64,000 bases of DNA from Eledone cirrhosa (taxonomy: Eukaryota), in the NCBI GenBank assembly GCA_964016885.1, contig OZ024744.1:48298001-48362000 (forward strand), written 5' to 3'. The first letter of the stretch is position 1. Each line of letters starts with the position of its first letter. Shown here piece by piece: positions 1 through 64,000 of this stretch. The position numbers and the translations under genes were made by a program. The notes beneath the pieces are model-generated. The model ran no database searches. It was not told the DNA's origin and saw only the letters and a list, made by a program, of their open reading frames with translations.

Positions 1-695
1 GTATCCGAACAGCAATGTTACATGGTAGTGAGACCTGAAGGTGGAAGACTTACGTAGATTAGAAAGAAACAAAGCCTGCATGCTCCGATGGATGTGTAAT
101 AGAAATATACGCAAATGGCAAAGTATAAACAAATTGAGAGAGAGACTAAGAGGAATGAAATGGTGTGTGTTGGAGAGGAGGTTACGTTGGTATGGACATG
201 TGATGCCTATGAAGGCTGACAGATGCATAAAAAGGTGCAGACCACTAGAAGTCGATGGAAGCCGCGGAGTGGGGAGACCCAAGAAGTCCTGGGATGAGGT
301 GATAAAGGCTGACCTTACCCAATTGCACTTCTCAAGGGCAATGACAAATGACCATGACCTCTGGCGTCACACAGTAATACAGAAGACCCGACCTCCCACA
401 GGAAAAAGCCGAAGCTGAAGCATATAGACTATATCCCCCACTGCAAAGTGGTCGTGGAGGTGCCACGGGAAAAAAGCACCCAGCCCACACTGTAAAGTGG
501 ATGTGTAGGCACCACGGAAAAAAAGCACCCAGCATTCACTGTAAATGAGGTTGGTTTTAGGAAGGGCATCCAGCTGTAGAAATCAAGCCAAAATCAGTTC
601 CTGTATGAGCAAGACACTGTCAGCCGACTGGACACTGCCCACAACAGGACAACCCATCTAACCCATGCTAGCGTGGAAGAACGGACGTAAAATAT
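1..695 (+). mobile_element. RTE-clade LINE, 3' end and 3' UTR
   Basis: ORF 41-418 has RTE C-terminal motifs (ERNKACMLRWMC, RRLRWYGHV, GRPKKSW). The 3' UTR has aaaaagcacccagc..cactgtaaa subrepeats and the family tail ttaggaagggcatccag...acccatgctagcgtggaa. Confidence 0.9.
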
Positions 696-2820
696 TTAGG
701 ACTGAATGTTGTGGTACCAACATAACTTTACAGAGGAAGGGATGGTGTAGATAGGGGTGGGGGTAGGGGTAGTGGGACGGGGGGTGTTTTTGGTTAAGAA
801 GTGCCTACTGACCCATACTTTGCATTTGGGACATAAAATGGAGTTTCTGCCTACTCCTTTCCTACACTCTGAGCATGGCCATTTCCCAGAGGGACCCAGA
901 GCCCTATTTTCCTTCCTACATACTAGAACTTTAGTCTTAGACAAGTTAACTTTAAGGCCTTTTGATTCTAGGCCATGCTTCCATGTTTGGAATTTCTTCT
1001 CTAGTTCAGCCATCAATTCAGCTATGAGCATTAGATCATCTGCATATAGAAGTTCCCATGGGCAGCCAGTCTTGAACTCCTCTGTTATAGCCTGAAGGGC
1101 AATAATAAATAGGAGGGGGATAAGGACAGAGCCTTGATGAACGTCAGCTTTTACACTAAATTCTTCACTATATTCGTTGTTAATTCTAACCTTGCTGACT
1201 ATTTCTTTATACATGGCTTGTATAGATCTCACAAGTCATTCATCAACACCTAGTTTTCTAAGAGCCCACCAGATAATGAAGCAGGTGACTCTGTCAAAGG
1301 CTTTCTCTAAGTCAACAAAAGCTAAGTATAGGGGTTTACTTTTAGCTTGGTACTTCTCCTGTAGTTGTCGTACAAGGAAAAGAGCATCTGTGGTACTTTT
1401 ACCTGACACAAAACCAAACTGCATTTCATCTATATCAATTCGCTCTCTGATTAGTTGCGCTATAATTCTTTCTGTGACCTTCATGACCTGGTCAATTAAT
1501 TTAATGTCTCTATAGTTTCCCCTCTCTAAGGCATCTCCTTTACCCTTGTAGCAGTTAATGATGATGCTGGTACACCAGTCATTTGGTATGACCCCATTCT
1601 GTATGACTTGGTTTATTATCCGCGTGTCTCACCGATCCAGATGCTTTCAGCATTTCAGCAACTATCTCCGATGGCCCAGCTGCTTTGCCTGACTTCATAT
1701 CTTTGATTGCCTTACTTATTATACTACCTTCAACTTGCACTGCTGGTCCCTCTATTGAATCGATTGGGGGCAGACTATCTTTTTCCCACTTATTCTCCTC
1801 ATTTAGTAGCCTCTCGTAGTGACACTTTCAAGCTACCTTCTTATCAGCATCAGTGATGGCAAGTATACCATCATACTTCTCCCCGACAATATCATGGTTT
1901 TCCTTGACACATTGTCTAGCAATCCTGAACACCTCATGTTTTTGGTCCTCACATTGTAGAACATGCTTGAACTTTCTTTCCTCTGCTTCCCTTCTTGCAA
2001 AGTACACTTGTCTCCTAGCTCCCCTCCTGGCTACTTGATAGTGTTCTCTACTTCCCCCATCCCGCCATACTTTCCAAGCTTGCTTTTTGGCCTTGATTGA
2101 CTCCTCCACCTTACTGTTCCACCACCATGTTACTCTCCTCCTGCCTATAGGTCTGCTCCAGCCACAGGTTTCATCTGTTGCCTTCAGCAGGTTAACTTTC
2201 AGGAATTCCCACTGTTCCTCTATACTGTACGTCTCTAATTGCTCTTCCTTACTGTCAAAAGCATCAAGTAATATGCTTTTAAATTTGTTACTGGCTGTGG
2301 GGTCCTTTAACTTCCATATTCTTCTTCTCAGGGTAGTCCTCCTCTGTTGTCGAGTACGTCTCGTCCTGACTATGAGGTTACTAACTATGAGGCTATGTTG
2401 GGAGGTCCATTCTTCACGGGGGAGGGATGTAGTCTTTACAACACTTTGGTTGGATATAATCTATCTGACTGGCGTGTTACCCTGATCTATAGGTGATCAA
2501 GTGATTGTCTCGTTTTTTGAAGTTTGTGTTACAGATAGTTAGGTTATTAGCGTCACAGAATTCCAGGAATCTGAATCCTTCCTCATTTCTAGTACCAAAC
2601 CCGTAGCCTCCATGGATTCCGTCATAGCCATCACAATGTTGTCCAACACGACCATTTAGGTCGCCAGCAATAATTATGTAGTCACTATCGGTTAGTTGGG
2701 AGGTAGTGAGCATTAGCGACTCATAGAACCTGTCTTTTATAACGCCAGGCAGTCCGGATTGGGGTGCATAAGCGGATATTATTGTCACAGTAGTTCTAAT
2801 TAGGACAAGTCTTATTTTGA
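696..2820 (-). mobile_element. Degenerate RTE LINE (APE endonuclease + RT) with internal deletion
   Basis: ORFs 2477-2788 (SAYAPQ, AGDLNG, N..G: APE), 1236-1484 (QFGF..GKSTTDA, FVDLEKAFD) and 696-1232 (HQGSVL.P, LLYADD). The RT is fused directly to 3' UTR sequence near 810. Confidence 0.92.
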
Positions 2821-3038
2821 TTATTCATATATATGTATATATAATATATATATATATATATATAATTGAATATAAAAGAAAGACGAACACAGATATATAC
2901 ATATATGTGTTCAAACCGTAAGGGACCAGATTCGCTAAGGTGAAAAGAATACTAACTATAGACAATAGGGTTTGCCTGACTCAATTTAAGAATAATTCAA
3001 GAAAATAAATACAAACCGGAATTGTGGTAACTACCAAT

Positions 3039-3114
3039 CACCCAGACAGCTTTTGGTGCTGTTTCGCAATATTAATTGTGAATAGGAATGGCAATTCTTG
3101 CTCATCAGTGGGTG
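3039..3114 (-). ncRNA. Type I hammerhead ribozyme
   Basis: CACCCA-CTGATGA-GCAA..TTGC-GAAA-CAGC..GCTG-TC-TGGGTG. All three stems pair, canonical core, GUC cleavage site. Confidence 0.9.
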
Positions 3115-3275
3115 AAGAATTAGGATCCTAGACACTTCTAAGTATATTTAGAAACTGAATAGTGTGCATATGTATAACAACGCACATGGTATCTGAACTT
3201 AGAGCGTCTCACAAACTTACACCACTAAAAATAGCAACCAGGTTTATTCGACATTTGAATTAGCTCAACAAATTA

Positions 3276-3353
3276 ACCCACTGATGAGCAAGAATTGGCA
3301 TTCCTATTCACAATTAATTTTGCGAAACAGCAGTACCAAAAGCTGTCTGGGTG
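3276..3353 (+). ncRNA. Type I hammerhead ribozyme
   Basis: ACCCA-CTGATGA-GCAA..TTGC-GAAA-CAGC..GCTG-TC-TGGGT; inverted copy of 3039-3114. Confidence 0.9.
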
Positions 3354-3613
3354 ATAGGTAGTTACCACAATTCCGGTTTGTATTTATTTTCTTGAATTAT
3401 TCTTAAATTGAGACAGACAAACCCTATTGTCTATAGTTAGTATTCTTTTCACCTTAGCGAATCTGGTCCCTTACGATTTGAACACATATATGTATATATA
3501 TGTGTTCGTCTTTCTTTTATATTCAATTATAATATACGGCTCAGAAATATCTCTTTCTTAGAGCTATTTTATTGTAAGAGACTATTTTGAGTTTCTAACT
3601 CAATATATACCTT

Positions 3614-3654
<41 letters not shown>

Positions 3655-3656
<2 letters not shown>

Positions 3657-4751
3657 TACAAATGGCAAAAGAACAGGCAGGATTCAAGCCAAAAGGAAGT
3701 ACAACAGATCAGATATTTAACATCAGACTTCTCACTGAGAAACACCTGCAGCACCAATCTGACTTCTATTATAATTTCATTGATTTAAAAAAAAACCTTT
3801 GACCATGTTTGGTATGAGGGTTTGTGGAAGGTGATGAAGGATTACAACTTTGACACCAACCTCATTAAAGTAATCAAATCACCTTGTGACAACTGAAAGA
3901 GTGCAGTTCTCCTGAATAACAACATTGGAGAATTCTTTAAGACAAAAGTGGGAGGTCAACAAGGTGTCTCCTTTTTCCAGTACTTTTCAACATCTTCCTG
4001 TAAATAACACACAAGAGACTCTCCAAGACTTCCACACTTCAGTTTCCATTGGAGGAAGGTCCATTTCCAACCTGTGATTTTCTGATGACATTGATCTCTT
4101 AGAAAGCAGTGAAGCAGAACTCCAGGAGCTCACTACCAGACTGGAAAAACTATCAGGAGCATATAGAATGGAGATCAGCTCAGAAAAGAGCAGGATTCTG
4201 GTTAATAGTAATAATCAGAATTCAGCAACCAACATCATGCTGAACAGAGGAAAACTTGGAGAATTCAACACCAACACATACCAAGGATCCACTCTGACCA
4301 AAGATGGCGGATCACAAAAGGAAATGCTGACAAGATTCACCCTAGTCACTACTTACTGCCATGGTAAAGTTGAATGTCATATGGAAAAGCAACTTTATCA
4401 GTTTTTCAACAAAACTCAAACTATGCAGGTCCTTGGTGACTTTGGTTCTTTTGTATGAGAGCTGGACTCTCAGAGCTGGTATGGAATGAAGAATACAGTC
4501 ATTTGAACACAAGTACTTCAGAAGGTTGCTACACATCCCATACATGGAGCACAAAACAAACAGCTTTGTCAGTCAGCAAGTTAACAAATATGTTGGTAGA
4601 CAGGAACCACTCTTTGTGATAGTGAAAAGATGAAAACTTACCTGGTATGGTTACGTATCCTGCCAAAGCTCCTTGTCAAAAACCATCCTCCAGGGCACAG
4701 TCGACGAAGGACAAAGAAGAGGCAAAGAAAAACCTGGTCTAACAACATTAA

Positions 4752-4752
<1 letters not shown>
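3655..4752 (+). mobile_element. Degenerate non-LTR RT fragment (second RTE-like family)
   Basis: Translates QAGFKP..STTDQIFNIRLL.EK, F.DDIDLL, MEISSEKSRILVN; frameshifted; ends in (GA)n. Confidence 0.8.
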
Positions 4753-4825
<73 letters not shown>

Positions 4826-5149
4826 ATGTATGTGTGCACGTGCACATATTGATGGAGGTATACACAAAAGCATAAACAAAATGTTCATGAGTAATATAAT
4901 TATATAAGTGTCACTATGACTATTTTATGCTCAAACATGTCACAGCTATCTTAGTAGCCAAGTGAGAAGGACACACTTAGGTGATTCAGGTTTCTTTATC
5001 CATCATCATGTCTACTCAGCCACTACTCAGACACACGAATAAGCTATAGCTTATATACATTTATTTTGTATATAAAATATATACATATAAAATGTAAACA
5101 GTAAGAGCCCATAAGAAACAAGTTCCATTGAATGCTCAAATGGTTTCCT

Positions 5150-6525
5150 AGACATAGTTGACAGTTTTTATTACCTAGGGTGCAAATTATCAGATGAGAT
5201 GGATATTCTGAAAGTAGAATAGCCAGGATAAAGACTGGTTGGAAAAAGTTGAGGGTTTTTCTACCACAGCAGTCTACAAAGTGCCTCTCTTTCAGAGTGA
5301 TAGGGGGAAAATCTTATGATGTGTGTGAGACTTGGGCTTTGTGTACAGAGGATTTACAAAGATTGCCAAGAAACAAAGCAAGCATGCTTTTATAGATGTG
5401 TAACTGTAGTATACATGAGCAACAAAGCATGAATGAGCTGAGAGAGAAACTGGACGCAAGAGAAATCTGATGTAGTGTGAAGGAGAGGAAACTATGCTGG
5501 TGTGTACAGGTAATATCTATGAAGGATGACAGCTGCATAAAAAATTCAGAGCACTTGAAGTTTGTAGAACCTCTGGAAGGAGACGGACTAGGAAAACTTA
5601 GGACAATGTGGTGAAGTTAGATGAAGGAGATGACCTAGGATCGAAATAATGATGTACCGTAGGAGACTTGCCTTACCATACAACCAGGATGAAATGAACA
5701 TTTAGTGGATGGCCCCCATCTACTGGTATGTTATTGTCTACCTTCCTCTACCTTGTTCCCAATCACCCACATTATCTAACCCCTACCCACCTACCAGTAT
5801 GTTCTTGTCTATCTTCCTCTATCTTGTTCCCATTCACCCCACACTATTTAAACCCCTTCCTTAGTCCATTCCGTTACAAACCAATTTCTCCCCTCATCCA
5901 ACCCATGCCAATATGGAAAATCAGGGTGACCAATCTCTCTCCGCTTCACTCATTTCTCCAAATCACATGATCCACTCAACCCAGGTCCCCAATACACCTT
6001 CACCATCCAACCCATGCCAACATGGAAAACAATATAATGCCAGACACCTCCCCACCCATGGTGGTATGTCCTTCCCCTCCCGACATGCAGTATATAGCCA
6101 CACCACCCACCATTCTTACTTTTCAATCTTATCTATGCCTCTTTGTTCTGACCAAGGGCACAATGAACATCCTATCTATTGAAAGTAAAGAGATAATACC
6201 GGTGCCATGTAAAAATGCACCCAGCCCACACTGTAAAATTGTAGTGTTGGTGCCATTATAAAAAGCATCCTATCTGCACTGTAAACTTGTAGTGAATATA
6301 TGAGCAGCTAGTCCACCCTGATAGGTGGTAGTGCCAAAGTCACAATAAAGTGCTCCCAGTACAGGATGTAAAGTGGTTGACATTAGGAAGGGCATACAGC
6401 TATTCAAACCAAGCTAAAAACAGAGTGTATGAGCAAGATGTAGTCACCTCACAAGTCTAGCCTCAGTATGTAAACAACCCATCTAACCCAGCTTGTATGG
6501 AAAATAACCATTCAATTATGATGAT
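5150..6525 (+). mobile_element. Degenerate RTE 3' fragment with 3' UTR
   Basis: Similar to 1-695 (gagaggaaactatgctggtgt, ttaggaagggcatacagc, (tga)n tail). Confidence 0.75.
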
Positions 6526-6589
6526 AAATATATATATATAGACTAGTCAGGTGACTACATCTTGCTCATACACTCTGTGTATATATATA

Positions 6590-6674
<85 letters not shown>

Positions 6675-6689
6675 ACACATACATTTTAA

Positions 6690-7100
6690 ATCTATCGTGA
6701 GTCAAATCATTCAGCAAAAACATAATTAGCCAAGGGTGGGAAAAATTGGGGAAGAATCTAGAGATAAGCTCTCAAATTTCAATCCTCCAGTATCTAAGTC
6801 AGATCTGTCAACGTTTAAAATATATCAGACACTGAATAGTATTAATAAACAAAGACTATGTTGGTTACGAATGGGCCATATACCCTTGAACTATATTTTA
6901 TCAAGAACAGGTCATATAGAATCACTTCCATGTTCTTGTGGAGCCTACCCAGAAACTCTATGGCACTATTTATTTCAATGTAGAAAAAAAACTATTATTC
7001 TGAGAGAGGGAACATCTTGAAGCTGGTCTTTAAATAACTACCAAGATTCGAGGTGCATTATCTGTAAATATGGAGGCTTCATAAAGATTCTACAACAAAC
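6690..7100 (+). mobile_element. I/Nimb-type LINE 3' end fragment
   Basis: RLCWLRMGH..LN....CSCG..ETLWHYLFQC is the C-terminal CCHC zinc-knuckle pattern of I-group LINEs. Confidence 0.7.
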
Positions 7101-7149
7101 TTTTAGCTGCTATATAGAGGTCCTTGTTTTCTCCCTTTATATATATATA

Positions 7150-7325
7150 ATGAAGGAGGTGTGGTAAGGAACCTGATGGACCATAACGCACCAGAGTACT
7201 CAATACTTAGGGTAGTAGAGTGGGTAATAGGAAAATGTTTGACCCAGACGGCAGAGCTCAAGCCATCCAGAAATAGCCATCGAAACGGCTTGAGCTCTGC
7301 CGTCGGGGTCAAACATTTTCCTATA
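7150..7325. mobile_element. Short PLE-type hairpin element (family B; also 35619-35813, 47201-47400, 48067-48213, 38055-38175)
   Basis: Shared ~75-bp arm followed by an inverted repeat containing the hammerhead 3' half GAAA-CGGC..GCCG-TC-GGGGTC; sits in (TA)n. Confidence 0.7.
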
Positions 7326-8049
7326 TATATATGTATATATATATATATATGCTTCTTTTGCCTTCTGAAGTCCTTGTTTCTTAATTATATGGGATATTAG
7401 ATATGTCTTCTAGTCTGCCATAGCTTACTAGTTCTATACGGACGTTTAAATTGATTAAATAAATAAATATATTATGTGTATATATATATATATGGAGTTC
7501 CCACATAACACTGTTTTTGCCACTAACTAACTGATTGTGTGCACTCTGATATACAGACTTGTACTGGGAAATACAGGTTCTTTAAAATCATTGAGCAAGT
7601 GGAAAATTTGGTGGGCTAGCACGAATTCAATTTGTCTAAACAAGCAAGCCACACTACATGTGATGGTGTCCCTCTCTCAAGGCCAGCCATAGAAAGATAA
7701 GATTTTATTTCTACCTATATTTTGAACTAATTACTCCATTCAGTAAAATTTCAATTTTCCATTCTTTTTCGAGGTTCCCCATTTGCTTACTTTGGCTCTA
7801 TCGGCTCCATATACCGCCCACCCACCCCCTCTCCACCACCTTCCAGTTAATTGTTTTATGATATTGTCTTACAACCCCTTATTTCTATGACCTTATCGTC
7901 TGTTGCTTTCCTCCTTCACTTACCCTGTTACATCATCAAGGTTGATTGCTACCCTCTAGCATCATCAAGCAGCCGCACAGTCTTTTCCACTTTCAGGTAC
8001 ATCGAACTTCTACCCAAGGAAGTTAAAACAACTGTCAAGGTACAAACCT

Positions 8050-10850
8050 TATGACTGCCACCCTCAATGTTGGCACCCTGAAAGGTAAATCAGGTGAAAT
8101 TATGGAGCTGTTAGAGGGAAGAGTAGTAGATGTATGCTGTGTACAAGAAGTGAGATAGAGGGGTGCCTCAGTGAGACTACTCACAGGCAAATACAATAGA
8201 TACAAACTTTATTGGGTAGGAAGTGAGATGGAGTAGGAGGTGTAGGCATCTTACAAGCTGAGAAATGGATAGATAAGGTGATAGAGGTAGTTAGAGGAAG
8301 TGACAGAATCATAAAGCTTAGAATATCTGTAGGAAATAGAATGGTGACAAATACATCTACTTATGCTCCACTGGCAGAACTAAGTAAAGAACAAAAGGAC
8401 AGGTTTTGTGAGGAACTTTTACTGATGAAAAGGAACTTATCATCTTGGTAGGCAACTTCAATGGATGTGGTGCAGCACCAGGACCGACTCTGTGGAATTC
8501 ACGGTGGCTATGGTTATGGCTCAAGAAATAAAGAAGGAATGGGGCCTCTGAAATTCTGTGACATGAATGAACTAACCATTTGCATGAACTAATACAAATT
8601 TCAGGAACTCAGCCACCTGGTTTGATATCAATCAGGTGAACATACAAGCCAGATTAATTACTTACTCATAAGATGATGAGATAAACAGACTGTAATAAAT
8701 ATGAAGGACTTTCCTGGAGAAGAATGCTCTGCTCAACACAAGTTAGTTATTAGCGACATCAAAATAAACACAAACCTGAACAAGATACAGAGAAAAGTAT
8801 GGAGATGGATGGTTTGGAAGCTAAAGGACCTTTTAGTTAAAAAGGTTTAGAAAGGCTCTACAGGATGCAGTAGATGAGAGGGGTGATGAGCTAGGTACAT
8901 ATAACATAGAGGACAAGTGGAAATTCTTGCATGACAACATTTTGCAAACTACTGACGAGACTTGTGCCTGTTAGACGACAAGTATACACAGCTTGGCCAA
9001 CATCTTAGGACTTGAGGATCAGAGAGATGATGTGTTCTGCATCACAAGACAGTGTGTCAATATAAATCAGGATGTTGTTCAGGAAAAGAGTGTTAAAAAT
9101 TACAAGTGAATTTAGCACCACTGATGCTCAAAATGTTACTATGAGAGATTAATGAATGCAGAGAATAAATGGGAAGAGGAGAAACTACCCCTAACATAAG
9201 GACCAGCTATTGAAATATATAGTTGTAGGGTTAAAGAAGCAATCATAGAGATGAAGAACAGTAGAGCTGTGGGACATTCAGAGATAGTTGCTGAAGTGCT
9301 AAAAACATTGGGTGAAATAGGAATCTAATAGCCCACATAATCAATCAAGTAATACAGGACTGAGTCGTACCCAATGACTGGTGCAGCTGTACAAACATAA
9401 ATTACTACAAGGGCAAAGGTAATGCCCTAGAGAGGAGCAACTGTAGAGGAATAAAACTAATGGACCAAGTTATGAAAGTGTTTGAAAGAGTTATAGAGCA
9501 ACTAATTAGAGTAAGGGTCAAATTAGATGAGATGCAGTTTAGTTTCATGCCTGGGAAAGGTACTACAGACGCCCTCATTTTAGTGAGGTAACTACAAGGG
9601 AAGTTCTTTGTCAAATATAAGCCACTATATTTAGCTTTTGTTGATCTAGAAAAAACATTTGGCAGAATATCTCAATCCAGTATCTGGTGGTCCTTAAGGA
9701 AATTAGGGGTAGAAAAATGGATGGTGTGAGTAGTGCAAGCTTTTACAGAGGAGCTGTCAGTAAAGTGAGTGTAGGAAGTGAGTTTAGTCAGGAATTAAAG
9801 GTACAGGTAAGAGTTCAACAATGTTCGGTTCTTAGCCCATTGCTGTTCAGCATAGTTCTCCAAGCTATAACTGGCTGCCTATGTGAACTTCTCTATGCAA
9901 AATTCTATAGCCAAATTCTTCAAAGATTTAGAAAATAAATTCTGACTATGGAAATAGTATTTGGAATCAAAAGGTTTGAGGGTGCTGGAAAGTAGGAAAG
10001 AAGATAAGACGCTGATCCCTTCAGGGAAGTGGCCCTGTTCAACATGTAGAAAGAGAGTAGGCATAAACTCCATATAATGTACACAATGTAAATCTTGAGT
10101 ACACCAGAGATGAAATAGGATAACAAGTAGACCAACAAGAAAAAAAACTTTGTATGTAGAAGATACAAAGGGGTAACCAAGGGGAATATAGCCAGTGATG
10201 TAAACCTATTCCAGTCACAGGAAGTACCCATAGACATGTTGATAGCTTCTGCTATCTAGGTGACATAATTAGTAATGGAATGGAGGGGGTGATCTGAGAA
10301 CATAATAGCTAGAATAAGGATAGGATAGAAAAAGTTTAGAGAGCTACTACCACTGTTGACAACAAAAGGTTTCTCTCTACACCTGTGTGTGAAGTGCAAT
10401 GCTGCATAGTAGTGAAACATGGGCTATGATTGCAGAAGATATTCATTGACTGGAGAGAATTGAAGTAACCATGCTTTGTTAGATGAACAATATAAGGGAG
10501 ACAGAAAGGCAGAGCTTGGATGAGTTGAGGGAGAAGCTGGATTTAAGAGAAATCTGAGATGGTATGCAGGAGAGTACATGTGATGCATTTGTATGTACAT
10601 GTGATGTGCATAGACGATGATCGGTGGGTGAAGATGTGCCAGGAAATGCCAGTGGAAGGAAGCCACAGTTGAGGTAGACCAAGAAAGACCTGGGCTGAGG
10701 TTGTGAGAGCTGACTTAACATCACTAAAACTCACAGAGGAGATGACAAAGGATTGCGACAAGTGGAGAGATGCCATGCTGAGTAGGACCTGTCCAACCCA
10801 TGCAAGTGTAGAAAAATGGATGTAAAAATGATGAGGACGATGATGTATAT
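8050..10850 (+). mobile_element. Near full-length, heavily degenerate RTE LINE
   Basis: Begins NVGTLKGKSGE..VDVCCVQE (APE), continues through RT motifs (FVDLEKTF, SVLSPLLF) and ends with acccatgcaagtgtagaaaaatggatgtaaaatgatg; many stops. Confidence 0.88.
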
Positions 10851-11639
10851 CGTCGTCATGTTGGCGGAACTCATTGCTGAGTATTGGGATGCTCATCGAT
10901 TTTTCCTTCTGTGTGAAATGATTTCTATGTTGGATCTGAAGAGATGTCGGCATCCATAACATGGTAGGGTAGAGGGTTCAAGGGATGGAAAGCTCTTTCT
11001 TTACTTTGTTCTCTGTTCATCTCTTCTATTTGCCTTCTGGTGTTTTCGAAGGAGGTTTTTTTTCATGGATTGTTCTTCTCCAATTGGTTCTTTCTGCAGC
11101 TTCCGGCTCACAATTGATCGGATCAATTTCTGTCTTCAGCAAGGTGTTTTGAACTGATTCTTGAATTGATGATATGGAGCTACATGTGGTCACCTGCCAG
11201 ATGCAAGCTCTAAGAAGAGGATTTGTCTGGGTAGGCAGATGGGTTTAGGTAAGTCTGGCATTTAGGCAAGGTGTCCAGCCCATCGAAATTGGTAGTAAGT
11301 CATGATGGTTTCTAGGCTCTCCATCTAGCTTGTATCCCTCACCCCCACCCAATGGATATTTTGGCAATAGATAAACTTTGGTGACATGACAAAAATCACC
11401 CAACCCATATTGTAAATTAGTTGTGTGAGTGTTACAACAAAAAGTGCTTTGTCCATACTATTAAGTGGTCATGTAGGTGACATGACAAAAAATGCCCAGT
11501 CCACACTGTAAAGAAGTCATGTAGCTGTCCTGACAAAAAGCACCCAGTACACACCGGAAATGTGGTTGGCGTTAGGAATGGCATCCAGTTGTAGAAACCA
11601 AATCAGAGCCAGTTCTGTATAAGCAAGACATGGTCCTTC

Positions 11640-11810
11640 AAGACAACCTTCAGTATGTGATTTGATAAGAAAAACGAAATCAGTTTGAAAATCCGTCCAG
11701 AAACACAATAAACCCTCAACTTATGAAGAAGTTTAATGTGCCAAATGTTGTCAAAAGCCTTAGAAATATTCAAGCTAACTGCCCTAGATTCACCAGGGCT
11801 TCTCACATTT
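11640..11810 (-). mobile_element. CR1/Jockey-group RT fragment
   Basis: GESRAVSL.ISKAFDNIWH..LLHKL..Y (RT subdomain). Confidence 0.7.
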
Positions 11811-13199
11811 TCTTTTTTCTTTCAGCCCAAACAAAGTAATAAAGCCACTAAAATGCAAGGGTTACTGAGAAGGGAGAAGGACAAGACAGAGAGAACATAA
11901 TCCCAAGCAGGCAATAAAGCCACTAAAATACAAGGGGTTACTGATAAAGAGCAAGGACAAGACAGTGAGAATATAATTCAAGGAAGGAGAAGATGACAAT
12001 TGATGTTGCTTATAAATGTTTGCAAATTGTAGTGGGCCAGGAAAGCAAGAAGCCAGAAGAGAATTTCATTGGCAAGATATGGGAGGGAAGAAACTATCAG
12101 AATAAGATTTATGATTGTATTAAGGAATTTTAACTGTAAATGGATGGAACCTACCCTTCAATCTAGTGCTCTACTTAAACTCATGAAAATGAGGCAACAA
12201 AGAGGAAAGCTCATCAGAACAATTTCTATGAAAATATTTGTAGAAAAAGAGCGGCAACATATCAACAATGTGATAGTGAACAAAGCTGACATAAGTTAGA
12301 TCCAATAATGTTGACAATTCTTCTTTGGATTTTATCTAGTCTCCCAATGTGCATGGCAGAAACACCAGGTTAGATATGGCAACAGTACTCAGAACAAGTG
12401 GTAGATTTATAAAGATGTAAGATTTATAAAGATCTAAGGCAAATGGTAGATTTATAAAGATGTAAGGTATTTTCATGTGACAAAATATTTCTGGCACGAC
12501 AGAGAAAACCAACTTTCTGAGCAGTAGATTTGGTAATCGATGCATGCTCACATATCGAGGAGGGTGAAGTTGCTACATACACATACCCTGCACATTATCA
12601 TCATCATCATCGTTATTATCATCATCATGTACATCAATTTTCCAACCTCTCATGTGTTAGATGGGCTGTTATTCTCTGAAGATAGACAGGTTGGTCAGAT
12701 GACTGTGTCTTGCTCATTTTGGCATAATTTCTATGGCTAGATGCCCTTCCTAATGCCAACCACTTCACGGCATGTACTAGGCGGGTTGGACTGAGTGCTT
12801 TTTTTTGTTTTGTTTTTTGTGGCACCAGCACTACCACTTTACAGTGGCTGTATTTTATGGTAGTACCAGTACTATCATATTTCAGCAGTAGTATGCTTAC
12901 ATCTGAGAATGGGATTTGTCCACATTGTGGGGTGGTATGTGACATTAGGATAAGTAAGTAACATTTGGTAGTATAGTGGTGGGTAAGCATGACTTTCCAT
13001 GCTGGCACGGTTGTGCATGGAAAAGGAAGGGGAATTAGGAGATAAAACTAAAAGAAAAATAACTGAATGAGTGGCCAAGCCTTCACTTACTAATTAATGC
13101 ATTACAGTCATTTGTGCATCAGCATGCTATAGTCCTTCCTCTGTCTCATTACTGTAGTAGTGTGCTGGTGCCACTACAAAAACATCTGGTCTACATTTC

Positions 13200-13690
13200 T
13201 TTTTATAGAACTTTGATTTGGGAAGTGTTTAGGAGCTTCATCCCAGTTCAAACTCAGTGCTGATCATCCATGTATAGGATCCACTTTTCATTGCATATCA
13301 CAATGTAATCAAGAAGTGGATAATTTTTCTTTTGCAAAAGTGAAGAGCAGTCTTCATAAAGACAATTTTTCTGGTTTTCTTTCAATTCATGTGACATTCA
13401 TTTTCAAGCTTCTTCAACTTTTCAATTTGGTTCAAATTTTCAGAAATTATTCCAATGCTCTTCTGCAAGCTGTTGAACAGTTTTGTGAGGATTTGCTTCC
13501 TCCAAAGCCTTCAATTCATCTTTATGAATTTACCATGATGGAATGTTTTAAATTAACATTGCACTGAACATTCCTTACTGTTTCTTTGGCCCCCAAACTT
13601 CATTGATGTTTATAGTCATTTGTGATGTACTGATGTCGAGTTTAGACTCATTTTACAGAAATCCTGTTTTGCCATCTAAATTTCAAAGAT
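13200..13690 (-). pseudogene. Degenerate mariner transposase relic
   Basis: Minus-strand translation gives NINEVWG, LKALEEANP.KTVQQLA and IVIC.EKWILY (mariner HTH and TCDEKW-like motif); many stops and frameshifts. Confidence 0.7.
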
Positions 13691-16109
13691 CTGAAAATTG
13701 ACAAAAATACAATTTATATTTTTTAAATGAATGACATAAAGAAAGAGTAAACATAAGGTTTAAAATGATATATATGTTTTTGTTCTAGAAAAAAATTGCT
13801 GAAACAAATAAAACATAAAACCTGCAGGGGCTCCATTTCAAGTTTTGAAGGGTGAGAGACTATTGGTGTGTGACTACATAGGATAGAAAAGATTTCTAGT
13901 AGATCTGACCCTATGAAATCCATACAAGTATTGAAAGGGTAAAACAATGTAAGTGCATTCAGGAAATAGTCATTTGCAACAATCTCCATTATCTTTGAGA
14001 TAGGGTCAGAGAGAATATCCCTAAAAGTCCTTAAAATTCCCCAAACTTGCTGATATGTATCCTTATGAGTTTTTAATGCTAATAAATCTGTTAAGAGCTG
14101 TTTTGTTGTGAGAGGATATGGAATAAAAGTTGTTTTATCAACTCCAGGACTAGTCTGACTATTTTATTCTGTCCTAGAAGCATTGTCATCAATGTTTTGA
14201 GAGAAACCTTTCGTTGTCAACAGCGGTAGTAGGTCTCTGAACTTTTTCCATCCTAACTACTATGCTCTCAATGCAATCTTGTCTATTGCTTATTATATCA
14301 CCTAGGTAACAGAAGCTATCAACCACTTCTATGGATCCTTCCTGAGACATTATCACTTCACCTTAAACTACCAGACAAAAGCAATAAACTTGAAACAAAT
14401 CAGATCAAATGGTAGTTTGTTTAAATTAACATTTTGAAATTAAAGTAAGAAAAGGAAAAAGATGACATTTATAAACAACGAAAATTTATAAAGATGACAT
14501 TTATAAGCAACAAAAAGATGACATTTTTTTATAAGTGATGAAAAGATGACATTTATAACAAAACAGCGACATTTAGAGGCACTTGTGGAAAGATGACATT
14601 TACAAATTTTTTTGTGAAATTTTGTATTAATACAAAGAGCCTGTCAATTTAAAAAAAAATAGTTTTGATTACTGCTAATTAATATATCCTGTTATCTGCA
14701 TTATTACACCTGTTTTCTGATTGTGTTTGCTTGCAAGGGTTGGACAGATCTTCTCCACCACAGTAACCCTCCATCAATTCTGTCTAAGTCTCTGGTCTTC
14801 CTCTATCAAACTTCCTTCCACTTGTCTCTTTCTTTTGTCATTGTCTTCATCAGATCAACTTTCATCACTTCTACGAAAGTGCCTCCTTTGTGAGGTTCAC
14901 CCTCCTGAAATCAGCTTTCACCACTTCTCCCCCAGTCTACCTTGACACACCTCTACCAAAGTGCCTTCTTTGTGAAGTTCATCCTCTTGATATCAACATT
15001 CACACCACTTTAATCTAGGGAGCTATTTGAGACCCCAAAAATGGTCCTTTGAACCCTATATTATATCTGTTTGAGCACCAACCACTTTACAAAATGTACT
15101 GGGTGTATGTTATCATATCATCATCATGATACAGCTTGTAATGAATGATGTTGTCACAATTAAAGGCTTCTCTCTACTCTACATTGTCTTTATTCAATTG
15201 TTAACCACTTTAGAAAGTGTAATGGGTATTTTTATATCATGACACTAACATTATAGAAGTTTCTGTGTTTCCCACATGTTTCTGTTCTTTCAAAGCAAAA
15301 GTGTACAAGTCTACAAAGTAAAAGTGTACAAGGTTAGATGGAGTTAAAAGAAACAAAATGAATTTAAGAGTTAGTTGTGGAAGAATAAGATACGATAGTA
15401 AGGGATGGAGTGAGGTTGTCCTTACTTAATCAGGGCTAGATGAGCCAGGGGTCATGTTTTGCTGACATACGTTCTAGTTTTGGTATGGTTTCTCCAGATG
15501 GATACTATCCCTATCACCAGCCACTTTACAGAGTGTACTGGGTGTATTTGATTGTGGTACAAGCACTATGAAGGTTGTCATATCCTTGACAGAACTGAAG
15601 AGTCTGCTCAACCCTTTGTTTGATATGGTTTCTACAGCTGGATGCTAATGCCAACTTAATAATGAGGAAGTTAGTTACATTGCTAAATGTTTGATTATTT
15701 GGAAGTGATAAGCAGTCTCTTTTATTAAAAATATGGTAACAAAAAGGTTGGTTACTTTCTAAAAGAAAACATTTTTACAATATATATATGATTAGCAGTA
15801 TTTTAAATATAATTTAAACCTATCAACTCTATGTATTATTGTTATTATTTTTACTAACTAAGGTGGATTGGCAGTATCGGTAGAGCATCGATACCATGCT
15901 TTGTGGCATAGAGTTACGGCCCATTACACTGGATGAAGCTACTTGAGGCAGTTTTCTATAGCTAGATGACCAGTATGTATACACACACACACACACACAC
16001 ATATATAATAAAAAGGACAATTTGTTGTCTTCAATACGTTTATTGAGTAGTGACATGCATTTCGCTATTGATCAGCTCACGGTTCAATCCGTATTGATCT
16101 ACTAAATAT

Positions 16110-17180
16110 ATCATCATCATCATCATCGTTTAACATCCATCTTCCACGTTAGCATGGGTTAAACAATTTTGTTCCATTTGACTCAGGATTGGTTGGGAGA
16201 CCGTGTCTCGTTCGCACGGAAGTGTCTCTGGCAGGTTTGCTATGGCTGGATGCCCTTCCTAACACCAACCACATCCACTGTGTGGACTGGGAGCCTTTTT
16301 TACCGTGTTTTCTACATGACCACTTTACAGTGTGGACTGAGTGATTATTGTTGTGTCACTAACACAGTGGACGGAAATAGGAGGATGGGGTTGGGTGTGT
16401 GTGGTGGAGTGTACATTGGGTTAAGAGGTGCCTACTGACTGTAGGTTTGTATGCAAAGGAAGGCGGGTCTTCTGTACCACTGCATGGTACCAAAGATCTC
16501 GATCCAGTGACATTGTCTTAGAGAGGTGTAAGTGAGCAAACCTTGTCCCAGGTTTTTCTTGGTCTACCCACTCCATAGCTTCCATCAATTTTCATTGCTC
16601 TGCACTTTTGTATACAGCTGTTATCCTTCATACGCATCACATGTCTATACCAACATAAACTCCTCTACAGAACACAACATTTGATACCTCTTATGTTTAG
16701 TCTCTCTCTCAATTCGTTTATGCTTTGCTGTTCGCACACATTACTGTTACACATCCAGCAGAGTATGCAAGCTTCATTTCTTTCTAATCCACACAGGTCT
16801 TCAGCACACAATGCCCAAGTCTCACTACCACATAATATCGCTGTTCGTATATAAGCATCATATAGTCTGCCTTTCACTTTTAGAGAAAAACCCCTTGTGG
16901 CCAACAGCGGTATTAGCTCTCTGAACTTTTTCCATCCCGTTCTAACTCTGGCTACTGTACTTTCAGAGCATCCTCCTCCACTGCTGATTTTGACACCCAG
17001 GTAACGGAAAGTGTCTACTATTTCTATAGAACCATCTGGGCCGTTGATACTTACTGCACCTGAGCATCAGCCACATATAAAATATACATTCTTAGATAGT
17101 TTGCCTGTGATCCCACTACATCTTTTATGTACCCATAGTTTGCATTTGGGGCATAGAATGGAATTTCTACCTACTCCCTC
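16110..17180 (-). mobile_element. RTE LINE 3' fragment
   Basis: ORF 16665-16904 (KGRLYDAYIRTAIL.GSETW); 3' UTR and (cat)n tail at 16110. Confidence 0.88.
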
Positions 17181-17677
17181 CTATATAAATATAGTGAGAG
17201 AGAGAGAGAGATAGAGAGAGAGTAGTGAGGTTAATCCAAAGCATTGTCAAATATATAGTAAAAGATGATAAACTTTTTTTTAAAGACACAACAATGCAGT
17301 AGACAAATATAAAGGGCAAATGATGACAAATGAAACAAACAAAACAATGTAATGTTTTAGCCAATGTATTTAGCATGACATTTCAGGGCTATTACCCTCT
17401 TTTCAGATGTGAAACTGAAACAGTCCAAGATAAAATAATCAACACATAGAGCAGTTAGGGAAGAAAATTGAGTTTGAAGCATGAGTAAAATAAAATTTGT
17501 AGAATAATGAGAAGAACTCAATGCAAGGAAGCTACTAAAACAGCAAAATGCTATCAATGGTAGCATCAGGTAAAATTTACTTCAAAGGATAGAAATCAGC
17601 ACCTATATATATATATATATATATATAAAGAATGAATAATAACAGGTAGACATCATAAAAAGGTAGTTTATTCCGTG

Positions 17678-17789
17678 TGCTTACAAGTGTTTCCACGGTG
17701 GTGCTGCAGCCTAGTTCCGCTACGTGCAAATTCACAAGTATTTGCCGAACTCGAATATCCGATGCTGTGACCACTGTTTCCTCAGAGCA
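17678..17789 (-). ncRNA. Hammerhead ribozyme with long, imperfect stem II
   Basis: TGCT-CTGAGGA-[~80-nt stem II]-GAAAC-ACTT-GTA-AGCA. Confidence 0.6.
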
Positions 17790-18280
17790 GAATGGTAAAT
17801 ATACAATGTAAAAACCCTTAAGTGGGGTTGTTGGGGAAGATAGAGTGGAACAGGAAGAGAGAAAAGTAGGGAAGAAGGAGAGAGAAGGAAAGATATGCAG
17901 GGGTTGGAGAAGTAGGAGAGAGTGGCTTGTAGATATCTTAATCAAAATGTTATGGTAGGGGTTTTATTAGTTACTTTTGGAGAGATGCGTAGATAGTTGA
18001 GGTCGGAATTATTTATTGCCCCAGAGGGCAGGTTCATAAATGTTGAGAGGGAGGTAGGTCAAAGGTGAGAGAGCGAGAGTGTAATGGATGTAGAGAGAGA
18101 TATATAGGTAGAGAGGGGACAGATAAATATGTGTGGTGAGTGAACTTTTGGTTTTGTAGTAGTATTCTAGGAGTTGTACTGAGTTACCATGTATAGTGAT
18201 AAGCAGTGTATGGTCTTGTAGTGTGGGGGGAAGAGAGGGTTGTTAGCTAGAAAGTGGTGTTGTAGTTACGGGTTCGAATG

Positions 18281-18859
18281 TTAAGTTATTTTATAGTGAG
18301 AGAATTTAGCTTTTAGTTTGTGGTTGTAGTATAATGATCGTTCAATTCTATCGTTAAGTAGTTTGTTTTTGGATTTTAGTATGTAAAATAGCTCAAGGTT
18401 ACATAACCTGCAGTACTTCAAACCACTCCGATATGCATTTGCGCTGGAAAGTATATCCCATTTTAAGGTGAACTCTTGGTTGTGTTCACGGAGTTGCCAG
18501 GTCTTGTTGGCGAGCGTGGTCACAAAACGGTGATTCTGATGTTTGATTGAGAATCGATGACGGTACCAGCGAGATTTAAACGATGTGGTGGTAGATCCGA
18601 TATAATACCATTTCTGGTCGTCCGATTCAACCGTGCATTGGTAAACAATGTTGGACTTTAGGCATTCATTCTGCAATGGACATCTTTCAGGTAGATGGCA
18701 GTTACATGCTTTGTTGTAGGTAGCGGGTATACCATGGATAGGTTGTGATAGCGGTACAGGTGGGTTGTGCAATACCCGTCTCCCATTTAGTGGTTGGGAG
18801 GCAGATATTGCGTTCTGCCCATCTGTTACTAAAATGTTTTGTTTAGTAGAGTTGTTCAA
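18281..18859 (-). CDS. PLE GIY-YIG endonuclease domain (partial ORF)
   Basis: CNC..CPL..CL.SNIVYQC..YYIGST..FKSRW..H..CRLCNLE..LLN. Confidence 0.85.
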   Translation of the reverse strand: MNNSTKQNILVTDGQNAISASQPLNGRRVLHNPPVPLSQPIHGIPATYNKACNCHLPERCPLQNECLKSNIVYQCTVESDDQKWYYIGSTTTSFKSRWYRHRFSIKHQNHRFVTTLANKTWQLREHNQEFTLKWDILSSANAYRSGLKYCRLCNLELFYILKSKNKLLNDRIERSLYYNHKLKAKFSHYKIT

Positions 18860-19165
18860 TTGCCTTAAGTTAAGTTTTTTATGTATGCTTCAAGGTTTGG
18901 TGCCGTGGAGTATGATAGTCTAATAGTTTTGGAGTTCTAGGCTTCAGCACCACCGTGGAAACACTTGTAAGCACACGGAATAAACTACCTTTTTATGATG
19001 TCTACCTGTTATTATTCATTCTTTATATACACTCCGGAATACTGAAGGATCAGGAACTTAGTTTCTTGAACAATTCTTCCATAACTCGTAGAGTAATCTC
19101 TTACCGTACGTCAACCATATCCAGTGTAGTAATTAACCATCACTACATTTTGGATAATCCTATAC

Positions 19166-19198
<33 letters not shown>

Positions 19199-19335
19199 CT
19201 GGTGATAAAATGTTAAGACCCCCTTCCTGTTATATCAAGCGTTAACCTAATATATTCCTTCCATATACTGTACCGATTGTGTTGTTATTTCTGTTTACCT
19301 TTTACATACATATATATATATATTATATATATATA

Positions 19336-19400
<65 letters not shown>

Positions 19401-19403
<3 letters not shown>

Positions 19404-19945
19404 TGTTATACTTTGGGAGGGTCATGTTGCCAATAAACATAAATGAACTCCAACCAAAATTAAGTAGAAAACATGAATGGAACAGCAACATCACAACTTA
19501 CAATTAAGGACAAAATGAAAACACACACACACATAGAACAAACAACTAACCAGTAACATGTAAATAAACAAATAAATAAACAAATATAAACACACACAGA
19601 CACCCGGATGTAACACATGCGCAAACTAAGCACACAACACACACAAAAACAAATGGCGTAGGACAGAACAAAGGAGAGGCACAAAAACAAAGAAAAGAAT
19701 CCCCAGTCACTGAAGAGGTCACAGAATGTGTGACGAAAGAACTTTGACAATATATGGTGGAACCAACCAACCAACCTGAAATTTATAAATTCCTAAATTT
19801 ATAAATTTAATTTATAATAAATTGAAGTGAAAGCAACTGGTGCGTGTCTTTCTTATTGGCAACATGACCCTCCCAAAGTATAATAATATCGGTTTCAACA
19901 CACGTTTTCAGATAAAGAATCTTGCTAAACAAATTCAGAAACGAA
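19401..19945 (+). mobile_element. PLE family A 3' fragment with hammerhead (19706-19748) and short inverted 5' arm
   Basis: End of a GIY-YIG ORF (INELQPKLSRKHEWNSN); GTCA-CTGAAGA-G-GTCACA..TGTGAC-GAAAGAACTT-TGAC; 19403-19435 is inverted at ~19853-19887. Confidence 0.82.
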
Positions 19946-19960
19946 ATATATATATAGATA

Positions 19961-19993
<33 letters not shown>

Positions 19994-20384
19994 AATATTT
20001 TCTGAGATGTTGAAAGTATCTGGGATGGTAGGCCACACCTTAACCACCTGTATCAGAAACCAATTAATACAAAATGGTCCTATACCAATAACTGGTGAAG
20101 CAGTAGCAACATCAACTGCTCCAAATGCAAAGGTGATGCATTAGACAAAGGAAACTACAGAGGCATCAAATTAATGGACCAGGTCATGCAAATTACAGAA
20201 AGAGACATTTAGAATAGTAAATCACAATTCTTCAAGCCTAGACAGATCTGTATCAAGCCATGAGAAACAATGCCAATTACCATCATTAAATAAATAAAAT
20301 GCAAAGTTAAGATGTTTAGCTCTCTTCTGTAGGCACATCTTATGAACCATACTAGATATCAAACTTCCACCATTATGTAAAATG

Positions 20385-21110
20385 ATCATCATCATCATCA
20401 CTGATTAATGTCAATGTTTCCACACTAGTATGGATTAGACAGGTTGTCCTGTTGAGAGCTATGCCAGGTAAGGTGACCATATCTTACTCATACAGGACTG
20501 ATTTTGGCTTGATTTCTATAGCTGGATGCCCTTCCTAACACTAACTTCTTTTACAGTGAGTGATGGGTGCTTTTTTACTGTTGCGCATACATGACAACTT
20601 TACAGTGTGGACTGGGTGCTTTTTTGTTGTGACACCTCCACAACCACTTTACAGTGGGAGGGGCATGGGCACATATTGTCTATATGCTTCAGCTTTGGCT
20701 TGTTCCCATGGGAAGTCGGGTCTTCTGTATTACTGTGTAGCGCCAGAGGTCTCGGTCCTGTGTGATTGCCTTTGAGAGGTGCAATTGGGCAAGGTAGTTT
20801 TTTATCACTTCGTCCCAGGTCTTCTTGGGTCTCCCCACTCCAAGGCTTCCAGCAACTTTTAGTGCTCTGCACCTTTTTAAGCAACTGTCATCCTTCATAT
20901 GCATCACATGTCCATACCAACACAACCTCCTCTCCTACACACAACATTTGATTCCTCGTATGTTTAGTCTCTCTCTCAGTTAGTTTATGCTTTGCCGTTC
21001 ACATATATTACTATTACACATCCATCGGAGCACGCACGCTTTGTTTCTTTCTAATCTACGCAAGTCTTCTGCACACAACGCCCTGGTCTTACTACCATGT
21101 AACATTGCTA
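20385..21110 (-). mobile_element. RTE LINE 3' fragment
   Basis: ORF 20689-20925 (WYGHVMHM..GRPKKTW) plus 3' UTR. Confidence 0.88.
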
Positions 21111-21805
21111 CATGTGTTCGAAATATTAACACTTGCTGGACAGAAGCAGGCAGGTAGAGAGGAATGCTAAAAATTGCTCATCACTAGAATGTGAAGTAAC
21201 TCAAATAATATATTAAATATTCGATATCCTTCTACATTATTTATTAGGAGGTGGATTATCAGTATCAGTAGAGTGTTGGGCAACATTCTTCATAGCATAG
21301 AGTTACGGCCCTTTGCATTCTGATTTCAAATCCCACCGTGGTTTGCCTTTCATCCTTATGGGGTAGATAAAATAAAGCACCAGTAATTGACTGGTGTTGA
21401 TATAATCAACTTTCCCTTCCCCCAAATTACTAGCCTTGTGAAATCATTACTTATTAAAATACTATTTCTTTTATTTCTACCATTTTTATTCATAAAGATC
21501 TGTATTTTATACTTCTTAATAACCATGTGTTGTAATGTAGTAGTATAATTCAGAAGAGATAGGTCCCACAACAAGAAGGACCGAATCCACCCTGTAAAGT
21601 GTTAATGCTGCTGTTATGGAAAAAAAGCTCCCATATAAGGTGTAAAGTGGTTGGCAATAGGAAGGGCATCCAACATTAGAAAACCAAGTCAAAAAATGGA
21701 TTACATGAGCAAGACATGATCACCTGACTTATCTGGCCTCATAACATAACAGCACTGCTAACCCATGCAGACATGGAAACTAGCCCTTAACTGGTGATGA
21801 TGATG

Positions 21806-21870
<65 letters not shown>

Positions 21871-22652
21871 TACATATATAATTCTAAACTTGGGGTTGAC
21901 AGGTAGCAAAAGAGGTCAGTAGGTGCCAGAGAGAGTCCTTAAGTCTATGCTTCCCCCACTAAAATATAATATATATTGACTGCTGTCTGTAGAGGTAGAT
22001 ATATGCATTGTACAATGGTGTACTGCAGCCCCACCCCTCCCTGCACTTGTTGAACTGTCCTAAAGGTGGTGATGATGATGATGGCAGTGGTGGTAGTAGT
22101 GGTAGGGTTGTGATAATGGTGTGTATATACATGTATATACACGCGGGTGTGTGTGTGAGTGTGTGTGCGTGTGTATATATACATACACACACGTACACAC
22201 ACACGCACATATATATATGTAGATAGATAGACAAGTAGACAGATAGGTAGGTAGATAGATAGATAAATTTCTTTATTAGCCACAAGGGCACAAAAGAAGG
22301 GGACAAATACAAATGGGGAGAGACAGATAGGTAGGTAGATAGGTTGATAGATAGATAGAGAGAGTGAGAGAGAGAGAGAGCGAGAAAGAGAGAGAGAGAC
22401 TGATAGATAGATAGACAGACAGATAGATAAATAGATGGATAGAATGGACACTTCCCCAGATTTATCATTTCAAAACAAACCTATTGAACTCAGTATGTGT
22501 TATATTTTAAACACCAGAGTTTTTTTTCTTAACAGCTTGAAGCCTGGGTATATATATATTACTAAGGTGTCTAGAATGTGTTTACACTGCAGTGACCTAT
22601 GTTATGTGCACGCACAGACACACACACACACACGTGTGAGCACACACATAAT

Positions 22653-22689
<37 letters not shown>

Positions 22690-23088
22690 TGATATACACA
22701 CATATCTTACATATATACATATATAAATAAATATATTCATATTCATATGTGTATATATTTACACATATACATAAATAAATATATACATATTCATATATAT
22801 ATATATACACACAAATATATATACATATACATATACATATATATATATGTACAAATACATATATACACACGTATAAATATATATATATACATATATTATA
22901 TATATATATATATAATATAAGCAAAAGGGATATTCAATTTGTTGGTAATTCAACAAATATATGTTTATAACTGATTCAGAACACTCGACAGATTTTCAGG
23001 AGTATAATATTCAATGATATTAAATAAATGGAAACTATATTTATAAAACCATATTTATTCTCAAGGAAAACTTGATATATATATATAA

Positions 23089-23270
23089 TTAATAATTGTT
23101 TCTACTTTAGGCACAAGGCCAGCAATTACCCAGTGCATTACTGGTACTTTATTTTATCGACCCCGTAAGGATGAAAGGCAAAGTCAACCTCGGCGGGATT
23201 TGAACTCAGATCGTAAAGGGTCGTAACTTTGCTGGAAAGCATGGCGTCCGACCCTCTACCGATACTGCCA
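23089..23270 (-). mobile_element. tRNA-derived SINE with Meta/Sauria-like central domain
   Basis: A box (tggcagtatcggtaga), B box (gagttcaaatcc), core gcctttcatccttacggggtcgataaaataaagtaccagt and (taa) tail. Confidence 0.8.
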
Positions 23271-23711
23271 GGAATGAGGTGTCAATATTGTCATTAAATA
23301 TTAAATTTATATATATATATATATAAATTATTAATACAGCTTAAAGTTGAAGCAAAGAATTGCTGCTTTCACTGTATTCCAGAATCTTCTGAAACAAAAA
23401 AATCAATCTATAGACGCAGAAGAAAGTATTTTAAAAAATGTTACAACAGAAGGAAAACTGCAAGACGATCTGTTGGTTTGTGAAGAAGTTCTCTGACGAT
23501 ATAATCTTTACTGAGCCCTCTTTGGATTTTGTTCTTCATAATTATTACTATATGTATATTACTACTACAGAGGTCCGACGAGCTTTTGATTCCAGAGTCA
23601 GGTCAGATCAATACAGATCGAACTGTGAGCTGGTCGGTAGCGAAACGCGTGTCACTATCCAATAAACGTAATGAAAGAGTAACCATTCGTCCTTGTATTA
23701 TTATTATTATT

Positions 23712-23905
23712 GGTGAATTGGCAGTATCGGTAGAGGGCCGGACGCAATGCTTTCTAGCATAGTTACATACCTTTACGGTCTGAATTCAAATCCTGTCGAG
23801 GTTAATTTGCCTTTCATCCTTATGTGGTCGATAAAATAAAGTACCAGTAATGCACTGGGTATTTTGCTGGCCTTGTGCTAAAAGTAGAAATAATAATTAT
23901 TATTA
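23712..23905 (+). mobile_element. Same SINE family
   Basis: High similarity to 23089-23270; degenerate copies at ~15862, ~21248, ~34398 and ~38975. Confidence 0.8.
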
Positions 23906-23929
23906 TTATTATAATATATATATATATAT

Positions 23930-25110
23930 ATATCATCATCATCATCATCACTGTTTTACGTCCGTTCTTCCACGTTAGTATGGGTTAGACAGGTTGTCCT
24001 GTTGTGAGCAGTATCCAGTTGGCTGACCTTGTCTTGATCATAGGGGAACTGATTCTGGCTTGATTTCTACATCTGGATACCCTTCCTAACACCAACCTCA
24101 TTTACAGTGAGTGCTGGGTGCTTTTTTTCCGTGGCACCTCCACGACCACTTTGAAGTGGGAGGGTGTGGGGGCATATTGTCTATATGCTTCAGCGTCGGC
24201 TTGTTCCTGTGGGGGGGGGGGTCTTCTGTATTACTGCGTGACACCAGAGGTCACGGTCGTGTGTCATTACCCTTGAGAGGTGTAATTGGATAAGATCAGC
24301 CTTTATCACCTCATCCCAGGTCTTCTTGGGTCTCCCCACTCCGCGGCTTCCATCGACTTCTAGTACTCTGCACCTTTTTATGCAGCTGTCATCCTTCATA
24401 CACATCACATATCCATACCAGCGCAACCTCCTCTCCTGCACACAGCATTTGATTCCTCTTATGCTCAGTCTCTCTCTCAATTCGTTTATACTTTGCCGTT
24501 CGCATATATTACTATTACACATCCATCGGAGCATGCAAGCTACGTTTCTTTCTAATCTACGTAAGTCTTCTACAGACAGCACTCATGTCTCACTACCATG
24601 TAACATTGCTGTTCATATACACGCATAATACAGTCTGCCTTTAATTTTGAGGGAAAAGCCTTTTGCAGCTAGCAGTGGCAGTAGCTCCCTGAACTTCTTC
24701 CATCCCGTTCTTACCCTAGTTATTGTACTTTCCGAACACACACCCACCTCCACTGCTAATTCGGTCACCTAGGTAGCAGAAGCTGTCTACTGTTTCTACA
24801 GAGCCCTCACAGAGTTTGGTGGTGCTTGTTTCCTGTGGTCGTTTGCTGCTTGCTGTCCCAGTGCAGCTGCTACATATGAAGCCTACATTCTTAGTTAATC
24901 TTCCTGAGATCCCACTACATCTCTTGTGTATCTTTTGTTTGCATTTGGGGCAGAGGATAGAGTTCCTACCTACACCTTTCCTACATACTGAGCAAGGCCA
25001 TTTCCCTGAGGGGATCTGGGTTCTGTTTTCTCGTCTACTTACAAGAACCTTAGTCTTTGACAGGTTGACTTTAAGACCCTTTCTTTCTAGTCCCTGCTTC
25101 CATGTTTGGA
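23930..25110 (-). mobile_element. RTE LINE 3' fragment
   Basis: ORFs 24716-25110 (GLKVNLSKTK, FCYLGD) and 24190-24582; 3' UTR present. Confidence 0.9.
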
Positions 25111-25174
25111 AATATATATATATATATATATCATCCCAGTCCCACCCTTGCAAGCAGGGAAAATCAGACGTAAA

Positions 25175-25221
<47 letters not shown>

Positions 25222-25974
25222 ATATACATGTAGGTGATATTAAGTTACATGATAATTTGCCATGACATGGCAAATATATCATTTTTTTTATAAGAGGTGG
25301 CAAAAATCCATATGACTATACTTAACTTTTTCACTGGGTTTGTGGAAGGGTTTGTATGTGTGTGTATGTATATCTAAGTTAACATCTAGGAAGTTAAAGT
25401 TCATGAGGTAAATTTTCAAGATGGTAAATTTTAACCCTTAGAACTCTCCTATACTTTCAAGAGTCTCCCTGGATGGAATTTATGCCAACTCCCTTTCTAC
25501 ATATTGAGCAGACCCACTTCCCTGAAGGAATCAGAATCCTATCCCTCTTTCCTACATGCCAAAATGTATGACTGAATACACGTGCTTTTTCTAAAATATT
25601 TTCTTCTGTCCTTTCCTCTTCTCACTCTCTATCTACCTATTTCCTCTTCTATTTCTCATTCTATCTTTTGATGAAAGACTAGTGTCCAAAATGTAAAGAT
25701 TCTTTTCCAATTATTTCAAGTGTTAAAGTAATATATTTCTTCATTGTACTGTGTTGTTTGCTTTGTGGTTTCTATTTACTTTTTGCATGTACATATACAT
25801 ATATATATATTTATAAGCAGAAGGGATATTCAATTTGTTGGTAATTCAACAAATATAAATGTTTGATAGCGTACCAAAAGTTTGGTACCCTTGAAATATA
25901 TATAATAGAATAAATATGGTTTTATAAATATAGTTTTCATTTATTTAATATCATTGTATATATATATATACATA

Positions 25975-26866
25975 CAGGGTGCGGACAATATCTGTTCGCA
26001 AGATTACTGTCTAAGAAAAAATAACACAGTAGTTTTATTTTTTAAGATTTATTTATCAAACTTGGGTCAGTTTGTTTTCATGACTTGTTCTTTCGATCTC
26101 ACTCGATAAACCCGCCATTGGCTTTGATGACGGCCTCAAGGCGGCCTCGGAACCGGCTACAGGCCTTCGTCACAGTCCCCCGACTTAGGCCCCTAAAGGC
26201 ACTTGTGATCCTGGCCTTCAGATCGTCTTTCGTATTGCAGCTAGATCTGTTGGTGTCTCGTTCCACTGCGCCCCACACAAAGAAGTCGAGGGGGTTGCAG
26301 TCAGGCGAGCTGGGAGGCCAGATGTTAGGTGAAGTGTGGTCGACGAAGTTCTCTGACAGTCAGGCTTGGGTCTTTCAGCTGGTATGGCAGGGCACTGAGT
26401 CTTGCTGCCACATGTACGGCCTACCTGCAGCTACCTTGTCGATCCAGGGCTTTACTACCACGCTCAGAACGCGGATGTAGCCATTGGTGTTCAGCTTGAG
26501 GCCCTCAGGGAAGAAGTGAGGTGGCATGACGTCACCTTGACTGCTGACCACACCTAAGACCAATGTTCTTGCTGGAAACTTTGTCTGCATGACTCTGGGC
26601 ACGTCTTTGGATGAGACAGCGAGCCACCTGTTGTTCTGGGAGTTGATTTTCTCGTCTTATTTGTCCTCCCGGCACGGATTCCAAGAAGAACTCCATGTCT
26701 CTTCCACAAATTTGGAGGTTCAAAATTATTCATAATCAATTATTCTGAAAATAAATAATGGAAATATAGTCACTGTTTTTATGAAGACAAGAGTGACAAC
26801 AGAAGTAAAAAAAATTGGCATAAAATTAGCAGTTGAAAATTACGAACAGATATCGTCCGCACCCTG
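25975..26866 (-). mobile_element. Tc1/mariner DD37D (maT) transposon, internally deleted
   Basis: TIRs cagggtgcggacaatatctgttcgcaa / ttacgaacagatatcgtccgcaccctg with TA TSD. WQQD..(37 aa)..WPPSSPDCNPLD, containing two in-frame stops. Confidence 0.88.
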
Positions 26867-29371
26867 TATATATATGTGTGTGTGTGTGTGTGTAGCGTGA
26901 GAGAGAGAGGGGGGTTAGTTCGAAAACAAATTAAGAAACCATACTTGAGACCATATGTTTTACTTGAAGGATTTTTCAAATCGTGTATGGTTATAGTGAG
27001 AACGGAAGTATTCATGAGCTGGCAGGATTCTGCATAGCAGATGTCAGTAGTTGAATGGCCAGGGAGACAACTTGAGTATGACCATTGTGAGGGGGGAGAC
27101 AACTCGAGTATGACAATTGTAGGGGGAGCAACTTTTGAAGAACGCTCCCTTGTGATAGTTTAGTCTGAGCTAAACTTCTGGTTATACTAGGTCTTTCAGT
27201 TATGCAAGAGAAACTTTATATATAATTCTTTGTTTTTCTGTCTGTCTGTTTGTCTCTCTTCCCCTTATGCATTCTGAAATGGCTTGACGAAATCAAATCA
27301 AATTTTACAATGTAATAGTATTAGAACCCGGAATTAACAACATAATTTTTATTTTCCTTTGGATCAATATAACATTTTATCTAAAATATTCTACTTTAGA
27401 CAACTATAAGTAAATAGATATTTTATAACATGACGACGATGATAACAATGTCACATTTTATTACAAATGTGTATGTATCTGTAAGGGTGTGTGTGTGTGC
27501 GTTTGTTATATTCATTAGGCCTTAGTAAGTTACACATACATCTTCATGTAAATACATAATCTGATACACAGAGAATTAAACACTCACATACATCTTCATA
27601 TACATATGTGTGTGAGTGTATGTGTGCGTGAGTATACATACATTTGTGTGATGACTGACATAATGCAACATTGTATGAATATATGTCTGTGTTTTTTTAT
27701 GTTTGAGTGTGTGTATCTGCGTCTGTTCGTGGGTGAAACTCTGTGTGTGTGTTTGTATGAATGTATGTCAGTGTGTGTTTTTTAAAAGTGTATGTTTGTG
27801 TGAGTGTATGTGTGTCTATTTGTTTATATTTATATTCTCATTCCGTTGAATTAGCATTTGCTTACATTTGGTTAATTTGCACTGTATACAAAAATAATAA
27901 TTAATAGGTATTTCTTTTGGATGTTGATACTTATTTGTTTACAATATTGAAAAAAAAATGTCTTTATTCTAAAACCACCTACAGCTGTTCCATTTGAATT
28001 TAAGAGGCTTCAGTTTCCAGTCAAAGTTTTGTTATTTCAATTAACAAATCTCAGGGTCAATCCCTAAAGGTAGTTGGACTTGATCTCTCTACTACATGTT
28101 TCTTCCATGGTCAACTCTATGTTGGTTGTTCACGAGTTGGAAACAGCAACAATTTATTCATTTGGACACCAACAAGAAGTTACACAATGAATATTGTTTA
28201 CCCTGAGGTGCTTCAAGATTGACAGATTTTCATTTCTAAATTCTGTTATCATTACAATTTTGATAGTTTTATTAATAAAATATAGATATTTTGAAATAAT
28301 TATGAGAAAATATATATATCTCCATATTTGGAACAGCAGTAATCCAGACAGTGGTGGGTCCTCAGCTAGTATATATTTATTCTTTCCTTAATTGATTTAG
28401 TCGATCATATTGATATCATACATTTTTTCCAGGGCTGATATCAACCTCTTTTTCTTGAAATGTTAAATGATGTGGTATATACACAGACATAAACATAAAC
28501 ACTGACATGGACACACACACACTCTCACATGTATACAAGATGGATTTCGGCAGTTTCCATCTTTTAAATTCTTCTCACCAGGCAACCTTTAGCTTATAGA
28601 AGGCACTTGCCTAACTGGTTGAGAAGCAAGCTCATGAACTACAAAGCCATATATATATATACATATATATATATACACACATGCACATACACACTCATAT
28701 ATATATATACATTTCTCCAAATTTCCAATCCCACCCTGCATGTCCTTTCAATCTTTCTAATTTCTCATTCTTTCTTTTGATGAAGGACTAGCGTCTGAAA
28801 CGTTATGACCCTCTTCCTGCTATTTTAAGCATTACGCTAATATATTCCTTCCATATACTGTACTGATTGTGTTGTTATTTCTGTTTACCTTTTACGTGCA
28901 TATATACATCAACGCTTATGTGGACCTCTCAAATTCGTTGGATTTTCAAATTGGATTTTCACTCTGAAACTGGGTACATACTTGGAGTTTATCCAAACTT
29001 CCACCAGGAAATCTTTTCATATCACTGATATTTTCTTTGCTTCTTGCATTATTTAAATATATCACGACTCTCTATAACTTTTCCTCAACTATAATCTTCT
29101 CACTTCCACCTTTTTCTTCTCACCTGTCTACTTTTCTCTCCCACCATAGTACCTTCACCATGCCCAATCTCAAATTTTTTCTCTGAACATTTTTTAAATT
29201 CCACCCTGCCTGTCCCTTCAATCTTTCTAATCTCTCATTCTTTCTTCTGATGAAGGTCTAGCGTCCAAAACGTTAAGATCTTCCTACTATTTCAAGCTTT
29301 AACATTCCTTCCATATACTGTACCAATTATGTTGTTATTTCTGTTTACCTTTTACACATACACACACACAC

Positions 29372-29990
29372 ATATCATCATCATCATCATTTTACGTCTG
29401 CTTTTCCCTGTGTGCAAGGTTGGGACGGGGCCTATTCAGCACGGCATCTCTCCATTCATCACGGTCCTTCGTTATTTACTCTGTGAGCTTCAGCAATCTG
29501 AGATCTGCTCTCACCACCTCCGCCCATGTTTTTCGTGGTCTTCCTCAACTGCATCTTCCTTCCACAGGGATTTCCTGCACTTCTTTACACAGCGCTCATC
29601 CTCCATGCGCATCACATGTCCATGACAACACAATCTTCTCTCCCACACACTACAGCCCATCCCTCTTATACACAGTTTCTCTTTCAACTCGTCTATGCTT
29701 GGTCCTTCATGCACATTCACATTGCACATCCAATGGAACATGATTACTTCATTTCTCTCCAGTTGTCGAATATCCTCTGTAGTTGCTGCCCATGTCTCTC
29801 TACCATGCAGCATCGCGCATCTCACATAGGCATCATATAACCGGCCTTTCGTATGCATCTCCCTAAACTTCTTCCTACCTGTCCTTATTCTGGATACTAT
29901 GGCCTTGGAACACCCTCCTGCATTACTAATCTGATCACCTATGTATTGGAAGCCATCAATCACCTCTATAGGTCCTACCCGCATTTTAAA
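29372..29990 (-). mobile_element. RTE LINE 3' fragment
   Basis: ORF 29511-29984 (SRIRTG.KKFRE, MLHG.ETW). Confidence 0.85.
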
Positions 29991-30070
29991 AATTTGTCTA
30001 TCAATGCGACTTCTACTGTCAAATTACCCTGTACATCTACTGCATACACAACAAATAAGAATATATATAT

Positions 30071-30410
30071 AGCACATGGCTTAGTGGTTAGAGCATTGGC
30101 CTTGCAATCGAAAGGTTGTGAGTTAAATTCTCAGACCGGGCGATGTGTTGTTTCCTTGAGCAAGACACTTTATTTCACATTGCTCCAGTTTACTCAGCTG
30201 TAGAAATGAAATGATAGGGACTGGGGTTCCTATCACTCCACTGCAAAGTGGTCGTGTAAGCGCCACGAAAAAGCACCCAGCACTCACTGTAAATGAGGTT
30301 GGTGTTAGGAAGGGCATCCAGTTGTAGAAATCAAGCCAGAATCAGTTCCCGTCCCACCCTTGCAAGCAGGGAAAAGTGGACGTAAAATGAAATGATGATG
30401 AATGATGATA
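30071..30410 (+). mobile_element. tRNA-head CORE-type SINE followed by an RTE-type 3' tail
   Basis: tggcttagtggttagagc A box, gagttaaattct B-like box, CORE-like ttccttgagcaagacact, then aggaagggcatccag..(tga)n. Confidence 0.65.
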
Positions 30411-30619
30411 TATATATAGATTTATTAAAATAACAGATTAAAGTTTAAACAAAGAATCGCTGCTTTCACCCTTAACTGGATCTTCTGAAACTAAAAATCT
30501 TTTTTAGTTATTTTAATAAATATTTACTCTACGGTTATTATATATCTGATATATATTCATCCTTATCGAGTCCTCTTTGGATTTTAGTCTTCAAATATAT
30601 TATTATTACTATATATTTT

Positions 30620-30661
<42 letters not shown>

Positions 30662-30664
30662 CTA

Positions 30665-32513
30665 CCTAGCTAAAAGTAAACCCCTCTACTTAGCTTTTGT
30701 AGACCTGGAAAAAGCCTTTGACAGAGTCCCCCGCTCCATTATCTGGTGGGCTCTTAGAAAACTAGGTGTAGATGAATGGCTTGTGAGAGCTATACAAGCT
30801 ATGTATAATGAAACAGTCAGTAAGGTTAGAATTAACAATGAATATTGTGAAGAATTTAGTGTAAAAGTTGGTGTTCACCAAGACTCTGTCCTTAGCCCCC
30901 TTCTATTTATTATTTCCCTTCAGGCTATAACAGAGGAGTTTAAGACTGGCTGCCCATGGGAACTCCTATACGCAGATGATCTAACGCTCATAGCTGAATC
31001 AATGGCTGAACTAGAAAAGAAATTCCAAACATGGAAGCATGGCCAAGAATCAAAAGGCCTTAAAATTAACTTGTCTAAGACTAAAGTTCTATATGTAGAA
31101 AGAAAAATAGGGCACAGTTCCCCTCTGGGAAAATAAGGCACAGGTACCCTCAGGGAAATGGCCTTGCTCAGTGTGTAGGAAAGGAGTAAGCAGAAATTCA
31201 ATTTTATGTCCCAAATGCAAAGTATGGGTACATAAAAGATGTAGTGGCTGATGCTCAGGTGCAATAGGTAGCAAGTGTCCACAGGATACTAGCCCCTTCT
31301 ATTGCCCAGATGGTTCTATAGAAATAGTAGACACTTTCCGTTACCTGCGTGACGAAATCAGCAGTGGTGGAGGGTGTTCTGAAGGTACAGTAGCCAGAGT
31401 CAGAATGGGATGGAAAAAGTTCAGAGAGCTCATACCGCTGTTGGCCACAAAAGGCAGATTGTATGATGCTTGTATACGAACAGCAATGCTACATGGCAGT
31501 GAGACATGAGCATTGCGTGCAGAGGACCTGCGCAGACTGCAAAGGAACGAAGCATGCATGCTCCGTTGGATGTGTAATAGTAATAATTGTTTCTACTTTA
31601 GGCACAAGGCCAGCAATTACCCAGTTCATTACTGGTACTTTATTTTATCGACCCCGTATGGATGAAAGGCAAAGTCAACCTCGGCGGGATTTGAACTCAG
31701 ATCGTAAAGGGACGTAACTATGCTGGAAAGCATGGCGTCCGACCCTCTACCGATACTGCCAATCCACCGCCCTTTAATAGTGTAATAGTAATAATATACG
31801 TGAACGGCAAAGCATAAATGAACTAAGTGAGAAATTAGGAATAAGAGGGATCAGATGCTGTTTACTCGAGAGAAGACTACGTTGATATGGCCACGTGATG
31901 CGCATGAAAGGCGACAGCTGTATAAAAAAAGTGCCGGGCGATAAAAATTGATGGTAGTTACGGAGTAGGTAGACCCAGAAAAACCTGGGACGATCTGATA
32001 AACTCCGACCTCACACACTTACATCTCTCTAAGACAATGTCTTTGGACCGACATCTTTGGCACTACGCAGTAATACAGAAGACCCGCCTTACCTATGTAC
32101 AAAGCGAAACCTACAGTCAGTAGGCACTTCTTAACCAAATATACACCCCAATCCACTACCCCTACCCTATCCTCCCAATCTCACCAACACCACCCTTTCT
32201 CTGTAAAGTTGGTACCACAACATCCAGTCCAAATAAATGAGATAAATGAGATCGAGATCGTGTAGGTATCACAACAAAAAACACACACAGTCCACGCTGT
32301 AATGTGGCCGTGTAGGTAACACGGTAAAAAGTTCCCCGTTCCACACTGTAAATGTGGTTGGTATTAGGAAGGGCATCCAGCTGTAGAAACCTGTCAGATA
32401 GTCCTATATGAGCGAGACATGGTCACCCGACCAACCTTGCCTCAAGTGGGACAACCCCCGTCTAACCCATGCTAGCGTGGAAAATGGGCGTTAAATGAAG
32501 ATGATGATGATGA

Positions 32514-32515
<2 letters not shown>
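30665..32515 (+). mobile_element. 5'-truncated RTE LINE interrupted by a SINE
   Basis: RT motifs (FVDLEKAFDRVP, LLYADD), C-terminus and 3' UTR with (tga)n tail. Confidence 0.9.
31588..31779 (-). mobile_element. Meta-type SINE with 16-bp TSD
   Basis: TSD gtgtaatagtaataat at 31572-31587 and 31780-31795. Confidence 0.88.
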
Positions 32516-32548
<33 letters not shown>

Positions 32549-32615
32549 AGTGTGCATACTTACATTTATGTATCAGCTGTGCTAGGATGAGAAATAAAAT
32601 TCTCACTCTCTCTAG

Positions 32616-32681
<66 letters not shown>

Positions 32682-33026
32682 ATGAGTGTGAGTCTGTGTG
32701 TGTGTATGAGTGTGAGTGTGTGTGTGTGTGCATACATGCAACATAATTACACCACATGGCATCATCACGCCACCACCACTGCCACCACCAAACAACATAT
32801 ATGACACCACATCAACAATAACAGACAGCCTCCGGAAACCTGGAGATCCAGTTTCAAACCTGCTTCTCTCCCCAAAATATTTTGACAGATTAATCAATAA
32901 TATGCTTTTATAGAATTAGACACCTGCTATGTGTATGTCTGACTATATGTGTGTGTGTGTGTGTGTGTATAAGTGTGTATTTGTTTATATGTGTGTGTTT
33001 ATGTGTGTGTATTTGTGTGCATATAA

Positions 33027-33062
<36 letters not shown>

Positions 33063-35809
33063 GTGTGTGTATGTATATACATATATACATACATACATAC
33101 ATGTATATACATATATACATACACACATACATATACATACATAGAGAGACAGATAGAGAGAGAAAGAAAGATAGAAAGAGAGAGAGAGGTAAACAGATTG
33201 AATGGTAAATAGAAAGGCTGGCAGGTATAAACATATATATAGCTTATAATAAAACACCTGCAAACATATATATAAATGTATATATACATGTGTATGTGTG
33301 TGTGTGTGTATGTCAAAGAAACGGGGAAACAAAAAACAAAAGGATTCAGTAAATATATATAGATATATAGATATATATATATGTATATGGTGCGGGGGGG
33401 GGGGGGGGGGGCTAGACAAATAGATATAGAGAGAGTTCATGTCATCTGTAAGTAAAGTTGCTGGAAATAGGAACCAAATCAATAGTACCCAGGAATAGGA
33501 AGGACAAAAAAGAACAAAAAACAAAAAGAACCAGATATATGTTGACTATAAAAGAAGCTATAGTGACTATAAAACATCAGATTTAAGCAGGACCATGGCA
33601 TTTATGTCCAATGAATGTAGTTTATGGCCCTTAAGGGACTGGTAGTAGACCCAAACAATTTATATAACAAATCCTTTATTGTTCCTTAATTTATATAGCA
33701 GATATTTTATTGTGCCCTAACCATTTTCAAATGTACAGAAGGTGTAGCAGTATATTTTGGTTTAACTCTACAATCATTTAGCAGAAAATATATAGAAAAA
33801 TAAAATGGATTTGTTAATTCAAATGTTTGTAGTGTCCTGACTGGAGGATAGATTGTGCAAATTTGCAGTATTGTCTCTTAACACCCTGTAATTATTTAGC
33901 AGAAAATATCTAAAAGTGTAATATGTTAATTTAATTGGTTACAGTATCTTTACTGGTAGACCGATTGTTGTGAAAAAGTAAAGACTTGAATATTTAATGT
34001 GATGCGGCTATAGCGATGTTTTGTATTTTTCAAGAATGTCTTACTAATGTGGTTTGTTAGTTCAAATGTTTATAGTATCTTTATTGTTGAGCAGATTGTT
34101 ATGAACATTTACAGTATTAGAGTAAATACTTTAACATTTATTGTGATGCAAGATTAATACTGTTTTGTACTTTTCAAATGTTTGTAATATCTTTATGAGT
34201 GGACAGAAATTTGGTGTATTAGAATAAAAACTTGTGATGCAGTCATTTCTTTTCTAAAAATAACATTACAAATGCAAAATTTTTAATTAATTGTAAGGAT
34301 TTAGAGGAAAATATCTCGATAAAATAGGGTTTGTTAATCCATGTTTTAATATTTAATGTAATGCAGTCATTTTTTTTTTTCTTTCTCAAAATAATCTGAT
34401 TTAGGCACAAGGCCAACAATTTTTAGGAAGGGAAAGTCGATTAAATTGATCCCAGTGCATTACTGGTACTTTATTTTATCAACCCTGTAAGGATGAAAGA
34501 CAAAGCTAACCTCAGCGGAATTTGAATTCAGAACGTAAAGGGACATATCGAAATAATGTTACATATGCAACATTTTCAATTAACTCTTAACATCCTAAAA
34601 TGATTTAGAATAAAACTTCTAGAAAGAAGGTTTTTTATCTAAATAATTATAGTGTCTTTTCTATATTTAGTGGGACACAGTCATAGTGCTGCTTTTGTAA
34701 TTTTCAAATGTTTGTAGTATCTTTACTAAAGGGCGGATTGTTGTGAAAATTTGGAGTAATTAATGAAGAATTTGGAGGGAATGACTAAAACTATTAATGA
34801 TTTCATTACTAAGATTGTAACTTAATATAAGGTTCTTGAATAAAATTATGTTGGAAGATTCTAATTTTGACTAAGACCACAGTATTTTGAAGGATTAAAA
34901 AAAATATTAATTATTTCATTACTAAAATAGTAACTGAATACATGGTTTTTAATTAAAATGATATTGGAAGATATTATTTTAAGTAAAAACCTTTTAAAAT
35001 AGGTGTTTTTGTTTACCAAAAGCAGAAGCAGTTTTGGCTGGGTTATTATGAAAAGGGTTAATGGAGAATTTTGAGAGATTCACTAAAAATATTAACTATT
35101 TCAAAACTATGGGAGTAACTTAATATATGTTTCTTATATAAAATTATATTGGAAGATTTTGATTTAAATAAGAACCCTTTAAAATGGATGGTTTAGTTTC
35201 ATAGAACCAGAGCTGGTTCCTGTCTGTCTATCAAAAAAGCAGTAGTATCCTATTTGATAGACAGGACAATCTACATACACACACACACATATACACACAC
35301 ACATACACACACATATATATATATATATACAGATATATATATATATATATGTATGTACACACATATATATATGTATATATATATTTTAAGTGGGGAAAGG
35401 CCTTGCACTAGACCAATCCCACTCTCTGAACATCGCAAACACTACCCGAAGAGAAGAACTGGTCAACATCATCGGATGCTTCCGAAGCCGTAGGGTTTAT
35501 TTTTCAGAGTTCCTCTCTCCTAGAAAGGTGTGGCAACAACTGGGGCCCTTGCAAGAAGGGAAAAGCAGACGAAAAATGATAATGATGATGATATATATAT
35601 AATATATATATATAATAATGAAGGAGTTGTGGTAAGGAACCAGATGGACCATAACGCACCAGAGTACTCAATACTTAGGGTGGTAGAGTGGGTAATAGAA
35701 GAAAGTATGACCCCGACGGCAGAGCTGAAGCCGTTTCGCCGGCTATTTCTGGACTCCAGAAATAGCCGTCGAAACGACTTGAGCTCTGCCGTCGGGGTCA
35801 TACTTTCTC

Positions 35810-35946
35810 CTATATATATATAATATATAATATACATATGTATATTATATATATACCATCATCATGTGTGTGTATATATATACATTATATATATATATAT
35901 ATACACACACACAGACACACACATATATGTATATGTGTGTGTATAT

Positions 35947-36030
<84 letters not shown>

Positions 36031-36041
36031 TACATATACAC

Positions 36042-36098
<57 letters not shown>

Positions 36099-36127
36099 CA
36101 TATATACATATTCACATATATATATAT

Positions 36128-36172
<45 letters not shown>

Positions 36173-36187
36173 TACATATATACATAT

Positions 36188-36241
<54 letters not shown>

Positions 36242-36248
36242 ATATGTA

Positions 36249-36317
<69 letters not shown>

Positions 36318-36325
36318 ATATATAC
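35810..36325. repeat. Long (TA)n/(CATA)n microsatellite (representative of dozens in the window)
   Basis: Directly visible. Confidence 0.95.
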
Positions 36326-36574
36326 TTACACAAACGCATGCACGCACTCACACATATAAATTCTCACCAAAAGCTGTTGTAAGAGAGAGAAGAGAGGGTT
36401 TAGCCATCAATCACACTGAGACACCACACAAACCCAGACCTAGCCATTTGTAATTTGATCAGAGTTCTCCCTGTTAAAAAGAGTTGACATCTAAGTGATG
36501 GCTTTAGTTGATAAAAGACTTCTTTGTATCAGGGTAACTTTTCATAATTACTGGGTACAATTTTATAATTTAAA

Positions 36575-36760
36575 CCCTTTTGAAACCTACCCTGGTTCTA
36601 TGATGCCCAAGCTGTTTATTTTAAAGTATTTGTATTTATCTAAAACACTCCCATCATAATTTCATGTAAGAACCTTTGTTAAGTTATGTTCCAAATACCA
36701 GCCTAATAATGTGAAGGTTAGTTATATTACTAAATTCTTCCAACTACAGTAACAAAAGGG
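36575..36760. mobile_element. piggyBac-like MITE
   Basis: TIR CCCTTTTG/CAAAAGGG with TAAA/TTAA flanks. Related ...aaagggttaa-type termini at ~44455-44590 and ~60400-60535. Confidence 0.55.
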
Positions 36761-36994
36761 TTAATATATTCATATCTAAAACTCTTCAGTTGTATATATA
36801 TATATGTGTGTGTGTGTGTGTATGTGAGTGTGTGGATATATACATATATATCATTTAACCCATGCTAGCATCGAAATATGAACATTAAACAGTGAAGATG
36901 ATGATGATGCTATATATATATATATATATGTATATATATACAAACACCTATCTACATACATATATATATGTACATATATATATATATGTACAAC

Positions 36995-37083
<89 letters not shown>

Positions 37084-37254
37084 TAAGGTTTGTTGGTTCA
37101 CCACTGGATAGAACTGGTCATTCCGTATGGCCAATCCTGGTGTAATATTGGAACCCGGTCATTGAAATGATCATAGTATAATAAACCTTTCAAGGATTTA
37201 CACCAGTCCAGCCTCCTATTATTTCATTTATATATATATATATATATATATATA

Positions 37255-38014
37255 TCGTTTCTGAATTTGTTTAGCAAGATTCTTTATCTGAGAACGTGTG
37301 TTGAAACCGATATTGTTATACTTTGGGAGGGTCATGTTGCCAATAAGAAACACACGCACCAGTTGCTTTCACTTCAATTTATTATATATTTATAAATTTA
37401 TAAATTTACAAATCTACAAACTTATAAATTTCTGGTTGGTTGGTTGGTTCCACAACCAGATAGTTGTTTATATATAGTCATAGTCCTTTCGTCACACACT
37501 CTGTGACCTCTTCAGTGACTGGGGATTCCTTTCTTTGTTTCTGTGCCTTTCCTTTCTTCTATCCTACGCCATTTTGTTTCTGTGTGTGTGTTGTGTGCTC
37601 AGTTTGCGCATGCGCCACATCCGGGTGTCTGTGTGTGTTTGTGTTCATTTATCTATTTGTTTATTTATTTATTTATTTATTGTTGGTTGGTTGTTTGTTC
37701 TATGTGTGTGTGTGTTTTCATTTTGTCCTTAATTGTAAGTTGTGATGTTGCTGTTCCACTCATATTTTCTAGGAAAGGCACAGAAACAAAGAAAGGAATC
37801 CCCCGTCACTGAAGAGGTCACAGAGTGTGTGACGAAAGGACTATGACTATATATAAACAACTATCTGGTTGTGGAACCAACCAACCAACCAGAAATTTAT
37901 AAGTTTGTAGATTTGTAAATTTATAAATTTATAAATATATAATAAATTGAAGTGAAAGCAACTGGTGCGTGTGTTTCTTATTGGCAACATGACCCTCCCA
38001 AAATATAACAATAT
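37255..38014. mobile_element. PLE family A inverted repeat with two hammerheads (37476-37520 -, 37805-37847 +)
   Basis: Arms ~37310-37553 / 37771-38014; GTCA-CTGAAGA-G-GTCACA..TGTGAC-GAAAGGACTA-TGAC; in (TA)n. Confidence 0.88.
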
Positions 38015-38489
38015 ATATGTATATATATATATGTATATATGTATATATATATATATGAAAAAATTCAGGACGCCGATTTCAACAACTAGATCTCGAACTA
38101 GCTGTTGAAACGGCTGGAGCTCAGCCTTCTGGGTCCCGGAATTTTTCATATTACCCACTCTACTGCCCCAAGTATCGAGACACGGTCACCCGACCAAACT
38201 TGCCTCAAATGGGACAAACCCGTCTCATCCCTGCTAGTGGAGCAGATAGACGTTAAATGATGATGATATATACTTGATAAGGGTTGTATATAAGTATATA
38301 TAAATCTGTAGAGCAAATATTTATACATGCGCATATATGTATGCATTCATACAGTACACACATACCTACATTCCCATATACATGCACACATAGATACATA
38401 CGTACATACAATATATACATACATACACACATACATGCACACACAGACATACACACACACATTCATACACATTAATACATACATACCTA

Positions 38490-38880
<391 letters not shown>

Positions 38881-39777
38881 TACATACATACATATATACA
38901 TAGATACATGATGGCTGCCCCCTCGTTATCGAGTATGGCCATTGCACGATATATCATTATTAATAATTATTAATTAGTTGTTTCTACTTTTTGGCACAAA
39001 GCCAGCAATTAACCAGTACATTACTGGTACTTTATTTTATCGACCCCGTAAGGATGAAAGGCAAAGTTAACCTCGGCGGGAAATGCAATTGTGCAATGCC
39101 TGTGTGTGAAGATATTTTTTAAAGTGAGGAAAGACTGTGCACTAAGCGACAGTAGCTATAACCCGAAAAGAAGAAAAAATCAACATCATCGGTAACTACT
39201 GAGCTGCGGGTTTTATATCGGAGTTATCCCAGTTTCCTGAGTTGCCTTCTCCTAGAAGAATGCTCTGACAAAGGCTAGGGGTCCTTCACACCCAGTGGTT
39301 TAACAACGTGGTACATGTGTATATACATATTGACACACTTTTGGATGGCCGTTGACTCTTCTGGGTTCTTCCGCCCTTTGTCAGGTTTTGTTTTTTGTCC
39401 TGCAGGGTGTCCAAAATCACCCTCCTCACCAAGTAAACTCGGTGGGATTGCCGGTTTAGTCGCTGACGACCCAACCTTGCGACAGGTTGTACTGGGTTAG
39501 ATGTTACCAGTAGCACTCAAGTGTGACCCGACATATATTTTACACACACACACACACATATATATATAAAAGGATCGGTCGACTTTCGTCAAATCGGACC
39601 GTGGAAACAATGTTTCCGTCGATCTTTCCAGTTGCTATTACTATCTATCAGTCGCAACTCCAGGTAGAAGGAGCAGCGTAGTGTCTTGTCCAAGGACATA
39701 ACACATCACCCGGTCCAGGAATCGAACTCACAACCTCAAGATTGTATATATAAATAAATATATATATATAAATATAT

Positions 39778-40340
39778 GCAAAGGTTATATTTAATTTGTT
39801 GGGATTCAACAAGCTTAAACATTTTTATAACTGATATAAAGCACTCAACAGATTAGTGGAGTAAATATTCAATATAATAATTGTTTCTACTTTAGGCACA
39901 AGGCCAGCAATTACCCAGTGTATTACTGGAATTTTATTTCATCGACCTCGTCAGGATGAAAGGCAAAGTTAACCTCGGCGGGATTTGAACTCAAATCGTA
40001 AAGGGACGTAACTATGCTGGAAAGCATGGCGTCTGGCCCTCTACCGATACTGCCAATCCACCGCCTTCAATATATTAATAAATGGAAACTATATTTATAA
40101 AACCATAATTATTTTATTATATATATTTCAAGGGCAACCAAGGCAAATTATGGTGCGCTTTCATCAGATAAAATACAGATTTATTTTATAAATAAATATT
40201 GTCATACCCGGAAAAAAGACAACCTTAATGGTTGAAGTTCCCTGGGTATGTCAATATTTATTTGCCTTGGATGCCCTTGAAATATATATAATAAAATAAT
40301 TATGGTTTTATAAATATAGTTTCCATTTATTAATATATTG
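39778..40340. mobile_element. PLE-type family C inverted repeat with hammerhead 40112-40173 (-)
   Basis: TTTTAT-CTGATGA-AAGCGCA..TGCCCTT-GAAATATATATA-ATAAAA; arms ~40067-40148 / ~40260-40340; related copies at ~22920 and ~25816. Confidence 0.78.
39876..40065 (-). mobile_element. Meta-type SINE with TTCAATATA TSD, nested in a PLE remnant
   Basis: TSD at 39868-39876 and 40066-40074. Confidence 0.85.
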
Positions 40341-40364
40341 TATATATAAATATATATATATATA

Positions 40365-40402
<38 letters not shown>

Positions 40403-40907
40403 AATATATATATATTTATATTTATTAAAATAACAGATCAAAGTTCAAGCAAAGAATTGCTGCTTTCACGTACATGGGAACAGTAAAAATATGTAAAACA
40501 TTCCAAAGATTTTGCATCTAATAACTGCATATACACATGTACAGATACAAAGCATATACACATGTACACATACAACTCAAAACATACACATACACACATA
40601 CAATAACATCCATAGCTACACATGTAGATATGCATACATAATCTACCTAGTTGATGTTGTGTAAATTCCAATGAGAGAGTCTTGTGTCTATGTTAGAAAC
40701 TGACTCTCTTACTATCGGGAAAAAATTTGTGAAATTATAAAACCAGAAGAACATACATACTTACATGCATTATGGCTGCAAACTCTGCTAAGAGTACTGC
40801 AATTGCTTGTCAGGTTATAGAGTTTGGTGCACTTTTAGGCTACGGCCAGCCACACAAACCTGTAACAGATCCTGAACAAGCAATGCCTGTAATTTGAAGG
40901 TTTTTTT

Positions 40908-41245
40908 AAGTGGGGAAAGGCCTTGCACTCGACCAATCCCACTCTCTGAGCATCGCAAACACTACCTGAAAAGGAAAACTGGTCAACATTATCAGATGCT
41001 TCCGAAGTCGCAGGTTTTATTTTCAGAGTTCCCCTCTCCTAGAAAGGTGTTGTGACAACAACTGGGGGCCTCTCACTCCCAGGTGGGGAAAAAAAGTACT
41101 AGTTGGATGTCCGTTGACTCTGCTGAGTTCCTCCACCCTTTGCTATGTCTTGTATTTCATCCTGTAAGGGGTCCAAATATCACCCTCCTCACCAAGCCAG
41201 CTTGGTGGAGTTGCCGGTTTAGTCTTTGATGACCTGACCACGAGA
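40908..41245 (-). repeat. Interspersed repeat resembling an RTE 5' UTR (also 35388-35545, 39090-39520)
   Basis: Three related copies; the minus strand contains ctaggagaggggaactctga and a caccaagc..gcttggtg hairpin. Confidence 0.5.
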
Positions 41246-41899
41246 CAGATTGTACATATATACATATATATATACACACATACACCCACACATTCATACA
41301 TACACATGCATGCACACACACACATACACACACATACACACAAATACATACACATACATACATACACACATTCACACATACATACATATATATATACATA
41401 CATAGATACATTCATACATTCATACACATACATTCATACATATATACATACATACATACATTTATACTACATACACATACATTCATACATATATACATAC
41501 ACATAGAAATACATATATACATACATACACACATACATACATATAATAAGAACCAGACTTGAAAAAATTTAGTACAAGGGTCAAAAGTCTCAGTAAAATC
41601 CCTTCAAGACAGGGCATCAGCATGGCCATAGTCTCATGATTGAAGTTAGTAAAAGGATAAAAGGCATTTAAAATGACATGTCAATGTGCACCTTGGTAAA
41701 CACCGCAACAAAGGTTCATTTAAGCACCATGTAACCTTCAGTTGTTATGACAGATCAAATATGTTTTGATTAAATTTTAAAAACCATGTTTTAAAATGTT
41801 TCATTACTCAAATCGCCATTCTCGTGGGAAAAAATTTGTACATGTACACCTCCCCACCCATATATATATGTGTGTGTATATATATATATATACATATAT

Positions 41900-43037
41900 A
41901 CATATGTATATAGGATAGAGAGAACTGAGAAAAAGACAAATAAGACAACTCATGATATGACAGCAATAAATACCAGGGTGTAATGTTCGTCAATGCAACC
42001 CCCTGAGGTGAACTAGCATACAGATTTAGAAGGACTCTAGACAAATTAAATTAAATATTAAGGTAGTAGAAAAACCAGGTATTTCTATAAAAGTCATAAT
42101 TAGTAGAACATGCACATTTGAGAAAACCCCTACACTGATAAAAATGTATACTCTGCAAATTAAGCCCAGAAATCAACTGCAAAACTAGGAATGTAGTATA
42201 TAGTATAAGATGTCCAGAGGAACAGTATAAGAATAAGTACATGACTTACAAAAGTGAGACTGTAGCAGAGGAGAAAGAATAAAAGAACACTGGCAAGAAT
42301 TCCAAGAAGAGAAAAACTCATCAGTACTCCACCAACATGCCAGAATGGAACATGGAGGATCACTAGAAATCAACGAGATAAAAATTATATCCATACACAG
42401 AACAAACACAATATCCAATAGATTACTGAAGCAACAAACCTAAATGAACTCCAAGCAAAACTAAATAGAAAGCAAGAGTGGAATAGCAACAACCTCACAA
42501 TGTATTAACTAAGGACAATATAAAGAAATACAGAGACACACAAGAACTAAACTAAGATAAACTAGATACACAGATAGAACAAGTAACCAAAGTAATGACA
42601 AGTAGGAAAGAAAGACAATAAATAAAAGTATAAATAATTAAGGAAATAAATATATAAAAAGTACACACACACACAAACATACGTACACACACAAATACAC
42701 ACAAAACTGATATAACGCATTTGATGCCCAAGTAAACAGTTCATAAAAACAAGATGGTGTAAGACAGAACAAAAGAGAGACACAAAATAACAACAAAAAC
42801 AGTCACTGAGCAGGTCACAGAATGTGTGACGAAAGAGCTCTGATGACAATCAGCAAATAAGCAACAATCCAATTATTAAACTAACTGACTAGGAAATTAT
42901 GATAATAATTTGAAGTGAAATCCAACAGTTGCATGTGTTTTTAGTGGCAGCATGTCCCTCCGAATGTATTACAATATCTGTTTCAACACACGTTTTCAGA
43001 TAAAAAAATCTTGCAAAATAAATACAAAAATGAAATA
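41900..43037 (+). mobile_element. Degenerate PLE family A copy (GIY-YIG relic plus hammerhead 42802-42843)
   Basis: Translates RIKEHWQE..SSVLHQHARMEH..IKIIS.H..LNRKQEWN, similar to ORF 58753; core mutated to CTGAGCA. Confidence 0.75.
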
Positions 43038-43091
43038 TATATTCCAATTCTACCCCACCCGTCCCTTCAATCTATCTAATTTTTCATTCTT

Positions 43092-43126
43092 TTTTCTGAT
43101 GAGGACTAGTGTCCGAAACGTTAAGA
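43092..43126 (+). ncRNA. Minimal hammerhead (PLE-type family D)
   Basis: TTTT-CTGATGA-GGAC-TAGT-GTCC-GAA-ACGT-T-AAGA; degenerate copies at ~25665, ~28773 and ~29243. Confidence 0.78.
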
Positions 43127-43474
43127 TCCTCTTCTTGCTATTTCAAGCGTTAACCTAATATATTCCTTCCATATACTGTACCGATTGTGTTATATTTGTT
43201 AATTTTTATATCATCATCATCATCATCATCATCATCGTTTAACGTCCATATTCCACGCTCGCATGGGTTTGGACGGGAGTTTTCCCACTTGAGGCAAGAG
43301 TGGTTGTCTTGCTCGCATAGGACTGTCTGGCGGGTTTTCTATGGCTGGATGCCCTTCCTAACACCAACCACATTTACATATATATACATATATATATCAT
43401 CATCATTATCATCATTTAACATCTATTTTCCACGCTATACACACATATATATATAATGAATCAACAGTAACTCC

Positions 43475-43514
<40 letters not shown>

Positions 43515-43712
43515 GCACACACACATATGTATAGCAAGAAGTGTGCTAAGAGCCAAAGTGAATGATAAAGTTATATCTATATAAATTCAGAGTTTATAAC
43601 TGAGCCTGCATCAACATGTATAGATTATATACACATATCTAATTTGTAGGCATGTAGATATACCAGAAAATATGAATTTCCCTGTAAATTGAAAAAAAAA
43701 AAAATATGGTAA

Positions 43713-43761
43713 ACATCTTTAATCGATTTTCTGATCCAATTGAACCCTCATCAGAAAATGT
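43713..43761 (-). ncRNA. Minimal hammerhead
   Basis: ACATTTT-CTGATGA-GGGTTCAATTGGATCA-GAA-AATCGATT-A-AAGATGT; palindromic stem III. Confidence 0.72.
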
Positions 43762-44714
43762 GTATATCATTCAATCAACCTCAAAGAAATGTATTTGATT
43801 AGTATTTATATATACCCATTTGCTTTTAACATTATTCTGAAATGGACATACTAATTTGCATATAATTAGTGCTTATGTTAGTAATTAATTGATTAATATA
43901 TATATATATAAGAGAGTGTTGAAGTTTGCTTGAAGCATTATGGAATAATAAAAATAGTCATTTTGGAAGCCTCAACGATGCAGATGGGTAAATCTCCAGG
44001 TAACAGAATCAGGTGGTAATGAAAGAGAGATGTAAGAGGAAACGTAGAAAGAGATGTAGAGAGCGTAAAGAAACGTAGGAAAAGTGTAAAAATATATGGC
44101 TTGTCTCACAATGGGGCAGCTCGTCTAACCTATGCTAGCGTGGAAAATGGATGTTAAACGATGATGATGGTGATGATGATAATGATAATGATACATTTAG
44201 TGCCGCAATGAAGGCCAACAAGGCAGCCTTTATAAGCTGAGGTTCAACTGATTCTAGTTCTACAAATAATTTACATGGAAGTATTTAACAATATTAGCTA
44301 AAAATGAAAGTGGAGGGTTGCAACAAAATGTGAGAGGTTGGGGTCTGTTTTAATGTTGAAATTATGTTGGTGCATTTACATTACTCTATATTTATTATTA
44401 TATTTTCATAGTAAACACTTTATTTCACATAATTATTTCACATAATATCGAATCTATGAGATTTTGATATTATTTACTTTGAGAACAATACCTTAACATC
44501 AGTATGAGTGGCCAGTTACAGCTGGTTTGAACAGAAAGAGGTGGGACAATTCTGGCTGGTTACAGCAGGTTTAAATGCTAAAGAGTTAAGGCCATATTTA
44601 TACATATATAGAATAGGCTTCCATAGTTTTCGCCAGCCAGATTCATAAAGGATTTGAACTCAGAAATATATATATGTTTACTCATGCAAATGATGATATA
44701 TAGTATATATGAAT

Positions 44715-45300
44715 ATATCATCATCATCATTTTATGTCTGCTTTTCCATGCCTGCATGGGTTTTATGGGTATTTTTCATCACAGAGTTCTTCCACTTATT
44801 GTGGTCCTTCGTTATCTTCTGTGTGAGCTTTATCAATTTGTGATCAGCTCTCAGCACCTCCACCCAGGTCTACTTTGGTCTTCCTCCACTGTGACTACCT
44901 TCCACTATGATTTTCTAGCATTTCTTTCAGTGATCACCATCCTTGTTCATCACAGGTCCATACTAGCATCCCTGTTTCATCGTTCATGCACGTTAATGTT
45001 GCAGATCCACTAAAGCATGCTTGCTTCACTTCTTTCCAGGCTTTCCATATCCTCTGCATTCACAACCCTTATGTCAATACTATGTGGCATTGCACATCAC
45101 GGACATGCATCATACAGTTGGCCTTTTGTTCATAGAGAGAAACCGTTTGTTGTCAACAAAGGCAGAGGCTCCCTGAACTTTTTCCAAACTGTTTTTATTC
45201 TAGCTGCTATGGCTCTCAGAGCAACCTCCTCCACTGTTAATTAGATCACATAGGTAGCAGAAGCTATCAACCACTTCTATCAATACTTTCTGAGAGAAAG
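44715..45300 (-). mobile_element. Degenerate RTE 3' fragment
   Basis: EVVDSFCYL.D.I.SGGGC; similar to the other RTE copies. Confidence 0.75.
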
Positions 45301-46077
45301 GTTGGTAACCAACAAGCTCTCTAGAGTTTGTGCCATGGAAATGAACCCAGCACACCCTGTAAGGTGGTTGGCAATAGCAAGGGCAACCCACCATAGAAAC
45401 CATGCCTAAAAGATTAGAGAGGAACATTCAGTTGTATTAAAGTTATAACAATCTCTCTAGTGTTGATCAGCTACTCAGTACATAAAGTAAAGTTGTTTAT
45501 GATAGAAAGGGCATCCAACCATAGAAAGCTTGTCAAACAAAGGATTGGTTGTGATTCAGACTTTTTTAATGACATGACAACTTCTTTTGTGCAGGTGTCA
45601 CAATAAAATGTACTTGGTAAGCACAGAATCATATGTAAGCAGGATGCATGCCCCTGGCGCAGCTAAGAGGTCAGATTTGAGTACTGACTTGATCTGGGAA
45701 AAAATGTCAAACCCTTACTTGCAGGGAAAACATGTTAGATGATGATGGTGATGATGATGATGGTGGTGGTGGTGGTGGTGGTGGTGGTGATGATGATGGT
45801 GATGGTGATGATGAAAATGATGAAGATGATTATGATGATGATGATAAGTACAGACACAACCACATATATACATGTGAGGCTGGTATAAACTCTTACTTCA
45901 ACAAGAGATTCATAGATTAAATAGAGTGCACATAATAAAATAATGCTGGTATTTCTGTGTAAAGTGCCATATATAGGAACATAAACGATGGGCTTACACA
46001 CAGTTGCTGTCTTCCAAATTCCACTCACTATGTATTGATTAACCTGAGGCTATAGAGGAAGATACTTGCCCAAGATG

Positions 46078-46116
<39 letters not shown>

Positions 46117-46213
46117 TATATATATACATACACACACATATATATACATATATGTGCATATAGACACACAGGCATATATATATATAAATATATACACACA
46201 GTCACATGTTTAG

Positions 46214-46289
<76 letters not shown>

Positions 46290-46882
46290 TATATATAATA
46301 TATATACATATACACATAAAAAGAGGGTGGTATGGTGTCTGTTTTGACAATAGCTCAATAGATTAAATACTCAATTGTTAAAAGTGAGTGTATATAATTT
46401 AAATTATGCGGGCGCTGTGTGTTTAATGCTGGCAATTACGCCAAGTGGGTTTTTATTAAATGACTAAGTAAGCTATTTAATTTTGTTGCATTGTTTTGCT
46501 GTGGTTGTTGTTGTTGTTCTATGTGTGTGTGTGTCTGTTTATGTCTGTTTATGTCACTAGCTAACTACCTAAACGTGTGTCTGTGTATATATATATATAT
46601 GTGTGTGTGTGTGTGGATGTGTGCATGTATATATATATATATATATACATGCACACACACACACACACATATATGTGTGTGTGTGTGTTTGTATGCATTT
46701 ATATATATACATGCACACTCATATACAGAAGCACATGCAAACACACACACATACAGGAAAGGGTTCGTGTAACAGAATATCGGAAAATCTCGGATCACCA
46801 ACTGTAATATGAACAAGGATATTCCGTCATCAATATCACTAGAAATAGCAGCCAATGTGCCTTTCAAACTACACACACATTT

Positions 46883-46928
<46 letters not shown>

Positions 46929-47120
46929 CATACATACATATATATATATAGTAATAATAATACATTTGAAGATAGATAAGAACCGTAGAGCAAATATTTA
47001 TTAAAATAACAGATTAAAGTTTAAGCAAAGAATCGCTGCTTTCACCCTTAACGGGATCTTCTGAAATTAACAAAGTCAATATATATATATAGTTATGTAA
47101 TAAACAACATAAGATAATTA

Positions 47121-47180
47121 TTTCATTTACCAGTGGTTTCTTGAAAGCAAACAAATTTGCTTTCAGTCATCAGAATGAAA
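47121..47180 (-). ncRNA. Type I hammerhead ribozyme
   Basis: TTTCATT-CTGATGA-C-TGAAAGCAAAT..GTTTGCTTTCA-A-GAA-ACC-ACT-GGT-A-AATGAAA; 7-bp stem I, GUA site. Confidence 0.85.
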
Positions 47181-47684
47181 AAATCATATATATATATATA
47201 TAACAAAGGAAGTGTGGTAAGGAACCAGGTGGACCATAATGCACCAGAGTACTCAATACTTAGGGTAGTAGAGTGGGTAATAGGAAAATGTTCAAGACCC
47301 CGACGACAGAACTCAAGCCATTTCGACAGCTATTTCTGGATTGAAATAGCCATCGAAACGGCTTGAGTTCTGCCGTCGGGGTCTTGAACATTTTTTTATA
47401 TATATATATATCATCATCATCATCATCGTTTAACGTCCATCTTCAACGCTAGCATGGGTTAGACGGGAGTTGTCCCACTTGAGGCAAGGTTGGTCGGGTG
47501 ACCGTGTCTCGCTCATATAGGACTATCTGGCATGTTTTCTATGGCTGGATGCCCTTCCTAACACCAACCACATATACAGTGTGGAACTGGGAACTTTTTA
47601 CCGTGTTACCTACACGACCACATTACAGCATGGACTGTGTTTTTTTTTTTGTTTTTTTTTGTCGTGACACCTACATGATCTCGA

Positions 47685-47724
<40 letters not shown>

Positions 47725-47889
47725 TTGAGATCGAGATCATGCACTATTTAAACTTCGACTTACAAATATTATGTATGTGTGTGTGTGTGTGTGTATGTCA
47801 ACATGAATGGACCTGTTATTTTTATCTAAAGACCTTTTTTCCAATTCCATCCCGCCCGTCCCCTCAATCTAGCTTATTTTTCATTCATA

Positions 47890-47923
47890 CTTCTGACGAA
47901 GGACTAGCGTCCGAAACGTTAAG
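47890..47923 (+). ncRNA. Minimal hammerhead (PLE-type family D)
   Basis: CTT-CTGACGA-A-GGAC-TAGC-GTCC-GAA-ACGT-T-AAG. Confidence 0.78.
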
Positions 47924-48009
47924 ACCCTCTTCTTGCTATATCAAGCGTTCACCTAATATATCCCTTCCATATACTGTACCGATTGTGTTGTTATTTCTGT
48001 TTACCTTTT

Positions 48010-48069
<60 letters not shown>

Positions 48070-48210
48070 CGAAGGAAATGTGGTAAGGAACCAGGTGGAC
48101 CATAACGCACCAAAGTACTCAATACTTGGGGTAGTAGAGTGGGTAATAGGAACTAGTCCAGAATTAGCCGTCGAAACGGTTTGAGCTCAGCCGTCGGGGT
48201 CTTACTGGTT

Positions 48211-48243
<33 letters not shown>

Positions 48244-48251
<8 letters not shown>

Positions 48252-48838
48252 AAGTAAATTCATAGAATCATTTGATAACATATATACAGTATTTCTTCTC
48301 TCAATCAGCATAATTAACCACACAAAAAATCAATTATACGAGTTTAAAATGTACTTATGCAGAAACAATAGATAAATAAATGATAGCTATTTTATCCGCG
48401 ATCAACAACCACAGAAGATTTACCTAGTATTTCTAATAGCCCGTAGAAATTGATTAGACATATAGCCAACCATACACAATTAGGTACAAAATTTAGAAGA
48501 AAAAATGTATGTAAACATGCCAAAATTATGTCTCTACCCCATGATATTTCATTCGCTTTTTGGAAATATCCGATTATGGATAAATTCACGAGTTTTGAAA
48601 TCATCAGGAAACAAACTCAATTGGACAAAGATTTTTCTTAAATGATCCCCGCCAGAAACGAATTCAAAATGCTTAAGAACTGTCATATGGCCAGTGGTCA
48701 AGTTAGAAAGCTTGTGATTGGTGCCTGACGGATATTTCCAAAAAGCGACTGAAACCTTTGTGTGGTTAATTATGGTGATTGGGAGAAGAAATACTGTATA
48801 TATTTTATCAAATGATTCTATGGACTTACTTTCTTATA
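48244..48838. mobile_element. Element with ~85-bp imperfect terminal inverted repeats (PLE-like or MITE)
   Basis: 48244-48326 is inverted at 48757-48838; partial CTGATGA..GAAA motif on the minus strand near 48545-48608. Confidence 0.6.
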
Positions 48839-49023
48839 TATTGCTCTGATTGTTGATTATTTAATTAATTAATTCGTCATTGAGCCACACCGTGAATAGT
48901 TGCCAAAACACATATATATATCTATGGTACTGTCTAGTTTATGTATATGTAGATCTCTATATTATATATATATATATAGTAATAATAATAAATTTATAAT
49001 ATAATATAGTAAATAATAATAAT

Positions 49024-49078
49024 AAAGTTTCAGAAGATCCCGTTAAGGGTGAAAGCAGCGATTCTTTGCTTAAACTTT
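49024..49078 (+). ncRNA. Hammerhead-like motif with U4A core (family E)
   Basis: AAAGTTT-CAGAAGA-TCCC-GTTAA-GGGT-GAA-AGCA..TGCT-T-AAACTTT; copies at ~23343-23395, 30442-30492, 47017-47068 (-) and 53356-53406 (+). Confidence 0.65.
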
Positions 49079-49146
49079 AATCTGTTATTTTAATAAATAT
49101 ATATATATATATTAACATATACATATATATGCATATATATATATAC

Positions 49147-49231
<85 letters not shown>

Positions 49232-49264
49232 CATATACATATATATATTTCCATATATAAATAT

Positions 49265-49338
<74 letters not shown>

Positions 49339-49822
49339 TATTTGGGAAACCGAATGATTCTCCGCTTCAGAGTTAAGAATATTGTAAATAAATTAGTAGA
49401 ACAAAAATGGCAGAGGTTATTAAAGTAATTAAATATATACATACACGCATCTATATACAACATACACGTGCATATACGAAAACACACGCCATACATGCAA
49501 GTACACATAAACACGCGCACACATACAAACGTATACACCAAATACACATATAAAAATATGTGTGTATACATATAATTATATAAACGTATATAAATATACA
49601 CACATAAAATCGTAAATAACGCATATGTTCACCAAAAGTACATATACCAAAACACAATGTACACATGTACACACCTTACATACGTGCAAACACGCATACA
49701 CACACAAAAACGTTTCGGACGCTTGCCCTTTATATATATATATGTGCATATATACCTTCCATATACTGTACAGATTGTGTTGTTATTTCTGTTTACCTTT
49801 TACATACATATACACACACACA

Positions 49823-49900
<78 letters not shown>

Positions 49901-49975
49901 CATTTATATTATATATATATATATAAGCATATATATATATATACACATATACATTTATATTATATATATATATAA

Positions 49976-50014
<39 letters not shown>

Positions 50015-50082
50015 TATAGATATATATTATATATATAAGCATATATATATATTGTATACATACATATATATATATATATATA

Positions 50083-51132
50083 CTTCTTCTTCTTCTTCTT
50101 CCCCCCCCCCGTTAGACTTGTGCGAAATTCCTTCCTTTCTCACATTTCAACCAGGTTTGATGGTCTTTTGTCTCTTGTTCACGATTTCACCGAGTTTATA
50201 TTCATAGAGATCTGGGACTTGTCTATTTCTTCTCACTTTCCGTTGCTTAAACCATTTTGTTTGTTACCCTAACGTCCCCTTTATTTACGTGTCCCAACGA
50301 CTTTTTTTAGCCGTTGTTCGCACCAACCTGAGGCATATGGCCCTTAAAGCGATGAAATGCCTGGGACGGTTGGAGGGTCACTGATGAAGGACTCACTTTT
50401 TCATATGCACCACCATTTGCAACGGGCAGCCATCATTATTATCATATTTACACATAATTTTTCTTCTGCTGCCATCCGTCCGTTTCGTCCTTTGTACCTT
50501 TACCCTTTCTCGTTCTTTGTACCTTTTACCCTTTCTAGCAGTCTCTCTCTCTGTTAGCCTCCTTCTCAACTTTCACTCACTCATTCTCTGTCACTACCTC
50601 TCCTCCTCCTCCTTCAAGTTTGACCTGTGTGAAATTCTTTTCTCGCGCGTCCTGGTCAAGCTGGTATGGAATTTTTTTTCTCTCGCTCTTTCGTCTGCGA
50701 CTTCACAAAACTTATGTTTACCGAATTCGTAGACCAGACCCCTTCTTCTTCTTCTTCTTCTTCTTCTTCTTCTTCTTCTTCTTCTTCTCCCCCCCCCCCC
50801 CCGTTAGACTTGTGCGAAATTCCTTCCTTTCTCACATTTCAACCAGGTTTGATGGTCTTTTGTCTCTTGTTCACGATTTCACCGAGTTTATATTCATAGA
50901 GATCTGGGACTTGTCTATTTCTTCTCACTTTCCGTTGCTTAAACCATTTTGTTTGTTACCCTAACGTCCCCTTTATTTACGTGTCCCAACGACTTTTTTT
51001 AGCCGTTGTTCGCACCAACCTGAGGCATATGGCCCTTAAAGCGATGAAATGCCTGGGACGGTTGGAGGGTCACTGATGAAGGACTCACTTTTTCATATGC
51101 ACCACCATTTGCAACGGGCAGCCATCATTATT

Positions 51133-51139
<7 letters not shown>
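50083..51139. repeat. 692-bp-period partial tandem (~365-bp direct repeats around a unique core) in (TA)n
   Basis: 50111-50447 is repeated essentially identically at 50803-51139, each preceded by (CTT)n and a C-tract. Confidence 0.9.
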
Positions 51140-51185
<46 letters not shown>

Positions 51186-51217
51186 AGATCAAAAGATGGT
51201 TAAAGGAGTTCCATATA

Positions 51218-51284
51218 TTTTATTATGCGCATTTCAAAAACAAACATCATCAAGCAATAATATTTGTGTTTTCATCAGATAAAA
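51218..51284 (-). ncRNA. Hammerhead ribozyme
   Basis: TTTTAT-CTGATGA-AAACACAAATAT..ATGTTTGTTTTT-GAA-ATGCGCAT-A-ATAAAA. Confidence 0.78.
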
Positions 51285-51789
51285 CAGGAGAACATGATAT
51301 GAAGGCTAAAAAACACTTGTTGATAGTGCAGTTTTAAATCAACATATGAAAAGTCGTTTTAGATTGATGTGTGATATTGGGAAAAATATTTTATTTAGAG
51401 AGGGGGGGGGGGTGAAAAGGGAAGGAGATGAGAGGGAGAGGTGGGTGATAGAGAGAAAGAGATAGTTTTTATAACTGAGAGGAGATATATTTTTTACATA
51501 GAGGGGTTGAAAACCGTTGGAAGATACTGTATAAATTAAAAATTTTGAAAATTAACGAAGGGAGGATATGTGCGAGGAAAAAATATTTTATTTAGGGAGG
51601 GGGGGGGGTGAAAAAAAGGGGGAGGAGATGAGAGTGAAGGTGGAGAGGGAGAGATGGGTGATAGAGAGAAAGAGATAGTTTTTATAACTGAGAAAAAGAT
51701 ATATTGTTTTAATATAGAGAGGTTGGGAACCGTTGGAAAATAATGTATAAATTAAAGGAATTTGAAAATTAACGAAGGGAAATTATGTA

Positions 51790-53100
51790 TGAAGATAGAG
51801 GTGGCGAACACTTTCATAGCGTCCGTCATCTACTACCGCTTGACTGTCGTGCCTTGTCCCCGTGAACACCTCGCCAAGATGGAACGCATGCTCTTCCAGT
51901 TTCTGTGGAAGAAGCAGGCTCCGCTGGTGAGGAGATCCGTCTGCTGTCAGCACCCTTCCAACGGAGGGCTGGGAATGCCGTGGCTGATGATGCGCAAACA
52001 TGCGCTGAGGCTGCGGCATCTCCAGGTATTCCTCACCGACCCCCAACCGGTGTGGGCACCGTTTGTGAGACAGGCTTTCCCACAGCTCGTCTCGCTAACG
52101 GAGCTGCAGTCCTGGGTGAAGAAAAGACCGAAAACGATGGGCGCCTGGCACATTGAATGCGCTCAGGCGCTCACAGTCCTCTGGCAAGCGGGCGCAGCAA
52201 TTAGTGGATACTCCACTTCGACATTCTATAGAGGGATTGTACGTTACAAGGGCGACGACGTGCTCGGAGAGACTCTGGGCGTCGAAGACGATGAGCTCAC
52301 CAGTATGTTTGGTAGGACTTTCCGCCCGGGACCTATGGACAACTTCCAGAGGTCCCTGGCCTGGCAGTGCTACCGAGGAGCTCTACCGGTTCGTGACAAG
52401 GTCTACAGGCACGGACGCCCTGGCAGGGATCCTTCCAAGAGGACGTGTCCAAGATGTGCGCAGGACATTGAAACAGTTCTGCACGCAATTGTACACTGCC
52501 CGGGCGTAAGCGACCTGTGGAACTATGCAGAACAACTGCTGTCGCGTATGGGACAAATACAGTTGACTGCCGAATCCATAGTAAGGATCAAACCGCCAGA
52601 CTCTTTCAAAAACGAAAGAGAGGCGGTTTTCCTCTGTACGGTGGCTATGGTGAAAGAAGTTATATGGTGGACGAGGTTGAGAGGACTGAGGACAGATGCC
52701 TTTCTCTCCGGACAACAATTGATTCCATTCTTTAAGTATCACTTTAGAAGGAGAATCAGGGTGGAGAGAGAGGCACTGCACCCCAGTAAATTTACTGAAA
52801 GGTGGGTGAATGAAGCGAAAATGGCCCGAGTGATTGGGCCTTCTCTGTTTATAAGCCTGTAGGTTGAGGAAGAGAGCAAAAGGAAGAAAGGAGCACTTGC
52901 ACAACACGCTCCTTGAGTTGAGGGTTGTTCTATCGACGGGGTATTAAACAACCCATTTGTGGCGCCTCCCCCCTATTGGGGATTTCGATTGTTGAAATTG
53001 TTTGTTTTTATATTTTTTTACACGACTGTATGTAAAATCCCCGGCATGTCTTTGTATTGTCCCCTTTCTTGTTGCGCCCTTGTGGCTAATAAAGAAATCA
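51790..53100 (+). mobile_element. 5'-truncated L1/Tx1-clade LINE (intact 3' ORF portion to 52862)
   Basis: F.FLWK..PLVRR...P..GGLGMP and a zf-RVT-like motif (ALPVRD..CPRC...ETVLHAIVHC). The 3' UTR ends gtggctaataaagaaat; the same 3' end occurs at ~22265-22320 (-). Confidence 0.88.
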
Positions 53101-53986
53101 ATATTCTTAACTCTGAAGCCGAGAATCATTCGGTTTCCCAAATAGAATATTAGTCTATGACTTCATTTATACCATAAACGTGGTTTTGTCTGCGTGTAAT
53201 TGTTCTCTCGATCCACATAACGACGTATTATCTTCGCTTTTTTCCCGTTCATTGCCAGGGAACATCTTCACGAACTAAAGTATCATCTTCCTGTTTTCCT
53301 TCGGTTACTACGTTTTTCGAAATATTTACTTCTGCGTTCACAGATTGTTTGTTATAGTTTCAGAAGATCCCGTTAAGGCTGAAAGCAGCGATTCTTTGCT
53401 TAAACTTTAATCTGTTATTTTATATATATTTATTTATTTATTATAAAGTGAAATGAAAGGAGGCCAAATATGTTGAATTTCCTTAATTCTTTTTATTACT
53501 GTAAACACTATGCACATTTCAGTGACCAGGTTGCGTAAGAACCTGGTGACCTCATCTACATGTACTCCGTTCCCGCACCAACAACGCGATTCAACATCAA
53601 AGATAGATGACTTACATAACGTTGATTGCTTTTCCTACATCATGGTTAACTATACGGAATGACCATTTCTATCCAGTGGTGAACCACCAAATTTAAATGA
53701 ATATGTGGTTAGAAAAAGCTATCTCACTTACTGCTTTTCATAGGCGCCGCTAAATCCCATGGCTGGTTTCTCCTCTTCCACGTGCGTCCAACTCATTTAC
53801 AACGCGAGCTGCCAAAACTCGCGCCCACACCGTTCCCGGTCACCACTAGAGAGAGGCCGATCTGCTGGCCCTTCCGGTCGAGCACCCTTCCGGCCAAGCA
53901 CCCTTCCGGTCAAGCACTCTTCCGGTCGAGCAATCCCCAGCTTCCGGCCACCGCACGCCACACCATTCCCATACGCCCCCCTGATC

Positions 53987-54730
53987 TCAAGGATCAATTT
54001 CCCCCTCGTCCTTCTGCATATGAAAGTCTGCTGTCCAGGTTGGTGGTTTGCGACTTCTTTGCGATCTCCGCAGTGTTGGGGCGGCACTTTGGGTTTCCTC
54101 TTCCTCGGAGTCCGTTGACACAGTGATTCTACGGACATCCAGGACATGATGTGGTACTCCGTCCACGGACACATTGTTCTGGGAATTTACGGCCGTCACC
54201 GTTCCCCTTCCCCATTGAAATGTGCAACGTGCATCTGGGGGCTTAACCCAGAATTCTTCGCCCACCTGCACGAATGCATTCACTCTCCCCACTGGCCGTT
54301 GTGGTGGCGTGCACGGGTGCCGCCACTCGTATCTGAATACTGCTCTGTGTGGCACCGATTCCTCGACCTGTCCCACCCGAGGGGACATGTTGTACCAGAA
54401 CACTGCCTCCATTGGTGAGATATGGCCCCGCTCCGCCATTGCCTTGATCGTCTGGTGGTGTCGCTCCACAATTTCATTCCCGCTCGGCCTGTGCGCTGCT
54501 CTGAAGAAACGGACCACCTTCCATCCATCGAGCATCTCCCTCAGCGCCTCCGAGCGGAACGCTGCGCTGTTGTCCATCAGCAGTTCGTCCACAGGGCCCC
54601 GCTCCAAGAACACCTCTCTCAACGCCCGCATGATTTCCTCGGCCGTTCCAGTCTTCATCTCCCTTCATATCACCATCCGTCCCGGTCCACAGTCGACCAT
54701 CGAGAGGTACGTTCCCTGTCGGTAGTGCGT
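53987..54730 (-). CDS. Integrase core (frameshifted from the upstream pol)
   Basis: DVTHY, GPVDELLMDN, P.GN..VER.H.TIK. Confidence 0.85.
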
Positions 54731-55674
54731 TACATCCACCGCCAATCGCGATCCACCGGGAGGCTTCCTGTTTCGTGCACACCCGGGGCGGGATCAATGG
54801 ACTGACATCGGACGCAGCCTCTAACCACCCTTTGAACACTGTGTCTGTTAACGTCCGAGTCAATTCTCCTGGCTAGGAACAGAGTCCTATCCACTCCCAT
54901 GTGGTGCATGTCATGCAACCCTTTCAAGTCCGACTCGGTCAGCCGACACACGGCAGCTATTTCATCTACCTCCTCCGGCGCTTCCATCCAGGCTTTCTTC
55001 ACCCTGGTTAAGACGTCCGCCCTATTTTTCTCTGAAGGCACGAAAACTACGCTCTGCCTCAGGTCGAACTCGGTGGCCAGCTCTCCTAAAGTTCCCAGGC
55101 GGCACTTTATCAGCATCTCCGCCGCCCCTCTCGTTCGCACTCTCTTCTCACTGGTGAGCACTGATCTCACCCATCCGAGTACAGAAGCCGAGTCAGTGCG
55201 TATCTCGATGGTTCGCAGTCCCCACCTCAGGGCGAGGTTCACCTCTCTCAACACTACGTCCAGTTCGGCCACATTGATGTGGTTGCAGTCGTCCTTCTTC
55301 CTAAGCCAGGCTCCATCCTCGACCTCAACACCTCCAATCTCCAACGTGACACCCAGCGCTATGCTGCTGGCATCGCACCATACGGTCCCGCTCTGCGATT
55401 TGGGAACATACCAACGTCTCCGCACTGGGTCGTCGGCCTTCACCATCCTCACGATCTCCTGCACCATGGCCACCGTCCTCTCTCCCACTCTGTCACTCCA
55501 AGTCACCCCTCCCGCTCGTCTCTTGACATAGCTGCATACCGCCCGGAGCCACCCAGCAATCGGGTAGTGACCCACCAACTTTCCACACACCGAGAAAAGC
55601 TCCCGCCTACTCATACTTGGGCCCAGTTCTGGAACTTCATTTCCAGTACCACTCAACAACCCATCGCTGCCCAT
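54730..55674 (-). CDS. Pol fragment: RT connection, RNase H, integrase HHCC
   Basis: WCDAS, HINVAEL, RTDS, NRAD; H..HH.G...C..C. Confidence 0.85.
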   Translation of the reverse strand: MGSDGLLSGTGNEVPELGPSMSRRELFSVCGKLVGHYPIAGWLRAVCSYVKRRAGGVTWSDRVGERTVAMVQEIVRMVKADDPVRRRWYVPKSQSGTVWCDASSIALGVTLEIGGVEVEDGAWLRKKDDCNHINVAELDVVLREVNLALRWGLRTIEIRTDSASVLGWVRSVLTSEKRVRTRGAAEMLIKCRLGTLGELATEFDLRQSVVFVPSEKNRADVLTRVKKAWMEAPEEVDEIAAVCRLTESDLKGLHDMHHMGVDRTLFLARRIDSDVNRHSVQRVVRGCVRCQSIDPAPGVHETGSLPVDRDWRWM

Positions 55675-56828
55675 CGAACACAGCCTTGAAGTTTTTGTCC
55701 TGCACAGTGTAAGCGGGGTATTTCTCCTCGTGGGCCTTCTGGTTCTCCTGTCGCGTACTCACAGCGCGATGCAGCGCCGCCAAACGACACACCAACGTTG
55801 TTCACTGTGACGCCTCTTAGACGGCCAATTGCGTCCATGCCCATAACCACGCCGATCCCATCCACTACGTTGTCAACTACGATGGCAGAAAGCCTTATTT
55901 TCCTTCCCCGTACCGCTATCTCCACCTCGCTGCGACCTCGGCATTCAATTTTCCTGCCGTCGACTGCCCTTACGATGCTCTTCCCTCTCCACCTCTGCGC
56001 CAACCCCGCGGTCACCAGTGTCGTCGTACAGCCTGTGTCCACGAGGGCTCTCTGTGGCTTTCCCCTCACGAAGACTTCCATCACGGGCAGCGCCTCTACT
56101 CGTAAGGGGCAATTACCGGCGCAGTAGTTCCCCTTGGATCGTTTCCCTGGTCGCTTACACCGGTAGCATATTATTTCCGGCCTTGACTCTCTACAGTCTC
56201 TAGCCATGTGCGGGCCCTGGCACCTAAAACAGTGACCTCTAAACGTTCGCGGGCGACCGCATGCCGTGGTTGCCTCTCTTTCACCATTTCGCTGCCAGCT
56301 GTCTTGAGCCTCTGTAGTTTCTATCGGCGCGACACTCTTCTTGGCATCTTCTGCTATGATCCGGGCTTGTTCCGCCAGTGAACACATTTCCATTTCTTTG
56401 TAACCCGGGACTTGCTGCAGTTTCACCGTTATGTCGTCTGGAAATCCATTTATGAACGCCAACCGCACCGTGCGTTCGCATTCCACCTGATATCCAGCCA
56501 ACATGGCCAATCGCCGTATTTCCGCTGCGAAAATGTCAACGCGTTCACCGTTCCATCTAATTCTTGCCAGCTTAGCAAAAGCGGCTAACGGCCCCTCTGC
56601 GAACGCTTCCATCATGCGCCTCTCAATCTTTTGCGCATCTCTTTGGCTGTGTTCATCCAACCCAAGGAAGACTACCAACGCATCCCCCTCGAGGTACAGT
56701 GCCATGAGGCCAGCCACATCTTCTATCTTCTGTAAGCTTGCGACCAGCCGGATTTTTCGCAGCCAAGCGACATCGCCTTCACCGATAAATGCCTTAATCG
56801 CTTCGCTCGTTCGTAGTCTCGTCGTCAT
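55653..56828 (-). CDS. Gag (CCHC zinc knuckle) + aspartic protease
   Basis: CFRCQGPHMARDC, CYRC; ALVDTG..VVMGMD. Confidence 0.88.
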   Translation of the reverse strand: MTTRLRTSEAIKAFIGEGDVAWLRKIRLVASLQKIEDVAGLMALYLEGDALVVFLGLDEHSQRDAQKIERRMMEAFAEGPLAAFAKLARIRWNGERVDIFAAEIRRLAMLAGYQVECERTVRLAFINGFPDDITVKLQQVPGYKEMEMCSLAEQARIIAEDAKKSVAPIETTEAQDSWQRNGEREATTACGRPRTFRGHCFRCQGPHMARDCRESRPEIICYRCKRPGKRSKGNYCAGNCPLRVEALPVMEVFVRGKPQRALVDTGCTTTLVTAGLAQRWRGKSIVRAVDGRKIECRGRSEVEIAVRGRKIRLSAIVVDNVVDGIGVVMGMDAIGRLRGVTVNNVGVSFGGAASRCEYATGEPEGPRGEIPRLHCAGQKLQGCVRWAAMGC

Positions 56829-57228
56829 ATCCTAATTTGTCTTGCGGTACGTGATAAAAAAAAAAAAACAACAGACTCCTCTCTGTTTTTCCAGAAGCTT
56901 TTTTTTTTTTTTTTTTTTTTTTTTCAATCTGATCTCAGTTTCCAGTGTCGAAATAGCTTGTGGTTAGAAAAAGCTTTCTCACTTACCGCTTTTCATAGGC
57001 GCCGCTAAATCCCGTTGCTGGTTTCTCCTCTTCCACGTGCGTCCAACTCATTAACACCGGGAGCTGCCAAAACTCGCGTCCACACCGTTCCTGGTCACCA
57101 CTAGAGAGAGGCCGATCTGCTGGCCCTTTCGGTCGAGCACCCTTCCGGCCAAGCACCCTTCCGGTCAAGCACTCTTCCAGTCGAGCACTCCCCAGCTTCC
57201 AACCACCGCACGCCACACCATACCCACA

Positions 57229-57271
<43 letters not shown>

Positions 57272-58046
57272 CGTGTGCCTTACCATGATAAAAAGGGATC
57301 AGTCCACTCTGTGGAGGGATCATGCTGGTGCCATGATAAAAACGGCACCATATAGAGTGGTTGTGTTGGTGTCAGGTCAAAAAGCACTCAGCTCACCATA
57401 TAAAGTGGTTGTGTTGGTGATAAGACAAAAAGAACCCAGTTTACAGCATAAGGCAAGCAATCCACCTAGAGAAAACCAAGACAAAAATGGATCTTGTGAG
57501 GAAGACATGGTCACCTGACATGTCTGGCCTCATAACATGACAATCTTTCTAATCCATGCAAGTATGGAAGTTGTTAAACGATGATGATGATGATGTAGTA
57601 CATATCAGTTAGTACCGATTTTTTTCCAGTGATTGCTGCCAGTAACAAATTCGAAAGGGGCGAAAATTATCACGTGGCTAGCGGTAAGGTAGAAGTGTAG
57701 TGAAGGATAGACTGGTGGCTAGTAAGTTCATTGCTAGAAACATTTATATCTGAGCGAAACACAGTCATCTGATCCAACTTGCCTCAAATGGGACAAACCC
57801 ATCTAATCCATGCTAGCGAGATAGATAGACGTTAAACAATAATGATGATGATGATGAAGAGGATGATATATGTGTATCTGTGTGTGTATGTCTATATAAG
57901 CATAAATGTGTACACACACACATTTCAGACCATTAAACATAACACAACACAAATTGCACAAGCTTTTCTATCTTGAAGCTAATAATAAACTCAAGATTTA
58001 GTTTGTGTGTGTGTCTGTAGAGGTTCACATGTGTGTGTCTGTGTAC

Positions 58047-58105
<59 letters not shown>

Positions 58106-58223
58106 ACCTGAGCCAGCAAATGGGCTGAGGCCATGCTGGTGCACTGCCAATATTGCTCCATTTCTATAGCCACCCTCAATACTGCTTCTTGTCTGAGATC
58201 TTATATATATATATATATATATA

Positions 58224-59189
58224 TATTGTTATATTTGGGGAGGGTCATATTTGCGTAATATTGCCAGAATTAATAACAGAACACACTCACTGTTTGGTTG
58301 GTTTTCGCTTCTCGCTGTCTTTTATATATATATATCTGCGATCTAACTTACTCGGTCCTCAATGTTGCCATTGACTGACCGGCGGTCAAAAATAATACAG
58401 ATACAATATAGACAAACACATATATATATAGTTTACATAATTTACATAAATCTTTCGTTGCACATCTGCAACATCGTCAGTGGTGTTATATTCATTGTTC
58501 CTCCTGTTGTGTTGTATGTCTACGCCATTTTTTTTGTTCAGTCTGTCTATATATTTATTTATTTATTTGCTTGTTTGTTTATCTTATTTTATTTTGTCTT
58601 CTTTGCGCATGCGTTTGCGTGTGTGTATAGTGTTATGTGTGATGTGTGACTAGTGTGTATAGTGTTGTGTCTGCTGGGTGACTAGTGTGTGTTTATGTGC
58701 TTGTGTATGTATTTATTTATCTTATTTTATTTTATTTTATTTACTTATTTATTTATACTTCTCTTAGGTCAGTGTTGTTTGTTTGGGTGTTGTTGTTGTT
58801 CCACTCATTCTTTCTGTTTAGCTTTGGTCTTCTAATTTCTATTTCACTGGCCTCTCTGATTTGCCTATCTGCTGGGTCATTCCTATGTTTAGATATTATT
58901 CTAATTTCTATGTTGTCTATGTTACCGTCATGTTGTTGTCTAGCATGTTCGTATAGTACTGACCCGTTTTTTCGTCCTTTTAGTTCCCCCCAGTGTTGGT
59001 CTATCCTTTCACCTATGCTACGAGCTGTCTCACCTATGTATGTTGTTGTCGTGTTTCTGCAAGTACCCTCTGTACATTCTGTTATTAATTCTGGCAATAT
59101 TACGCAAATATGACCCTCCCCAAATATAACAATATCTGTTTCGACACACGATTTCATATAAAAAACCTCGCAAAACTAATTCATCGCCG

Positions 59190-59190
<1 letters not shown>
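58224..59190 (-). mobile_element. PLE (family A-related) with GIY-YIG fragment, hammerhead 58444-58484 and inverted arm
   Basis: YIGETARSIGERIDQH..RQIREA.EI..PKLN; ACCA-CTGACGA-T-GTTGCA..TGCAAC-GAAAG; 58225-58280 is inverted at ~59078-59135. Confidence 0.85.
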
Positions 59191-59219
<29 letters not shown>

Positions 59220-59222
<3 letters not shown>

Positions 59223-60311
59223 CAGCAGTACCCAGCGTTGCCTGGGTAGGTAAAATAATATCTGCTTTGATGAAAAGGTGTTGATCTTAACGACTGCTTC
59301 TCGATTACTCATCTATGGCCACACACAGGCCATGCGGGGGAGGGTGATGATGACCTCTATCACTGAGAAACACGGGTGACTGACGAAGAGGCATGCTGGG
59401 GGAGGGAGGTAATGACCTCTAACACTAAGCCAAATTTCCTCACGCTACTTGATTGGAAACCGATGAAGTCTCAAATACACAACTAAAAGCTCAGACGAAG
59501 TCAGTGGCCATCGTTTTGCCTTTGACCATCTATAAGATGTGCAATGGTAGGTTCTATCGTAGTATAAAAGTTGAACCAAATAAATTGATTTATGTGTGAG
59601 GTGGAGCCGAAGTTTCGAATTTGAACGAAATCGGTTGAAAAATGTGGGAGCTAATGATAGGTTCTATCGTAGTATAAAAGTTAAACCAAATAAATTGATT
59701 TGTGTGTGGGGTGGAGCCGAAGTTTCGAATTTGAATGAAATCGGTTGAAAAATGTGGGAACTAGAGCCGTAAAGGCGGAAATTTGAGCGAAAAGGTGGTG
59801 TTTTCGAATATTTAAGAGGCTGCCACGCCGTTCCTGAACAAAAAATCCCAAAAGACGTGAAATAATCAGATCTAGCGTAGTGTAAAATTTGAACATAGTA
59901 GGTTGATTAATGTGGGAGGTAGAGCCGAAAAAGTGGAAATTTGAGTCTAAAAGTGGTATTTTTTAATATTTAAGCGGCTGCCACGCCGTCCCTGAACAAC
60001 AAATGCAAAATATAAAGCTATTACAGGATGTGCAATGATAAATTCTATTTTGCTTTAAAATTTGATCGAAATCGGTGGTAAAATGTGGGAGCTTATTTTC
60101 GATACCTCTAAAAAGGTGACCCCGCTATCGATTTTTATCTTCAGAATGACTCCGGAATAAAAAAAAAAAAAACGATACGCTGATATATAGAAAACACTCC
60201 TCGATGACTAATCTATGAGCCTGTAGTAAAGTTTCATGAAAATCGGTCGTAAGATGTAGGCCCCTATAGGTAATACACAGACATACATACTTAATTTTAT
60301 ATATATACAGA
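59220..60311 (-). mobile_element. Non-autonomous Helitron-like element
   Basis: Minus strand starts A|TCTGTATATATATAAAA and ends with the hairpin acccaggcaacgctgggt plus a degenerate CTAG; internal aaatttgaacgaaatcggtt subrepeats and a ~110-bp duplication. Confidence 0.7.
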
Positions 60312-60823
60312 TAACAGAATGACAAGATTGTCCTTGAAAATATTCTAAATCCACCCCATATACCTCACGGGTTTTGGGGGCAGCACATTTACAACCCATG
60401 CTATGAGATTCGATATTATTTATTTTGCGAACAATACCTTAACATCAGTATGAGTGGCCAGTTACTGTCGGTTTGAACAGAAAGAGGTGAGAGAATTCTT
60501 GCCGGATATAGGCGGTTTAAATGCTAAAGGGTTAAACCCCAAACTAGTGCAGTATCAGGTTCTTTTTCATGATGTGTATTATATTTGAGTGTATGAATGC
60601 TTTTACTCTATTACTGATTTCAATCATGAAATTGCGGCCATACTGGAGCACAGCCTTGGTTTAGCAGGTTATATCGATTCGTCTTTCGTTTTTATTTTTT
60701 TCACCATCTGGTAATTATTTTAGTAATCTTTTTGGGGAAAAACACTTATGATGATCAGACACAGACTAACACGTGTACAGAAACACATATACATACATAT
60801 ATATTATATATTATGTGTGTGTG

Positions 60824-60854
<31 letters not shown>

Positions 60855-60901
60855 ATGTAACATCATCGATGATATATATATATATATACATATATATATA
60901 C

Positions 60902-60949
<48 letters not shown>

Positions 60950-61134
60950 ATGTATGTATATATGTATATGTACATGCATATATATGTGTATACATGTATA
61001 TAATATCTGTGTGTGTGTTTATGCGAGTGTGCATTGTTATATATTATGAGGGTCATCCTGCCAATAAAAACACAATATAATGTGTGTATGTGTGTGTATG
61101 TATGTTATATACACACACACACACACACACACAG

Positions 61135-61375
61135 AGCTTCGATGTTTCAGACATTTGATGAGAATGTATCAGGAAACGATCGCAGGTAAAACCAGCTGGC
61201 AATAGACCCAATGGTAGACCCTGATCAAGATGGTTGGAGAACATCCATGAGCTCGGCTGTCCTTGCTTGGGGATCCAACAGGATCAATTGGAGTTGGTTG
61301 CTTCTGACAGGACTCACTGGAAGGAATACTTGAGGACTCTACTCCCACCTCTCAGGAATAAGCGAGCGGCGAAGA
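61135..61375 (+). mobile_element. RTE/L2-like LINE C-terminal fragment
   Basis: RP.GRP..RWLENI......VASDRTHW...L.P. Confidence 0.6.
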
Positions 61376-61961
61376 ATATATATATATATATGTACAGACA
61401 AACATACAAACAACACATCAGCACATAACTTGTATATATTGCACGCGTATATTCTTTATGGAGAAAATTTTCCAAGGGAGATAACTCGTGGTGTACTAAA
61501 ATAAATATTGTGTATGTTTATGTGTGTGTGTGTGCAATTCATGTGTACACACATACATACATTCATTCATACATGCGTATTTATATAAATACATAAATAC
61601 ACATAGATATATAAACACACACATACATACATACATACATATTCATACATGTATATATCTATGTATGTATATATGTATATATGTATGTCTGTACATATAT
61701 ATATGTATGTTTGTAATGTATGCATATTAACGGGTTTTTCTATATTTATCTTTATGGGTTAAAGACGTGCCAGCTTTTTTATACATTAGTGTCATAAATG
61801 TGTGTGTGTGTGTGTGTGTGTATACACACACATATATATGTATATGAATATACATATATATATATATATATAAACTCACGCACGCATACACACACACGTG
61901 GGTATGTGTATTATACATCTAAAACAAAACATTCTCCCAACCTAACCTCCTAAAACAACAG

Positions 61962-62036
<75 letters not shown>

Positions 62037-62584
62037 GCATATATATATATATATATGAATATATATATGTATATATATATATATATATATACACACAGGC
62101 ACACATACACACAAACACGTATATATATATATATATAAATGTATGTCAGGCATGGGGGAAAGGATGCCCCCACCCTGCAGGGCAAGGCAGGTAGTGAGAG
62201 GAGGCCCGACCCCCCTCAGGGCTAGGGGAGAGGACCCACTAAAATGTTCAAATAGCATGAAATTACTGGGACCCCCTAAACAATTAGTTTTCTCAAGGAG
62301 CTTCAGTAGATGTACGGTGGGGGTAATACCTGCCACTTGTGGTGGTGGTGATGAGAGTTTAGGGTTAATAACCCTTTCCTTACCATTTCTCTAATGAAAG
62401 ATACACACCCACACGCACGCAGGCATGTATGTGTGTGTGTGTGTTTGTGTGTATAAAACCATCAGTCACCTAAACTTAAAGGTAAATATATATACCCCAA
62501 TCAAAAGTTATCCAGGAATGTAATTAAATGTAAAAACAGTTGATCCCACAAAGGGATCTTTATACCAGAGACTTGTCAACTGTA

Positions 62585-63310
62585 AACTCAGTCAACACAG
62601 TATCAAGGTATGACATACATACTAAGACTAAATTATATACATAATATTTAACTAAGACTGTCAATTGTCTTAACTTCAACATAGATACATCTAGAACAAA
62701 CTAAAGTTGTCTACAAACTCAGTCAACACAGTATCAAGGTATGTCATTTAACTAAGACTGTATGACATATATATATATATAACTAAGACTGTCAATTGTC
62801 TTAACTTCAACATAGATACATCTAGAACAAACCAAAGTTGTCTAAAAACTCAGTCAACACAGTATCAAGGTATGACATTTAACTAAGACTGTATGACATA
62901 TATATATATATAACTAAGACTGTCAATTGTCTTAACTTCAACATAGATACATCTAGAACAAACCAAAGTTGTCTAAAAACTCAGTCAACACAGTATCAAG
63001 GTATGACATTTAACTAAGACTGTATGACATATATATATATATAACTAAGACTGTCAATTGTCTTAACTTCAACATAGATACATCTAGAACAAACTAAAGT
63101 TATCTACAAACTCAGTCAACACAGTATCAAGGTATGACATTTAACTAAGACTGTATGACATATATATATATATAACTAAGACTGTCAATTGTCTTAACTT
63201 CAACATAGATACATCTAGAACAAACTAAAGTTATCTACAAACTCAGTCAACACAGTATCAAGGTATGGCATACACAGTAAGACTGTCAATAATATATCTA
63301 GAAAAAACCA
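62585..63310. repeat. 131-bp tandem repeat, ~5.5 copies
   Basis: aactcagtcaacacagtatc recurs at 62585, 62716, 62847, 62978, 63109 and 63240. Confidence 0.95.
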
Positions 63311-63822
63311 AAGTTATTGATGAACTCAAGCAAGCGTTATCCATAGACCACATCCAGTCTTTACAAGGAAAAATAAAAAAATCACAGATGAATTTCTAAA
63401 CCCTGACCCAACACTCTTGGCAAAACAACAACTGACTTGCAACAATTACTGGTATAGGGATGATGGAAATCATCAGACAACAGCCTTCAAATTATGAAGT
63501 TTCTATGAAATAACACACACACATATATATATATGTGTGTGTGTGTGTGTATGTGTCTATGTGTGTGTGTGTGTGTGTGTGTGTATCCCAGGTTCAATCG
63601 ACGGTAACCACAGTAAGTAAGGTATCAATATGTAGCAGAGTATATATATATATAATATAGAAATTACTTCTACAGGAATAGAACTGTTTCATTCAAATCA
63701 AACAGTTCTAGTCTTGTAGAAGCCATTTTTATATTATATATATATAAGTGGGACTACCCCCGTCCAAACCCATGCAAGCGTGGAACACGGACGTTAAACG
63801 TTGATGATGATGATGATGATGA

Positions 63823-63857
<35 letters not shown>

Positions 63858-64000
63858 GGGGTAGAACACTGGAAGGTAATATCCATAGTGGTAGAGCACT
63901 CAGTCCATGGGATAAGTTAGGTAGAAGGTCCATTACGACATGAGGATCCACTAAGGTGAAACAATTGTTCTCAGTATGGTGAACTAACTGTTGTGTAACC

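What the first reader, a model, noticed from the sequence alone, without database searches (positions are those of the whole stretch)
50291..50379. Nested double-pseudoknot RNA with HDV-like topology but no obvious J4/2 catalytic C
The minus strand reads CCAACC(P1)-GTCCC(P2)-AGGCAT(P3)-loop TTCA[TCGC]TTTA[AGGGCC]AT-ATGCCT(P3')-CA-GGTTGG(P1')-T-GCGA(P1.1')-hairpin AACGGCT/AGTCGTT(P4)-GGGAC(P2'). The helix order matches the HDV/delta fold, but P3 is longer, P1.1 has 4 bp, there is an extra GACCCT/AGGGCC pairing, and there is essentially no J4/2. Five to six interleaved helices in 90 nt look non-random. A second copy is at 50983-51071. It is a candidate new self-cleaving or structural RNA in a mobile element; the functional strand is uncertain.
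Basis: inference. Interest (0 to 1): 0.8.

Follow-up and report, generated by a model that had tools for sequence, protein, structure and literature searches.

The report
Rewired hammerhead ribozyme in animal retroelement
Read on the strand opposite to the one first proposed, this 100-base motif holds every catalytic piece of a hammerhead ribozyme in a scrambled order and recurs at over ten thousand places in a small tandem repeat element, so it is likely a self-cutting RNA (cutting untested) and likely the kind that Naiad-type jumping genes were reported to lack.

Summary
On the plus strand (50291-50392; identical copy 50983-51084) lie all three hammerhead blocks in the order cleavage site, GAAA, CUGAUGA. 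This is the non-circular type-SGC permutation of Eckert et al. 2023, who found none in genomes of known organisms. The genome holds at least 10,685 sites (control 0) in many subfamilies. Stems I and III and three outer helices covary (17 of 33 pairs). The cleavage triplet keeps the NUH rule in 219 of 219 copies. Stem II is split by a four-way junction. The host is a 692-bp ORF-less tandem unit that inserts into (TA)n with Penelope-like hallmarks, i.e. a retrozyme-like element. By eye, published Naiad retroelement tails (octopus, squid, coral, clam shrimp) carry the same architecture, and nematode Naiads carry type CSG. This would explain their 'missing' hammerheads. Cleavage, expression and the mobilising enzyme are untested.

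The parts
50083..51136 (+). Whole insertion: about 1.5 head-to-tail units of a 692-bp ORF-less, pyrimidine-rich repeat, 5'-truncated, lying between two (TA)n runs
   Evidence: (D20, spacing 692)
50291..50392 (+). Type-SGC hammerhead motif, copy 1 (Pa, hairpin, Pb, PK, k-turn, stem III, stem I, core)
50983..51084 (+). Type-SGC hammerhead motif, copy 2, identical to copy 1
50332..50343 (+). Block S: stem III strand GGCAU (U16.1 = 50336), H17 = A50337, predicted cut between 50337 and 50338, then stem I strand UGGCCC
   Evidence: coordinates; U16.1 in 219/219 and H17 never G in 219 copies
50349..50361 (+). Block G: GCGA (pairs with 50318-50321), position 11.1 = U50353, G12 A13 A14 = 50354-50356, stem III strand AUGCC from A15.1 = 50357
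50375..50392 (+). Block C: stem I strand GGGUCA, C3-A9 CUGAUGA = 50381-50387, 10.1 = A50388, then GGAC pairing with 50291-50294 (Pa)
   Evidence: stem I 95.8% paired with 5 of 6 pairs changed on both sides
50323..50373 (+). PK helix CCAACC (50323-50328) / GGUUGG (50368-50373); topological equivalent of the stem I-II interaction helix (equivalence inferred)
   Evidence: 90.8% paired, 5 of 6 pairs changed on both sides
50329..50367 (+). Predicted kink-turn joining stem III to PK: strand U-GA-GG (50329-50333) and bulged strand CC-UGG-GA-C (50360-50367)
   Evidence: the four G/A positions kept in 214-218 of 219 copies while the 3-nt bulge varies; consensus definition from PMC4382518
50291..50321 (+). 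5' domain of the four-way junction that splits stem II: Pa strand GUCC (50291-50294), hairpin (50296-50315), Pb strand UCGC (50318-50321)
50338..51029 (+). Predicted 692-nt monomer RNA released between the two cut sites (44% GC, 69% U+C)
   Evidence: release and circularisation are inferred

Best explanation
The plus strand carries all hammerhead core elements in the non-circular order site-GAAA-CUGAUGA (type SGC), held by covarying helices, and is predicted to cut itself after A50337 and A51029, likely releasing a 692-nt monomer of a Penelope-type non-autonomous retroelement. Shown: core sequence, helices, covariation, the tandem, 5'-truncated, (TA)n-targeted insertion pattern. Inferred architecture: stem I links through 4-5 nt to the stem II strand; stem II is one pair (10.1-11.1) plus a four-way junction (Pb, hairpin, Pa); stem III bends through a kink-turn into the PK helix, which ties the far ends of stems I and II together. 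Inferred life cycle: read-through transcripts of arrays are cut into monomers. The two ends of a monomer stay paired by about 26 bp and rebuild the ribozyme, which favours ligation to a circle. A Penelope-like RT/GIY-YIG protein primes at a nick in (TA)n, on the AU-rich stretch 20-85 nt behind the core, and copies round the circle, giving partial tandems with a fixed 3' end. The motif appears to descend from the 3' end of Naiad elements. Odds: SGC hammerhead fold 0.93; cleaves in vitro at the predicted site 0.8; circular-RNA route 0.6.
For: Core and spacing. Abundance against reversed-pattern controls: 14,765 vs 28 (variable gaps can count one site several times), 427 vs 0, 104 vs 0, 10,685 vs 0 (fixed length). 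Covariation on 20 representatives: 91.7% of 659 cells paired, 17 of 33 pairs changed on both sides, 0 of 500 shuffles as high, slid controls 30-47% paired. The single 10.1-11.1 pair occurs as A-U, U-A, G-U and G-C in 13 of 20. Of 219 copies U16.1 is invariant and H17 is A 175, C 41, U 3, G 0. An S block with stems III and I lies upstream in 100 of 117 own-genome pattern hits, against 2 of 119 metagenome and 0 of 117 viral hits. The full parser passes 0 of 332 background CUGANGA sites. Family N changes Pb, PK, III and I together. Element behaviour: 38 of 57 family-A copies end in a TA/CA run and 19 run into the next unit; ends cluster 19-23 and 56-86 nt behind C3; a 9-unit array (L096) and inverted pairs occur. 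These match the Naiad/PLE hallmarks in PMC8557442. Naiad_Obim and Naiad_Ovul tails show the same helices, k-turn and hairpin loop (by eye).
Against: No cleavage or expression data. Stem II is only one direct pair, and it is unpaired in 7 of 20 representatives; no tested hammerhead that I read of has this junction. The GCGA, GAAA and CUGANGA positions were fixed by my search patterns, so their invariance is circular. The 20 aligned sequences were my pick from 124 distinct segments and are related by descent, which inflates the shuffle test. The G-U versus A-C count does not tell the strands apart (18 vs 21). 5' ends of copies show only a modest, confounded excess at the cut site. The parser passes only 48 of 77, 38 of 100 and 6 of 29 copies in three samples (many are truncated or decayed). 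No intact Naiad ORF was found in this genome and no ribozyme lay next to 7 RT remnants, so the enzyme that moves the young copies is unidentified. The Naiad link rests on reading published consensus tails by eye.
Confidence: 0.82

Rival explanations
1. HDV/delta-like nested double pseudoknot acting on the minus strand.
For: Helix order on the minus strand matches HDV in this one sequence. The minus strand folds somewhat better than shuffles (z = -1.86 vs -0.51). The G-U test does not exclude it.
Against: P2 is broken in homologues. No J4/2 or catalytic C; P1 begins with C. No Rfam HDV-family match. The conserved unpaired residues spell the hammerhead core and a k-turn on the plus strand. The fixed 3' end and variable 5' truncation also point to the plus strand.
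Confidence: 0.02
2. Hammerhead-derived but no longer catalytic: the fold is kept as a recognition signal for a Penelope-like RT, and tandems arise by template jumping on uncut RNA.
For: Arrays read straight through the cut site. No sharp pile-up of 5' ends at the cut site. Stem II is minimal. PMC8557442 notes that Naiads thrive without canonical hammerheads.
Against: H17 switches between A, C and U but is never G in 219 copies, and U16.1 is invariant. These are chemistry rules of cleavage, kept across subfamilies whose stems have been rewritten. Read-through arrays are also what a circular template gives.
Confidence: 0.1
3. Active ribozyme, but the element spreads as a linear cut RNA or as DNA tandem duplication, not through a circle, and is moved by a non-Naiad PLE such as Neptune.
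For: Naiads here are stop-ridden remnants, while family A copies are 99-100% identical. Other PLE RT and GIY-YIG pieces also sit in (TA)n beside these copies.
Against: Arrays of up to 9 units cross cut sites without a seam, which a linear monomer cannot template in one pass. Adjacent PLE pieces are separated from the element by TA runs and look like independent insertions. The 'moved by another PLE' part is compatible with the best explanation and stays open.
Confidence: 0.25

Closest known systems
Type-SGC hammerhead ribozymes (HRIMA-1 and variants; Eckert et al. 2023, PMC10085705)
   Same: Block order S-G-C; full core; short linker from stem I to stem II (typically 3 nt there, 4-5 here); a helix that ties the other sides of stems I and II.
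   Different: Reported only from metatranscriptomes, none in genomes of known organisms. There stem II is a plain helix between blocks G and C. Here it is one pair plus a four-way junction, the chain starts upstream of block S, and stem III joins the I-II helix through a predicted k-turn. The paper assumes blocks cannot be interrupted and leaves open how stem III reaches the I-II helix.
Metazoan non-LTR retrozymes (Cervera and de la Pena 2020, PMC7229834; bioRxiv 10.64898/2026.07.22.740005)
   Same: ORF-less tandem repeats with one ribozyme per unit, low GC, thousands of copies, tied to Penelope-like elements.
   Different: Those carry type I hammerheads and were found with type I descriptors, which cannot see this motif. 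Units here are about 500-800 bp against about 170-400 nt in the 2020 paper; the preprint reports 51-972 bp.
Naiad Penelope-like elements (Craig et al. 2021, PMC8557442)
   Same: (TA)n targets, 5' truncation, partial tandems, inverted 5' copies, 30-40 bp tail (here about 40 nt between the two end clusters). The Obim/Ovul tails carry the same ribozyme architecture (by eye).
   Different: No ORF in this element. The paper states that Naiads lack canonical hammerheads, marks 8 as 'HHR_half_core', and calls cephalopod Naiads old remnants, whereas family A here is young.
HDV/delta-like ribozymes of retrotransposons
   Same: Superficial helix order on the minus strand.
   Different: P2, J4/2 with its catalytic C and the G-start of P1 are absent or unconserved (features recalled; P2 tested).

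Membership tests
Hammerhead ribozyme, type SGC | CUGANGA flanked by stem I and stem II strands | tested here: met
   50381-50387; stem I 95.8% paired with 5 of 6 pairs covarying. The motif itself was part of the search patterns.
Hammerhead ribozyme, type SGC | GAAA block with A15.1-U16.1 pair and stem III | tested here: met
   A-U in 20 of 20; stem III has 2 pairs changed on both sides; U16.1 219/219
Hammerhead ribozyme, type SGC | NUH cleavage triplet (H not G) directly followed by stem I | tested here: met
   H17 = A 175, C 41, U 3, G 0 of 219; spacing to GCGA is 11 nt in 98 of 100
Hammerhead ribozyme, type SGC | 5'-3' block order S, G, C | tested here: met
   50332-50343, 50349-50361, 50375-50392
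Hammerhead ribozyme, type SGC | Continuous stem II between blocks G and C | tested here: not met
   Only the 10.1-11.1 pair is direct (13 of 20 paired); the rest comes from a separate 5' strand through a four-way junction. Hence a variant, not a plain member.
Hammerhead ribozyme, type SGC | Helix joining the far sides of stems I and II | tested here: met
   PK helix, 5 of 6 pairs covarying; its equivalence to the published interaction helix is inferred from topology
Hammerhead ribozyme, type SGC | Site-specific self-cleavage | not testable with these tools
   The indirect test (5' ends of genomic copies) was inconclusive
HDV-like ribozyme (minus strand) | Conserved P2 | tested here: not met
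   60% paired; 60 of 500 shuffles as high
HDV-like ribozyme (minus strand) | J4/2 with catalytic C; purine start of P1 (features recalled) | tested here: not met
   P4 abuts the proposed P2'; P1 starts with C; no Rfam match
Kink-turn | 3-nt bulge followed by tandem G.A and A.G pairs next to a canonical stem | tested here: met
   G/A at 2n, 1n, 1b, 2b in 215, 214, 214, 218 of 219; bulge variable; definition in PMC4382518. Absent from family N. Kinking itself is untested.
Non-LTR retrozyme | ORF-less tandem units each with a ribozyme | tested here: met
Non-LTR retrozyme | Type I hammerhead | tested here: not met
   The ribozyme is type SGC
Non-LTR retrozyme | Expressed as linear and circular monomer RNA | not testable with these tools
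   No RNA holder listed; only contigs were available
Naiad PLE (autonomous) | N-terminal GIY-YIG plus RT ORF | tested here: not met
   No ORF in the unit; only decayed RT remnants elsewhere
Naiad PLE (autonomous) | (TA)n targeting, partial tandems, inversions, 30-40 bp tail | tested here: met
   these traits are shared with other PLE clades
Naiad PLE (autonomous) | 3' end homologous to a Naiad tail | tested here: inconclusive
   Same architecture and shared loop words by eye; three own-genome relics resemble the Naiad version; no alignment was run against the published consensus

The most novel reading that the evidence does not exclude
Non-circularly permuted hammerheads are the standard ribozyme of a large part of the Naiad clade and its non-autonomous offspring: SGC with a four-way junction (with or without a k-turn) in cephalopods, corals, clam shrimp and a ctenophore, plain SGC in a spider, CSG in nematodes. 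Forms thought to be rare curiosities of viroid-like RNAs would then be among the most abundant ribozymes in invertebrate genomes, hammerhead wiring was rearranged several times inside one retroelement clade, and this genome makes a class of circular RNAs invisible to type I-III searches.
Probability: 0.65. Interest if true: 0.9.

Novelty: new variant of a known kind. Interest (0 to 1): 0.82.

Why it matters
It places a ribozyme wiring reported only from environmental RNA into an animal genome at over ten thousand sites, with natural compensatory variants. It gives a directly testable answer to a stated puzzle: Naiads were reported to lack canonical hammerheads, and this was used to argue that hammerheads may merely parasitise Penelope-like elements (PMC8557442). 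If Naiads keep permuted hammerheads, self-cleavage looks like a general need of these elements. The predicted k-turn offers an answer to the geometric question Eckert et al. left open, and the split stem II breaks their three-block assumption. Standard type I-III descriptors and Rfam miss the motif, so other genomes likely hide more.

Tried and rejected
Rfam: nothing on the motif; the wider scan gave only microsatellite noise. Single-sequence helix null: not significant. G-U/A-C strand test: neutral, 18 vs 21. One search had mis-set brackets and is discarded (redone). One search timed out. The first parser missed the window copy through a greedy choice and was replaced. Cleavage footprint: 7 of the 22 5' ends between -30 and +50 fall at 0 to +4 of the cut site, but part of that sample was biased by the search pattern, and the site's AUAU matches the (TA)n target; 100 G/H copies showed no sharp peak: inconclusive. 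Within-array against between-array differences (family A mean 2.0, 15 pairs, 8 from one array, vs 11.4) are confounded by truncated copies and are not used. Expression: no RNA holder listed; six guessed-RNA runs laid 0 contigs, and two runs of unknown kind hold the family as contigs only. Autonomous partner: Naiad EN pattern 0 matches; RT pattern 13 matches, 9 translated, 7 are stop-ridden Naiad-like RT remnants, none with the ribozyme within about 6.5 kb. Neptune-like RT pieces near some copies are separated by TA runs. Considered and dropped by inspection: glmS, twister, pistol, IGR-IRES and frameshift readings, and canonical type II (GAAA and the post-core strand have no direct partners in that order).

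Full report
Observation. In one sequence the number of helices is only borderline unusual: 67 of 1000 and 85 of 1000 shuffles reach the score. Rfam finds nothing on either strand. The case therefore had to be made with homologues.

The other strand. On the plus strand the motif reads: GUCC (50291-94), a hairpin (50296-315), UCGC (50318-21), CCAACC (50323-28), U-GA, GGCAU (50332-36), A50337, UGGCCC (50338-43), a short linker, GCGA (50349-52), U50353, GAA-AUGCC (50354-61), UGG-GA-C, GGUUGG (50368-73), GGGUCA (50375-80), CUGAUGA (50381-87), A50388, GGAC (50389-92). These are the three hammerhead blocks, in the order cleavage site, GAAA, CUGAUGA. Eckert et al. 2023 (PMC10085705; I read parts 2-6 of 8 of the text, and searched the supplement by terms) name this non-circular order type SGC and showed that such RNAs cleave. 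They report that no such RNA was found in genomes of known organisms, apart from one GCS candidate. 'Octopus' does not occur in their supplement text.

Copies and covariation. The window's genome (3.0 Gb) holds the motif in bulk. A BLAST-type search gave 1002 candidates for this family and 1602 for a second. Patterns gave 14,765 matches against 28 for the reversed control (variable gaps can count a site more than once), 427 vs 0, 104 vs 0 and, at fixed length, 10,685 vs 0. I aligned 20 representatives picked from 124 distinct segments. For the SGC model, 91.7% of 659 cells pair, 17 of 33 pairs change on both sides, 0 of 500 shuffles reach this, and slid controls give 30-47%. Stem I and the PK helix each have 5 of 6 pairs changed on both sides, the hairpin 3, stem III 2, Pa 1. 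Pb is near-invariant in that set but is rewritten, with PK, III and I, in the older family N. The lone 10.1-11.1 pair appears as A-U, U-A, G-U and G-C in 13 of 20 and is unpaired in 7. The sequences are related by descent, so the shuffle figure overstates significance. The GCGA, GAAA and CUGANGA words were fixed by my patterns. U16.1 and H17 were fixed only in the pattern: across 219 copies U16.1 is invariant and H17 is A 175, C 41, U 3, G 0, the hammerhead NUH rule. An upstream S block with both stems occurs in 100 of 117 own-genome hits, 2 of 119 metagenome hits and 0 of 117 viral hits of the same pattern. A full parser passes 0 of 332 background core sites, and 48 of 77, 38 of 100 and 6 of 29 copies in three genome samples that include truncated and decayed ones. 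A G-U versus A-C count does not favour either strand (18 vs 21).

New architecture. Two features differ from the published SGC form. First, stem II is interrupted: after 10.1 the chain pairs back to the 5' GUCC, while a separate 5' strand (UCGC) supplies the rest of stem II, closing a four-way junction with the hairpin. Second, the loop between stem III and PK fits the standard kink-turn, a 3-nt bulge followed by G.A and A.G pairs (PMC4382518, abstract and passages). The four G/A positions are kept in 214-218 of 219 copies while the bulge varies, and the window has 3b = C, which that paper links to folding in metal ions. Family N lacks the k-turn and has a U-rich bulge instead. By topology (inference), PK is the helix that ties stems I and II, and the whole is the published SGC form closed at its ends and reopened inside stem II.

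The element. The insertion spans 50083-51136 between (TA)n runs: about 1.5 units of a 692-bp, ORF-less, pyrimidine-rich repeat. Of 57 family-A copies, 38 end in a TA/CA run and 19 run into the next unit; ends cluster 19-23 nt (6) and 56-86 nt (32) behind C3. 5' ends are scattered, and arrays of up to 9 units and head-to-head inversions occur. Craig et al. 2021 (PMC8557442; passages, section 7 and supplement) list the same hallmarks for Naiads and other Penelope-like elements, including a 30-40 bp tail. ORF-less tandem units with one ribozyme each are non-LTR retrozymes (PMC7229834, passages; bioRxiv 10.64898/2026.07.22.740005, passages and part 2 of 5), but those carry type I hammerheads.

Link to Naiads. 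Craig et al. state that Naiads lack canonical hammerheads and mark 8 as 'HHR_half_core', with the second half of the core far away on either side. I read by eye the last 330-520 nt of about 43 Naiad consensus sequences in their File S5; no tool was run on them. Naiad_Obim and Naiad_Ovul show the architecture found here, with Pa, hairpin (same loop word), Pb, PK, k-turn, stem III, AUA-type site and stem I. The squid Esco, three Acropora Naiads and EuTe show SGC order with most of the same outer helices, and Bfor more weakly. The spider Smim looks like plain SGC. Six nematode Naiads (Nbra-1, -2, -3, Hcon, Hpol, Asuum) show type CSG with a long I-II helix; Eckert et al. knew two CSG sequences. 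That makes about 15 of 43. Five of the 8 half-core entries parse this way; Parc, Dst-3 and Dst-4 did not. In the own genome a few relics resemble the Naiad version. No intact Naiad was found: the EN pattern gave 0 matches, and 7 of 9 translated RT-motif hits are stop-ridden remnants with no ribozyme nearby. Since family A copies are 99-100% alike, the enzyme that moves them is an open point; another (TA)n-targeting PLE acting in trans is plausible. That the host is an octopus-like animal is an inference from this likeness.

Mechanism. Shown: core, helices, insertion pattern. Inferred: transcripts are cut after A50337 and A51029. The 692-nt monomer's ends stay paired through Pa, Pb, PK, III and I, which favours ligation into a circle. 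A PLE RT primes at a (TA)n nick on the AU-rich stretch behind the core and copies round the circle, giving fixed 3' ends, ragged 5' ends and seamless arrays. A genomic footprint of cutting was sought and is inconclusive. RNA data gave no usable test.

Novelty. Searches of the paper library for 'non-circular permutation + hammerhead', 'type-SGC + hammerhead', 'hammerhead + Penelope + octopus', 'Naiad + hammerhead + permut', 'hammerhead + non-circular + retrotransposon + Penelope', 'retrozyme + circRNA + hammerhead + mollusc' and 'Naiad + Penelope-like + ribozyme' found no report of SGC or CSG hammerheads in animal genomes or in Naiads. PMC13725137 (passages) only cites Eckert et al. The library lacks most subscription papers. 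Unchecked notes of this scan mention rearranged hammerheads and twisters in Naiad-type elements of other genomes; they are leads, not support.

Verdict. New variant of a known kind: a genome-encoded type-SGC hammerhead with a split stem II and a predicted k-turn, in a retrozyme-like Penelope-type element likely derived from Naiad tails. Confidence 0.82, interest 0.82. The HDV reading is rejected.

Noticed in passing
window 51210-51290 (-): A separate minimal type I hammerhead (CUGAUGA, long stem II, GAAA, palindromic GCGC stem III loop) in the remnant of another Penelope-like element right beside the array; read by eye, stems I and II seen in the fold.
   Followed up: partly
window 51756-52862 (+): 368-aa open frame, 3' part of an L1/Tx1-type LINE with a zf-RVT match just under the Pfam cut-off; 5'-truncated, unrelated to the motif.
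   Followed up: partly
window about 53700-57230 (-): LTR retrotransposon-like element with direct terminal repeats, gag-protease, DUF7047 and integrase-like frames, no RT seen.
   Followed up: partly
window 58753-59175 (-): GIY-YIG-like C-terminal endonuclease frame of a Penelope-like element (by eye; no Pfam match).
   Followed up: no
window 28722-28909, 29192-29375, 43041-43191, 47838-48025: A further repeat family with a canonical-order hammerhead core (CUGAUGA, short stem II, GAAAC) ending in (TA)n (D13/D16/D17).
   Followed up: no
L381-L410 (family N): Older (about 75-85% alike) family with the same SGC wiring but a 7-bp Pb, long Pa and no k-turn; 104 pattern matches.
   Followed up: partly
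PMC8557442 File S5, nematode Naiad tails: Six nematode Naiads end in clean type-CSG hammerheads with a long helix joining stems I and II; read by eye.
   Followed up: partly
window 50365-50367 and 50390-50392: The k-turn GA-Y and the Pa strand GA-Y share their last base in step with position 50291 (17 of 20 paired), so a small alternative pairing of the 5' GUC is possible; unexplained.
   Followed up: no
L098 and L099 (G000:C1 34.43 Mb and 35.46 Mb): Near-identical 8-kb blocks 1 Mb apart, each with an inverted pair of the motif: a segmental duplication or an assembly duplicate.
   Followed up: no
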